A stretch of DNA of 64,000 nucleotides from positions 15,810,001-15,874,000 of the forward strand of contig NC_086108.1 of assembly GCF_963921235.1 (NCBI RefSeq). The letters are read 5' to 3'. Numbering within the stretch: the first letter of the stretch is position 1; each line of letters opens with the position of its first letter. Made by a program: the position numbers and the translations under genes. Below are positions 1 to 64,000 of this stretch, piece by piece. Below the pieces are notes generated by a model. That model was not told the DNA's origin and searched no databases. It worked only from the letters and a program-made list of their open reading frames with translations. This stretch comes from Mobula hypostoma (taxonomy: Eukaryota).

Positions 1-2180
1 GGCTAACTTTGAGGAGATGCAAAAGGATTTCGAAGGAGTGGATTGGGACAATTTGTTTTATGGGAAGGATATAATAGAGGAATGGAGGTCATTTAAAGGT
101 GAAATTTGAGGTTACAGAATCTTTATGTTCTTGTTAGGTTGAAAGGAAAGGTTAAAAGTTTGAGAGGGGCATGGTTTTCAAGGGATATTGGAAACTTGGT
201 TCGGAAAAGGAGAGAGATCTACAATAAATATAGGATGCATGGAGTAAGTAAGGTGCTCGAGGAATATAAAGAATGTAAAAAGAATCTTAAGAAAGAAATT
301 AGAAAAGCTAAAAGAAGATGAGGTTGCTTTGGCAAGTAAGGTGAAAATAAATCCAAAGGGTTTCTACAATTATATTAATATCAAAAGGATAGTGAGGGAT
401 AAAATTGGTCCCTTAGAGAATCAGAGTGGACAGCTATGTGTGGAGCCAAAAGAGAATGGGGGAGATTTTGAACAATTTCTTTTCTTCGGTATTCACTAAG
501 GAGAAGGATATTGAATTGTGTAAGGGAAACAAGTAGGGTAGTTATGGAAACTATGGTGATTAAAGAAGAGGAAGTATTGGCGCTTTTAAGGAATATAAAA
601 GTGGATAAATCTCTGGGTCCTGACAGGATAGTCCCTAGGACCTCGAGGGAAGTTAGTGTGGAAATAGCAGGGGCTCTGACAGAAATATTTCAAATATCAT
701 TAGAAACGGGGATGGTGCCGGAGGATTGGCGTATTGCTCACGTGGTTCCATTGTTTAAAAAGGGTTCTAACAGTAAACCTAGTAATTATCAGCCTGTAAG
801 TTTGACATCAGTGGTGGGTAAATTAATAGAAAGTATTTTTAGAGATGGTATATATAGTTATCTGGATAGACAGGGCCTGATTAGGAACAGTCAACATGGA
901 TTTGTGCGTAGCAGGTCATGTTTGACAAATCTTATTGAATTTTTTGAAGAGGTTACTAGGAAAATTGACGAGGGTAAAGTGGTGGATGTTGTCTATATGG
1001 ACTTCAGTAAGGCCTTTGACAAGGTTCCACACGGAAGGTTAGTTAGGAAGGTTCAATTGTTAGGCATTAATATCGAAGTAGTAAAATGGATTCAACAGTG
1101 GCTGGATGGGGGATGCCAGAGAGTGGTGGTGGATAACTGCTTGTCAGTTTGGAGGCCGGTGACTAGTGGTGTGCCTCAGAGATCTGTTCTGGGTCCATTG
1201 TTGTTTGTCATATACATTAATGATCTGGATGATGGGGTGGTAAATTGGATAAGTAAGTATGCAGATGATACTAAGATAGGTGGCGTTGTGGATAATGAAG
1301 TAGGTTTCAAAGCTTGCAGAGAGATTTGGGCCAGTTCGCAGAGTGGGCTGAAAGATGGCAGATGGAGTTTAATGCTGATAAGTGTGAGGTGCTACATTTT
1401 GGTAGGACTAATCAAAATAGGACATACATGGTAAATGGTAGGGCAATGAGGAATGCAGTAGAACAGAGGGATCTAGGAATAATGGTGCATAGTTCCCTGA
1501 AGGTGGAATCTCATGTGGATAGGGTGGTGAAGAAAGCTTTTGGTATGCTGGCCTTTATAAATCAGAGCATTGAGTACAGTAGTTGGAATGTAATGTTAAC
1601 ATTGTACAAGGCATTGGTAAGTCCAGATTTGGAGTATTGTGTACAGTTCTGGTCACCGAATTATTGGAAAGATGTCAACAAAATAGAAAGAGTACAGAGG
1701 AGATTTACTAGAATGTTACCTGGGTTTCGGCACCTAAGTTACAGAGAAAGGTTGAACAAGTTAGGTCTTTATTCTTTGGAGCGTAGAAGGTTGAGGGGGG
1801 ACTTGACAGAGGTATTTAAAATTATGAGGGGGATAGATAGAGTTGATGTGGATAGGCTTTTTCCATTGAGAGTAGAGGGGATTCAAACAAGAGGACATGA
1901 GTTGAGAGTTAAAGGGCAAAAGTTTAGGGTAACATGAGGGGGAACTTCTTTACTCATAGAGTGGTAGCCTTGTGGAACGAGCTTCCAGTAGAAGTGGTAG
2001 AGGCAGGTTCAATTTTGTCATTTAAAAAAAATTGGATAGGTATATGGACAGGAAAGGAATGGAGGGTTATGGGCTGAGTGCAGGTAGATGGGACTAGGCG
2101 AGAATAAGCGTTCGGCACGGACTAGAAGGGCCGAGATGGCACATTTCCGTGCTGTAATTGTTAAACTATGGTTATGTTAT
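1..2180 (+). mobile_element. CR1-clade LINE, ORF2 (reverse transcriptase) and 3' end; frameshifted, runs off the left edge
   Basis: ORFs 511-1434 and 1314-1937 carry CR1 RT motifs: [65 protein letters not shown]. Short repetitive 3' tail near 2165-2180. Confidence 0.95.
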
Positions 2181-2219
2181 ATCTACATCCCATGTTCTTG
2201 AGGTATGCTTATCTATTGT

Positions 2220-2815
2220 CTATGCTGCTGAGGCCACCATTGGTCAGAGTTGACCATGGATATTACGTCCTGGCTGTCTAGATATGGAAGCCAGGGCAGT
2301 ACAGTATGGAAAGCAAGCTTTTATCTAAGTAGCAAGCTTCCCTTCGCCATACATCTGGTGAACCAAAAGGAATGGCAAAGGTTGATACATTTTGGCACCA
2401 GCAGCATAGCAGGAGTTGCCAGTCAATGTGGATCTCAATGTAAGACAGCATTTGGGACTCCAGCCGCAGAATTTTCCCTTGGGTTTTACTCCTGAAGCCT
2501 TCCCCATCAGTGGATATAGCCGTAAGGCAGCGGAGGTTTGAGATCAGAGTTCTCCTCCAAGATGAGCAGCCAGCCATGGCTGACGAGACCCATCTGCCCG
2601 AAGCAACTAGTTTAAAGACACCAGTAAACCACCTCGGACCCTTCTGTCAGTAGAAATAGTTCTGCCAGAATTAGCAGCTACACCACATGTGAAGAGCAGA
2701 AGCTGGACTTGATTGTTAGAGCCTATTTGAGTTGCACGCCTTTGGGAGCATTTAATAGGTCGTGGGAGCTTGTCCCCGTTACCACCCCTGGCTATAACAC
2801 CCTTAAGGAACCAAA
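2220..2815 (-). mobile_element. Probable non-autonomous RTE-derived element (5' UTR-like part joined to a 3' end)
   Basis: No coding capacity. The minus strand ends in ...ggcctcagcagcat, resembling an RTE trinucleotide tail. Family assignment is by resemblance only. Confidence 0.4.
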
Positions 2816-3119
2816 TAATGTATCTGCTGTTTAACTATTGTACTCTTCCTGAAGTCTCTATCCACTCTCCACCTTTCCATCGGGCATCAATCCACTCTGC
2901 ACAGTTTTGGTATTGGTTTACATGTACCAAGACACAATGAAAGATTGTCTTGAACCCTGTTCATACTGATCAACTTATTACACATTGCATTGAGGTAGTA
3001 CAAAGTAAAACAATAACAATGCACAATAAAGTGTAAAGGCTGCAGGTAAACAATAAAGTGCAAGGACACATTGAGGCAGATCGTGAGGTCGAGAGTCCTC
3101 CAGGTCTTCTCATACAAGT

Positions 3120-4053
3120 AACATACATCAAAGTTGCTGGTGAACGCAGCAGGCCAAGCAGCATCTATAGGAAGAGGTGCAGTCGACGTTTCAGGCCGAG
3201 ACCCTTCGTCAGGACTAACTGAAGGAAGAGTGAGTAAGGAATTTGAAAGTTGGAGGGGGAGGGGGAGATCCAAAATGATAGGAGAAGACAGGAGGGGAGG
3301 GGGATAGAGCCGAGAGCTGGACAGGTGATAGGCAAAAGGGGATACGAGAGGATCATGGGACAGGAGGTCCGGGAAGAAAGACGGGGGGGGTGACCCAGAG
3401 GATGGGCAAGAGGTATATTCAGAGGGACAGAGGGAGAAAAAGGAGAGTGAGAGAAAGAATGTGTGCATAAAAATGAGTAACAGATGGGGTACGAGGGGGA
3501 GGTGGGGCCTTAGCGGAAGTTAGAGAAGTCGATGTTCATGTCATCAGGTTGGAGGCTACCCAGACGGAATATAAGGTGTTGTTCCTCCAACCTGAGTGTG
3601 GCTTCATCTCCACAGTAGAGGAGGCCGTGGACAGACATGTCAGAATGGGAATGGGATGTGGAATTAAAATGTGTGGCCACTGGGAGATCCTGCTTTCTCT
3701 GGCGGACAGAGCGTAGATGTTCAGCAAAGCGGTCTCCCAGTCTGCGTCGGGTCTCACCAATATATGGGAATGGGATGTGGAATTAAAATGTGTGGCCGTC
3801 AGAATGGGGATGGGATGTGGAATTAAAATGTGTGGCCATTCGTCCCCCCCATCCCTCCCCACTGATCTCCCTCCTGGCACTTATCCGTGTAAGCGGAACA
3901 AGTGCTACACATGCCCTTACACTTCCTCCCTTACCACCATTCAGGGCCCCAAACAGTCCTTCCAGGTGAGGCATCACTTCACCTGTGAGTCGACTGGGGT
4001 GATGTACTGCGTCCGGTGCTCCCAATGTGGCCTTTTATATATTGGTTGTATTG
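3120..4053 (-). mobile_element. Penelope-like retroelement fragment with internal inversion, 14-bp TSD
   Basis: TSD cttctcatacaagt at 3106-3119 and 4054-4067. GIY-YIG region with CxxxxCxxC...C on + (PGTYPCKRNKCYTC...FTCESTGVMYCVRCSQCGLLYIG, ~3840-4045). The C-terminal GIY-YIG part and pLTR lie on - (3120-3780). Confidence 0.9.
3180..3217 (-). ncRNA. Minimal type I hammerhead ribozyme (Penelope pLTR)
   Basis: Minus strand reads UAGUC CUGACGA AGG-GUCUCGG-CCU GAAAC GUC GACUG: complete core, stem I AGUC/GACU, 3-bp stem II, palindromic ACGU stem III. Confidence 0.85.
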
Positions 4054-4659
4054 CTTCTCATACAAGTGGTCAGTTCCAAGAGTGTGGTAACAGCAAGATA
4101 GAAGCTAACCTTGAACCTGATGGTACATGCTCTCAGACTTTTGTTGCTTTTGGCTGATGGGGTGGGGGGGGAGAAGAGAGAATGTCCACAATAGGTGGGG
4201 TCTTTGCTTATGATGGCTGCTTTACTGAAGCAGAAAGAAGTGTAGACAGGGTCCATAAAGGGAGCCTGGTTCCCATGATGTACCAAACTGTGTCCACAAC
4301 CCTCTCCAGTTTCAGCTTAGTAGTTTCTTACAGACACATTAGAACCAGTTTTAATATCACTGGCATATGCCATGAAATTTGTTGTTTTTTGACAGCAGTA
4401 TATTGCAATACATCATTTTTAAAACTATAAATTACAATAACAAATATATATATAAATTTTAAGTAAGTGACACGCACAAAATACTGGAGGAACTCAGAAG
4501 GCCAGGCAGTATCTATGGAAAAGAGTAAACAGTCGACGTTTGGGGCCAATGTATCTGCATATTTTCTCGTGTTCGTAAAATTAAGTAAGTAGTGCAAAAG
4601 AGAGAAAATAATAATGAGGTAGTATTCATGGGTTCATTGTCCACTCAGAAATCTGATGG

Positions 4660-5080
4660 CGCAGCATGCAGAGAAGATTTACCAGGATGCTGCCTGGACT
4701 AGAGGGCATGTCTTAGGAAGATAGGTTCAGTGAGGATGCGGGGGGGGGGGTGTAACTTAATAGAGGTGTTTAAGATAAAAAGCATAAATTGAGTGGATAA
4801 ACAGAGACTTTTCCCAGGATAGAAATGGCTAATACAAGGAGACAAAATTATGAACTGATTGGAGGTAACTATAGGGGAGATGTCACAGAAAGTGGTGGGT
4901 GTATGAAATGACCTGCTAGGTGTGATGGTTGAAGCAGATACAGTAGGGGCATTTAAAGAACTGTTAGATAGGTAGATGGGTGATAGAAAAATGTAGGGCT
5001 ATGTAGGTGGGAAGGTTTAGATTGATCTTAGAGTTAAGTTAAAAGGTTGGCACAACATCATGTGCTGTTATGTTCTATGA
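4660..5080 (+). mobile_element. CR1 3' fragment, degraded
   Basis: cagagaagatttaccaggatgctgcctgga (QRRFTRMLPG) followed by a CR1-type 3' UTR. Confidence 0.7.
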
Positions 5081-6109
5081 AATAAGAAAAAAACTGCAGC
5101 CTGTACGGATCTTGCAAAGTTTCAGGTATGATCTTCTCTGGTGTTTGGAAAGGAAGAGAAAAAAGGAACATATGCATTCATATAGTGCCTTTCATGGTCT
5201 TAGAATATCCCAAAGGAACTGAATGTTATTAAAAGTCTGCTCTCTGACTTCTCAGACTGGAGAACAGTAATCTATTATGTCTACACTGATGGAGACACAA
5301 CAGACTGCAGATGCTGGAATCCTCAGCAATACACAAGATGCTGGAGGCACTCAGCAGGTCACTTTGTGGAGGGAAATATGCAGTCAATGTTTCAAGATGA
5401 AGGTCTCTGTCCAAATCCTCCCAAAGATGCTGTCTGACCAGCTGAATTCCTCTGTATTTTCCATGTGTGTCCACTTATCTCTAACATTTTGCTGCAGCAC
5501 CCTGTATGGTCATAGTCCACATCCCTGATGATACAACCTCTGTCTCTGCTTCCTTCTGTCTTTTCACTGCCCTGTCTTAATTGTTTCTGTTTGTAATTTT
5601 CTGCCTGTGAGGTGTCAGTGGGGATGTTGCAATTATACAGTGAGGTCTTGAATCCCTTTCTTTCTCCACTTGGTAGTCTCATCAGATGACAGAGCTGGGA
5701 ATAGAATTTCACACCAGCTCATGGGACAATGGGTAGGATTTTCTGCACACAGGTACCAGACAGTTTGGGATTTCAGAGCAGGTGTTCACTATGGTAGATG
5801 TGCCAACATTTCTGATGGCTGTTGACAGTATTTCTGACAGGGGATGGACAGGTAAACAGGTATGGGTGTTGTCAATAGCCTCTGTGTGCTCCTATCAGAA
5901 ACATTTCAAGGTTGCCAGTGCTTTCCCAGGTAAAACTTCTCCACTGCGATGAGTAAAAGCATTTCACTCAGTGTTTTGGATGCTGCACTCACTGCTGTCT
6001 TGCTTTTTTCATATGTTAGTGTTGCGTTGTATTCGTTGGGCTTAAAGTGCACCTTGTTAAAGAATAACCTTGTTTAGTCTCAGTATTTCAAAAATTCCTG
6101 CTCATGTTA

Positions 6110-6520
6110 TAGCCCAACTGACCTATATTGATTGTGTTGTCGACCAAACTGGTCCCATTTCTCCCTCATTTTCGTTCACAGCCTTCTAAACTTCTATACA
6201 CATACTTATCAGATGGCTTTGAAATGTTAATGTAGCTGCCTCAACCATTTTTGGCAGCTCATTCCAAGTACATACATCCTTTGTGTGAAGAAGCTGCTCA
6301 TGATATCTATTTTAAATCTCTTGCCTGTGATCTTAAACATACACCCTGGGAAAAGGCTCTGCTTTCACTGTGTCTGCCCATCATGATGGTAATATGTACC
6401 TCTATCATATAAAGTCCTAGTCTACGCAATCACTCCTTGTAACAAAGGCTCCCAAGTCCAGGCAACATCTTGTTAAGTTTTATCTGCACTCTTCCTAGTT
6501 TAATAGCATATTTCCTGTAC
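6110..6520 (-). mobile_element. CR1 3' fragment, degraded
   Basis: Reverse-complement similarity to the other CR1 3' ends in the window (ggcagctcattcca..., ccaggcaacatcttgt). Confidence 0.55.
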
Positions 6521-8044
6521 TGCGGTCGGTCTCCAGCAGATTTCTTTGAACTCATCTTGGCTCACTTCCTCACTTTCTCAAGCTCTCCAAACCACTTTCA
6601 GATGCTCCAAAAGAAACCTCCCTCTTGGCCATCATTTAGTCATCATTCCAGATATCTTCACATCCAGTGATACATTAAGTTTTGTTTAATAAAGCTCCAG
6701 TGAAGCTACTTATAAATTATTACAACTTTTAAAGCACAATAAAGATGCTAGGCTGAAACACACTTTCAGTGTCAATGATTATTGGTGTCAGATGTTTTGT
6801 TACATTGCCTTGCTCTGTTAAAGTGGCCAAGTTGCTTCATTGCCTTTGATTGCTTGAGTCCTGAGTCTTGAGTATCCTTCTGTTTAGTTGTCTTTGTCTT
6901 ATGTTGCCTTCTGTGCTTATTTGCTCAGGTTTCTTTTTTTGCTTCTTTCAGCTGCTGTTGCCAATAAAATACATTTAGGTGCCACGCCTCATGTGTTTTT
7001 AGCTGTGTTTAGGCTTCTTGTTTCTTGCTGTGTATAGATGCACGTCTTGTGATTTTGTCGATACGCATCTTGTATTTCTGCTGTGTTACCTGACCAAGTA
7101 TTGCTGTGTTTAGATGGCCAATACTGGTGTTTCCTGCTGTGTCCAGCTGCCTCCATCATGTGTTTCTTGCTGTATGTAGATGTCTGTTTTATGTTCCTTG
7201 CTGTGTTTTAATCTGTGTCACATGCTTACCACTGTGGGTTCTATATATCATAAAATCATGGAATCATACAACACAAATGCAGGTCCTTCAGACAACCATG
7301 TCCATGCTAACTGACAAATGCCTATTGGTACACGTTTCATGTGCCCTGTTGTGTCCCATGTGCCAGAATCTCATGTTTCTTCCTGTGTTTAGATACCTGT
7401 GTCTTGCATTTCCTCCAATGCTTAGGCACCCAAGTCTCTTGTGTTTCTTCCTGTGTTTTTTGGGTGTCCGAGTCGCATGTTTCCTCCTTTGTTTAGATGA
7501 TCGAGTTATGTATTTCTTCTTGTATTATGGTGCCTGAGGTATTTTTGTTTTAATGTGTGAGTCCTGTGTTCCTACTTGTGTTTAGCTGCCCAAGTCTCAT
7601 TAGGTGGCTACATCTTGAGTTCTTTTGCTGTGTTTTGGAGCCCAGGCCTGTCATTTTCTGCTTCGTTTGCAAGTCCACAATCAAAAATATTGGCATTGTA
7701 ATAAAAACAAGATGCTGGAAATGCTGAGCAGAACCAAGCACTATTTGTAGAGAACAGTTAACATTTCATGTCAGAAAGAAAACTTTTTAGTATCAGAGAA
7801 AGTGTGGCAGGGGTGGGTAGAATGGAGGAAATGTCTCTGATACAGTGAGACCAAATTATTCAGTGGCAGTTATCAGCATATTATGCTCCTTTGTAGTGTT
7901 GTTTGCAGGGTTGTGTGATGTGTCCTGCGACCCAGCCTTTGCCAGTAGGAAACAAACAACTGAACCAAAATGATGGCAGGCAAACTTGTCCATTCTGCTA
8001 CAGAAGGGTGAGTTAGCTGAAGCTGGAGAATTCAATATCAGTTG

Positions 8045-8345
8045 TTTATTTATTTTTATTTTTATTTAGAGATACAGTGGGGATTAGGACAATTGGGCCT
8101 TTCAAGTCACACTGCTCCACAACCCCCAACAACCCCAATTTAACCCTAAGTAATCATGGGACAATTTACAATGACCAATTAACGTACTCGATATGTCTTT
8201 GGACTGTGGGAGGAAATTGGATCACCTGGAGAAAACCCATGGGGAGAACGTACAGAGATTATTACAGAGGATGCTGGCATTGAATTCCGAACTCTGATCC
8301 CCTGAGCTGTAATAGCATTGCGCTAACTGTTCTGCTACCATGCAG
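8045..8345 (-). mobile_element. tRNA-derived V-SINE-like element (HE1-type)
   Basis: (TTTA)n tail at ~8045; V-domain-like core tctttggactgtgggaggaa...; antisense to the copies at 8925 and 30820. Confidence 0.65.
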
Positions 8346-10010
8346 GTTATTTTATTTTTCTGAAGTACTGGGATGATAGTAGTTTTCTGAAAGCTGGTGG
8401 GAACCACAATTTGAAGTGTGGAGAGGTTAAGAATGTTTACAAATACCCCCACCAGCTGATCTGCACAGAATCTAAGGCACAGCAAGGACACCATCTGGGT
8501 CAGGTTCGTACTGTGGGTTCACTCTCTGGAAGACAGATTTCCATCTGCAAAGGTGATTCTGTGTTCAGGTACATTAGAGACTATTGGAGTGGATGATATA
8601 CCCATTCCCCTTCTGCCCAAAACGTGGATAGAATGTGTTAAACTCATCAGGAAGGGTTGTGCTGCTGTTGTTGATGCTGCCCGACTTTGTTTTGTAGCCC
8701 ATTATAGCATGTAAGCCCTGCCACAACTGATGACCAGTCTGTGACTCAATTTCAGACTGGTATTGTCTTTTGGTGTCTGATAGATTTACAGAGGTTGTAT
8801 CTCAATTATTTTTTGTAAAGCTTAGGTCAGTGGGGAGTGGATCTCGAGTTCACCCAAAGTTTCCAGTTTGGGAGCACCCAGATTGTCCTCTTTGGTACAC
8901 CGTTCACAACATTGTAATGTGCTATGGGCACGTAGTGGTTATTGCTCGGGGGCATCAGAGTTTGGAGTTCAATTTGAAGTTTGTACATCTGTCCCATGAG
9001 CACATGGGTTTTCTCCAGGTGCTCTGGTTTCCTCCCACAGTCCAAAGATATACCCAATAGGTGCTTAATTGTTCATTGTAAGTTTCCTGTGATTAGTCTA
9101 GGATTAAATATGTGGTTGCTGGGAGGTGTGGCTTGTTGAGCCAGAAGGACCTGTTCTACACTTTATCTCTAAATAAATAAACAAACAAACAAACAGACAC
9201 TTCTTTGATAAATTTCACACTGTTAATGATATATTCATCGAGGCTGGCAACTGAGTCTTTGAGCATAGACTCAAAGCTGTGTCACAAAAGCTCCTCTACA
9301 GCTCTGCACTACTTTCTGTATCGGATCCTCCCATTTCAGCTTCTATATGTATGCAGAAAATAGGAGTACAGCCTGGTGATCTGATTTACAAAAGTGTGGT
9401 CAGGGTGGGGGAGTCGGGGTGGCGAGTGGCTTGGTCACCATCTTTAATGGTTCTACAGCAATAATCGTCAGAACCATTGTTGTGTCACTGTTTGGGCCCC
9501 TGGTGCGACAGGAAATGTGCTGGTTGTAATTTGGTGACACACTCATTTGGCCTGTTGGCATCACTGATAATCATGAAGAGGGCAACTGGATACCCCATTT
9601 CAAAGCTGTTGACCACAGAGGATAGTGCAATGAGTGCAGGCTTCATATCCATCTGAGATGGGATCCACCAGGCCAACTGACTGTTTAATTCATGCTGATG
9701 CAACTGTATTTCTATGTTATATTGACTATCCTGTTGGACATAATATTTATTATAAATTACTGTGATTGCACGTTACACATTTAGACGGAGAAGTAACGTA
9801 AAGATTTTTACTCCTCATGTATACAAAGGATGTAAGAAATAAAGTCAATTCAATTCAATTCAATATAGACTACCAACCAGTGAAGTCTCGGGACAGGTAG
9901 TCTAGGAAACACTTCACCATGAGATATTCCAAACTGAGTGAGCAGGAGCTCAGCAGAACCATCACGTCTGAGCACCATGAGGAGTTGGTTAAGAAACAAC
10001 CTGTCCTCAC
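8345..10010 (-). mobile_element. Rex1/Babar-like LINE ORF2 remnants interrupted by a SINE and a Rex1 3' end
   Basis: Minus-strand peptide LRFCADQLVGVFVNILNLS...VPTSFQKTTIIPV..KNKITC is typical of the Rex1 pre-RT region. A + strand Rex1-like tail (CAATT)n lies at ~9700-9862. Confidence 0.6.
8925..9195 (+). mobile_element. tRNA-derived V-SINE-like element
   Basis: gggttttctccaggtgctctggtttcctcccacagtccaaaga core and a ctctaaataaataaacaaac tail. Confidence 0.7.
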
Positions 10011-10099
10011 AGGGCACAAAAAAATGGGAATATTATTACATTGAACTATGATGCTCAGGCAATCAGTCCGTTTATAAACATTAGTGGGCCTTCATCTGA

Positions 10100-10750
10100 G
10101 AGCTTCCTTTAAATGCAATGTTAGTATCCATTTTAAGAGGACTAGAATATAAGAGCAAGGATGTAATGTTGGGGCTTTATAAAGTACTGGTGAGGCTTCA
10201 CTTGGAGTATTGTGAGCAGTTTTGGGCCCCTTATCTAAGAAAGGATGTGCTGACATTGGAGAGGGTTTAAAAGAGGTTCATGTACATGATTCCAGGATTG
10301 AAATGCTTATTATATGGTGGCTCTGGGCCTATACTCACTAGAATTCAGAGGAATGAGGGGTGACCTTATTGAAACCTATCAAATGTTGAAAGGCCTCGAT
10401 AGTGAGGATGTGGAGAGGATGTTTCCTGTGGTGAGGGAGTCTAAGACCAGAAGACACAGTCTCAGAATAGAGGGTATCCTTTTGGAACAGAGATGAGGAG
10501 AAATTTCTTTAGCCAGAGAGTGGTGAATCTTTGGAATTTATTGCCACAGGTGGCTGTGGAGGCCATCATTGGGTATATTTAAGGCAGAGGCTGATAGATT
10601 CTTGATTTGTCAGAGAATGAAAGGTTACAGGGATAAGGCAGGAGATTGGAGCTGAGAGGAAAAATGGGTCAGCCATGATGAAATGGCAGAGCAGACACGA
10701 TGGGCCAAATGGCCTCATTCTGCTCCTATATCTTATGGCCTTATGGCCTA
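10100..10750 (+). mobile_element. CR1 3' fragment
   Basis: ORF 10314-10496 LGLYSLEFRGMRGDLIETY; 3' end ctgctcctatatcttatggccttatgg. Confidence 0.85.
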
Positions 10751-11994
10751 AACGCACCTCTCTGCAAACATGGTTAAATGGGAGTATCCCACAACGTGGA
10801 CAGCTTGGTCAGCATGAATGAGTTGGGCTGTTTTACTCTATGAACACATTTGTGTTTGGGTCTCGTGTTTCCTCCTGTGTTTAAATATCTGAGTCTTATG
10901 TTTCCTGTTGATTTCAATGCCCTTCTCCTAATTGTTCAATTATCCAGCTACTTGTTCAGTTGTCCATTTGGCTTTCATCATGACTGTTGCTCTGTTGACC
11001 AGCATTCGTGGGCCGTGCCAATCTCACTTTCAGTAATTTGTGCTCAGCAGTTTCCTTCACCATTCTGTTCTTAGAATGGAGACTCTTGGATTAAAGCACT
11101 CTCATGCTTACAAACTGACCAATTGCCTGAGCAACATAGTGTTTCATGTAATTATATTCCCATCTTTTTGTGCCCTGTTTGCCCAATGTCAGGGATTTGT
11201 AATCCCATTTTACTCTTGTGTGGGAGGTAAGGACAGATTGTCAATTTCTTTGCAGCTGACAATCTGTCCCTGCCAATGTATGTTTTTCCAGTTATCCGTA
11301 ACTGTCTCTTAAACTTTTTAAAAAACAGAGAGATCTTGCTGGAAGACATTTTCCAGATCAAAAATGAACTGACTGAAATTTCTCTCACCTGATTCCTTTG
11401 AGTGGTTCCTGTAGTTACTTATATACTCCTCAAGTCATTGTGTTGCATCCTACCAACAAATAATTGGTTCACCCCGTCCACCCCTCCTTGCTGTGTATGC
11501 TACTATGCCTGAGGACAGAGGTCGGAATTATGAGAATTCACTGTTCCTACTGAATATCCAGAGTGTAAACCATTGACTCTAAACCCGCCACACTTTCAAT
11601 TAGATCCACAACTCACTCCATTTAACTTCAATAATAATGGAGCTGGAAGAGTCCTCCCTGTGTAGGTCATTTATTGTCACTGAAATCTTCACCCTCAGAT
11701 GCACAGATGGGAAGGTGAACAAGGAGCTCTTGTCTGTGGCCATAACTCTGGGTGTTCTGTACGCCACTTACTGTTTGAGAGCAATGCAAGCCATCTTGCC
11801 CAGGAAGACCTCGCGTTCTTTTAACTAGTTTTATCCTCAGATGGGAAGTGACAGACAGCCACCTTTTTTGGTCCAGTGCATCTTTTTTTAGGACCTGCTG
11901 AGTGTTGCTGGAATTTTAGGCAGTGGGCAGAATTGAAGACTGATTGCCAGAAAAGGTCAGCACCTGGAAGGAGTTTCTGAACATAATCAGGATT

Positions 11995-12560
11995 GACAGA
12001 GTGGCAGATTTAGTACAGCTACTGTCTCACAGCGCCAGGGATCTGAGTTCTCTGGAGACCATGTGCATTGCCTCACTGCCTTCCTCCCACATCCAAAACT
12101 TTTTACTGTTGGACTTCGGCCACATTCCACCGAGATTCAACACTGGGTGGCACGGAAGGTCATTCCTGCCTGTGGCCATCGAACTTGCAGCTCCTCCCGT
12201 GGAGGGTCAGACACCCTGAGCCAATAGACTGGTCCTGAACTTTTTTCCACCTGGCATAGTTTGCATTTTGTTGTTTGATTGTTTGTGGTTTTTGTATTGC
12301 TATATTTATGCTCTGTTCTTGGTTGGTGCGGCTGTAACGAAACCCAGTTTCCCTCGGGATCAATAAAGTATATCTATCTATGTGAGGATTGGCAGGTTAA
12401 TTGACCATTGTGTGTGTGTGTCTGTGTGTATGTGTAGGTGAGTGGTATTATCTGTGGAGACTTGATAAGAATGTGGGAAGAGTAAAATAGGATTCAAGTA
12501 AGATTAGTCTAGACAAGTAGTTGATGGTCATCACAGACTCAGTGAGCTGAAGAGCCTTTT
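11995..12560 (+). mobile_element. V-SINE-like element interrupted by a Rex1-type 3' end (~12113-12380)
   Basis: SINE head ...ctcacagcgccagggatctgagttc. The insert ends cctcgggatcaataaagtatatctatcta, then the SINE resumes at ggcaggttaattgacc. Confidence 0.6.
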
Positions 12561-13519
12561 TCTGTGCTTGTCTCTCTGAGTAGAAGCAAAGGAAAGACTC
12601 TGCCTACTGGTGAACAAACTATTGGGTTAAATTGAGGAAATGCATTTAGAAGGGTTGGTCACCAACAGGCATTGTGGAGTTTCACAGAGTGTTGTATCTG
12701 ACTGGATGGGTTTTTTGAGAATGTAAATGGACTCGGTGATGAGAGTAGCACATTTGTTGCATTATACATGCATGGATTTTGACAAGATATTTGACAAATT
12801 CTTATGTGCCAAATTAATCAAAAAGGTCAAAGCCCTTGGCTTCCAAAAGAGAGTTGGACTGATAATTGGTCCATTGTGGCTTTCATGAGGAAATTGGATA
12901 AGTATGTGAGGGCTACAGGAAAAATGTCAAAGGGTGGAAATAGTGAGTTGCTCTGTTAGAGGGCCAGTGTGATTAAAATATGCCAAATGGCCTCATTCTG
13001 TCCAGCAACCATTCCATAATTAAAATGGCAGAGAGTAAAGGACATTGACCAGTGGCAATTTTAGTGACAGTGGGATCCACAGGGCCCAGTACGATATCTT
13101 TTTTTCTTTTCAGTGTTTGTAAATAACTTAAACTTGAATGCTGGAACAACATTTAAAATGTTTTGCCAACAGTACTCCAGAATTGACAGTGTAGTTCATT
13201 GTGATGAATAAAGTTGTAACTGCAGGAAGATATCAGTGGACTGATTAGATGGACACAAAAGTGATGAGAGCAAGTCAGTCTGCAAAGGTATGAGGTCGTG
13301 TGGACTTGAGGATGACAAACCAGATACATAGTCATGATATGGAGGTACTGTGCTGCTTTGGTATTTACCAGTCCTTTGTATATGGCCTTGCAGGTAATGT
13401 ATGCTGTCTATATGGATTTTACAACTTTCCAGACTACTTGCAAAATAAAATGACCATATGTTTTTCCCCCTTTTAAGCTAACCAAGGGATAGGCAATAGG
13501 ATGGTCACAGACTACATGT

Positions 13520-13870
13520 CCACACGCTCCTTAGAGTGCCTGCGCAATCACATACAAATCCTCCTCTTCATTATTGTATCCAGTACACCCAATGTGGCCT
13601 ATTTTACGTTAGTGAAATCAGAATCAAACTAGGTATCAGTTTATCTGAAAATCTCTGCTCCATCGTGAAACTCCCAGTTGCCAGCCATTTTAATTCCCTT
13701 CCCCATTCCCACAAACATGTCTGCCCTCCATTGCCAGGCTGAGACTAAACACAGACTGGAGTATGAGTAACTCATTTTCCACCTGGCTAGTCTACACCCA
13801 TCCCCTACTACTTTTCTCCGTAGATACTGTTTAACCCACTCAGTTTCTCTGCCAGTTTGTATGTTGGTCA
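13520..13870 (+). mobile_element. Degraded Penelope-like GIY-YIG fragment
   Basis: ORF 13536-13742 YCIQYTQCGLFYVSE...PVASHFNSLPHSH is homologous to the GIY-YIG region at 3840-4045. Confidence 0.7.
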
Positions 13871-16183
13871 AGCCATAAGCAAGATTAGAAAATCTGTGTC
13901 TGTTTTGACAAGGATATTGATTTTTATTTATTTAATGACAGAGGCACAGAATACCAAAGCAGGGAGTTTCTGTTAACACTGTGTAAATACTGGTTTGTCC
14001 ACAGCTAGAGTACTGTTTGCAGTTCTGAGCACCACATTATAGCAAGGATGGGAAAATTCTCAAGGGCATTGCCAAGGCTGAAGCACTGTTGTGATAAGGA
14101 GGGGCTGTCTAGGCTCAAAGGAGATAGAGGAGACATTTAACTGAATTGTATAAAATTAGGAATCTCAGATAGGTTCAATGAGAAAAGCGCTTGTACCTTT
14201 GGTGTAGTTTAATTAGTGGGAGGATTGGAGAAGATCCGAGGAAATTTTTTTTGTATAAAGTCTGCTGGGATATGGAACTCTGCAGCTAAAAGTACAGTGA
14301 AGGATTTCATGTCCATGGATAAGTAACGATTCATTACCTACAAGGCCATATACAAAGGGTTGCCAAGTCCCAAGGCAACACAGTGGCACAGCTGCATCAT
14401 ATCCCCAGCAACCCACTGACACTTGGTGCTATCTATGTGGATTTGCACATTCTCCCTATGACTGAATGGGTTTCCCCTGAGTGCTCTGTTCTCCTGCCAC
14501 AGCCAGATACCTGCAGGTTGAAAAGTTAATTGGCCAATGTGAAGAAACTCTATTGGTAGCAGGAGGGAGTTGATGTGCATGTGATAGAGAATAAGTTACC
14601 AGAAATAAGGAGAGGAATGGGATTTCTCTGACACCTGTTACAAAAACAGATCTTTCAGCCTAAACATGAGACCATAGTAAGACAATAAGATATAGGAGCA
14701 GAAGTAGGCCATTCGGCCCATCGAGCCTACTCCACCATTCCATCATGGCTGATTTATTATCCCTCTCAGCCCTATTCTTCTGCCTTCTCCCCGTAAGCAT
14801 TGACATCCTGACTAATCAAGAACCTATCAACCTCTACTTTAAATATACCCAGTGACATGGCCTGCACATCTGTCTATGGCAATGAATTCCACAGGTTCAC
14901 CATCCTCTGATTAAAGAAATTCCTGCTCATCTCTTTTCTAAATGGACAACTTTCATTTGGCTGTACCCTCTGGTCCTAGGTTCACCCGTTATAGGAAACG
15001 TCCTCTCCATATTCACTCTATCTAGGCCTTTCAATATTCGATAGGTTTCATTGAGATTCCTCCCCCTCCCAGTTCTTCTATACTCCAGCAAACGCAGGGC
15101 AGAGCCATCAAATGCTTTTCGTACGTTCACAATTTCGTTCCGGAATCATTCTCATGAACCTCCTCTGGATCCTCTCCAATGCCAGCATGTCTCTTCTTAT
15201 TTAAGAGGCCCTAAACTGCTTACACTACTGTGGTCTGACCAGTGGCTTATAAAGCTTCAGTGTTATATCCTTGCTTTTATATTTTAGTCCTCTCAAAATG
15301 AATGCTAACATTGCATTTGCACTCCTTACGATCGACTCAACCTGCAAGTTAATCTTTAGGGAATCCTGCACAAGGACTTCCAAGTCCCTTTGTACCTCTG
15401 GTTTGTGAATTTTCTCTCTGTTCACAAAATTGTCTATGCCTTTATTGCTTCTAACAAAATGCATGACCATACACTTCCCTACACTGTATTCTATCTGCCA
15501 TTTCATTTCCCATTCTCCTAATCTATCTAAATCCTAACTTCCCCTCCACTTATCTTCATATCGTTTGCAAACTTGGCCACAAAGCCATCAATTGTGTCAT
15601 CCAAATCATTGACATATAATGTGAAAAGCAGTAGTCCCAGCACTGATCCTGTGGAACACCACTAGTATCCGGCACCCAACCAGAAGAGACTCCCTTTATT
15701 CACACTCTTTGCCTCCTGCCAGCCAGCCAATCCTCTGCCCATGTAATACCATGGGCTTCTCTCTTGTTAAGCTGCTTCATGTGGGGCACCTTGTCAAAGG
15801 CCTTCTGAAAGTCCAAGAAAACAACATTCTCTGACTTTCCTTTGTCTATCCTGCCTGTTATTTCCTCAAATAATTCCAGTAGATTTGTCAGAAAAGATTT
15901 CCCCTGAAGAAAAGGTTGGTGACTTCGGCCTATTTTATCATATGCCCTCAAATACCCCAAAACTTCATTCTTTAATAATGGATTTCAATGTCTTTCTAAC
16001 TACTGAAGTCAGGCTAACTGCCTCTCTTCTTAAAAAATGGAGTGAAATTTGAATTTTCCAGTTCTCCAGAACCATTCGAGAATCTAGTGATTCTTGAAAG
16101 ATCATTACTAATGCCTCCACAATCTCTTCAGCTGCCTCTTCCAGAAACCTAGAGTGTCGTCCATCTGGTCCAGGTGACTTATC

Positions 16184-16329
16184 TGATAATGTTCAAACAA
16201 CAAAGACAAGATTTTCCTTCATTTTAACAGCTTTACCATTCAAGTTTGGTACACTAGGCTGCCATTTTCTTACCCACAGTTCCCCCCCAACATCCCTCAT
16301 GCGCATGCCCAAATGAACAGAACTCAACA
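16184..16329 (-). repeat. 3' LTR of the copia element (146 bp)
   Basis: TG...CA ends; direct repeat of 19332-19479 (shared ttcaaacaa.aaagacaagatttt, tacactaggctgccatttt, agaactcaaca). Confidence 0.9.
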
Positions 16330-19310
16330 ATGTCCAATTCTTTTTATGTCTATAAATAATTAAATGTCCAGTGGTTTAGTTATATTACTTTTACCTTGAG
16401 TTGTTAGGCCTTTGTAGCTGACAATAGCACAAGATGAATTTTCTGTGCTTGGACGAGTTCCTTGATGCTGCTCATCTCACAACCTCTCCTCTGTAATTGT
16501 CTTGGTGGATTTGATGGCATCAACCAGAGATTAGTAATCTGTGATACAAGTTATTTGTAGAGTATTCTTCTTTGGGTCACCATGGACAAGCTCAGGATAG
16601 AGTATGGCCAGATAAATGGCATTGTCAATACTATCAGATATTTCAGGAGTTTCTCCTGCCAGCATACTACGTTCAACTCTTCGAATCCTTTTTGATTGCC
16701 AACAGAGAGATGAAAATCTTCCCTCTTCTCCCATCAGTACAATAAAATGTCCTCCTTGAGTACCTCCATCGTTGAGATATCCAACTGAGGCATCACTGAA
16801 GGCAACAAGTTTCAGTGAACCATCTTTTCCAAGCTGTTGAAACTTCAAGACTACTTTTTCAGATTGAAATCTGTGCACTATCTTGTTTGACTCATGTAAA
16901 GTTTATACTGTGGCATTTCTTTGTGCTGGATGCCAAGTTGCAGGTATCAAACATGATGTCAGGTCTGCTAGTCTTGCCACCCATAGAATCTGACCAACCT
17001 TTGACCTGAGTTGCGCAGCTACAGCCTCTCTGAGGGGTGCATCCCGCTGTATGGCACATAAGGATTCCATGTGGATTGTCTGAAGATTCCTGATGTAGCT
17101 TTCTTGATGCAGTTATACTATTCCGTCAACAGCAAGGATGTATATCCCTACATACCAGAATCTGTCAATTTCTTCATGTCCAACTTGAAAGGCTGACTTT
17201 AGCTCAGGGATGACTGTTGTGGCAAAGTTTTGTGAGCCTCCCCGTCACGTATTTCCCATCTGTAGGATGGAGCTGAGCTCTCACAGCTCTTTGAATTCTG
17301 TCTGAACGCTCTGCCTCAGTGAAAGCCTTCCTGGAAGTGTAGTGCTGAAATATGTTTCCCAGCCCACTCACTCCTTGTGCCCTCTAGAGCAGGTGGCCTG
17401 TCAACCAGTACAGAGGGGAAGTTCGGATTCTGGCCGATCGCCAACTGATACAGGCTATAGCCATGTATATTTGTGCATAGTATTCTTTGCCATAAGGGTT
17501 AAACCCAGGGCTGTGTTCCAGTCACAGCAGTTGATCTTCTTTACCTTCAGCATTATTTTGGTAAGCGTTTGATTGTGTTGCCCCATAAGTCCATTACTCC
17601 AAGGACTGTATGCTGCTGTTGTCTTTGTTTCAACGTTGAAGTTCTCCAAATTCATCGTTATTAAATTTGCCATCATTATTTCTGAATTCTTTCCAAGGTG
17701 GACCATGCACACTTATCCAGGAATAGATGAAGTTTTTTTTAATATCTCTAAGAGTTTCTTTGTGTTTACAATGCTATCAGCACTGAAATGTGTGAACTCA
17801 TCAATAATGTGGACATACCACACTCTTTGCTCAAGTTCATGTAGGTCTACGTTTCATTCTATTCAGACACTGGTGGCAGACCAACTGCAGGCTTGGGTTT
17901 GGGCTTTACAAACTTTTGGCATGTCTCAAAGCTGTCAACTATCTGCTTTAGAATTGAAGAATAGTCTGCATCTTTGTTTCCTGAACTCGTGAGCAGTTTC
18001 TGAAGTCATCAGTTGAAGCGTGTCCAAACTGTTTGTGAAGCTTGAGCAACACTTTACGTTTCTCATCTGGGGTCATGTTCTCTGTGACAGTTAGTGCTTC
18101 ATTCTCACATTGATTCTCAGTAATGTCTTTATCTAGAATGTTCACACAGTAATGTCCAGAGCTGGTAAGCTCAAGAGACACTGGCTGTGGAAACATCGTT
18201 GCTTGATCATTCTCCATATCCAAAACTGCCCCTGCTTTCTTATGGGAAGTTTTACTCAGGAATAATGGAATGTTCACTGTTACCACCTCAGTTTCAATGT
18301 AACATTTTGTCTGCCCTATTTTTATAAGAGTTTTCACTCTTTTGGTAGAATGTACAATCTTTTTATCTGCAAATGTTAATGCTTTGTTTCTGGGTTCACT
18401 AGTTTCTGCACTTCTTTCTGGTTTAGTTCACTTACATAGCTTTCAAGCCACTTTCTGCACACACTGTGCGTGTGCATACTGTATCAATAACAGCAGATGC
18501 TAGAGGTTCTATCATCAAAATCTCTGTATCAGATGTCTCTGCACTAGCAAACGATTCCTTTGGAAACAATGTAATAAGGCACTCTAAATTTTCAGAGTTG
18601 TTATTTTCTTCATTCAACTTAACTTGTTTAGTTATATGTGGACAGTTTTTTTGCCCAGTGATAAGTATTTTGATAAACCGCACATTTCGATCTCCTACCG
18701 TACTATTTAGTGGATTTGTGTCAGGTAATAGCACCCTTGTCTGATCGCTCTGGGACCTACTCCTGCTTTTCTTTAGTTGCATAACAGTAGTAGTTTCCTG
18801 ACGCAAACTAATCCTGACTTGTCTTGGCAGCTTTTTCTCCAAAAATCCTCTTCAGCACCGATTTCAGAGATGCAAATTTAAGTTTTGTACATGCAGTCAA
18901 TGCTAGCTGTCTGTCCTTTATGTCTACACATGCAGTATCCAGCAATTTAAATGCTCATACTGCATCAGGAAGTTCCATTCTGTATTTAAGCATATGACTG
19001 TACTTTTGTTCAAAATCAGTAATATAATCAATCATATTTATAGAAGGGTTTCTGGAAATTTTGTCTAATTCTAAATATGGCTCATAAATCTGATCCTTTT
19101 CTTCCTTCAGAAAAACTGAATCAAGTGCGTTTCAAGTCTTCCACCAAGATTCCCATCATGATTTCTCTTGCTCTTTCCGAAAGCGACAGTACATCTACAA
19201 GGGCCTGCTTCTTCTTCTCAAGCTTCATAACATGAATCCATATTCCAATTTCATTTTCCCGGCTTTGGTAAGGCTTGTTCTCATCAAATGCCAGCGGGAT
19301 CCTGAAATTG

Positions 19311-19330
19311 GAAACCATCCTCTGCTATCA
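19311..19330 (-). promoter_or_regulatory. Primer binding site for initiator tRNA-Met
   Basis: The + strand gaaaccatcctctgctatca matches the vertebrate tRNA-iMet 3' end (GAAACCATCCTCTGCTACCA) with one mismatch and lies 1 nt from the 5' LTR. Confidence 0.9.
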
Positions 19331-19331
19331 T

Positions 19332-19479
19332 CGGTAACATTCAAACAATAAAGACAAGATTTTCTTTCGTTTTAACAACTTTGCTTTCTCCATTCACATT
19401 TAATACACTAGGCTGCCATTTTTTACCCACAATTCCACCCAACCTACTCGTGTGTAGGCCCAATGAATAGAACTCAACA
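19332..19479 (-). repeat. 5' LTR of the copia element (148 bp)
   Basis: Starts TGTTGAG on -, homologous to 16184-16329, followed by the PBS. Confidence 0.9.
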
Positions 19480-22469
19480 TTATTTACTTACAAGCCTTTC
19501 AGCTTCCCAAGCACCTCCTGCTTAGTAATTGCAACTACACTCCTGCCCCTGACAGTCTTGAATATCTGGCTTACTGCTAGTGTCTTCCACAGTGAAGAGT
19601 AATGCAAAGTATTTATTAACTTCGTCCAACATTTCTTTGTCCCCATTACTACTTCTCCAGCATCATTTTCTAGCAGTCCAATATCCACTCTGTCCTCTGT
19701 TTTACTCTTCATATAATCTGAAAAAAACTTCCCTAAGTATCTTCTTTTATATTTTTGGCTAGCTTGCCTTCATATTTCACCTTTTCTCTTCTTATGCTTT
19801 TTAAGTTGTCTTTTGTTGGTTTTAAAAAGCTTTTGAATCCTTTAACCTCTCTCTAATTTTTACTGAGTTACAAAATACAGGTGAACTAAGATGTTAACTG
19901 TCCTGTGTTATCACCAGTGGGATCATCAGTTGATCTGCCACCTGTCTTCAGGAGTTTCGGCCCGCTTATGATCAAGACTCCCTCGAGGTGGTGGGCCAGC
20001 AGTGCTAAAGCACCACCTCCCACTGGTGAGCTTAAAAGCTTGGCATCTGCCTCTATCAGAGTTGTTGGTCACTTCCATCCAACAGATACCAGCCATGGTT
20101 GCGTCACCTCCCTTTAGAATACTACTTCATCTTTGGGATGTACAGTATTTACCCTGTGCCTTATAAATTGCTGCCAAGAATCTCCAACCATTACTGTTCT
20201 GCCATCATCCGTGCTAGTGTCCCCTTCAAATCAACTTTGGCCACCTCCTTACTTATGCCTCTGTAATTCTGATACATCTCAGTTTATCTTCTCCCTCTCA
20301 AACTTCATATTATGATCGTTCAGGGTTCCTTTACCTTAAGCTCCCTAATCCTTCATTACACAATACCCAATCCAGAATTGTCCTAGACTACTCAACCACA
20401 AACTGCTCTAAAGAGCTATCTTGAAGGCTTTCTACAAATTCTATCTCAGCACCAATCTGATTTTCCCAATCTACATTCATATGGAGATCCTACATGACTA
20501 TTGTACCATGCCCTTTTTACATGCCTTCCATTGTTACTTATATCCCACATCAAAGCCCTGTATATAATTCACATCAAGGGCTTTTTAGCCTTGTGATTTC
20601 TTAACTCTACCCACAAAGTTTCTATATTTTCCAAACCTCTATCACCTCTTCTAAGGATTTGATTTCATTTTTTACCAACAGAGCCACGCCACCCCCTTTG
20701 CCTACTTGCCTGTGCATTTGATACAATGTATATCCTTTGATGTTAAACTCCCAACTATGGTCGTCTTTCAGCCATGACTCAGTGATGTACACAACTTCAT
20801 ACCTGCCAATCTCTAACTGCACTATGAGATCATCTACATTATTCCGTATACTGCAGCCATTCAAATATAACACCTTCGGTCCTGTATTCATCACCCTTTA
20901 TGATTTTGCCCCCGTTACACTTCAACTCATCCCACTGACTGCAATGTTGCCCTATCATCTGCCTGTCCTTCCTCACAGTCTCATTACACACAACATTTGG
21001 TTGTATACCAACTGCCCCATCATTCCAGTTGCCATCTTCCTGCCAAATTAGTTTAAACCCTCCCCAACAATTGTAGAATAACTGTCCACAAAGATGTTGA
21101 TCCTCCTCAGGTTCAGCTGTAACCCATTCTTTTTGTGCAGGTTATACATTCCCCAGTAGCATCACAGGCATAGAGCAGTGTTCACAAGATAAATATAAAC
21201 AAAATTATACATGAGAAAAACATAATTGGAACAAAAAAACTAAGTCCACTGTTGCTGTACTGAGGTAGTGATTAGGGTTGTACAAGTTGTTTTAAGAACT
21301 GAATGGTTGAAGGGAAGTAGCTGTTCTTGAACCTGATAGAGTTGGACTTCAAGCTTCTGTACCTCCTGCCTGGTGATAGATAGTGGAGCCCTTCGATAAC
21401 TACTCAGACCATTAGAGATCATTCAAGTTACTGAGTGATTTAAAAAGTCATTTTAAAAACTGAAGAATTTAAAATAAAAAACATTTGACAATCAGATAAA
21501 TTGAAACAATTTGAAAGAAACTTAAAAATGTTGAAACCTGCCTTAGATCCAGCAGCAGATCACCTTATGTACTGCCCGTGGAGAAAGAGTTAGTGTGCCA
21601 GCTCCAGACCACTGCAGGTTGTTCTGACAGATTCGAGAGCAGGAGAAATGTCACAGCTTAAAGCTTAGCAATTCTAGCCTTGAGAAGTAGCCATGAAAAA
21701 AATACTGCAAACAACTGTCAGAAGTTCAGAAAATACTACTCGTCATCCTCGGGAGATGCTGTGGAATTCTCTTTGGAGTTTTATCATGGGGAGAGATTAG
21801 AAGGTGGATAGAGAAGTTGATTTATTATGTGCTCTGAGTTTGAAAAATGCAGTATCCCCTCTGACTTCTAAGAGCTACTAACTGGGGACTACTTGGTGGA
21901 AAGGCATGGAGAACCTCCAGTATCAAGAGCACAAAGGAACACTGTGTGAACAGAGTAAGGAGTGTTTCACCTCGCATGTTATCCTATCTGCCTATCAAAC
22001 TAGCTGAATCCTGCCCCACCCATTCCTTCATCGTCACTTCAAAACTAGAGAGGACACAAATCACCCTTGATTCCCAGGGGCTCTCTGTTTTCCTGTGAGG
22101 TGTTTATTATGTAGTGTAGCAGCAGCCACAAGGGGATTACTCTCTAAAGAGAAGCTTCCTTTGCACACCATTGGCCACACAAATCACGTGCTCATTATTT
22201 TGGAGCTGAAACTACTAAATTCTTAACCTTTAGTTTACAGAGGTTACACTGTTGCACATGACATCAATGCAGTATGGGCTAACTACATCCTTACCTTGTT
22301 TCTCACCTTCTAAGAACTGGGACACATGCTGCAGACCACAGATGGTTAAATTTGAACAAGGATTTTTCCTTTGGTCACACTACAGACAGTACCAGACTAG
22401 GTCATCAGATTTATTCCACACCAGATCTAATGTACAGGTTATAGGGTTCCTAACGATTCATAAAATCAT

Positions 22470-23180
22470 TGAGTCATACAGCACAGAAAAAGGTCCTTTG
22501 CTGCAACTCATCCATACCAATCAAGTTGTCCATCTACGCTAGTCCCATTTTCCCACATTTGGCCTGTATCCCCCAAAACTTTCCTATGCATATACCTGTC
22601 CAGTTTTTTTTATATACCTGTCCAGTTGTTTCTTTAATGTTGTTATTGTACCTGCCTCAACCACTTCCTTAACCAGCTTGTCATTATATATACCACCTTT
22701 TGTGTGACAAACTTGCCCCTCTGGCCCCCTTTTACAATAACCTATGGCTTATGATTTAGATTCCTCAACCCTGTGAGAAAGACTGTGACTATCAATCCTA
22801 CGAATGGCCCTCATGATTTTATGAATCTCTATAAGGTCAACTCTCAGCCTTCTTCACTCATAAGGAAACAGTCCTACCCTATCTGGTATCTTCTTGTAAC
22901 TCAAGCCCTCCAGTCCCAGGAACATCCTTTTGGGTCTTTTATGGTGACTAGAACCGCACACAATTGGCCCAGTATGGTTACAACAATGTCTTGTACAGAT
23001 GTAACAAGGCATCCTGATTCTTGTATTCAGTGCCCCAACTGATGAAAGCAGGCATGACTACTGCCTTTTCCACCAACCCCTTGCCGCTTTCACAAATTAC
23101 GTACATCCTGATGAACCTGTTCCACTCCTTCTCCAAAGCCTCTATATTCTTCCAGTAATGCTGCAGCCAGAACTACACAC
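22470..23180 (-). mobile_element. CR1 3' fragment, degraded
   Basis: gagtcatacagcacagaaa tail and antisense CR1 3' motifs. Confidence 0.6.
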
Positions 23181-24834
23181 AGTACTCCTAAATTAAAGAA
23201 TGAAATAAATCAGTTAGAAACATATGTACAAAGATAAAATGATTGGAAACGTTATATGTTAAAATAAAGTTTAGAATAATAGTTACCTTCCTAATGAAAG
23301 CCTGAACAAGTTTTCAAATACTGGCCAAAAGCTGGGGCATCAGATGCATTTGGGGTCAGCAACCTACGCACTCCACTATGTTGTGTGTAGGATAGAACGT
23401 GAGTGGTGGATGCAGTTGCTGGCATGCTGATTATAGCTTAGGCAGTTCTGCAGATATGTCTGTGCCTGACAATTACCTGAAACAGCAATGATCACTCTCC
23501 TTAGATGCTATCTGAGTATTTCTTAGATTCTTTATTTTTGTTTTAAGTTTCCAGTAAATGTCATATTTGTCATTTGGATTGTTTAACACTGCAGTCTAAC
23601 TGCCAACAAAGTGGATCTTCCTTTATGAAATTTGACAAACTTGTACAACGTATACATATAGCATGTCAAGTAATTAACAAAACTTGCCATGATCATTCTG
23701 GAATCACCAATTTGTCAGTGGTTGTTGGAAGAAATAAAGGCTAAATAAAACATTCAGTGTTTCATTATTAATAAACTGTGATGTTCATAGTTTGTTCATT
23801 AATTCTAAATATTTGAAATCAACAGCCAAGAGACCCGATGTTTTGTCAAGTACCAATATATTGTCCCAGCAAAGAATATGATTTGTAAGATTGGTCAGCA
23901 CATTTTCTAACAACTGTTTTTAGGGTTATCTGCTTGCTGAATAAGACACAAATGTTATAGAAGTACTGTTTATGGAACAATGCCATTGGAAAATTGCAAG
24001 TTTGGAGTTAGAGAAATGGAAATTAAGATTGAGTTCCAATTATCTGCACTTCCCATATTTGTCAGCTTGCATAAGGTTACTAAGTGACTTGAGTTACCCT
24101 TATGCAGTTTTGGAACAAATCACTAATGCTGCTGCTAGGAGTTCCCAAGGAGTACAGAGGAGGAACACCAGTGAGACAATGGGCAGGATGGCTCATCCAT
24201 TCAGCTGTTGCAGCCTCTGCACAAACACTGTTTGTGTGATGTATCTAGAGAGAAGTCACAGGGAAATTCTTGGTTTATCCCTCAGTTTCCAAAGTAAATG
24301 CCCTACATGCTATTTTGGCCTTCCAGTTTACTAGTCTTAATTGGGGCAAGATGCCTTTAGTTGAACTCAACAAGCAGACTTGATTCACTTTTAGTGCATC
24401 CCAAACTTCTTTTCAACCTACTTCTGAACTTTGTTCAGAAAATGGAAGCTGAAAGTTAATCAAGATGGTGGTTGGGGGAGGGGTAGCTTGGTCAAATAGA
24501 AACCTTTTTAGAAGCCATCTTTGGAAACTCAAAGCCATGAGCTGTTTTTGCAGTCAGGAAGTCAAATGGCTAAAAGAGAAAAGTGAGCTTACATCAATTC
24601 TTGTGTTGATGGAGGTGAATATGGGGATGTTTTAATAACCAAAGTCTACTTGTAAACAGAATATCCGGAAGTCACTCATGACTTTGGGAGGCTGGTGGAA
24701 ACAGATATGATAGTAGCAGTTCAGAAGCATGAGAATGTGGGCAATCGAGGGATATGAGTTGTGCAGGCAGATGGGGCTAGTTTAATTTGGCCTCATGTTC
24801 AGCACAAATACAGTGAGCTGATGATACCAACAGA

Positions 24835-25850
24835 TTTGCAGGTGAAGTGTTGCCTCACCTGGAAAGACTGTTTGGTGCCCTGAATGGAGTTGAAGGAAGA
24901 GCTGAATAGGTAGGTGTGGCAGTTCTTCCGCTTGCAATGATAAGTACCAGGAGGAAGATTAGTGGTGAGGGACAAATGGACAAGGGAATCATCGAGAAAG
25001 TGAACTCTGTGGAAAGTGGAAATGGGGGGAGGGAGTAGATATGTTTGGCGGTAGAATCCTGTTAAAGGTAGTGGAAATTCTAGAGAATGATGTGCTGGAT
25101 GCGGCAGCTCATGAGGTGGTAGGTAAGGACAAGAGGAACACTATCCCCATTAAGGCAGATGGGGTAAGTGCAGATGTCTGAGGAGTGGAGGAGATGCAAG
25201 TGAGGGTAGCATCAATTTTGGAGGAAGGGAAACCCTGTTCTTTGAAGAAGGACATCTCTGATTTCGTAGAAAGGAAAGACTCATACTGGGAGCGGATGCA
25301 GTGGAGTGAAGAAACTGAGAAAAGGGAATATCATTTTTACAGGTGATAGGGTGGGGAGAAGTATAGTCAGGATATTTGTGTGAGAGACAGTAAGTTTGTA
25401 AAAGATATCAATAGACAGTTTGTCCCCAGAGATGTAGACAGAGAAATCTAGAAAGCAAAGAGAAGTGTCATAAATTGATGGGCTCAGCATCAGTGCATGG
25501 AGCAGCACCAATGCAATCATCAATATAGTGCAGAAAATGTTGGGGAGCATTACCGGCAAAGGCTTGGAAAATGGACTGTTGCACATAGCCAGCAAAAAGG
25601 CGAGCATTGCTGGAACCCATACAAGTGTCCATGGCTACCCACTGGTTTTGAATACAGTGGGAGGAACAGAAAGAGAAATCGTTGAGTATCAGAACCAGTT
25701 CTACCAGTTGAAGGAGTGTGGTGGAACTGGTTCGGTCTGTTGTCAAGAGAAAAGTGGAGAGCTTTCTTGATGGGGGATAGAGACTGGACATCTGTGGTGA
25801 AAATGATGTGATCCGAGCTAGGGAATTGAAACTGGTGAAGAAATTGTGAG
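24835..25850 (-). mobile_element. Penelope-like retroelement RT/EN fragment, degraded
   Basis: ORF 25468-25791 ELVLILNDFSF...VAM.TCMGSS.A.LFAGYV...LHYIDDCIGAA is a PLE RT. ORF 25281-25607 FLDFSVYISGDKLSIDIFYK is the thumb. Confidence 0.85.
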
Positions 25851-25929
25851 CATAGCTGAATTACTTATCACAGGATACCCAGCCTCTGACTGTTCTTGTA
25901 GCCACATTTCTTGCATGTCTGAATACTCG

Positions 25930-27910
25930 GTAAGACCATAAGAAATGGGAGCAGAATTAGGCCATTTGGCCCAACAAGTCTTCTCCGCCATTTCAGTATG
26001 GCTGATCCAATTTTCTTCTCAGCCCCAATAAGAACATAAGAAATGGGAGCAGAAGTAGGCCATCCGGCCCATCGAGCCTGCCCCGCCATTTAATAAGATC
26101 GTGGCTGATCTGTCCGTAAACTCAGCTCCATCTACCTGCCTTTTCCCCATAAACCTATCTAACTGTTTCTTAAATGTATTCAGTGAAGAAGCCTCAACTG
26201 TTTCCCTGGGCAGAAAATGCCACAGATCCACCACTCTTTGACTAAAGAAATGTCTTCTCATCTCCGTTCTAAAAGGACACCCCTCTATTCTGCGGCTGTG
26301 TCTTCTGGTCTTAGACTCTCCCATTGTAGGAAACTTCAGTGGATGGTAAGTTAATGGAGAAGATCCTGAGAGGCAGGATTTTTGAACATTTGGAGAGGCA
26401 TGATATGATTAGGAATAGTCAGCATGGCTTTGTCAAAGGCCATACGAGCCTGATTGAATTTTTTGAGAATGTGACTAAACACATTGATAATGGTAGAGCA
26501 GTAGATGTAGTGTATATGGATTTTGATAAGGCATTTGATAAGGTACCCCATGCAAGGCTTATTGAGAAAATAAGGAGGCATGGGATCCAAGGGGAAATTG
26601 CTTTGTGGATCCAGAACTGGCTTGCCCACAGAAAGCAAAGAGTGGTTGTAGACGGGTCATATTCTTCATGGAGGTCGGTGACTAGTGGTGTGCCTCAGGG
26701 ATCTGTTCTGGGACCCCTACTCTTCGTCATTTTTATAAAAGACCTGGATGAAGAAGTGGAGGGATGGGTTAGTAAATTTGCGGATGACACAAAGGTTGGA
26801 GGTGTTGTGGATAGTGTGGAGGGCCGTCAGAGGTTACAGCAGGACATTGATAGGATGCAGTACTGGGCTGAGAAGTGGTAGATGGAGTTCAACCCAGGTA
26901 TGTGTGAGGTAATTCATTTTGGTAGGTCAAATATGATGGCAGAATATAGTATTAATGGTAAGAGTCTTGGCAGTGTGGAGGATCAGAGGGATCATGTCCA
27001 TAGGACACTCAAAGCTGCTGCGCAGGTTGACTCTGTGGTTAAGAAAGCATACAGTGCATTGGCCTTTATCAGTCGTAGGATTGAGTTTAGGAGCTGAGAG
27101 GTAATGTTGCAGCTATATAGGTCCCTGGTCAGACCCCATTTGGAGTACTGTGCTCAGTTCTGGTCACCTCATTACAAGAAGGATGTGGAAACCATAGAAA
27201 GGGTGAAGAGGAGATTTACAAGGAGGTTGCCTGGATTGGGGAGCATGCCTTATGAGAATAGGTTGAGTGAACTTGGCCTTTTTTCCTTGGAGTGTTGGAG
27301 GATGAGAGGTGACCTGATAGAGGTGTATAAGGGAATGAGAGGCATTGATCACGTGGATAGTAAGAGGTTTTTTCCCAGGGCTGAAATGGCTAGCACAAGA
27401 GGGCACAGTTTTAAGGTGCTTGGAAGTATGTACAGAGGGGATATCAGGGGTAAGTTGTTTTTTTTATGCATAGAGTGGTGAGTGCGTGGAATGGGCTGCT
27501 GGCAACGGTGATGGAGGCGGATACAATAGGGTCTTTTAAAAGACTCCTGGACAGGTATATGGAGCTCAGAAAAATAGTGGGCTATGGGTAACCCTTGGTA
27601 ATTTCTCAGATAAGGACATGTTTGGCACAGCTTTGTGGGCCGAAGGGCCTGTATTGTGCTGTAGGTTTTCTATGTTTCTACATCCTTGCCACATCCACTC
27701 TATTGAGGCATTTCACCATTCAATAGATTTCAGTGAAGTCACCCCTCATTTTTCTGAATTCCAGTGAATACAGGCCCAGAGCAATCAAACACTTCATATG
27801 ACAAGCCATTCAATCCTGGAACCATTTTCGTGAACCTCCTTTGAACCCTCTCCAGTTTCAGCACATCCTTCCTAACATAAGGGATCCAGAACTACTCATA
27901 ACTCACTCAC
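25930..27910 (-). mobile_element. CR1 3' fragments (minus), hosting a plus-strand CR1 at 26340-27680
   Basis: ORF 26019-26324 SKTRRHSRRIEGCPFRTEMRRHFFSQRVV. The host reads taggaaac...atccttgccacatcc across the insert. Confidence 0.8.
26340..27680 (+). mobile_element. 5'-truncated CR1 LINE (RT and 3' end)
   Basis: ORFs 26339-26881, 26882-27097 and 27104-27481 with [37 protein letters not shown]; tail ttttctatgtttcta. Confidence 0.95.
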
Positions 27911-28415
27911 TTGTCTCCTACTAAGGTTTAAGGATTGAAACCCAAACTGAGCCTTAGTGAGTAGCTTATTGGTAGGTACTATATATCCTGTGTAATTGTA
28001 CTGTCAATGACGGATGCTATTGTTTCGCTCATGATTAAGACCAGACTAATTGAGTAGTAATTGGCCAGTTTGAATTTGTCCTGAATTTTTGTGATTGGAA
28101 CATGCGTAGACAGTTTCCAAATTGTGGGGTAGATGCCAGTGTTGTTGTTAGATCAAAGCAGCTTGGCTAGAAGTGCAGTTTATTCTGAGCACAGGTTCTC
28201 AGTTCTACAGTTGGGATTGCTGTATCCAGTGCTCTCAGCTACTTCTTGAAATTTTGTAGAGTCAGAGTTTCCAGCCCAAAAACAGGTCCTTTGGGCCAAC
28301 TCATTCAAACTGACCTCAGCTGTTTCCCTGATCTAGTCCCATTTGCTGAGACTCAAGTGACTGAGAATGGAAAAAAGTTGAGCAGCTTTGGACTTTATTT
28401 GTTAGAACATGGGTG

Positions 28416-29008
28416 TGTCCCCCACTCGGCTTGCCCGCACATTCGTCTAGGGGAATCAGCTTTCGGCCCCGCCAAATAGGGCATTCAAGTTTGGGTGGAT
28501 GCCATGTATTGTACCCCAGTACAAACTCACAACGCAAATATCAGACAGTACACAATAAGCGATTAAATGATTACACTTTATAACTCTTATTTTGTTGTGT
28601 GGTTAGTGGAGAAACAAAATATAAAAGACAAAAGGCACCACTCAATTAAAGTTAACAGTTTGTGCACAAAAATCATTGGAGCTCACGCCTCTGGTGTTCC
28701 TCCTTAAATGGCCTCCGCCGAAACGCCGCCAACCTCCAGACCCTCAAATTCCCGTAGACTCCGTCCGGTGGTCACCGAGCGCTCCCCGCACTGGTTCTTC
28801 CTCCTCACTCGCCTCGACCGAAAACGCGCCAAAAACTCGGTTCCCAGACATACAAGATAGAATAACATCTCTCCTGTTGATTAGCTATCCGTTATCTGTA
28901 GTTATAACCCAAACATCACTGCTACAGAGAAAGCATTACATCAGCAGTTAACATTACAGAGAAGCCATTTCATTAGCCTGAGCAGTTAACATTACTGAGA
29001 ACCCTACA
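28416..29008. mobile_element. Solo LTR (593 bp), Gypsy- or ERV-type
   Basis: TGT...ACA termini and a 4-bp TSD ggtg (28412-28415 and 29009-29012). It interrupts a CR1 3' fragment and has internal direct repeats (agcagttaacattac x2). Confidence 0.8.
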
Positions 29009-29049
29009 GGTGAAAGAGGGTTGATTTTATAGGGGTGTATAGAATCATT

Positions 29050-29740
29050 CAAGATTTTTTAGTGTCATTTCCTGTATACAAATGTAACAAAATAATTGTT
29101 ACTCCAGATTGGATTCAGCACAAAAATAACGTAATCATAAAAACACATACAATACATACAAATGCATAAGATAGCTTATAAACATAGATTGATTACATGT
29201 CCATAAAGTGACACCAGGCACAGGAGTTATCTGTACAAAAGGTAGCTTACATGAAGTGATAAAGCAGTGGTGGTTTGGGGTATAGAGGGTGGAGATATTG
29301 AACAGCCTTACTAGTTGGGGTAAATAACTGTTTTTGAGTCTGATGGTCCTAGTGTATATGTTACACGACTTCGGTGGGAGTGGGACAAACAGCAGGGCGT
29401 GTGGAATCCATATTGATGCTGCTGGCTCTTTTCTGTATACATGTCCTTGATGGTGGGTTGACAGGTACTTGTGATACCCATTATAAAGCCTTCCTGTTCA
29501 CTGCAGTGCAGTTTCTGTACCATGCAGTGATGCAGTGTGTCAGGATGCTCTCTAATGCACATCTGTAGAAGGATGTGAGTACAGACGTACATAGTCCAGC
29601 TCTTTTCAGCCTCAGACAGAAGAGGTGTTAGTGAGCTTTCCTGATTATGTGAAATGTAGTCCGGGACTATGAGAGTTTGTGTGAGATGTGCACTCCCTGG
29701 ACTTTGAAACTGCTTCCAGTTTCTGCTGCTGTGCCGCCGC
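29050..29740 (-). mobile_element. Rex1/Babar-like LINE 3' fragment, degraded
   Basis: Antisense similarity to 48076-48700 (gctctctaatgcacatctgtagaag). Confidence 0.6.
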
Positions 29741-30819
29741 TGTAAAGGTGAATGTGAGTTGTTCTATAGTCAGAATGATTTTATTCAGAATAAAGTCATT
29801 CTTGCATGAGAGCATCTTTTTCACCCAGAGGATGGTCAGTATCTGAAAGGAAGTGACTGAGGCAGGTACATTAACAACATATAGACAGTACTTGTACTGG
29901 TACATGGACAGGAGTGATATTGGCCAAACAAGAGCATATGTGAGTAGCTCTATGGGAATCTTGGTTGGCATGGACTAGTTGGAGTGAAGGACTAGTTGGA
30001 GTGAAGGCCTTGTTTGAATTTTGGGTTACTCTGACTTATCCCTCACTGCCTGTTGCAGAGGCAGCTATATCCGTCAGGGCCAGTTTGGTCAGTATCCCTT
30101 CCTTTGGCACTCTCAACACTCACCTCATGGAATGGACTTCCAACATCTGAATATCACACCTGATTATAACCAAAATAAAGAATTTTCTAGAGCAGAAGAG
30201 GACTTCGGAATCATTAAATGCAGCAGTGTACCTACCCTAGAGAATAGGGGCTTAGTGGAAGTGGAATATGTGCTAAGGTACCTAAATCTTCACTGAGCTG
30301 GTCATTGAATCTTCCCATTGACTCCATCATTATGGTCTTTGAACAATGGTACATGAAGGAAACACTTCCCCTCCGATACTTAACAGGATTCCACCAACTT
30401 TATCTTCCTGCTAACTTAACATAACTGTTGTGTTGAACATCTGTTGGGCCAAATGGCCTGTTTCTGTGCTGTGTAGCTCAGTGACTTCACAAGATGTCGA
30501 AGTGGTTGAGAGCACTGGATACTGCAAATCTCAGCTGTAGTACCGATAGCCCGTGCTCTGTTATGAGCTGCACCTCTGTCCAATTACAACTCACAATATG
30601 GAGTTGGACTCTGGCAAGTATAGAACAGCCACCTGTTTGGTACATTATCAGTGGAAATACTGCTTTGCACAATGACTGGCAAATGTGCATCTCCATCAGA
30701 GAGTTGAGGTTTCAAGCCCCACATCAGACACATGACTGGAGGATCTTGGCATGTTCCCAGTATAGTAAAGATAGAGTGTTGCATTACCGGACAGTTGACC
30801 AGGGAATCCGGGCTGACAT

Positions 30820-31105
30820 TCACCACGGTAGCGTAGGCTTTTACATCTCACTGTGTCGGAGTTCAGAGTTCAGTCCTGGTGTCCTCTGTAAGGAGTGTGT
30901 GTCCGCACTGTGGAATGCATCGGTTTTCTCTGGAGATCCAGTTTCCTCCCAGACTCCAAAGACATATTATTTGGTTAGTTAATTGGTTGTTGTAAGTTGT
31001 CCCATGATTAGATTAGGGTTAAATAGCAGTTGTCAGGGGTTGTTAGGTGGTGCAGCTCGAAGGGCCGGAAGAGCCTATCCCGCACTGTATCTCTAAATAA
31101 ATATG
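30820..31105 (+). mobile_element. tRNA-derived V-SINE-like element
   Basis: gagttcagagttc B-box-like head, gtttcctcccagactccaaagac core and gtatctctaaataaata tail. Confidence 0.7.
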
Positions 31106-31399
31106 GTAGTGAAGGAGGGCTGCGTTAGTGGAGATGCTGATATTCAGATGAGATGTTAATCCAGCGCAATGTCATGTGGTTATTATATAAAGTCCTTCAT
31201 CACTATAATGAAGAGAAGCAAAAGCATCATGCCCAGATTCCTTGCTAATATTTGTAACTAAAACAGAATGACTTAGCTAAAGAAATACTTTTGAAAATTG
31301 GTAGCTGTATTACAATTAAAATTTTCACTTGCTGAGCAAGTACTACAGAATGTGCAGAAATAGTGACAAGCATTAAATAAATGCATATTCTTAATACTT

Positions 31400-31845
31400 T
31401 AGACCTTGGCAAATTGTCCTGTAACAGAACTACTAATCCTTATTCTAACTTAGTTTGTATTAAACAATACTTTTGTCCTGCCTCTCCTCCCCGTAAAACA
31501 AATCTATTAAGTGGATTAATGGGCACGCAATAAAGTGTTACCTAGTTAATGTCAAATGCATTTCACACTGGATTTCTCTGCGTCCCTTTGTCTGTGTTAG
31601 AGAAACCAGTAATACCTCTGACTGTGGGTTTTGTCACTGCACACAAAGTAGGGCCACTCCTCAGTCAGTACCACTGCTCATTAACCTGCCCTTGGGAGCT
31701 GGAGGACTGAAGCAAGCCACTCCTTAAAAACAGCACGTGAATTGATTAGGAATGCAGGGCATTTGAAGCTTCCTTTCTATCGTTGCCGCTTCCTGGTTTA
31801 TACAGTGAGTGCATAAGCTATAGTCAGCTCTGGAGGAGAGAGAGT

Positions 31846-31880
<35 letters not shown>

Positions 31881-32821
31881 GTGTGTGCTTTGTGGAACAG
31901 GTGCCTTGAAAATCAACAAGGAAAAATTCTGAAATCAGCAGACAATTTGTCTCTCTTGAAGAACCTGTTACTCCTCTCAAGGGACTCGAAGGTACTTACA
32001 AGAACTAGTCAACTGGATTCAACTGCACATGCTCGAATCTAAAATCCAAATGACACCTGCAACGGCTGCAGTCTGAAGCAGGAAGTAGTCGGCTGATTCT
32101 CTGGCTTCCCTGGAGTGAATTGCCTTGTGGTTGTGCTACGTATAATTTTTTTTGTTGAGAAACAAGGACTGAATGTGAAGAACCTTGGAGTGTTTGTGTG
32201 CGAAAGTGAGTGTGTCAGAGGACTTCCTCTGAAGCCTTCGCCTTCACAGTTGCTGCCCTAGAAACCTATTCAAATGCAAATGTACAAGGTATCACTCTTG
32301 AATATCTAACTGTTCTGCGAGCCGTGTTTCTTCAGGGAATAATGAAGACATCGAGGTAACGAGAGCGCGCAGAGGTTACACTCAGCCCTCCCATCAGCAG
32401 AAACAAGCAGGAAGTGGTCAGCACACTGAAGTCAAGGATCTCCCTTTCATTGGGCGCGCTTATCTCGAGAGAAGAAGATGCATTTCATCACTCTCTGACT
32501 TCCAGAATGTTTACAGAGAATTGGGATCAGGCACAGGTGGAGAAAGAGAGCGAGAGAGTCTATAGTTAATAGGGCCAGCTTTGCAGAGGTCTCAGCTGCC
32601 ACCAGTGGAGCTCTGTGCACTCAGTGATAATGGAGTCTGACCCGTAGCTCACTCTTCGAGTAGGAAGAGGGACGGATTTTAATTAGTTTGTCACCACAAT
32701 TAGTTTCAGAACAAAGTGGATGCAGTGTGGACTCTTCATTCTCTTACAAACTTTCCCTGCATTCAGGGGGGACATTCTCTTATTTATTTAATTTATTTTT
32801 ATTTAACATTTTGCATCCAAG
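31400..32821 (+). promoter_or_regulatory. RABGAP1L: Putative internal promoter / 5' UTR of the short RABGAP1L isoform
   Basis: About 1.4 kb of TE-free sequence directly upstream of the ATG exon. Contains an E-box CACGTG (31734-31739), an ETS-like ccgcttcctg (~31787), a GA tract and candidate donors at 31992 and 32356. Confidence 0.55.
31836..31880. repeat. (GA)n microsatellite
   Basis: Near-perfect GA run seen directly. Confidence 0.95.
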
Positions 32822-32932
32822 ATGATGGAAGAAGTTTCTATAACAGTAGCCTATGATGCTCATGTCTTCAGCCAGATGGATGAAGAGGACACCTTGGCTA
32901 GCATGGTCGCAGTCACAAAGCCCAAGACCATG
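32822..32932 (+). CDS. RABGAP1L: RABGAP1L short-isoform first coding exon (37 aa; absent from the ORF track)
   Basis: Translates MMEEVSITVAYDAHVFSQMDEEDTLASMVAVTKPKTM, matching the N-terminus I recall for the human short isoform (MMEEISIMVAYDAHVFSQLHDEDFLTSLVAISKPRSM). Phase-0 donor GTAGGT at 32933. Confidence 0.92.
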
Positions 32933-33459
32933 GTAGGTTGATGCAAGCTTAGCTTGGTCAGTAAGGCAGAGCAGGAGTCAAGGAGGCAATTTACGGTGAG
33001 ATGGGATGTGAAAGTTGCCCCCAGTACTCTGTGCTTTCAATTTTTTGTCTTAATTACAAATGTATTTCAAATGTGCCTTATTGGTTAGGAACCTCTTGGG
33101 TATCCCAAACTCCCCCTTCACACTCCTGTATTCCAGTAGCCCCAACTCTAATTTCTATTTATGGTGTAATTTTGTAGAGGTGATGTGGGTGTTCTGATTC
33201 AGTTGGGGGTGGGGATGGGGGGGGGGTCGTCACAATTTAATTGTGGCAGTTGAAGAATACGAACTCAGAAATGAAAAGCTGCGGTCAGTAAAATTGACAG
33301 TGAAGTGGTCAGATTCACCAGGAAGAAAATCCATTATCGTTAGATGAGACAGTGCATATGCAATCAGCCTTGCACCCTTTGAGTTGCTCGGAAGTCACCC
33401 ATCAGTTCAGCCACAGACAAGTACTGGCCTTAGCAGTAATGCCCACATTAGTTTACGGA

Positions 33460-33715
33460 CAATTGAGACCCTGTATGGAGGCAAGGGAGGAGGTGAATGA
33501 GCTGCTGTAACATTTGTCACTTGCAAGGATATGTGCCAGGAGGGAGATGAGTGGGGAAAGACAAATGGACAAGGGAACCACAGAGAGAGCAATTCCTATG
33601 GAAAGCACAGAGTAAGAGGGAGGTAAAGATGTGTTTGGTGTAGGATCCCATTGAAGATGGTGGGAAGTTGTGGAGAATGATGTGTTGGATGCATAATACT
33701 GATGGGGTGTGGTGC
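33460..33715 (-). mobile_element. Degraded Penelope-like fragment
   Basis: Similar to 24880-25120 (ggacaaatggacaagggaa..., gagaatgatgtg.tggatgc). Confidence 0.6.
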
Positions 33716-33984
33716 TTCAGGTAATATCTGCAGGACTGAGTTTAGCCTTTTCAGTGGATGAACTTATTTGATGAGAGGTCATTACCCAAAAATATTATCT
33801 GTTTTCCCATAGATTCTGCCTGACTTTCAGTTAAGTCCCAGGGGTTCAGATGTTTCAGTGCTTTAGAGGATAACACCAAGAAGAGTGAATGCCATCTATA
33901 AGAATTAATGTCTCCCGGAGGTGATTACAAAATGCAGCTGTTGAGATGATTTCATTAACCCACTTCATGGATTCAGTTGCACAT

Positions 33985-35370
33985 AGAGTTTTAAGCCCAG
34001 AAACAGGCCCCTAAGATCATAAGACATAGGAGCAGAATTAGGCCATCTGGCCCATCAAGTCTGCTCCGCCATTCAATCATGGCTGATACTTTTTTTTCCT
34101 CCTCCTTAACCCCAGTTCCTGGCCTTCTCCCCTTTGATGTCATGTCTAATCTTGAACCTATCAATCTCTGCCTCAAATGCACACCAACGACCTGGCCTCC
34201 ACAGTTGTACATGGCAACAAATTCCACAAATTCACCACCCTTTGGCTAAAGAAATGTCTCCACCTATTAGTTTTGAAGAGGCACCCCTCTATCCTGAGTC
34301 TGTGCCCTCTTGTCCTAGACTCTCCCACCATGGGGAAACATCCTTTTCACATCTACTCTGTGTAGGCCTTTCAACATTCGTTAGGTTTCAATGAGATCCT
34401 ACCCCCCCCCCCATCCTTCTGAATTCCAGCGAGTACAGACCCATCAAACATTCCTTGTATGATAACCCTTTCATTCCTGGAATCATCCTCGTGAACCTCC
34501 TCTGGACCCTCTCCAATGCCAACACATCTTTCCTAAGATGAGGGGCCCAAAACTGTTCACAATACTCAAGGTGAGGCCTCACCAGTGCCTTATAAAGCCT
34601 CAGTATCACATCCTTGCTCTTGTATGCCAGACCTCTTGAGATGAATGCTAACATGGCATTTGCCTTCTTCACCACTGACTCGACCTGCAAGTTAACCTTT
34701 AGGGTGTTCTGCACAAAGGACTCCCAAGTTCCTTTGCATCTCAGATTTTTGGGTTTTCTCCCTGTTAAGAAAATAGTCCACACATTTATTTCTACCACCA
34801 AAGTGCATGATCATGCATTTTCCAACATTTCATTTGCCACTTTCTTGCCATTCTCCTAATCTGTCTAAGTCCTTCTGCATCCTACCTGTTTCCTCAACAC
34901 TACCTGCCCCTCCACTATTCTTCATATCATCTGCAAACTTGCCAACCTTTAGCCCATCTCTTCCATGGCAACCAAGTCTACTTGAGTTCGTCTCGTTCTT
35001 CCATGGCAACCAAGTCTACTTGAGTTCGTCTCGTTCTTCCATGTCTGGCCCATATCACTCTAAATTTTTTCTATCCATATACCTATCTAAATATCTTTTA
35101 AACAGAATAATTGTACCCACCTCTACCACATCCTTTGGCAGCTCATTCCATATACCCACCATCCTATGTATGAGAAAACTTGACACTCCAGTCCCCTCTA
35201 GATCTTTCCCCTCTTGCTTTAAACCTATATAGTTTAGACTCCTCTATCCTGGGAAAAAGACTATAACCATCCCCCTCATGATTTTATAAACCTCTATAAA
35301 GGTCACCTTTCAATATCCTAGGCTTTGGGGAAAACAATCCCAGTTTATTAACCTCTCTTTAGCTCAAGTG
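33985..35370 (-). mobile_element. CR1 3' fragments
   Basis: ORF 34388-34801 KKANAMLAFISRG...RPHLEYCEQFWAP...LYSLEFRRM. Confidence 0.9.
34959..35043. repeat. 38-bp tandem duplication (2.2 copies)
   Basis: tcttccatggcaaccaagtctacttgagttcgtctcgt at 34959 and 34997, partial third copy at 35035. Confidence 0.9.
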
Positions 35371-37935
35371 CCACTAGAGACTAGGAATGGAAAATGTTTT
35401 TCTCTTTGGGACCTCATCAGAAGTATTACTCAGTAAGATTAGGGAAGACATTAGTAAATAATGGTCAGCAATGGTCACAACACTGAGTGATAGAGTGGAT
35501 ATTCTCTTTTTCACCTCCAAAATAAAACACAGCAGATGCCAGAAATCTGAAATAAAACTAGCAATACTGGAAGTCCTCAGTATGTCAGGCAGCATCTGTG
35601 CAAAGTGAAGCAGAATTAAATGTTCAGGTTAATACCCCTTCATTAGAACTGGGCAAAAAAAAGTTTGAGAGCATGTTTCAATCTGCTTTGTAACTGAGGA
35701 GAGATGAGAAGGTGAAAAGCGAGACAAATTGAATGATAGTACAGGGTGCTTAAGGGATTAGTAGCGAAGAATTGTTCTACAGGAAGAGTGATTGGGGGGA
35801 GCAGAATAACTACTTGAAATGATTAGATAGAAAATTACTAATGCCAGCATTGTTTTACCTAGAATTCCAGCTCATGGTTGAGCCAGAAAGTGATATTTGT
35901 GCAGAATCAGAAGATGAGCTGCTGTTCCTTGTATTTGTGTCAGCTTTGTTGGAACAATGTTGGAGACAGAGGTCAGAGTGGGGAGAATTAAATTATAGTA
36001 ACTGGAAGGAAAGGCACTGATATTTCTATTGCCTTTCTCAGAATGACTCAGCTGAAGAAATACTTCTGAAATTGTTGTCATTGTCATATTGTGGCATTTA
36101 TGCATGACCAGGTTTCATTGACAGCTGTGTGACAGTGACCCATGTAAAACCTTTCCTGTGGTGCCATTTACCTTCTTCATCACCCTTTCTTTCTGGGACA
36201 CAACTTTCGTGTTGATGTGAAGCAACCTCCAAAACAATGACAGAAGATTGGGTTACTGCAATCCCACTCCAGTTAATGGGTACCAAGTCCTATGCTCACG
36301 GCCCATGGTCACAGATTTCTCACATATTCCACCGAGGTTCAGACACAGCTGGATCTGCAGCAACAGAATTTCTCTGCTAGGCAACACAGCTTAGGTAACA
36401 AAGCTATATGCAGCCACAACAATAACTAGAGTTGTGGAGTACATTTGTGGAGAGTCTGGTGAATAACTAATCCATCCCAATTACTACTTTGTATATCCAT
36501 TATAATAACCCCAACACCAGCCTAAATACAAGTACTCTGCAAAATCTAGATATTGAAGCTGAATCTTTAATCTGAAAATATGTTGACACACATTCCTGGG
36601 GATTAACTGTGCAAAATTCTTGCACTTGCATTCCATTTACTATGTTTAAAGTAACCTGGTAACTTGGTTTCTTTGTTGTGGTTGACTGATAATCGGACTG
36701 TGTGGTTAATGATTCTTTTATACTTAGCTTTCTGGGTGGAGTTAAGTTAAAGGCAGGACAACAACTCAGTGGTGGATGGATTGCAATCAATTTGTTAATC
36801 ATGGTATCCTTGCAATTTCACTTGTTTGCTGGTGTGACATTTTCTTTCCAGGAATTTACCGACTCTGCTGTCCTGAATTTTAATATGAAGTTGCTGCCAT
36901 TAACTGTTTCTGTAAAATGGTCTTACAGTTAGTTACGACATACTAAAGTTCTTGGTAGGAAGTGGGGGAGCCAAAATTCAGTGTCATTATTGTGACATAG
37001 TTTATATGTCTATGTTTCTGTATTGAGTCATGAAACAATATAGTGGACTTATCCAGTATGTTTGATTCAAGCTAATACTGCATGTGTAAAGCAGAGACCC
37101 TTGGCTGCTGATCAAACCCTCTTCACATCACTCTCTGCGGTACTCAGTAGACAGTACTCTTCCCTAATTGACCTGTTGTGGGTAGACCCTCAGCACTGCA
37201 CCGCTGCCTGAAGTGCAATCAAAGGCACCATTTTCCCTCAGAGGTGGATGCTAGAGATACCACGGCCGTCTTTTATCAGACAGAACAGATGGTCTTGCGA
37301 TGTCTGTCACATTGCTTGTTTTGGCAGATCGCTGAATCAAACTTTCCTGCATATTTGTTTATAATACAATGGTGACTTTATTTTCTCTGTTGTGGGAATC
37401 GCTGCATGATTTGTTGCTCATCTCTAATTGCCCGGAGGTGGAGGTAGTGGTGGTAATCCATCCCTTTGAAATATTGTGGCTTGTGTTCATCATAGTCCAG
37501 CTCTGTAGAAGGCACATTCTGCAGCACAGTTACATAGTTAGGGTGGTAATTAGCTAGCCCTATGCTGAATGGTGTGAGCTTCGACTGTTCACTCAAGTCA
37601 ATTACAGAGTATTTCAGCTTTCTCCTGGATTCTGCCTTGATGATGGAAAGGTTTGGTATGTCATGAGGTGGTTCACTCTCTGCAAATGCCACTGGAAGTT
37701 TTCTTGATTTTTGAACACTGCTCTGAGGGCCCTTGTTTAATATATTTAAATAATGTATGTGTCACTCAAGTATCGGTGGCATTATCCTCACATGTGTTCC
37801 ACCATTAACATTCTGGGGTTAACTGTTAACCAGAAATATATCTGGACCAATACTGACTATAGGAACACGTCAAAGGCTGGCAATCAATGGTAAGTGACAC
37901 AACTCCTGACACCCAAGCCTTTGTCATCTACAGTT

Positions 37936-37996
37936 ACTGTACAAAAGTCTTAAGCACATATATATACCTAATGCACCTAAGACTTTTGCACAGTAT
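37936..37996. mobile_element. Tiny palindromic MITE-like element
   Basis: tactgtacaaaagtctta ... taagacttttgcacagta inverted ends around a ~25-nt spacer. A half copy sits at ~42663-42682. Confidence 0.55.
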
Positions 37997-38789
37997 TATA
38001 TTTGTCAACATGGTGAGGAGAACAAGTTTGTAAATATGGTGAGAGCAAAGGATATTGGGAATGGTGAGGGTGGAGCACTGCAGGAGAGGTGTGGGACTGA
38101 TGACAGAGAAGTGCCAGGGAGCAGGTGCAGATACACCCGGCCCTGAGACAAAAGACAAGGTAATTTGATTGCAAGCAATTGGTTTATTGATCATTACAGA
38201 ATGTCCCTCTTGTGCTTCCGGCTCCCTTCCCCTCTTCATAACCATGATTCCCCTCTTCCTGTCCCCTCTCCACTCTCAGTCCACAATAGAGACTCATGGT
38301 TTCTATGGGAGAGGAGGTCACTAAACAAACCATTATCCATTATGGACAATCTGGCAGATCCTCTCCATGACATTCTGAATAAGCAGCAGAGCACCCTTTC
38401 GAACAGACTCGTTCAGCTCTGCTGTCATAAGGATTGTTACGGAAAATTGTTCCTACCAAATGCAATAAGCATATACAAGTCCATCTCTGTGTGACAGGAG
38501 AATATACATCAAAATACAGTAGTCTAATAGTCAGTCTTATTATTTTTATACACTTAATGCACATTGGTGAATTATTGTGTATATTATTTTCTGTACTTCT
38601 ATTAGTTAAGTATGCACACTGTTAGTGAAAGAATTTTCCACTCAGGATTAATAAAGTACTTATTATATTATCAGAATTAGGTTTATTATCACTCACATAT
38701 CTTGAAATTTGTTTTGTTTTTTGCGGCAGCGTTATAGTGCAATACATAAAGTTACTGAAGTACTGTGCAGAAGTAGCTATTGTATACAA

Positions 38790-41700
38790 GACCATAAGAC
38801 GTAGAAGCAGATTTAGACCATCTGGTCCAGAGTCTGTTTCGCCATTCAATCATGGCAGATCCTTTTTTTCTATCTCCTCCTCGACCCCAGTTCCTGGCCT
38901 TCTCCCTGTAACCTTTGATGCCATGTCCAATCAAGAACCTATCAATCTCTGCCTCAAATACGCCCAACGACCTGGCCTCCACAGCTGTATGTAGCAACAA
39001 ATTCCACAAATTCACCACTCTTTGGCTAAAGAAATTTCTCCGCATCTCTGTTTTGAAAGGGCACCCCTCAATCCAGAGGCTGTGCCCTCTTGTCCTAGAG
39101 TCTCCCACCAGAGAAACATCCTTTCCACATCTACTCTGTCTAGGCCTAACTTTCAACATTTGAAAGGTTTCAGATGAGATACCTCCTCCCCCCATCCTTC
39201 TGAATTCCAGTAAGTACAGACCCAGAGCCATCAAACATTCCTCATATGATAACCCTTTCATTCCTGGAATCATCCTTGCGAACCTCTTTTGGACCCTTTC
39301 CAATGCCAACACATCTTTTCTAAGATAAGGGGCCCCAAAACTGTTCACAATACTCATGTGAGGCCTCACCAGTGCCTTAAAGCCTTAGCATCACATCCTT
39401 GCTCTTGTAATCTAGACCTCTTGAAATGAATGCTAACGTGGCATTTGCCTTCCTCACCACCAACTCAACCTGCAAGTTAACCTGCAGGGTGTTCTGCACA
39501 AGGACTCCCAAGTCCCTCTGCATCTCAGGTTCCTGGATTTTCTCCCCATTTAGAAAATAGTCCGCACATTTATTTCTAATACCAAAGTGTATGACTATGC
39601 ATTTTCCAACATTGTATTTTGTTTGCCATTTTCTTGCCCATTCTCCAAATCTGTCTAAGTCCATCTGCATCCTGTTTCCTCAACACTACCTGCCTCTCCA
39701 CCAATCCTCATATCATCTGCAAACTTGGCAACAAAGCCATCTATTCCATTATTATCATCATCATCAGGTGTCGTGCCCAGTTTGAGCATTGACTGCCATG
39801 GCCCACACACTCCAGTTCTCTGGCTGCTGTCTTCATCATCATTTGTCTTTGTCTTCCTCTTGCTTTCTTCCCTTCAATCTTTCCCATAAATACCATGCAT
39901 TCTACCTCCTCTTTCCTAATCACATGTCCAATGAAGTCACATTGCCTTTTCATGATCTCATACATTATTCCTCTTTTTGTTTGCTCTGTTCATGACATCC
40001 TCGTTAGATATTAGTTTCATCCATGATATTCTTTGCATCCTCCTCAAAAACCACATCTCTGCTGCTTCAATTCGTTTCCTCATGTTACTAGATATTGTCC
40101 AACATTCTGAGCCATAACATAACTGGATAAACATAACATTTCAGTACTCTGAGGCAGGTTGTAATGCCTAGTTTAGTATTGGTCAGTATGCTCTTCATTC
40201 TCATAAAGGTGTCTTTTGCCATCCCTATTCTTCTTTCGATGCCCATGTCACACCTGCCATCTGATGTCACCCGGCTTCCTAAGTAGCAAACGTTCTGTAC
40301 TTGTTTCCCCGTTTATTCTCAGCCTGCAGATAGGACTCTCCTTCTTTTTGGATATCACCATACATTCTGTCTTTTTGCAATTGATAGACCCATTTTTGCA
40401 CTTTCTTCAACAATTATATCAATTAAGTTTTGTAGTTCTGGGTATAACTCTAAACTGCAACCAGTGATGAGGCTCTGATTGGGGACTTTCAGAGCTTTTG
40501 GGGAAAGCGGAGTTACCCCTTCGTTATTCATTGCTCCCAGGGCCGCTCTGACCCAGAACGGTAGCACCTGCAAGGGTTCCTGCTCAGGATATGAGCGAAG
40601 GCCAACGGCAGATCCAGCAGGTTCAGTAACTGAACTTATGATGGAGAAGGCGGATGAGCTAGGAGCTCAAATGTCAACGGCTATAGTACAGGTGGATGAA
40701 CATTTGGGAAGAGAAATGGCGATTTCTTTAGTTCGCCCAACAGTAGGCAATAGCAAACCACCATTGCTAGATACTAGGTTTCCTAGAATCTATTTGCTAA
40801 GAAAACCATGGTCAAACTCACAAAAAGGTATCACACAACAGCAGCATCAAGAGGATCTTCAAGACAATTCTGAAGATGCTTTGCTCGGTAGGGTTGATTC
40901 TGGTCAGCAGGGGATCCCCGACTGTCATCAAGCTACTGCTCATAAAATTCAAGTAACACAAAAGAAAATTATTGCCACTTGAAATGTAAGAACCCTATAT
41001 CAAGGAAAATTGGACAATGTGATACATGAAATGGAAAGACAAAAGATTATCATGGAAATTAGCGAAGTTCGTTGGATAGGTGCTGGAACATGTCAGAATA
41101 GAAATAAAACACTAATTTATTCTTGTGGAACATCCCATACTAATGGAGTAGGAATTTTTACAGATGAATTCATCTATTTACAGCATAAAAAGGAGTAGCC
41201 TCAACACCAACCCCTGCGGAACACCACTAGTCACTGGCAGCCAACCAGTAAAGTTGGGAACCAGTTATTCCCGCTGGCTGCTTCCTACCAATCAGCCAAT
41301 GCTCTAACCATGTTAGTAACTTTCCTGTAATACCATGGGCTCATAACTTGGTAAGCAGCCTTATGTGTGGCACCTTGTCAAAGGCCTTCTGAAAGTCCAA
41401 ATATACAACATCCACTGTATCCCTTTTTCTATCCCACTTGTAATCTCTTCAAAGAATCCCAACAGGTTCATCAGGCAGGATTTTCCCTGAAGGAAACCAT
41501 GCTGACTTAGTACTATCCTGTCCTGTGTCACCAAGTGCTCCATCACGTCATCTTAACAATTGACTCTTAACATCTTCCCAATCACTGAGGTCAGGCTAAC
41601 TGGTGTATAATTTCCGTTCTGCTGTCTTCCTCCTTTCTTAAAGAGTGGAGTGACATTTGCAATTTTCCAGTCGTCTGGCACCATGCCAGAGTCCAGTGAT

Positions 41701-42650
41701 TTTTGAAAGATCATTTCTAATGCCACCACAATCTCTACACCACCTCTTTCAGAACCCTAGGGTGCAGTTCCTCTGGTCCGGGTGGCTTATGTGCCTTTAG
41801 ATCTTTGAGCTTTTTGAGCATCTCTCTTGTAACAGTAGCTGTAGCCACTTCTCTTCTTTCACACACTACAACATCAGGCATACTGCTAGTGCCTTCCACA
41901 GTGAAGACTGACACAAAATACTCATTTACTTCATCAGTCATCTCCTTATCCCCCTTTGTTATTTCTCCTGCCTCATTTTCTAGCGGTCCTATATCCACTC
42001 TCATTTCTCTTTTATTTTTAAACATACTTGAAAAAACTTTTTCTATCCACTCCACTTTTGATATTATTTGCTAGCTTGCTTTCATATTTCATCTTTTCCC
42101 TTCTAATGATTTTTTTGTTGCTCTCTGTAGGTTTTTAAAAACTTCCCAATCCTCTATCTTCCCACTAATTTTTGCTTTGTTGTATGTCCTTTCTTTTGCT
42201 TTTACATTAGCTTTGACTTCCTCTGTCAGCCACAGTTGTACTATTTTACCATTTAAGTATTTCTTCATTTTTGGAATACACATGTCCTGCACCTTCCTCA
42301 TTTTTCCCAGAAAAGCACACCATTGCTGCTTTGCTGACAGCCCTGCCAGCAGCTCCTTCCAATTTACTTTGGCCACCTCCTCTCTCATATCACTATAATT
42401 TCCCTTACTCCACTGAAATACTGCTACATCAAATTTCACTTTCTCCCTATCAAATTTCAAGTTGAACACAATCATATTGTGATCACTGGTTCCTAAGGGT
42501 TCTCTTACCTTAAGCTCCCTCATCGCCTCAAGTTTATTATATAACACCCAATCCAGTATAGCCGATCCCCTAGTAGGCTCAACAACAAACTGCTCTAAAA
42601 AGTTAACTGTTAGGCATTCAACAAACTCACTCTCTTGGGATCCATTACCT
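38790..42650 (-). mobile_element. CR1 LINE (minus) split by an RTE insertion at ~39750-41170
   Basis: ORFs 42089-42547 (EPLGTSDHNMI), 41735-42055, 41361-41546 (QHGF), 39377-39670 and 38752-39369. Confidence 0.92.
39750..41170 (-). mobile_element. RTE-clade LINE with an inverted 5' segment
   Basis: Minus 39750-40445 encodes the RTE C-terminus (FIGHVIRKE...GKIEGKKARGRQR) with a (TGA)n tail. Plus 40460-41170 holds the 5' UTR and APE start (IAT*NVRTL, ISEVRW, NGVGI). Confidence 0.85.
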
Positions 42651-42724
42651 TATACTGAATATGTGCCTAAGACTTTTGCACAAGACACTGCCCAGAGTAA
42701 TTCTGCATCTTTGCAGTCCTCAGT

Positions 42725-43330
42725 GAACATAGAACAGTACAGCACAGGAACAGGCTCGTCGGCCAACAATGTTGCATCAAACCAAATAAATTATCAATCA
42801 AATGGCCAATGAAACTAATCCCTTCTGCCTACACAATGTTCATATCCCTCCATTTTCCTCACATCCATGTGTCTATATAAACATCTCTTAAAAAAAAAAG
42901 TCACTAATGTATCTGCCTCTACCACCGCCCCAGGTAGTGCATTCCAGGCACCCACCACTTTCTGTGTGAAAAAATTGCCTATCATATCTCCTTTGAAATT
43001 AGATATTTTAAACTCTGAGATACAGATACTGTCTTGTCTACTCTTATCTATGCCTCTGATATCTTATAAACTATCAGATCTCCCTTCAGCCTCTGCTGCT
43101 CCAGAGAAAACAAGCTAAGTTTGTTCAACCTCTCATTATAGCATATGCCCTCTAGTCCAGGAGGCATCCTAGTAAATCTCTTCTGCACCCTGTCCAAACT
43201 CTCTACTTCCTTACTATAATGAGGCAACTAGAACTGTATGCAATACTCCAGATGTGGCCTAACTAGATTTTCATAAAGCTGCACCATAACTTCCTGACTT
43301 TTAAACTGAATGTCTCAACCTATTCACCCT
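42725..43330 (-). mobile_element. CR1 3' fragment
   Basis: aacatagaacagtacagcacagg tail and antisense CR1 motifs; continues at ~44165-44305. Confidence 0.75.
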
Positions 43331-43339
43331 TTATAGCAA

Positions 43340-44160
43340 GGTGATTCCAAGAAAAATTAGCAGTATTCCAGACATGATAGTCAGTAGATACAGTTTGAAC
43401 AACCTACGATGTACAGATGACACAGTGCTGATAGCTACTTCCAAAGAAAAGTTCCAAAAGAAAAATATTAGATAAAGTTGTTCAATAAAGTGCAAAGAGA
43501 GGATTGACCATCAACTGCAAGGAGATTGAATGACTGGTTGTCACAAAGAAGAAAGACGGAAATGTGAACTGAAAGTTGGCAATGAAGCAATTAAATAAAC
43601 ATGGAATTTCAATTACTTGGGGAGAATTATAACATCTGACAGTAGGGCTGATGTTGAAATTAGGAGGAGGATTCGGATTGCTGAATGAACATTCGAGCAT
43701 TTGAGCAAAATACTAAATAACAAAATTTCAGTGGGTACGAAACTCAGTGTTGTGGAGCTACATTCCTTCCACACTAACATATGGAAGTGAATGTTGGACA
43801 AAGCAAAGTAAGGGAAGACTTGAAGCTACAGAAATGTGGTTTTTGAGAATGATGAAAATATCGTGGAAGGACAGAGTAACAAATGAGGTAGTATTGCAAA
43901 AAGCCAGAATAAGATGAGTGCTGATATCATCAATCAGGAAATGGCAGTTGGAATTTCTGGGTCATGTACTGAGGAAAGAGAAACTCGAACATCTTTCAGT
44001 GATAGGAAAAGTCATAGTCAACAGCGCATGACATTAATGAGTTACATCAAGGGATGGACAGGCAAAAGTTTTAAAGAGCTTATTAGAACTACTCAGATTA
44101 AGGACAGATGAAGAATATGATCACCCACATCATACGAAATGCCACATAATGATAATGATG
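43340..44160 (+). mobile_element. RTE-clade LINE 3' fragment, degraded
   Basis: aacaacctacgatgtacagatgacacagtgctgata = NNLRCTDDTVLI (cf. NNLRYADD); EATEMWFLR motif; tail ataatgataatgatg. Confidence 0.8.
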
Positions 44161-44309
44161 AATAAAGGCAAGTATGCTAAATGCCTTCTTAATCACCCTA
44201 TCAACCTGCATAGCACTTTCAGGGAGATATGAACTTGGGCCTCAAGATCACCAAGACAGTACACTGTTAAAAATTTTGCCTTTAACTTTGTACTGTCACT
44301 TTACACCTA

Positions 44310-45262
44310 CCAAAGTGCAATACCTCCAAGTTTGCGGATGACACAAAGCTGGGCGGCGGTGTTAACTGTGAGGAGGATGCTAAGAGGATGCAGGGTGACT
44401 TGGATAGGTTCTGTGAGTGGGCAAATTCATGGCAGATGCAATTTAATGTGGATAAATGTGAGGTTATCCACTTTGGTGGCAAGAACAGGAAAACAGATTA
44501 TTATCTGAATGGTAGCCGATTAGGAAAAGGGGAGGTGCAACGAGACCTGGGTGTCATTGTACACCAGTCATTGAAAGTGGGCATGCAGGTACAGCAGGCG
44601 GTGAAAAAGGCGAATGGTATGCTGGCATTCATAGCAAGAGGATTCGAGTACAGGAGCAGGGAGGTACTACTGCAGATGTACAAGGCCTTGGTGAGACCAC
44701 ACCTGGAGTATTGTGTGCAGTTTTGGTCCCCTAATCTGAGGAAAGACGTTCTTGCCATAGAGGGGGTACAAAGAAGGTTCACCAGATTGATTCCTGGGAT
44801 GGCAGGACTTTCATATGATGAAAGACTGGATCAACTAGGCTTATACTCTCTGGAATTTAGAAGACTGAGGGGGGAATCTTATTGAAACGTATAAAATCCT
44901 AAAGGGATTGGACAGGCTAGATGCAGGAAGATTGTTCCCAATGTTGGGGAAGTCCAGAACGAGGGGTCACAGTTTGAGGATAAAGGGGAAGCCTTTTAGG
45001 ACTGAGATGAGGAAAAACTTCTTCACACAGAGAGTGGTGAATCTGTGGAATTCTCTGCCACAGGAAACAGTTGAGGCCAGTTCATTGGCTATATTTAAGA
45101 GGGAGTTAGATACGGCCCTTGTGGCTAAAGGGATCGGGGGTATGGAGAGAAGGCAGGTACAGGGTTCTGAGTTGGATGATCAGCCATGATCATACTGAAT
45201 GGCGGTGCAGGCTCGAAGGGCCGAATGGCCTACTCCTGCACCTATTTTCTATGTTTCCATGT
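44310..45262 (+). mobile_element. Young 5'-truncated CR1
   Basis: [11 protein letters not shown], ORFs 44388-44885 and 44908-45189; nearly identical to 61878-62815. Confidence 0.95.
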
Positions 45263-47065
45263 TACCTAACATTTGGCTGAGCTAAACTCCATATGTCACT
45301 TCTTCACTCATACCCCCAAATGATAGATAGATACATATATATTTGTCTAAATTAATCACCACCCTCAACATCCAAGCTTCTCTTACCTTGCATCCTTATC
45401 CTTCCTTCTGACTGGAACGTAGAGTAGAGTACCTACCCTGTACTTTGTGCAATTGGTCTTTAAGTACACTCCACATGCTGGATGTGGACTTGCAGCTGTT
45501 CCTAATTAACTTTCCCTATTTCTTGCCTAATGTTCTCATAATTTACCCTGCTCCAGTTTAATACTCTTTTGCAAGGCCAATGCTTACCCTGATCTATGGC
45601 TATCTTAAAACTTAAGGACTTGTGGTCACTTAACTACTGAAAGGTCAGTCACCTGGCCAGCTGTCTACCCAACATCAGTTCCAGTAAAGTCCCTTCTCTT
45701 GTTGGACTATCTAACATTGATTTAAGAAAGCCTCCTACATGCACCTAACAAATTTTGCCCTATCTAAACCACTTTTCCTCAGAAGCTCCCAGTTTATATT
45801 GGGGAAGTTGATTCCCCCATGATAACAGCCCTATTGTTTCTACACCTTTCCTTAATCAGCCTGCATACCTGTTTTTCAATGTCCCAGTGGCTGTAGTGCA
45901 ATCCCACCAGAGTGATTGCACCCTATTTTTGAGTTCTACCCATCAGTGTACGAGCCCTCCATTATGTCTCCTCTGAGTGTGTCTGTGATATTGTCCCTGA
46001 TTAGTAGTGTAACTCCCCTCCCCCCTTCTCTAATACCTCCCTCTCTATCTTTTCTACAAGATTGAATCCCTGGCACATTAAGCATCCTTTCCAGTCCCCC
46101 TCTCAACTAAGTCTCTGTAATGGTCACAATATCATAGTTCCATGTACCAATCTATGCTCCAAGTTTATCACCTTTACCCACAATATTCATAGCATTAAAA
46201 TATGCACATTTCAAATTAAACGTTCCATCATATCTATTAATTTACTTCTGCCTGTTTTTACTGGCCCTTTTTCTCCATCCCGCCATTTTCTGACCTGGTT
46301 CTCTGGTTCTTATCTCCCTTCCAAACTAGTTTAAACACTCCTGAGTACTACTAGTGAACCTCCAACGTTGTAAAAATTTTCAATACATTTCATTAGCTTG
46401 GTTGACTTGATATCATTGCATCAGGAGGATGTGGAGGACCTCAAAAGACTGTACTCTACTACACTACCTCTTCTGGTGAAACAGAATGTATTCAAGGCTG
46501 TGGATGGAGCTCTCAGAGTGGAAGGAGTCATTTGAAATGATGTATCCATGGGACTGCTCTTCCATTTTCGGCACCAGTCCCCTGATAGTAGCAAACTGCA
46601 CTTTGCAGATCCAGCTGGTGTGGCCATACATACGTCACCTTAAATCTACACGTGATGGTCTTTTAGTTTTTGTGTCCTGTTCTTGTCTTTTTACAGCAGT
46701 GTGGTACAAAAGAATATTTGCTAGTCCACTTTAGATGGCAGTTAAAAGTCCCCCCGCCCATCCCATTGAGAGTCTGGAGTCACACATAACCAGGATTGGT
46801 AAGTATGGTAGGTCTCCTTCCATTGAATTTTTGCAGTCCTTTGGTCATCATCACAAATAATACCTTTTTTGTTAAATCGTAGACTATTTAATTATAAGTA
46901 GGTTTTCCCTACTTTTAATTTTTGAGCTCGTCTGTCAGACTATTAGTCCAAGGTTCTGGTTTACAAGTCTGGTAATATAACTACACTGCTACCCTTTCAG
47001 GAGCTGGAAGAACTGAACAAGTCTTTGGCATCTATGGAGAGAAATGGACAGTCAACATTTCAGCT

Positions 47066-47372
47066 TGGGCCGGCTGGTGGCGCAACGACATCGGTGCCGG
47101 ACCCAGGAGTGGAGGTTCCCAAGTTCGAAACTTGGGTCCGCCCCCGAGTACGCTTCCCATCCATGCCGGGTTGAGTGTCGAGATCGCAACTCGACCTCGT
47201 AAAACAAAGGGAAAATACTGCAAAAAATGTCTGAGTGAGGAGTGGCGCGCCACACAGTTTCTCTCTCTCTTGCCATGAAAAAGACATCATCATGGACGCA
47301 TGCACAGACACGCAGACGCACATGCACAGACTCGCATGCACGCAGGTACACGCCAAAAAAAACCAAAACAAG
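47066..47372 (+). mobile_element. tRNA-derived SINE with 11-bp TSD
   Basis: TSD acatttcagct at 47055-47065 and 47373-47383; A box tggcgcaacga (~47078); T-arm cccaag-TTCGAAA-cttggg (47118-47136); A-rich tail. Confidence 0.9.
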
Positions 47373-48075
47373 ACATTTCAGCTCAAGGCTCTTCAGCTGG
47401 ATCCATTTCCCTCCATAGATGCTGCCTGACCTGCTGAGTTCCTCTTGCTCATTTTTGTGTTGCTCCAGATTCCAGAATCTACAGTCTCTCACGTCTACAC
47501 TTCAGAATTACTTCATTTGCTGTCAAGTGCTTTAGGATCTCCAGAGTCACAAAGATCTGTCTGCATTTGTCTGTCACAATTTCTGTCAAACTTACACCAA
47601 CTGCAGAGAACAGAGCAGTACAGCACTGGAGGCGGCCCTTCAGCCCACAATGTCTGTGCTGATCCTGATGCCACTATAATCTGCATGTAGTCTATATCCC
47701 TTAATTCTCTGCCTGTTCATATGCCTATCTAAATGCCTCTTGAACACTGCTACTATATCTGCTTCTACCACCTTTCCTGTCAGTGTGTTCCAGGCACATG
47801 TCACTTTATAAGACAGACTTTATAAATCTTCTTTGCGGGATATATGAAGGGAAGTTCCAGAAATAGCATAGGAAGTATTTGGCAAGATAGTCCGTCTTTG
47901 GAAGGGATGAGTCACTGAACTGATCAAAACGTAGGGCTAAATGTAACCGTTTTCTTTTTCATTTTTTAATCTAGTCTGCAGCATTCAGATCACTTGCCTC
48001 CACCTCTTTTTACCAGTTTTTTGAATATTTCTAACAGTTTATCTCAAATCTTCACTTAGCCAAATAACACGATCT

Positions 48076-49440
48076 TTATTACTTTATTGTCGCCAAACAA
48101 TTGACACTAGAACGTACAATCATCACAGTGATATTTGATTCTGCGCTTCCCTCTCCCTGAATTACAAATATTAAATATTAAAAATATTTAAAATAGTGCA
48201 AATTAGTAAATATTAACAATTTAAATTATAAATCATAAATAGAAAATAGAAAAATGGAAAGTACGGTAGTGCAAAAAAACCGAGAGGCAGGTCCGGATAT
48301 TTGGAGGGTATGGCCCAGATCCGCGTCAGGATCAGTTCAGCAGTCTTATCACAGTTGGAAAGAAGCTGTTCCCAAATCTGGCCGTACAAGTCTTCAAGCT
48401 CCTGAGCCTTCTCCTGAAGGGAAGAGGGACGAAAAGTGTGTTGGCTCGGTGGTTCGTGACCTTGATTATACTGGCAGCACTGCTCTGACAGTGTGTGGTG
48501 TAAAGTGAGTCCGAGGATGGAAGATTGGTTTGTGTGATGTGCTGCGCCGTGTTCACAATCTTCTGCAGCTTCTTTCGGTCTTGGACAGGACAACTTCCAT
48601 AACAGGTTGTGATGTACCCTAGAAGAATGCTTTCTACAGTGCATCTATAAAAAATTAGTGAGGGTTTTAGGGGACAAGCCAAATTTCTTCAGTTTTCTCA
48701 GGAAGTAAAGGCGCTGGTGGGCCTTCTTGGCAGTGGACTCTGCTTGGTTGGACCAAGTCAGGTCATTTGTGATATTGACCCCGAGGAACTTAAAGCTTTT
48801 GACCTGTTCCACTTGCGCACCACCGATATAAATTGGGTCGTGCGGTCCATCACTCCTTCTGAAGTCAACAACTAATTCCTTCGTCTTGCTGACGTTGAGG
48901 GATAGGTTATTGTCTTCGCACCATGCCACCATGTTCTTAATTTCCTCTCTGTACTCAAACTCATCATTACCCGAGATATGGCCTACAATTGTTGTGTCAT
49001 CAGCAAACTTATATATTGAGTTTGATGGAAACTTGGCTACACAATCATGGGTGTACAGTGAGTACAGCAGGGGGCTGAGTACACTGCCTAGTGGGGCACC
49101 GGTGCTCAGAGTGATTGTACAGGAGAGCTTGTCCCCTGTTTGTACAGCCTGGGCCTGTCTGTGAGGAAGTTGAAGATCCAGCTGCAGATCTGAGTGCAAA
49201 GGCCCAGGTTCCAGAGCTTAGGAATCAGTTTATTTGGAATGATGGTATTAAAGGCAGAGCTGTAGTCAATGAAAAGGAGCCTTACATACGCGTCTTTATT
49301 CTCCAGGTGTTGTAAGGAGGAATGTAGGGCCAGAGAGATGGCATCTGCCATTGACCTGTTGCTCCGGTAGGTGAATTGCAAAGCGTCGAGGTTGACCGGT
49401 AGGCTGTGGTTGATGTGTGCCATAACCAATCTCTCGAAGT
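48076..49440 (-). mobile_element. Rex1/Babar LINE, 5'-truncated, 7-bp TSD
   Basis: ORFs 49106-49471 ([23 protein letters not shown]), 48645-49199 (STGAP.GSVLSPLLYSLYT, KFADD) and 48332-48682. TSD acgatct at 48069-48075 and 49441-49447. Confidence 0.93.
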
Positions 49441-51001
49441 ACGATCTCCAAATTCCTAAACCATACCTCAAAATCTAAACCTCAAAAACAATCTTCACGG
49501 GAGTGATGTTTTTCCATTGGCACAGCTGCACACAGTGTCCCAGACAGAGCCTTATTCAAGTACAAGCGTATAAAATAACCCAATTCCTTACAGCATCGGG
49601 GTCAAATGTGTTGCGGTATGAGGAAAGGTTGCGTACCCTGGATTGATTTCCCTAAAATGGAACATTAAGAGGCAATCTAATTACCATCTTGGACTGCTTC
49701 ATTGACTGTGGAGGTACTCAGAACAAAGGGATTTTTCTATTCACAACTCCTTAGCAAATAAAGCAGTCCATACTCACATGTAGCAAAAGCGTTCAGGTAT
49801 AGGCTGATAAGTAGATGTCCCAAGTAATAACCATCTGCATGAAAAGAAAGTCCAACCACCCTGAAGTTCAATGGCATTATCATTGCTGAGACCTTCTCTA
49901 TTAATATCCTGGAAACCGCCATTGACCAGAAATTCAACTGGACCAGCCATGTACAGTGCCTATAAAAAGTATTCACTCCCCGCCCCCCCAGAAGTTTTCA
50001 TGTTTTATTGTTTTACAACATTGAATCACAGTGGACTTAATTTGACTTTTTTGACACAGATCAACAAACAGAAAAGATTCTTCAGTGTCAAAGTGAAAAC
50101 AAATTTCTACAAATTGGTCTAAATTTATTTCAATTATGAAACACAAAATAATTGATGCATAATTACTCACCCCCTTCAAGTCAGTATTTAGTAGATGCAC
50201 TTTTGGTAGCAAATGCAGCCTTGAATCTATGTGGATAGGTCTCTATCAGCTTTGCACATTTGGACACTGCAATTTTTCACCATTCTTCTTTACAAAACTG
50301 CTCAAGCTCTATCAGATTGCATGGGGATCATGAGTGATGAGCCCTTTTTAAGTCCAGCCACAAATTCTCAATAGGATTGAGGTCTGGACTGCGACTTGGC
50401 CACTCCAGCACATTAACTTTGTTGTTTTTAAGTCATTTCTGTGTAGCTCTGGCTTTATGCTTGGGGCCATCGTCTTGCTGAAAAACAAATCTTCCCCCAT
50501 GCCACAATTCTGTTGCAGACTGCATCAGGTTTTCCTTCAGGATTTCCCTATATTTTGCTGCATTCATGTTACCCTCTTCTTTCACAAGTCTTCCAGGGCC
50601 TGCTGCAGTGAAGCATCCCCACAGTATGATGCAGCTACCACCATGCTTCACGGTAGGGATGATGTGTTTTTGATGACATGCAGTGTTTGGTTTATGCCAA
50701 ACATTGCATTTAGTCTAATGGCCAAAAAGCTCATCAGACCATAAAACAGTCTTCCAGATGACTTCAGAGTCTCCCATATGCCTTTTGGTAAACTCTAGCC
50801 GAGATTGCATGTGAGATTTTTTCAACAGTGGCTATTTCTTTGCCACTCTCCCATAAAGCTGTGAGAGATAAAGCACTCAGGCAACAGTTGTTTAAATGTA
50901 TAGTCTCTCCCATCTCAGACACTGAAACTTGCAACTCCTTTGGAGTTGTCATAGATCCCTTGGTGGCTCCATCGCTAGTCCCCTTCTTGCATGGTCACTC
51001 A

Positions 51002-52003
51002 GGCTACGTCCGCATTAGACAAGGTAATTTTGAAAATGCCGGTTTCGCATAAACATGACAGGCATCCACGCTAGGTGTTTTTAAAAATACCTCTGTCCAC
51101 ATTAAAACGGATATTTGGGCGAATCTCCTCCTATTGGGCATGCACAGGACATACAGAAAACAAGCGAAGAGGAAACAGTATACTTGGTGCGCGTTTGTCC
51201 AGTTACAGACTTGAAAAACTTAAAAGGAAATTGCCAAACAAAAGACTTGGTGCGCGTTTGTTCAGTTACAGACTAGAAAAACTTAAAAGGAAATTGCCAA
51301 ACAAAAGACTTGGTGTGCGTTTGTTCAGTTACGGACTGGAAAAGCTTAAAAGGAAATTGCCAAACGAAAGACTTGGTGCGCGTTTGTCCAGAAACATTTC
51401 CTACAGCCATAGTCTCTTCACCGATGAAAGGGACGACAGCTACAACTAAATGCAATAAGGCTTGTTACTGGGCAAAAGTGAAATTTGCTGTTGCCTCATT
51501 TGTTTGCCTTTACTTTTGCCATGTCTTTGTGTATTATTTTGCTGTATTTAACATGTGCAATAAAATTAGTTACTGAGCAAAAGTGACAATTGCACCTATT
51601 GAATGTTTGCACAAGCAATACATTAATAAAGCACCTTGTTAAATGTATAAAACGTGTCTGCATCAGTGTTATCTTGTATTTCCATACAATGTTACATTAG
51701 GCTGTTACACATCTATTGTCGGATATTGTTGTGGTGTTGGAGGTTGCGTTGCAGAAAACAATGAAATGCCGTGCTGCCGCCACCATTTGTTCCAGCACGT
51801 CATGACAGCGGTTTAAAGATAGCTGGTTACCCCGCACACACTATGCCAGATGTTAGACGTTTTCAGATTTATTCACTCTGGGGAGCGTTTCTGAAAATCT
51901 CCATTTTCGGGGGAGGAAAACACTGTTTCAGTGTGGACGGAGGACCAAAACGAAGAGAAAAAGATTCAGTTATGGATTTATCCGGTCTAGTGTGGACATA
52001 GCT
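51002..52003. mobile_element. Non-autonomous PIF/Harbinger-like DNA transposon inserted in Tc1
   Basis: Imperfect 19-bp TIR ggctacgtccgcattagac / gtctagtgtggacatagct; 3-bp TSD tca (50999-51001 and 52004-52006); no transposase. Confidence 0.8.
51182..51391. repeat. 63-bp minisatellite, 3.3 copies
   Basis: Unit acttggtgcgcgtttg...ttgccaaacaaaag starts at 51182, 51245, 51308 and 51371. Confidence 0.95.
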
Positions 52004-54583
52004 TCAGTTTTTGAGGACAGCCTGCTCTAGGCAGAATTGCAGCTGTGCCATATTGCTTCCATTTCTTGATGATAACTGTGCTCCAAAGGATATTCAGTGA
52101 CTTGGAAATTTTCTTGTATCTATCTCCTGACTTGTGCTTTTCAATAACCTTTTTGTGAAGATTCTTGCCATATATTTTTGTTTTCATGATGTAGTTTTTG
52201 CCAGGATACTGACTCACCAGCAGTTAGACCTTCCAGATACAGGTGTATTTTTAATACAATCAATTGAAACACCATGAATGCACACAGGTGATCTCCATTT
52301 AACTAATTATGTGACTTCTAAAACCAATTGGCTGCACCAGTGATGATTTGGTGTGTCATAATAAGGGGGGTGAATACTTGTGCAATCAATGATTTTGTGT
52401 TTTATATTTGTAATTAGTTTTGATCACTTTGTAGAGATTAGATTTCACTTTGACACAGAAGAGTCTTTTTCTGTTGATCGATGTCAAAAAAGCCAAATTA
52501 AATCCACTGTGGTTCATTGTTTTAAAACAATAAAACATGAAGACTTTCAGGGGGGTGAATAGTTTTTATAGGCGCTGTAAATACTAGTTGGTCCTGAGGA
52601 AAACCACTCCAAAACCTTACTGTATGGAATGTGTCAAGAGTTGATGAAGTAATCTTGTGTGTTTCCAACCTCAAGTTTAAATGATAACACCTCCTGCTAT
52701 CAGCAGCAGCCCAAGCTGTCTGCATTAACCTCAGCAACAGTTTGCTAAGGCTTCTGTAAGAGTACCTGTCAAACCCATGACCACCACTACCAAGGCAGAT
52801 GGCCAGAGGGGGTAAAACAGATGATGGAATGGATGAAGTCAATGGAAAGTTAAACACGTTTATAAATAGATAGGGTGAATGTGCAGTGTTTTTCTCAAGG
52901 AGTTAAGAACAAGAGGGCATAAGCTTAAAGTGAAAGGGAAGAAATTTATTAGGAACCTGAAGGATGACTTTTTCACCCAGAGAGTGGTCTGTATATGGAA
53001 TGAACTGCCAGAGGAAGTGGTTGTGGTAAGCACATAAACAAGATTTAAAAGGAAATTTCACAGGTAATGGATAGGAAAGGTTGAGGGGTATGTAGGTCAA
53101 TCACAGGCAATTGAGACTAGCTTAGATGGGAATCTAGGTTGACATAGACTATTTGGACCAAAGAGTCTATTTCATACTGTCTGACTATATGACTGTATAG
53201 CCTACAGGACGATGACAGATTGTAGTGGTGCTAGAAAGTTTGTGAGCCCTGTAGAATTTCCTCTCTTTCTGCATAAATGTGACCTAAAATGTGATCAGAT
53301 CTTCACATAAGTCCTAAAACTAGATAAAGAGAACAAAATTAAATAAATAACCCAAAAAAATTATACTTCATTTATTTATTGAGAAAAATGATCCACTATT
53401 ACATGGCTATGTTGGAAAAAGTATGTGAACCTCTAGGGTAATGCCTGCTACAAAAGTCAGGTGTTCGAATCAGTGAGATAAGAATGGAGGTGTGGGTTGT
53501 CGAGGTGCCCTGCCGTATAAAATGACACCTAAAGTCAGATTGCTCTTCTCAAGTAAGATCCGTTTATGTGCAGTATGCCTCAATCAAAACAACTTTCAGA
53601 GAATCATAGAAGAAGAATTGTAGAGATGCATGAAGCTGGAAGAGGCTACAAAAGCACTACTAAAGACCTCAGTAAGAGAAATTGTCTCCAAATGGAGGGA
53701 ACTCAGTACTTTGCTACTCTCCCGAGGAGTGGGCGTCCTGCAAAGATCACACCAATAGTACAACATGCAATGCTGAAGGAGGTGAAAAAGAACCTGGTGT
53801 AACAGCAAAAGACCTGCAGAAATCTCTAGAACTTGCTAAAGTCTCTGTTCATGTGTCCACTATAAGAAAACATTGAACAGATTGGTGTTCATGGAAGGAC
53901 ACCACAGAGGAAACCACTGTTCTCCAAAAGAAAACATTGCTGCATGTCTCAAGTTTGCAAAAGACTGCCTGAATGTTCTGCAATGCTTCTGGGAAATGTT
54001 CTCTGGACAGATGGGACCAAAATTGAATTTTTTGACAGAAATACACATTGCTGAGGCATTAGGAGGAAAAAGGGCACTGCACACCAATACCAAAACTTCA
54101 TCCCAACTGTGAATCATGGTGGAAGGAGCATCATGGTTTGGGGCTGTTTTGCTGCCTCAGGGCCTGGACAGCTTGCAATCGTTGAAGGAACAATGAAAAT
54201 AAAGTTGTATCAAGACATAGAACAGGAGAATGTCAGGGTAGCAGTCTGTCACCTAAAGCTTAATAGAAGTTGGATAATGCAACAAGACAATGATCCAAAA
54301 GACGAGTAAATCAATGACAGAATAGTTTAAAAAGAAGAAAATTGTGTTTTGGAATGACCAAATCAAAGTCCTGACCTTAATCTTATAGAAGCAAGCAGTC
54401 CATGCAACGAAACTCACCAGCATCCTAAAGTTGAAGCAGGAATGGCCTAAAATTCCTCCAAGCCGATATGCAGGACTGATCAACAGTTACTGGAAATGTT
54501 TGGTTGAAGTTATTGGTGTACAAGGGTGTTACACTAGTTACTGAAAGTAAAGGTTCACGTCCAACAAATACATGTAATATTGA

Positions 54584-54796
54584 CACGAGGAATTCTGCAG
54601 ATGTTGAAAATTCAAGCAACACACATCAAAGTTGCTGGTGAACGCATCTCCCCCTCCCCCTCCCACTTTTAAATCTCTTACTAGCTCTTTCTTCAGTTAG
54701 TCCTGACGAAGGGTCTCGGCCTGAAACGTCGACTGTACCTCTTTCTAGAGATGCTACCTGGCCTGCTGCGTTCATCAGCAACTTTGATGTGTGTTT
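54584..54796 (+). mobile_element. Short Penelope pLTR insertion with inverted ends, 13-bp TSD, inside Tc1
   Basis: TSD catgtaatattga at 54571-54583 and 54797-54809; inverted 29-mers at 54618-54646 and 54767-54795; same family as 3120-4053. Confidence 0.9.
54698..54735 (+). ncRNA. Minimal type I hammerhead ribozyme, sense to RABGAP1L pre-mRNA
   Basis: tagtc ctgacga agg-gtctcgg-cct gaaac gtc gactg; predicted cleavage after 54730. Confidence 0.85.
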
Positions 54797-55058
54797 CATG
54801 TAATATTGAATCACTTTTGTCAATAAATAAATGAACAAGTATAATGTTTTGTGTGTTATTTGTTTAATTGGGTTCACTATATCTGGTGTTAGGACTTGTG
54901 TGACGATCTGATCACACTTTAGGTCATATTTATGCAGAAGTGGGGACAATTCTACAGGGTTCATAGACTTTCCAGCACCTGTATCTTTAACGCCAAAGTC
55001 AACCTCAGCTAAAGACTTGCTCAAGTGTTCTCAGGACTTCTATGCACAGTGGAATTTT

Positions 55059-55155
55059 TTTTTCTCTCTCTGTTTTCCTCCCTCCCTCCCTCTCTCCCCT
55101 CCCCAGAGCCAGACCGAGCGAAGGCTCCGGGCTCCCGGCGCCCCGCTGCCGAACT
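55059..55155 (-). other. 97-nt GC-rich retroposed RNA fragment with 14-bp TSD
   Basis: TSD cacagtggaatttt at 55045-55058 and 55156-55169; short A tail on -; target site TTTT/AA. Confidence 0.8.
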
Positions 55156-55915
55156 CACAGTGGAATTTTAAATGTTTTCTCAAACAAGGATTATAGACAT
55201 TGTTTTACATCACCTTTTGTGTCCAGTGACCTCACTAAAGTGCTGGCTGAATTTCATATTACAAACTTCAGTCCTGACCCAAAAATGGTTCTCCAAACCT
55301 TTGATGTAGAAGGAGAACAGCAACTGGCATAGAGAATGCCGTAAACTGCAGGTTTCTGTCCAAGTCCAGACTTGTAACTAACTCTCTGGTAGTTTACCAT
55401 TACCATGTCTAAACCCTGGAACTCCCTTCCAACAGCTCTGTGAAGGACTGCAGTGGTTCAAAAAGGCGGTTCATCTCCAGCTTCTCATGGACAATTAAGC
55501 TGGGCAATAAATCCTGGCACATCCTGTAAATTAAAAGAAAATTCCCAGGTAATTTAGTGATGACATAAGGATGGCAGCAAAGATGGAAAATCCAAAACTT
55601 GCTGCCCCACAGTGGTGTTGTTGGTTGCAAATTCTAAAGTGAATTGTTTGACAAAGAGTGGGATATGGAGCCAAGATAATTTATAAAGCTAATGAAATAC
55701 TCAGACAGCTTCATCTAAATGTGCCTTGAATAAACCAGCCCTTACCCTCACTCTTTATTGACAATTCACAAAGCTGTATATTACCCCAGGGCTTAATGAC
55801 AGGGACTATCAATGATGCCTTTAATAAAAAGAACTTAGCCCTATTGTATTTCAGAAGTGGAGACTGTGATTTTTGTATTTTTCCACTAACTGTCTCTTTC
55901 CTACAATCTTTCCAG

Positions 55916-56008
55916 GTGCCAACAAAAAAACTGAAGAAGTATGAGAAGGAATACCAAACAATGAGGGAGCAGCAGCAACAGCAGGAAGATCCGATCGACA
56001 GATACAAG
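55916..56008 (+). CDS. RABGAP1L: RABGAP1L internal exon (31 aa, start of the coiled-coil region)
   Basis: VPTKKLKKYEKEYQTMREQQQQQEDPIDRYK. Branch point ctaac 55886-55890, pyrimidine tract, CAG acceptor ending at 55915, donor GTAGGG at 56009, phase 0-0. Confidence 0.95.
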
Positions 56009-56099
56009 GTAGGGAAACATGCAAAATCCGCCTTGTCATTGACAATGTTGGGAGTGCACTGAGTGTTTAGAATCTCACAGAAAAACTGGGTAAAGAAAC

Positions 56100-57375
56100 A
56101 GATCAATGTCTGAAGTCTGCAGTACAGGCTATATTGTCAGAGGCTTCAGTGGAAGCAAACTAATGAGGTAGTCTTGAGGGGTTGTAAAGTCTGGAGAGTT
56201 TTTGTAAAGCAATACATTGAGGAACTACCCAGGAATAGACTAGTTTACATCAGGTGGTGGTAATGAGAATGATTAATGAATGATCGGTAATAGCATGTTC
56301 AACATTAAGCTATAGAATGATTGAGAAATCTTCACCCTGCTCATGAAATACCACAATTCTGACCTGAGATGCAGACCATAATTATAAGCTTCAAGGTGGG
56401 TTTGGAGAGGAATTAGGATAATCTGGAAATAAAACTCTGAAACTGGGGAAGGCCAATTTCAAGGTCATATGACAGGCCTGGCAGAAGTAGATTGGGAGAG
56501 GAGTGCCTACATGTGCCAAGTGAGAATCGTTCAAAAGTAAAGAAAGAGAATTTAAGTACAACATTTCCCCATATGGGTGAAAAATACAGGAAGCAAGTCC
56601 AAGGAACCCTGGATGTCACAGGTTTGATAAAGATAAAAAGCGCATGTCTGGTATGAAGAACTGAAAACAGAAGCACATTGGAAGGCATAAGGCAGAATTG
56701 GAAAATGAAATATCACTTGCAGACAAGCTCAAAGAAAATCCCAAAGCATTTCATGAGTATATTAATAGCACTATGAAAATCTGTGTGTGAAGGCTCGTGA
56801 ATTTGGGAGGTTCTAAATGAATATTCGTATGTCACCTCTATTCGATAAGGACAGACACATTATGGTCAGAGAATTAAAGAAAAGAGGTAGTGAAATTCCA
56901 GAGCATGTTATCATTACAAAGGAGAAATTAGATGTCTTCATGGGTTTAAAGTTCAATAAATACCCAGGTACTATTAGGATGTATCCTGGACTACAAGGCA
57001 AGGGAAAAAGTTGTTGGGGCACTTAAATCTTAACTGGCCAAAACAAATGTAGCTCTTTTATGCAGGGAAGAAGCCAGGTAATTGCAGGCTTGTTAGTACA
57101 GTGTCAGTGTAGGAAATTTATTTGAAAAAAATCTACACTTATAAAGGCAGGGATTAATCAAATAAAGACAGCATGTTTTTGTTGGGGAGAGATAGTGTCT
57201 GACTAGTTAGATTGACTTTATCAAAGAGGTAATAAAAAAAATACGTTGGCAGCATGGTTGATGTAGTCAACATGAGTCCAGTTAGGCCTTTGACAAGGTT
57301 GCACCTGGGACTAGTCCAAAAGGTTAGAGCCCATGATATCCAAAGCAAGTGGCAGATTAGAGCCCATGATATCCA
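56100..57375 (+). mobile_element. Old degraded CR1 ORF2
   Basis: Residual motifs aaagaaaatcccaaagcatt and aggcctttgacaaggtt; resumes at ~59050-59320 (SKLADD). Confidence 0.65.
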
Positions 57376-57384
57376 AAGAAGTGG

Positions 57385-59045
57385 CGGATAGTGGAGAGCA
57401 CACCTGTGGCTGTCCCCCTCAGCAACAAATATCTTGTTCTGGATGCTGTTGAGGGGGATGACCTGACAGGGGACAACCACGGTGACCGGGTCTCTGGCAC
57501 TGAGCCTGGCGATGTTGTGCAGGAGAGAAGGAGGGAGAAGAGGAATGCGGTAGTCATAGAGGATTACATAGTCAGGGGAACGGACAGGAGATTCTGTGAG
57601 CCTGATAGAGATACCCACATGGTGTGTTGCCTACATCAAAGTTGCTGGTGAACGCAGCAGGCCAAGCAGCATCTATAGGAAGAGGCGCAGTCGACGTTTC
57701 AGGCCGAGACCCTTCGTCAGTTGCCTCCCAGGTGCCAGGGTACGGGATGTCTCGGATCGAGTCCTGAATATTCTGAAGGAGGAGGGTGAGCAGCCAGTTG
57801 TCTTGGTACATGTTGATACCAATGACATAGATAGGACAAAGGAGGAGGTCCTGAAGAGAGATTTCCAGGTGTTAGGAAGGAAGCTGAGAAGCAGGACCTC
57901 CAGGGTAGTAATCTCGGGATTACTACCTGTGCCACGTGCTAGCGAGGGCAAGAATAGTAGGATCAGGCAGATGAATGCGTGGCTGAGAGACTGGTGCAGG
58001 GGCCAGGGCTTCAGATTCTTGGATAATTGGGATCTCTTCTGGGGGAGGTATGACCTGTTCAAAAAGGACAGGTTACACCTGAACCTGAAAGGAAACAATA
58101 TCATGGCGGGAAGGTTTAATAAAGCTGTTAGGGAGGGTTTAAACTAATTTGGCAGGGGGATGGGAACCGGAATGACAGGGCTTAGGAAGGGGAAAACAGA
58201 AATAAATCTAAGATAGTGAGCAGTAAAGACGTCAGGAAAGACAGGCAGGTGGTGGGGCAAATTTGGGATGAGTTGCAGTGCAATCAAAGCGAAAAGTACC
58301 AAATACTGGTCTTAAGGTGTTATACTTAAATGCACGCAAGGAATAAGGTGGATGATCTTGTCGTACAGCTACAAATTGGCAGGTATGATATTGTGGCCAT
58401 CACTGAGATGTGGCTAAAGGATGAGTCGGTGGTGAAGAAGGCGAATGCAATGTTGGCATTCATTTCTAGAGGAATAGAGTATAGGAGCAGGGATGTGATT
58501 TAGAGGTTCTATAAGACACTGGTGAGACCTCACTTGGAGTACTGTGGGCAGTTTTGGTCGCCTTATTTAAGAAAGGATGTGCTGACGTTGGAGAGGGTAC
58601 AGAGAAGGTTCACTAGAATGATTCTGGGAATGAGAGGGTTAACATATGAGGAACGTTTGTCCACTCTTGGACTGTATTCCTTGGAGTTTAGAAGAATGAG
58701 GGGAGACCTCATAGAAACATTTCAAATGTTGAAAGGCATGGACAGAGTGGATGTGGCAAAGTTGTTTGAAGGGCACCCATTCAGAACAGAAATGCGAGAA
58801 ATTTTTTTAGTCAGAGGGTGGTGAATCTATGGAATTTGTTGCCACGGGCAGCAGTGGAGGCCAAGTCATTGGGTGTATTTAAGGCAGAGATTGATAGGTA
58901 TCTGAGTAGCCAGGGCATTAAAGGTCTTGGTGAGAAGGCGGGGGAGTGGGACTAAATGGGAGAATGGATCAGCTCATGATAAAATGGCGGAGCAGACTCG
59001 ATGGGCTGAATGGCCGACTTCTGCTCTTTTGTCTTATGGTCTTAT
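57385..59045 (+). mobile_element. CR1 with ORF1 (SGNH esterase), APE start, large internal deletion and 3' end
   Basis: VPLSNKYLVL, AVVIEDYIVR, CLPGARVRDV, VHVDTNDI, DRLHLN (57391-58147); LKVLYLNAR at ~58310; jump at ~58422 to KKANAMLAF...RPHLEYC. Confidence 0.92.
57633..57719 (-). mobile_element. 87-bp Penelope 3'-end insertion in CR1 ORF1, 7-bp TSD
   Basis: TSD gttgcct at 57626-57632 and 57720-57726; almost identical to 3125-3211. Removing it restores MVCCLPGARV. Confidence 0.92.
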
Positions 59046-59329
59046 GGATTAGATCCAAAATTAGCTTGATATGGTGGTGAGTTGCTTTTCTGCTCAAAGT
59101 CTATAACTAATGGTGTACCACAGGGATGGGTGCTGGCACCCTTGTTGTTTGTTATATATATTAATAATTTGCATGTAAATATAGAAAATCTGATTAGTAA
59201 GTTGGCAGATGACATGAGGAGGATAGTTTTAGGCTCCTGGATGATATTGATCAATTGGTAAAATTGGCAGTGCAATGGCAGAAGGAATTTAATCTAGATT
59301 AGTGTGAGGTGATGCAGTTTGAACATCAG

Positions 59330-59885
59330 ACAGTACAGTATAGGAATAGGCCCTTCGGTCCATGATGTGCCAAACTAATTAGGATAACGGTGCTTAATTA
59401 AACTAATCCCTTCTCTCTGCACATGATCCATATACCTCCATTCTCTAAGCATGTGCCTGCGTAAGAACCTCTTAAACACTTCTGTTGTACCTGCCTCCAC
59501 CACTACCCCGGCAGCATATGTCAGGCATCCACCAATCTCTGTCAAAAAATTGGCTTTGCACATCTTCTTTGAACTTTCACCCTCTCACCTTAAATGCATG
59601 TCTTGTAGTATTAAGCATTTCAGATAAACAATCAGAATTAAGTTTAATATCGCCAGATTTTGACTATTTATCTATGCCTATCACAATTTTATAAACTTTT
59701 AGCAGGTCTCCTCTGCCTCTCTAAAAATTCAACCTGTGCTTGTCTAACCTCTCCTTATAGCTCATTACTTCTAATCAGACAGCATACTGGTGAAATTTTT
59801 CTGAACACTTTCCATGGCCTCCATATCCTTCTTATAAAGGGGTGATCAGCAATGAATGCAATATTCCCGATGCAGCCTAACCATA
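59330..59885 (-). mobile_element. CR1 3' fragment
   Basis: Antisense CR1 3' UTR similar to 42725-43330. Confidence 0.7.
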
Positions 59886-61710
59886 ATTAGTTTGGGAAAC
59901 TAGTAAGTGTAGCTCATAGACAATGAATGATAGAGTCCTAGGGAGTATTGAGAAATGAAAGTCCAAAGATTCTCAAAGGTGGTAGCATAAGTGAAGAACA
60001 TGATGAAGAAGGCATATGTCTTCACTAGCCACTGTAAAATACCGATAATAATAGACAATTAAAGGGCTTAAGGAGAGTGGAACTTAACCTCCGTCACAAG
60101 AGAAGTTTACCAGGCAAACGAATGGGACTATAAATCAAGCCTTGAATCCAGTGGCCTGCATCTTCAGGTCTCCAAGTGGCTGCAGAAAGCCGAATGTATC
60201 CCACAACTGCCTGGATTTTGGAGTGGTTCCAGACAGCAATTGTGATGTCTCTTTCAAGAAAGAAGGGAGAAACGAACAAGAGGAGAGTTATCTGGAGGTC
60301 TATTACTGGGAAATATTGAAATCCTTTATTTAGTAGCAAATAGCAGGACATTTATAAAATCAACCGGAACCAACATTGTTTATGGAAAGGGATTGTGAGT
60401 AGAAAATGTATTGAGGATGTAGTAAACAGAACAGATAAGTTCAACACAGTCTATTCAGATTTCAAAGAGGGATATGAGATGAGAATGCAGAATTGAAATA
60501 ATTTACCATAGGGGAGTTGGTAGAAAATAATAGAAAAAAAATAAAAACTAATAGAAAACATTTTGGAAACGGGATGATTTTTAGAGTGGCAACCAATAAT
60601 TAGTTGGGTGCCACAGATATAAATACAGGGGACCTCAGTTACCCAGGTTTGCCTGGTTATTATGTTTATGTAGTGGAATAATGCAGGAAAAATTAATGAC
60701 ATAGATTGTGCCTTTATTTTTTTGCACAGACCTTTTTTCTCTCTCTTCAGTGTCTTGCTTAGTTTATATTCTGTATGTTGTCTGAACCTATGTGCCCGTG
60801 ATGCAAGCAGGTTTTTCATGCTACCTGTACCTCACCATACCTGCGCACAGCCAACAATCCAAAGACCCAGTGCAAAGTATAGTGTAGCTACTCTTCCTAA
60901 CAGTAAAGTGTAATGTGCTGTGGTTTTGTCCTGCTGTGTTTTGTGCCTGACTGTCTGCCTGAAGGTATTGAAGGGAATATATATATGTTTCATAACTTCC
61001 CCTCCCCTTATTGCTCCTTCCTCTCACTCAGCAGAGGCTACAAGGTGTTGTATTGTTTGAGTGGATATATTTTGTGACAAGCAAGGTATCACAACTCCTT
61101 GGGTCAGAACCTCCTCTCTTACACGTTTGTGATTCTATCGGTATACAGTCATAAAAATCTAATAATTGTCCTTATTTGTAACAGATTTCAAACACTAATT
61201 TTAATTTTGTACAATAGTTTATAAGGGATTAGTAAGCATGATTTAGGCATGTCTCTTTTTGTACCGAATTAATTGCTGAGACTTTTCTGTTTTGGGGCTA
61301 ACAATGGAAGTTTAGAACTAAGGTAGAAGTAATCTCATTTCTAAGCTGAAGTGTAAGGTTGTTGATAAAGAGAAGATATAAAGAGACACAGAGTCATACA
61401 GCACTAAAATAGGCCTTTTGGCCATCTCCATGTTGACTGTTATATTTATTTATACTAATCCCACTAAACCACATTTGGTCATAGACTTTGGTGATGCTTG
61501 TTTTGTCTAGGAGCTTATTAAGATGTTGTGAGTATGCCTGCCTCTACCTCCTCCAGCAACATGTTCCAGATTTCAATCACACTCTGGGTGAAAGAAATTC
61601 TCCCTTAGATGCCCTCAAAATGACCTACATGTTTTTTTTTTTGCAATGTTTACTGTATCTGCACTGCACTTTCCGTGTAGCTATTACACTTTGCTCTGAT
61701 TGTCATTGTA

Positions 61711-62815
61711 TTGGTGTGGGTGGAGAATTGGTTAGCAGACAGGAAGCAAAGAGTGGGAATAAACGGGACCTTTTCAGAATGGCAGGCGGTGACTAGTGGG
61801 GTACCGCAAGGCTCAGTGCTGGGACCCCAGTTGTTTACAATATATATTAATGACTTGGATGAGGGAATTAAATGCAGCATCTCCAAGTTTGCGGATGACA
61901 CGAAGCTGGGTGGCAGTGTTAGCTGTGAGGAGGATGCTAAGAGGATGCAGGGTGACTTGGATAGGTTGGGTGAGTGGGCAAATTCATGGCAGATGCAATT
62001 TAATGTGGATAAATGTGAAGTTATCCACTTTGGTGGCAAAAATAGGAAAACAGATTATTATCTGAATGGTGGCCGATTAGGAAAAGGGGAGGTGCAATGA
62101 GACCTGGGTGTCATTATACACCAGTCATTGAAAGTGGGCATGCAGATACAGCAGGCAGTGAAAAAGGCGAATGGTATGCTGGCATTTATAGCGAGAGGAT
62201 TCGAGTACAGGAGCAGGGAGGTACTACTGCAGTTGTACAAGGCCTTGGTGAGACCACACCTGGAGTATTGTGTGCAGTTTCCCCTAATCTGAGGAAAGAC
62301 ATCCTTGCCATAGAGGGAGTACAAAGAAGGTTCACCAGATTGATTCCTGGGATGGCAGGACTTTCATATGAAGAAAGACTGGATGAACTGGGCTTGTACT
62401 CGTTGGAATTTAGAAGATTGAGGGGGGATCTGATTGAAACGTATAAGATCCTAAAGGGATTGGACAGGCTAGATGCAGGAAGATTGTTCCCGATGTTGGG
62501 GAAGTCCAGAACGAGGGGCCACAGTTTGAGGATAGAGGGGAAGCCTTTTAGGACCGAGATTAGGAAAAACTTCTTCACACAGAGAGTGGTGAATCTGTGG
62601 AATTCTCTGCCACAGGAAACTGTTGAGGCCAGTTCATTGGCTATATTTAAGAGGGAGTTAGATATGGCCCTTGTGGCTACGGGGGTCAGGGGGTATGGAG
62701 GGAAGGCTGGGGCGGGGTTCTGAGTTGGATGATCAGCCATGATCATAATAAATGGCGGTGCAGGCTCGAAGGGCCGAATGGCCTACTCCTGCACCTATTT
62801 TCTATGTTTCTATGT
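61711..62815 (+). mobile_element. Young 5'-truncated CR1
   Basis: ORFs 61711-62100 ([16 protein letters not shown]) and 62097-62723; tail ttttctatgtttctatg. Confidence 0.95.
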
Positions 62816-62867
62816 TTTTCACAGTTTTTTTTAAAGTGTATGTCGGTGCACCCTCACCTTCAACCTA

Positions 62868-63350
62868 TGAGGGGTGATTGATAAGTTCGTGGCCTAAGGT
62901 AGAAGGAGTCAATTTTAGAAAACCTAGCACATTTACTTTTCAACATAGTCCCCTCCTACATGTACACACTTAGTCCAGCGGTCATGGAGCATACGGATCC
63001 TTTCTTTGTAGAGGTGGTCCACAGCAGGGGTGATTGATAAGTTTGTGGCCTTAGGTAGAAGGAGATGAGTTATACAGCTCTCGTTACATGCACGTGCAGT
63101 TCAATTCTTTGAGTGAAAATGTGGAAAGTTTGGAGTTTCTCCTCATCTTCTACCTTAGACCAGAAACTTATCAATCACCCCTGCTGTGGACCACTTTCTG
63201 GAGGTCCAAGACGCTGACTTCTACAAAGAATGGATATGTATGCTCCACGACTGCTGGACTAAGTGTGTAAATGTAGGAAAAATAAATGTGCTAGGTTTTT
63301 AAAAATTGACTCCTTCTACCTCAGGCCACGAACTTATCAATCACTCTTCG
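62868..63350. mobile_element. Fold-back mariner-derived non-autonomous element
   Basis: TA at 62866-67 and 63351-52. The TIR gaggggtgattgataagttcgtggcctaaggtagaagga occurs four times. Both arms carry a mariner transposase C-terminal remnant (FYKE.I..L...WTKCVNV). Confidence 0.85.
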
Positions 63351-64000
63351 TATGCCCTCTTATTATCAGCACCCCAATGAGAGGAAAAAGATTCTTATTG
63401 TCTCCGCTACCTAAGCTCCACAATTTTGTTTACTTTTGTCAGGTGATCCACTATCCTTCTCACTTCATGGAAAAATAAACCCAGCCTATCCAATCTCTTT
63501 TTAAAACTGAAATGCACCAATCTTGGTGAATCTCCTCTGTACTTTTTCCAGTGCAAAACACAGCTCTTATATTCTTTGCCACAGCTGTTGATGGAAAGCA
63601 TCTCATATTTGTCATCACCAACTTATCTACAGTGCTGCAACTATTATGGATACAGTATATAGACTTGTCTGCCAAGGTCCAATCCTAAGATTTTGCCATT
63701 TACAGTATATGTCCTACTACACTTGATCTTCCAAAATGCAACAGCTTGCATTGTTAGGATTAAATTCCATCTGCCATCACTCAACCAACTTTCCACTGAC
63801 CTATATCACACTGCATCCTGAGACAATACTCAGGATCATGGTCAAGGTTGTACAGCATGGAAACAGGCCATTCAGCCCACTACAACCACACTGATCAGTG
63901 GGAACCCATCTATAGTAATTCCATCTTCCAGCACTTGACCCATATCCATGCATCAGCAAATCAAGTGCTCTTCAATCTAGACATTACTTAAGTGTTGCCA

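Follow-up and report, generated by a model that had tools for sequence, protein, structure and literature searches.

Two separately inserted Penelope-like ends around a RABGAP1L exon of Mobula hypostoma, a bracketing pair likely due to chance

An intron of RABGAP1L in Mobula hypostoma carries a minimal hammerhead motif on the strand of the pre-mRNA, and an inverted copy of the same sequence lies beyond the next exon. Such an arrangement raises the question of whether the two copies could act on the splicing of the exon between them. A reading made from the sequence alone had proposed a ribozyme/anti-ribozyme switch, and had named neutral transposon debris as the alternative. The window analysed here is 64,000 nucleotides long (assembly GCF_963921235.1, contig NC_086108.1, positions 15,810,001 to 15,874,000), and all positions refer to it (Table 1). 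The observations below make it very likely that the two arms, copy A upstream and copy B downstream, are 5'-truncated Penelope ends that were inserted separately, came to bracket the exon by chance and have no regulatory role.

Table 1. Features of the RABGAP1L exon, of the two insertions around it and of a related copy
Feature	Position	Strand	Remarks
Third family copy, same intron	3120..3830	-	intact motif; GIY-YIG frame end (3513-3764)
Tc1-like DNA transposon, decayed, host of copy A	53227..54979	+	inverted pairs, Pfam
Insertion A, left target-site duplication	54571..54583	+	13 bp
Inverted 5' piece of insertion A	54584..54646	-	pLTR 3' end and one-sided tail
Copy A, 3' end (pseudo-LTR, pLTR) of Penelope-like element	54647..54796	+	150 nt, RABGAP1L sense
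Minimal type I hammerhead motif	54698..54735	+	sequence and descriptor scan; predicted cut after 54730
Insertion A, right target-site duplication	54797..54809	+
RABGAP1L coding exon	55916..56008	+	93 nt, phase 0-0, AG/GT-bounded
ORF1 region (SGNH/GDSL esterase-like) of decayed LINE, host of copy B	57385..58147	+	Pfam
Insertion B, left target-site duplication	57626..57632	+	7 bp
Copy B, pLTR end	57633..57719	-	87 nt, RABGAP1L antisense
Insertion B, right target-site duplication	57720..57726	+

The exon between the arms matches residues 276-306 of PDB entry 3hzj_A (RABGAP1L) with E 4.6e-11. With 93 nt and phase 0-0 the exon is frame-preserving, as had been claimed earlier. The RABGAP1L exons were located by short motifs and were then verified against splice sites and the loose ends of RNA contigs. 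The neighbouring exons lie at window positions -1398..-1270 upstream and 83860 downstream, and the flanking introns measure 57 kb upstream and 15 kb or 28 kb downstream. The inverted copy was also confirmed: positions 54703-54790 and the reverse complement of 57633-57720 are identical in 81 of 88 positions (7 differ) without a gap, and a repeat search returned the same pair at 92% identity with a spacing of 2842 nt.

Both arms are pseudo-LTR ends of one Penelope-like family, an origin that the earlier reading had recognised. In the third copy in the same intron, the end of a GIY-YIG frame directly precedes the pLTR. Copy A is 90.7% identical over 150 nt to positions 3120-3269 of that copy, whose frame end shares 81 of 84 amino acids with the frame of sequence L064. 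The L064 frame matches Pfam GIY-YIG with E 1.5e-4 and 22.5 bits, against a cut-off of 22.6; the frames of L017 and of the window by themselves gave no Pfam GIY-YIG match. A frame in sequence L012 matches RVT_1 with E 0.0031, below the cut-off, and has no match among solved structures; its C-terminal end overlaps the region that runs up to the GIY-YIG frame in L017 and in L064. The order in the family is reverse transcriptase, then C-terminal GIY-YIG, then pLTR, and copies A and B consist of the pLTR only. A literature search for Penelope/Neptune GIY-YIG elements in shark returned no paper.

The two ends have different target-site duplications, belong to different subfamilies and sit in different hosts. 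Each would have been made separately where it now lies, through an endonuclease cut and reverse transcription, as the two different duplications suggest. Copy A would have entered an old Tc1 transposon along with the inverted 5' piece that is usual in this family. The terminal inverted repeats (TIRs) of this host lie at approximately 53227-53405 and 54797-54979 and contain inverted pairs of 133 nt (83%) and 65 nt (75%), and its broken frames match Pfam HTH_SB (E 3.7e-07, below the curated cut-off) and HTH_Tnp_Tc3_2 (E 0.022). In copy A, 5' truncation goes with a tail on one side only and with the inverted 5' piece, and the frame formed by the tail recurs behind another copy in sequence L066. 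The available text of Craig et al. 2021 (PMC8557442) describes the same inverted 5' piece and one-sided tails of 30-40 bp in 5'-truncated insertions of endonuclease-positive Penelope-like elements, whereas copies A and B represent two events, 2.8 kb apart, with a host exon between them.

Copy B would have entered an old LINE, which we take to be of the CR1/L2 type. The ORF1 region of this LINE matches Pfam Lipase_GDSL_2 (E 4.4e-12); repeat contigs begin at 57385, and the element extends past 58147. In copy B the truncation falls at the front of the hammerhead core, and the 5' strand of stem I is missing. Position 57720 is the first base of the right target-site duplication, so the insert ends at 57719; in other LINE copies 57625 is joined to 57720 and the insert is absent. 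Local duplication or gene conversion between the arms was rejected, as 18 of 40 other sampled copies are closer to copy A, and copy B is identical over 88 nt to 5 of the 40. A single insertion event yielding both arms was rejected on the two duplications and the two hosts. In DNA contigs, the unique intron contigs of organisms C and E end in the right Tc1 repeat (54950) and that of organism B ends in the LINE edge (57414), which suggests that both hosts are common to other organisms. Among the pieces listed for organisms A, B, C and E, none bridges a Penelope junction. Joints in the DNA contigs that pass over copy A or B are deep and have short sides; they are consistent with an origin in other copies of the host repeats.

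The family is extremely abundant, and pairs of this kind arise at about the rate expected by chance. An exact match to the 31-nt core occurs 46,104 times in the genome (23,029 forward and 23,075 reverse; a control gave 0), and copy A has 43 scored genome matches at 93-100%. Spaced stretches of the genome, 200 kb together, hold nine family copies, which extrapolates to about 156,000 in total (95% range 72,000-297,000). A sample of 1.52 Mb of intron from 17 genes holds 74 copies, 41 sense and 33 antisense (p 0.42), with numerous back-to-back pairs. Face-to-face pairs within 3.1 kb number 3 in this sample besides the RABGAP1L pair, against 2.8 expected, and 2 among the first 100 exact cores listed, against 1.4 expected. 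Of 780 random pairs of copies, 80% are as alike as A and B or more. The A-B match is far beyond that of random sequence, yet it is not beyond chance for this genome. By estimate, about 150-400 exons should be bracketed by such pairs by chance, and as one of these the RABGAP1L locus itself carries little weight.

A chance pair might nevertheless have a minor effect. It is conceivable, although unlikely, that a minority of transcripts have the arms paired and, as with inverted Alu pairs, show low-level skipping, back-splicing or A-to-I editing as an unselected by-product in which the ribozyme takes no part. The arms are the sole inverted repeat found across the exon in the 10 kb searched on each side, the exon is frame-preserving and the flanking introns are long. 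That the arms could pair, as had been claimed, is supported by a calculated duplex of -162.9 kcal/mol, with 84 of 88 nt paired on folding 54585-57760, a stretch that excludes the left Tc1 repeat. In a nested fold of 53200-57760, however, there are 0 A-B pairs, 163 TIR-TIR pairs and 29 pairs of copy A's own hairpin, the nested model being unable to represent the A-B and TIR helices together as a pseudoknot. The TIR duplex (-211.7 kcal/mol) encloses copy A, and 24 of the 88 nt of copy A overlap its own hairpin (54613-54646 with 54767-54800, 91%, -50.2 kcal/mol). In this model the A-B helix is ruled out by these nearer hairpins, of the inverted tail and of the Tc1 TIRs, which are predicted to form earlier. 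Despite lying 51 kb away, an antisense copy of 149 nt in the same intron gives a stronger duplex (-273.3 kcal/mol).

The closest precedent is exon 6 of TBXT, where, according to the available text of Xia et al. 2024 (PMC10901737), an inverted Alu pair (AluY/AluSx1) with 228 of 297 positions identical and 1,448 bp apart suffices for skipping. As in TBXT, the RABGAP1L exon has on both sides inverted arms that are computed to be capable of pairing; in both genes two members of one family inserted independently, and each lies more than 500 bp from the exon. The RABGAP1L arms, in contrast, are shorter (88 against about 297 nt) and farther apart (2.8 against 1.4 kb). Their distances from the splice sites are 1.1 and 1.6 kb. 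Competing helices surround the upstream arm, unlike in TBXT, and a skipped isoform is a feature of TBXT. Circular RNAs have been linked to young transposons, as by-products, in the accessible part of Gruhl et al. 2021 (PMC8516420). Single-exon circles, however, come from long exons with medians of 169-253 nt (PMC6376117), for which 93 nt is short, and the splice sites here look canonical.

None of the runs that contain 55000-56700 is recorded as RNA; the RNA evidence consists of contigs from four runs of one study, guessed as RNA and of uncertain library type. The exon is covered in all four and is joined onward to the next exon (contig X11, depth 122.9). A joint from 56008 to 55916 is absent from the 15 of 20 joints listed, which does not speak against such a joint, since rare forms are dropped from contigs. 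No letter changes are listed in the RNA contigs inside either arm. The LINE host has six A-to-G places, which are read as paralogue differences and not as editing because at least four of them (57475, 57560, 57760 and 57816) also occur in the DNA rows listed. Copy A is predicted to fold into its own hairpin first and to lie inside the Tc1 helix before copy B is transcribed, and the exon would thus be spliced normally in most transcripts; low-level skipping is possible.

It is far less probable that copy A cuts the intron unless copy B masks it, the masking looping out the exon. Copy A does have a complete core and stem I, and the first 33 nt of its core region are perfectly complementary to copy B. 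Stem I (54698-54702/54731-54735) has four Watson-Crick pairs and one U.G, and is followed by CUGANGA (54703-54709), one extra A, stem II, GAAAC and GUC. The motif conforms to the descriptor of minimal hammerheads (min-HHRs) in its CUGANGA/GAAA boxes, NUH site, helix I of 4-5 bp, extra base after A9 and palindromic 15.2-16.2. In the available text of Cervera and De la Pena 2014 (PMC4209133), the min-HHRs in pLTRs of metazoan Penelope-like elements are likewise of type I with a short helix I, no helix III, an extra base before helix II and a palindromic 15.2-16.2; they are mostly solo copies from truncated elements, and opposite-strand pairs 100-700 bp apart are already known. The short helix I and absent helix III agree with the earlier description of a minimal, dimer-type hammerhead. 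The word "intact" was generous, as the anatomy is present but position 11.1 (54722) is U, and a G.U wobble replaces the G10.1-C11.1 pair that the same source calls highly conserved. Compared with the min-HHRs described there, helix II is also short (4 bp, two of them wobbles) and closed by G.U. The U is a family trait: G-C is kept in 2 of 25 otherwise intact copies, and C stands at 11.1 in 16 of the first 100 cores listed. Copy B has no helix I (0 pairs). Rfam found no hammerhead in the 64-kb window at its gathering score, nor among its four matches in 54560-54860 at E<=10, so the motif call is based on the descriptor and not on a family model.

The lone copy A is predicted to be probably inactive, also as a monomer in vivo, because helix III is missing, the intron offers no sense partner and published single motifs are inactive. 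No sense copy other than A was found in this 57-kb intron; the nearest intact one is 142 kb upstream, and the stretch of RABGAP1L pre-mRNA examined holds four intact sense motifs. Since helix III needs a second copy on the same strand, and the intron has none, copy A is expected to stay uncut. The computed probability of a hammerhead-like fold is <0.001 for the 38-mer, that of the stem I pairs is about 0.005 in context, and the active dimer reaches -11.5 kcal/mol against -30.3 for the best cofold (nearest-neighbour terms only). Small hammerheads of Penelope-like elements (PLEs) reportedly cleave as dimers (Lunse et al. 2017). For a single Schistosoma min-HHR, the available text of PMC4209133 gives undetectable cleavage, and low cleavage for dimers. 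The four RNA-guessed runs leave 54955-55871 without cover and reach depth 3-15 in parts of the intron downstream; this gap is not read as a sign of cleavage. Copy B is made 2.8 kb after copy A and would therefore not guard against a fast cut.

Conserved intronic hammerheads do exist in amniotes, such as that of RECK (PMC6155905, in its available part), and like copy A these are sense-strand motifs of retroelement origin in vertebrate introns. They are, however, described as conserved from class to class and as similar to canonical retroelement hammerheads, whereas copy A is the end of a young repeat of high copy number and lacks helix III. Equally intact motifs extrapolate to about 57,000 genome-wide and show no depletion on the sense strand of introns, where 14 sense stand against 11 antisense (p 0.69) in the 1.52 Mb. 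Without the 35 copies in back-to-back pairs the counts are 24 sense and 15 antisense, the intact ones 7 and 6. This strand test covers few copies, with 0.35-0.76 as the range for the sense share of the intact ones, and mild selection would escape it. The 14 to 11 balance fits solo Penelope hammerheads that do not cut host pre-mRNA. With the ribozyme probably inactive, the pair at chance rate, intact sense motifs undepleted and nearer hairpins predicted to exclude the A-B helix, the evidence goes against the switch and favours neutral debris.

Protein might assist such ribozymes. The Anolis PLE ribozyme is activated by PLE protein in vitro and cut only with protein, and RNA-seq ends are absent at its site (PMC11167929). 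It is just as improbable as the unaided switch that sense copies become able to cut with the help of a Penelope protein or of a second nascent copy, with copy B masking copy A and looping out the exon, and with hundreds of similar exons elsewhere in the genome. To our knowledge, a switch at this locus would be the first case of a transposon ribozyme that steers splicing under the control of its own antisense copy. Titles and abstract openings in the literature yielded no transposon ribozyme controlled in this way.

The available text of PMC4209133 names no cartilaginous fish, and its supplement or that of bioRxiv 10.64898/2026.07.22.740005 may list the motif. That text gives 4,000-9,000 motifs for coelacanth and Xenopus, compared with at least 46,104 exact cores here. 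The upstream RABGAP1L exon is likewise bracketed by a Penelope-family pair, approximately 6 kb apart.

The locus consists of one solo minimal hammerhead, derived from a Penelope-like element (PLE), and a second truncated copy. The upstream copy A, sense to RABGAP1L, and the inverted downstream copy B are ends of one PLE. The claim of the sequence-only reading that the motif and its inverted copy bracket a RABGAP1L exon (55916-56008) is borne out. This exon matches human RABGAP1L chain 3hzj_A at residues 276-306 (E 4.6e-11) and RABGAP1 more weakly, and same-strand TBC-domain exons are present upstream of it. Its sequence gives a length of 93 nt and phase 0-0. The neighboring exons, located with short motifs, end at -1270 and begin at 83860, both outside the window, which makes the flanking introns 57 kb and 28 kb long. 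The inversion is equally clear: 54703-54790 matches 57633-57720, read as its reverse complement, at 81 of 88 positions without gaps, and the repeat search of the window contains them as inverted pair I2.

The element can be described in some detail. The GIY-YIG frame of a third copy (3120-3830) is 96% identical to that of a copy in another stretch of the genome (L064), where it matches Pfam GIY-YIG with a score just below the cut-off. In yet another family copy, a frame for reverse transcriptase matches RVT_1 weakly. The 5' junction of the third copy (3770-3840) is duplicated and rearranged, and beside it part of the copy's GIY-YIG region lies in inverted orientation. Copy A, inserted near the right-hand terminus of a decayed Tc1-like transposon, has an inverted 5' piece with a one-sided tail, and resembles in this the PLEs on record in PMC8557442. 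Copy B begins at the front edge of the hammerhead core and lacks stem I. A and B are separate insertion events of different subfamilies: in a set of 40 further ungapped copies of 88 nt, 18 are nearer to A than B is, 13 are equally near, and five are identical to B.

Family members in the window
Feature	Position	Strand	Target-site duplication	Remarks
Third copy	3120-3830	-		same intron; same pseudo-LTR end running into GIY-YIG frame
Insertion A	54584-54796		13 bp, flanking
Insertion B	57633-57719		7 bp, flanking	within esterase-like LINE ORF1

Truncation at the ribozyme's front edge, of which B at 57719 is a case, recurs in the intron sample (1.52 Mb flanked by exon hits on one strand, taken from 17 genes, of which 13 are TBC-domain and 4 laminin-G): in 12 of 74 copies the end lies at most 5 nt ahead of the core, and in a further copy at core position 2.

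The arrangement of A and B is very probably neutral debris, the alternative that the sequence-only reading had itself allowed and the best supported one. Exact copies of the 31-nt core number 46,104 in the genome, evenly on both strands (reversed control, 0). Twenty spaced 10-kb stretches contain nine family copies (at least 60 nt, at least 85% identity), which extrapolates to about 156,000 genome-wide (72,000-297,000). Face-to-face pairs within 3.1 kb number four in the intron sample, including A/B, against 2.8 expected, and two against 1.4 among the first 100 exact cores listed. A Poisson model places an intact sense motif and an antisense copy within 3.1 kb at 0.1-0.2% of exons, or 144-384 exons if the genome is assumed to have 150,000-200,000. 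Sixteen family copies, including four intact sense ones, fall in the examined part of RABGAP1L, and the next exon upstream likewise lies between two paired family members, separated by about 6 kb. Two observations count against chance: among five exons checked, 55916-56008 alone is bracketed by a high-identity pair within 3 kb, and apart from A/B no inverted repeat was found to bracket it within 10 kb.

Low-level skipping or editing caused by pairing of the arms is unlikely. The proposed duplex stands in part: A and B alone would form a helix of -162.9 kcal/mol, and in the computed fold of 54585-57760 the arms pair over 84 of 88 nt, but the fold of 53200-57760 has no A-B pairs, with 163 pairs in the Tc1 terminal inverted repeats and 29 in A's own hairpin. 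These competitors (-211.7 and -50.2 kcal/mol) are fully made before transcription reaches B. As the model allows no pseudoknots, an A-B helix may still form within the 1.4-kb Tc1 loop. By analogy, a minor splicing effect is possible, since imperfect 297-nt arms 1,448 bp apart suffice to skip an exon of TBXT (PMC10901737). The architecture would at most work like an inverted Alu pair, and 93 nt is short for a circle when compared with single-exon circles (PMC6376117). A second long inverted-repeat pair (50000-50156 and 52385-52538, 83-84%, about 2.3 kb apart) is probably another DNA transposon, and 51173-51396 is a tandem repeat of period 63 nt with units 88-93% identical.

The description of A's motif as an intact minimal hammerhead needs qualification. 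Stem I, both core boxes and the GUC site, ending at 54730, are present, but helix II is closed by G.U where the consensus is G10.1-C11.1, helix III is absent, and an Rfam search did not recognize the motif. U for C at 11.1 (54722 in A) is the majority state of the family, with 84 cases among the first 100 exact cores listed, and the G-C pair is missing in 23 of 25 intact copies of the intron sample; the main expansion therefore seems to have come from elements without the canonical pair.

Cervera and De la Pena could detect no cleavage by a single minimal hammerhead, and dimers and trimers cleaved at a low level (PMC4209133). The Anolis PLE ribozyme cleaves solely in the presence of the element's protein, is dispensable for insertion and has no RNA-seq read ends at its site (PMC11167929). 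No sense copy other than A was found in the intron, and the closest intact one lies in an intron further upstream, at a distance of 142 kb. In fold computations the hammerhead-like fold of A's 38-mer has a probability below 0.001 and its stem I pairs in context about 0.005; the best cofold is about 19 kcal/mol more stable than the active dimer, in nearest-neighbor terms that ignore the tertiary core. Copies in the intron sample are 41 sense and 33 antisense (p 0.42), and intact motifs 14 and 11 (p 0.69); leaving out 35 copies in back-to-back pairs, each pair probably a single insertion event, gives 24 to 15 and 7 to 6. The even ratio of intact motifs fits inactivity, with a wide interval of 0.35-0.76. 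We infer that A's ribozyme is inactive. Every test for a domesticated intronic ribozyme gave a failed or undecided result for A, and a ribozyme/anti-ribozyme switch is extremely improbable.

The exon is covered in all four RNA-guessed runs at depth 63-408 (one study, contigs only). A mixed loose end in runs X9 and X17, one part of which was taken as the 83860 exon, decodes to a pattern with a single plus-strand match in 264 kb, at 71039 (L021:7039, past the window's end), preceded by a pyrimidine tract and AG, a strong acceptor. This is likely an alternative terminal exon of RABGAP1L, with five codons before a stop. Because 55916-56008 is spliced to 83860 in an X11 contig and 56008 apparently joined to 71039 in X9 and X17 RNA contigs, a long and a short isoform are both likely to include the exon. 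The latter would end just after the TBC region, where a short isoform of human RABGAP1L also ends.

The exon contigs of three runs begin at 55915 and those of the fourth at 55914, a hint that the exon has several upstream splice partners. Immediately 3' of the exon, contigs of depth 3-15 occur within 56012-57414 in all four runs. They could reflect retention of the intron, an end inside it, or DNA; with read-through, 17 codons would follow before a stop. DNA contigs of three other organisms end at or before the host repeats of A/B. A GC-rich 111-nt insertion at 55045-55169, which organisms C and E lack in their orthologous contigs, has a 14-bp target-site duplication and a T-rich, pyrimidine start; its sense strand carries a pyrimidine tract ending in CAG.
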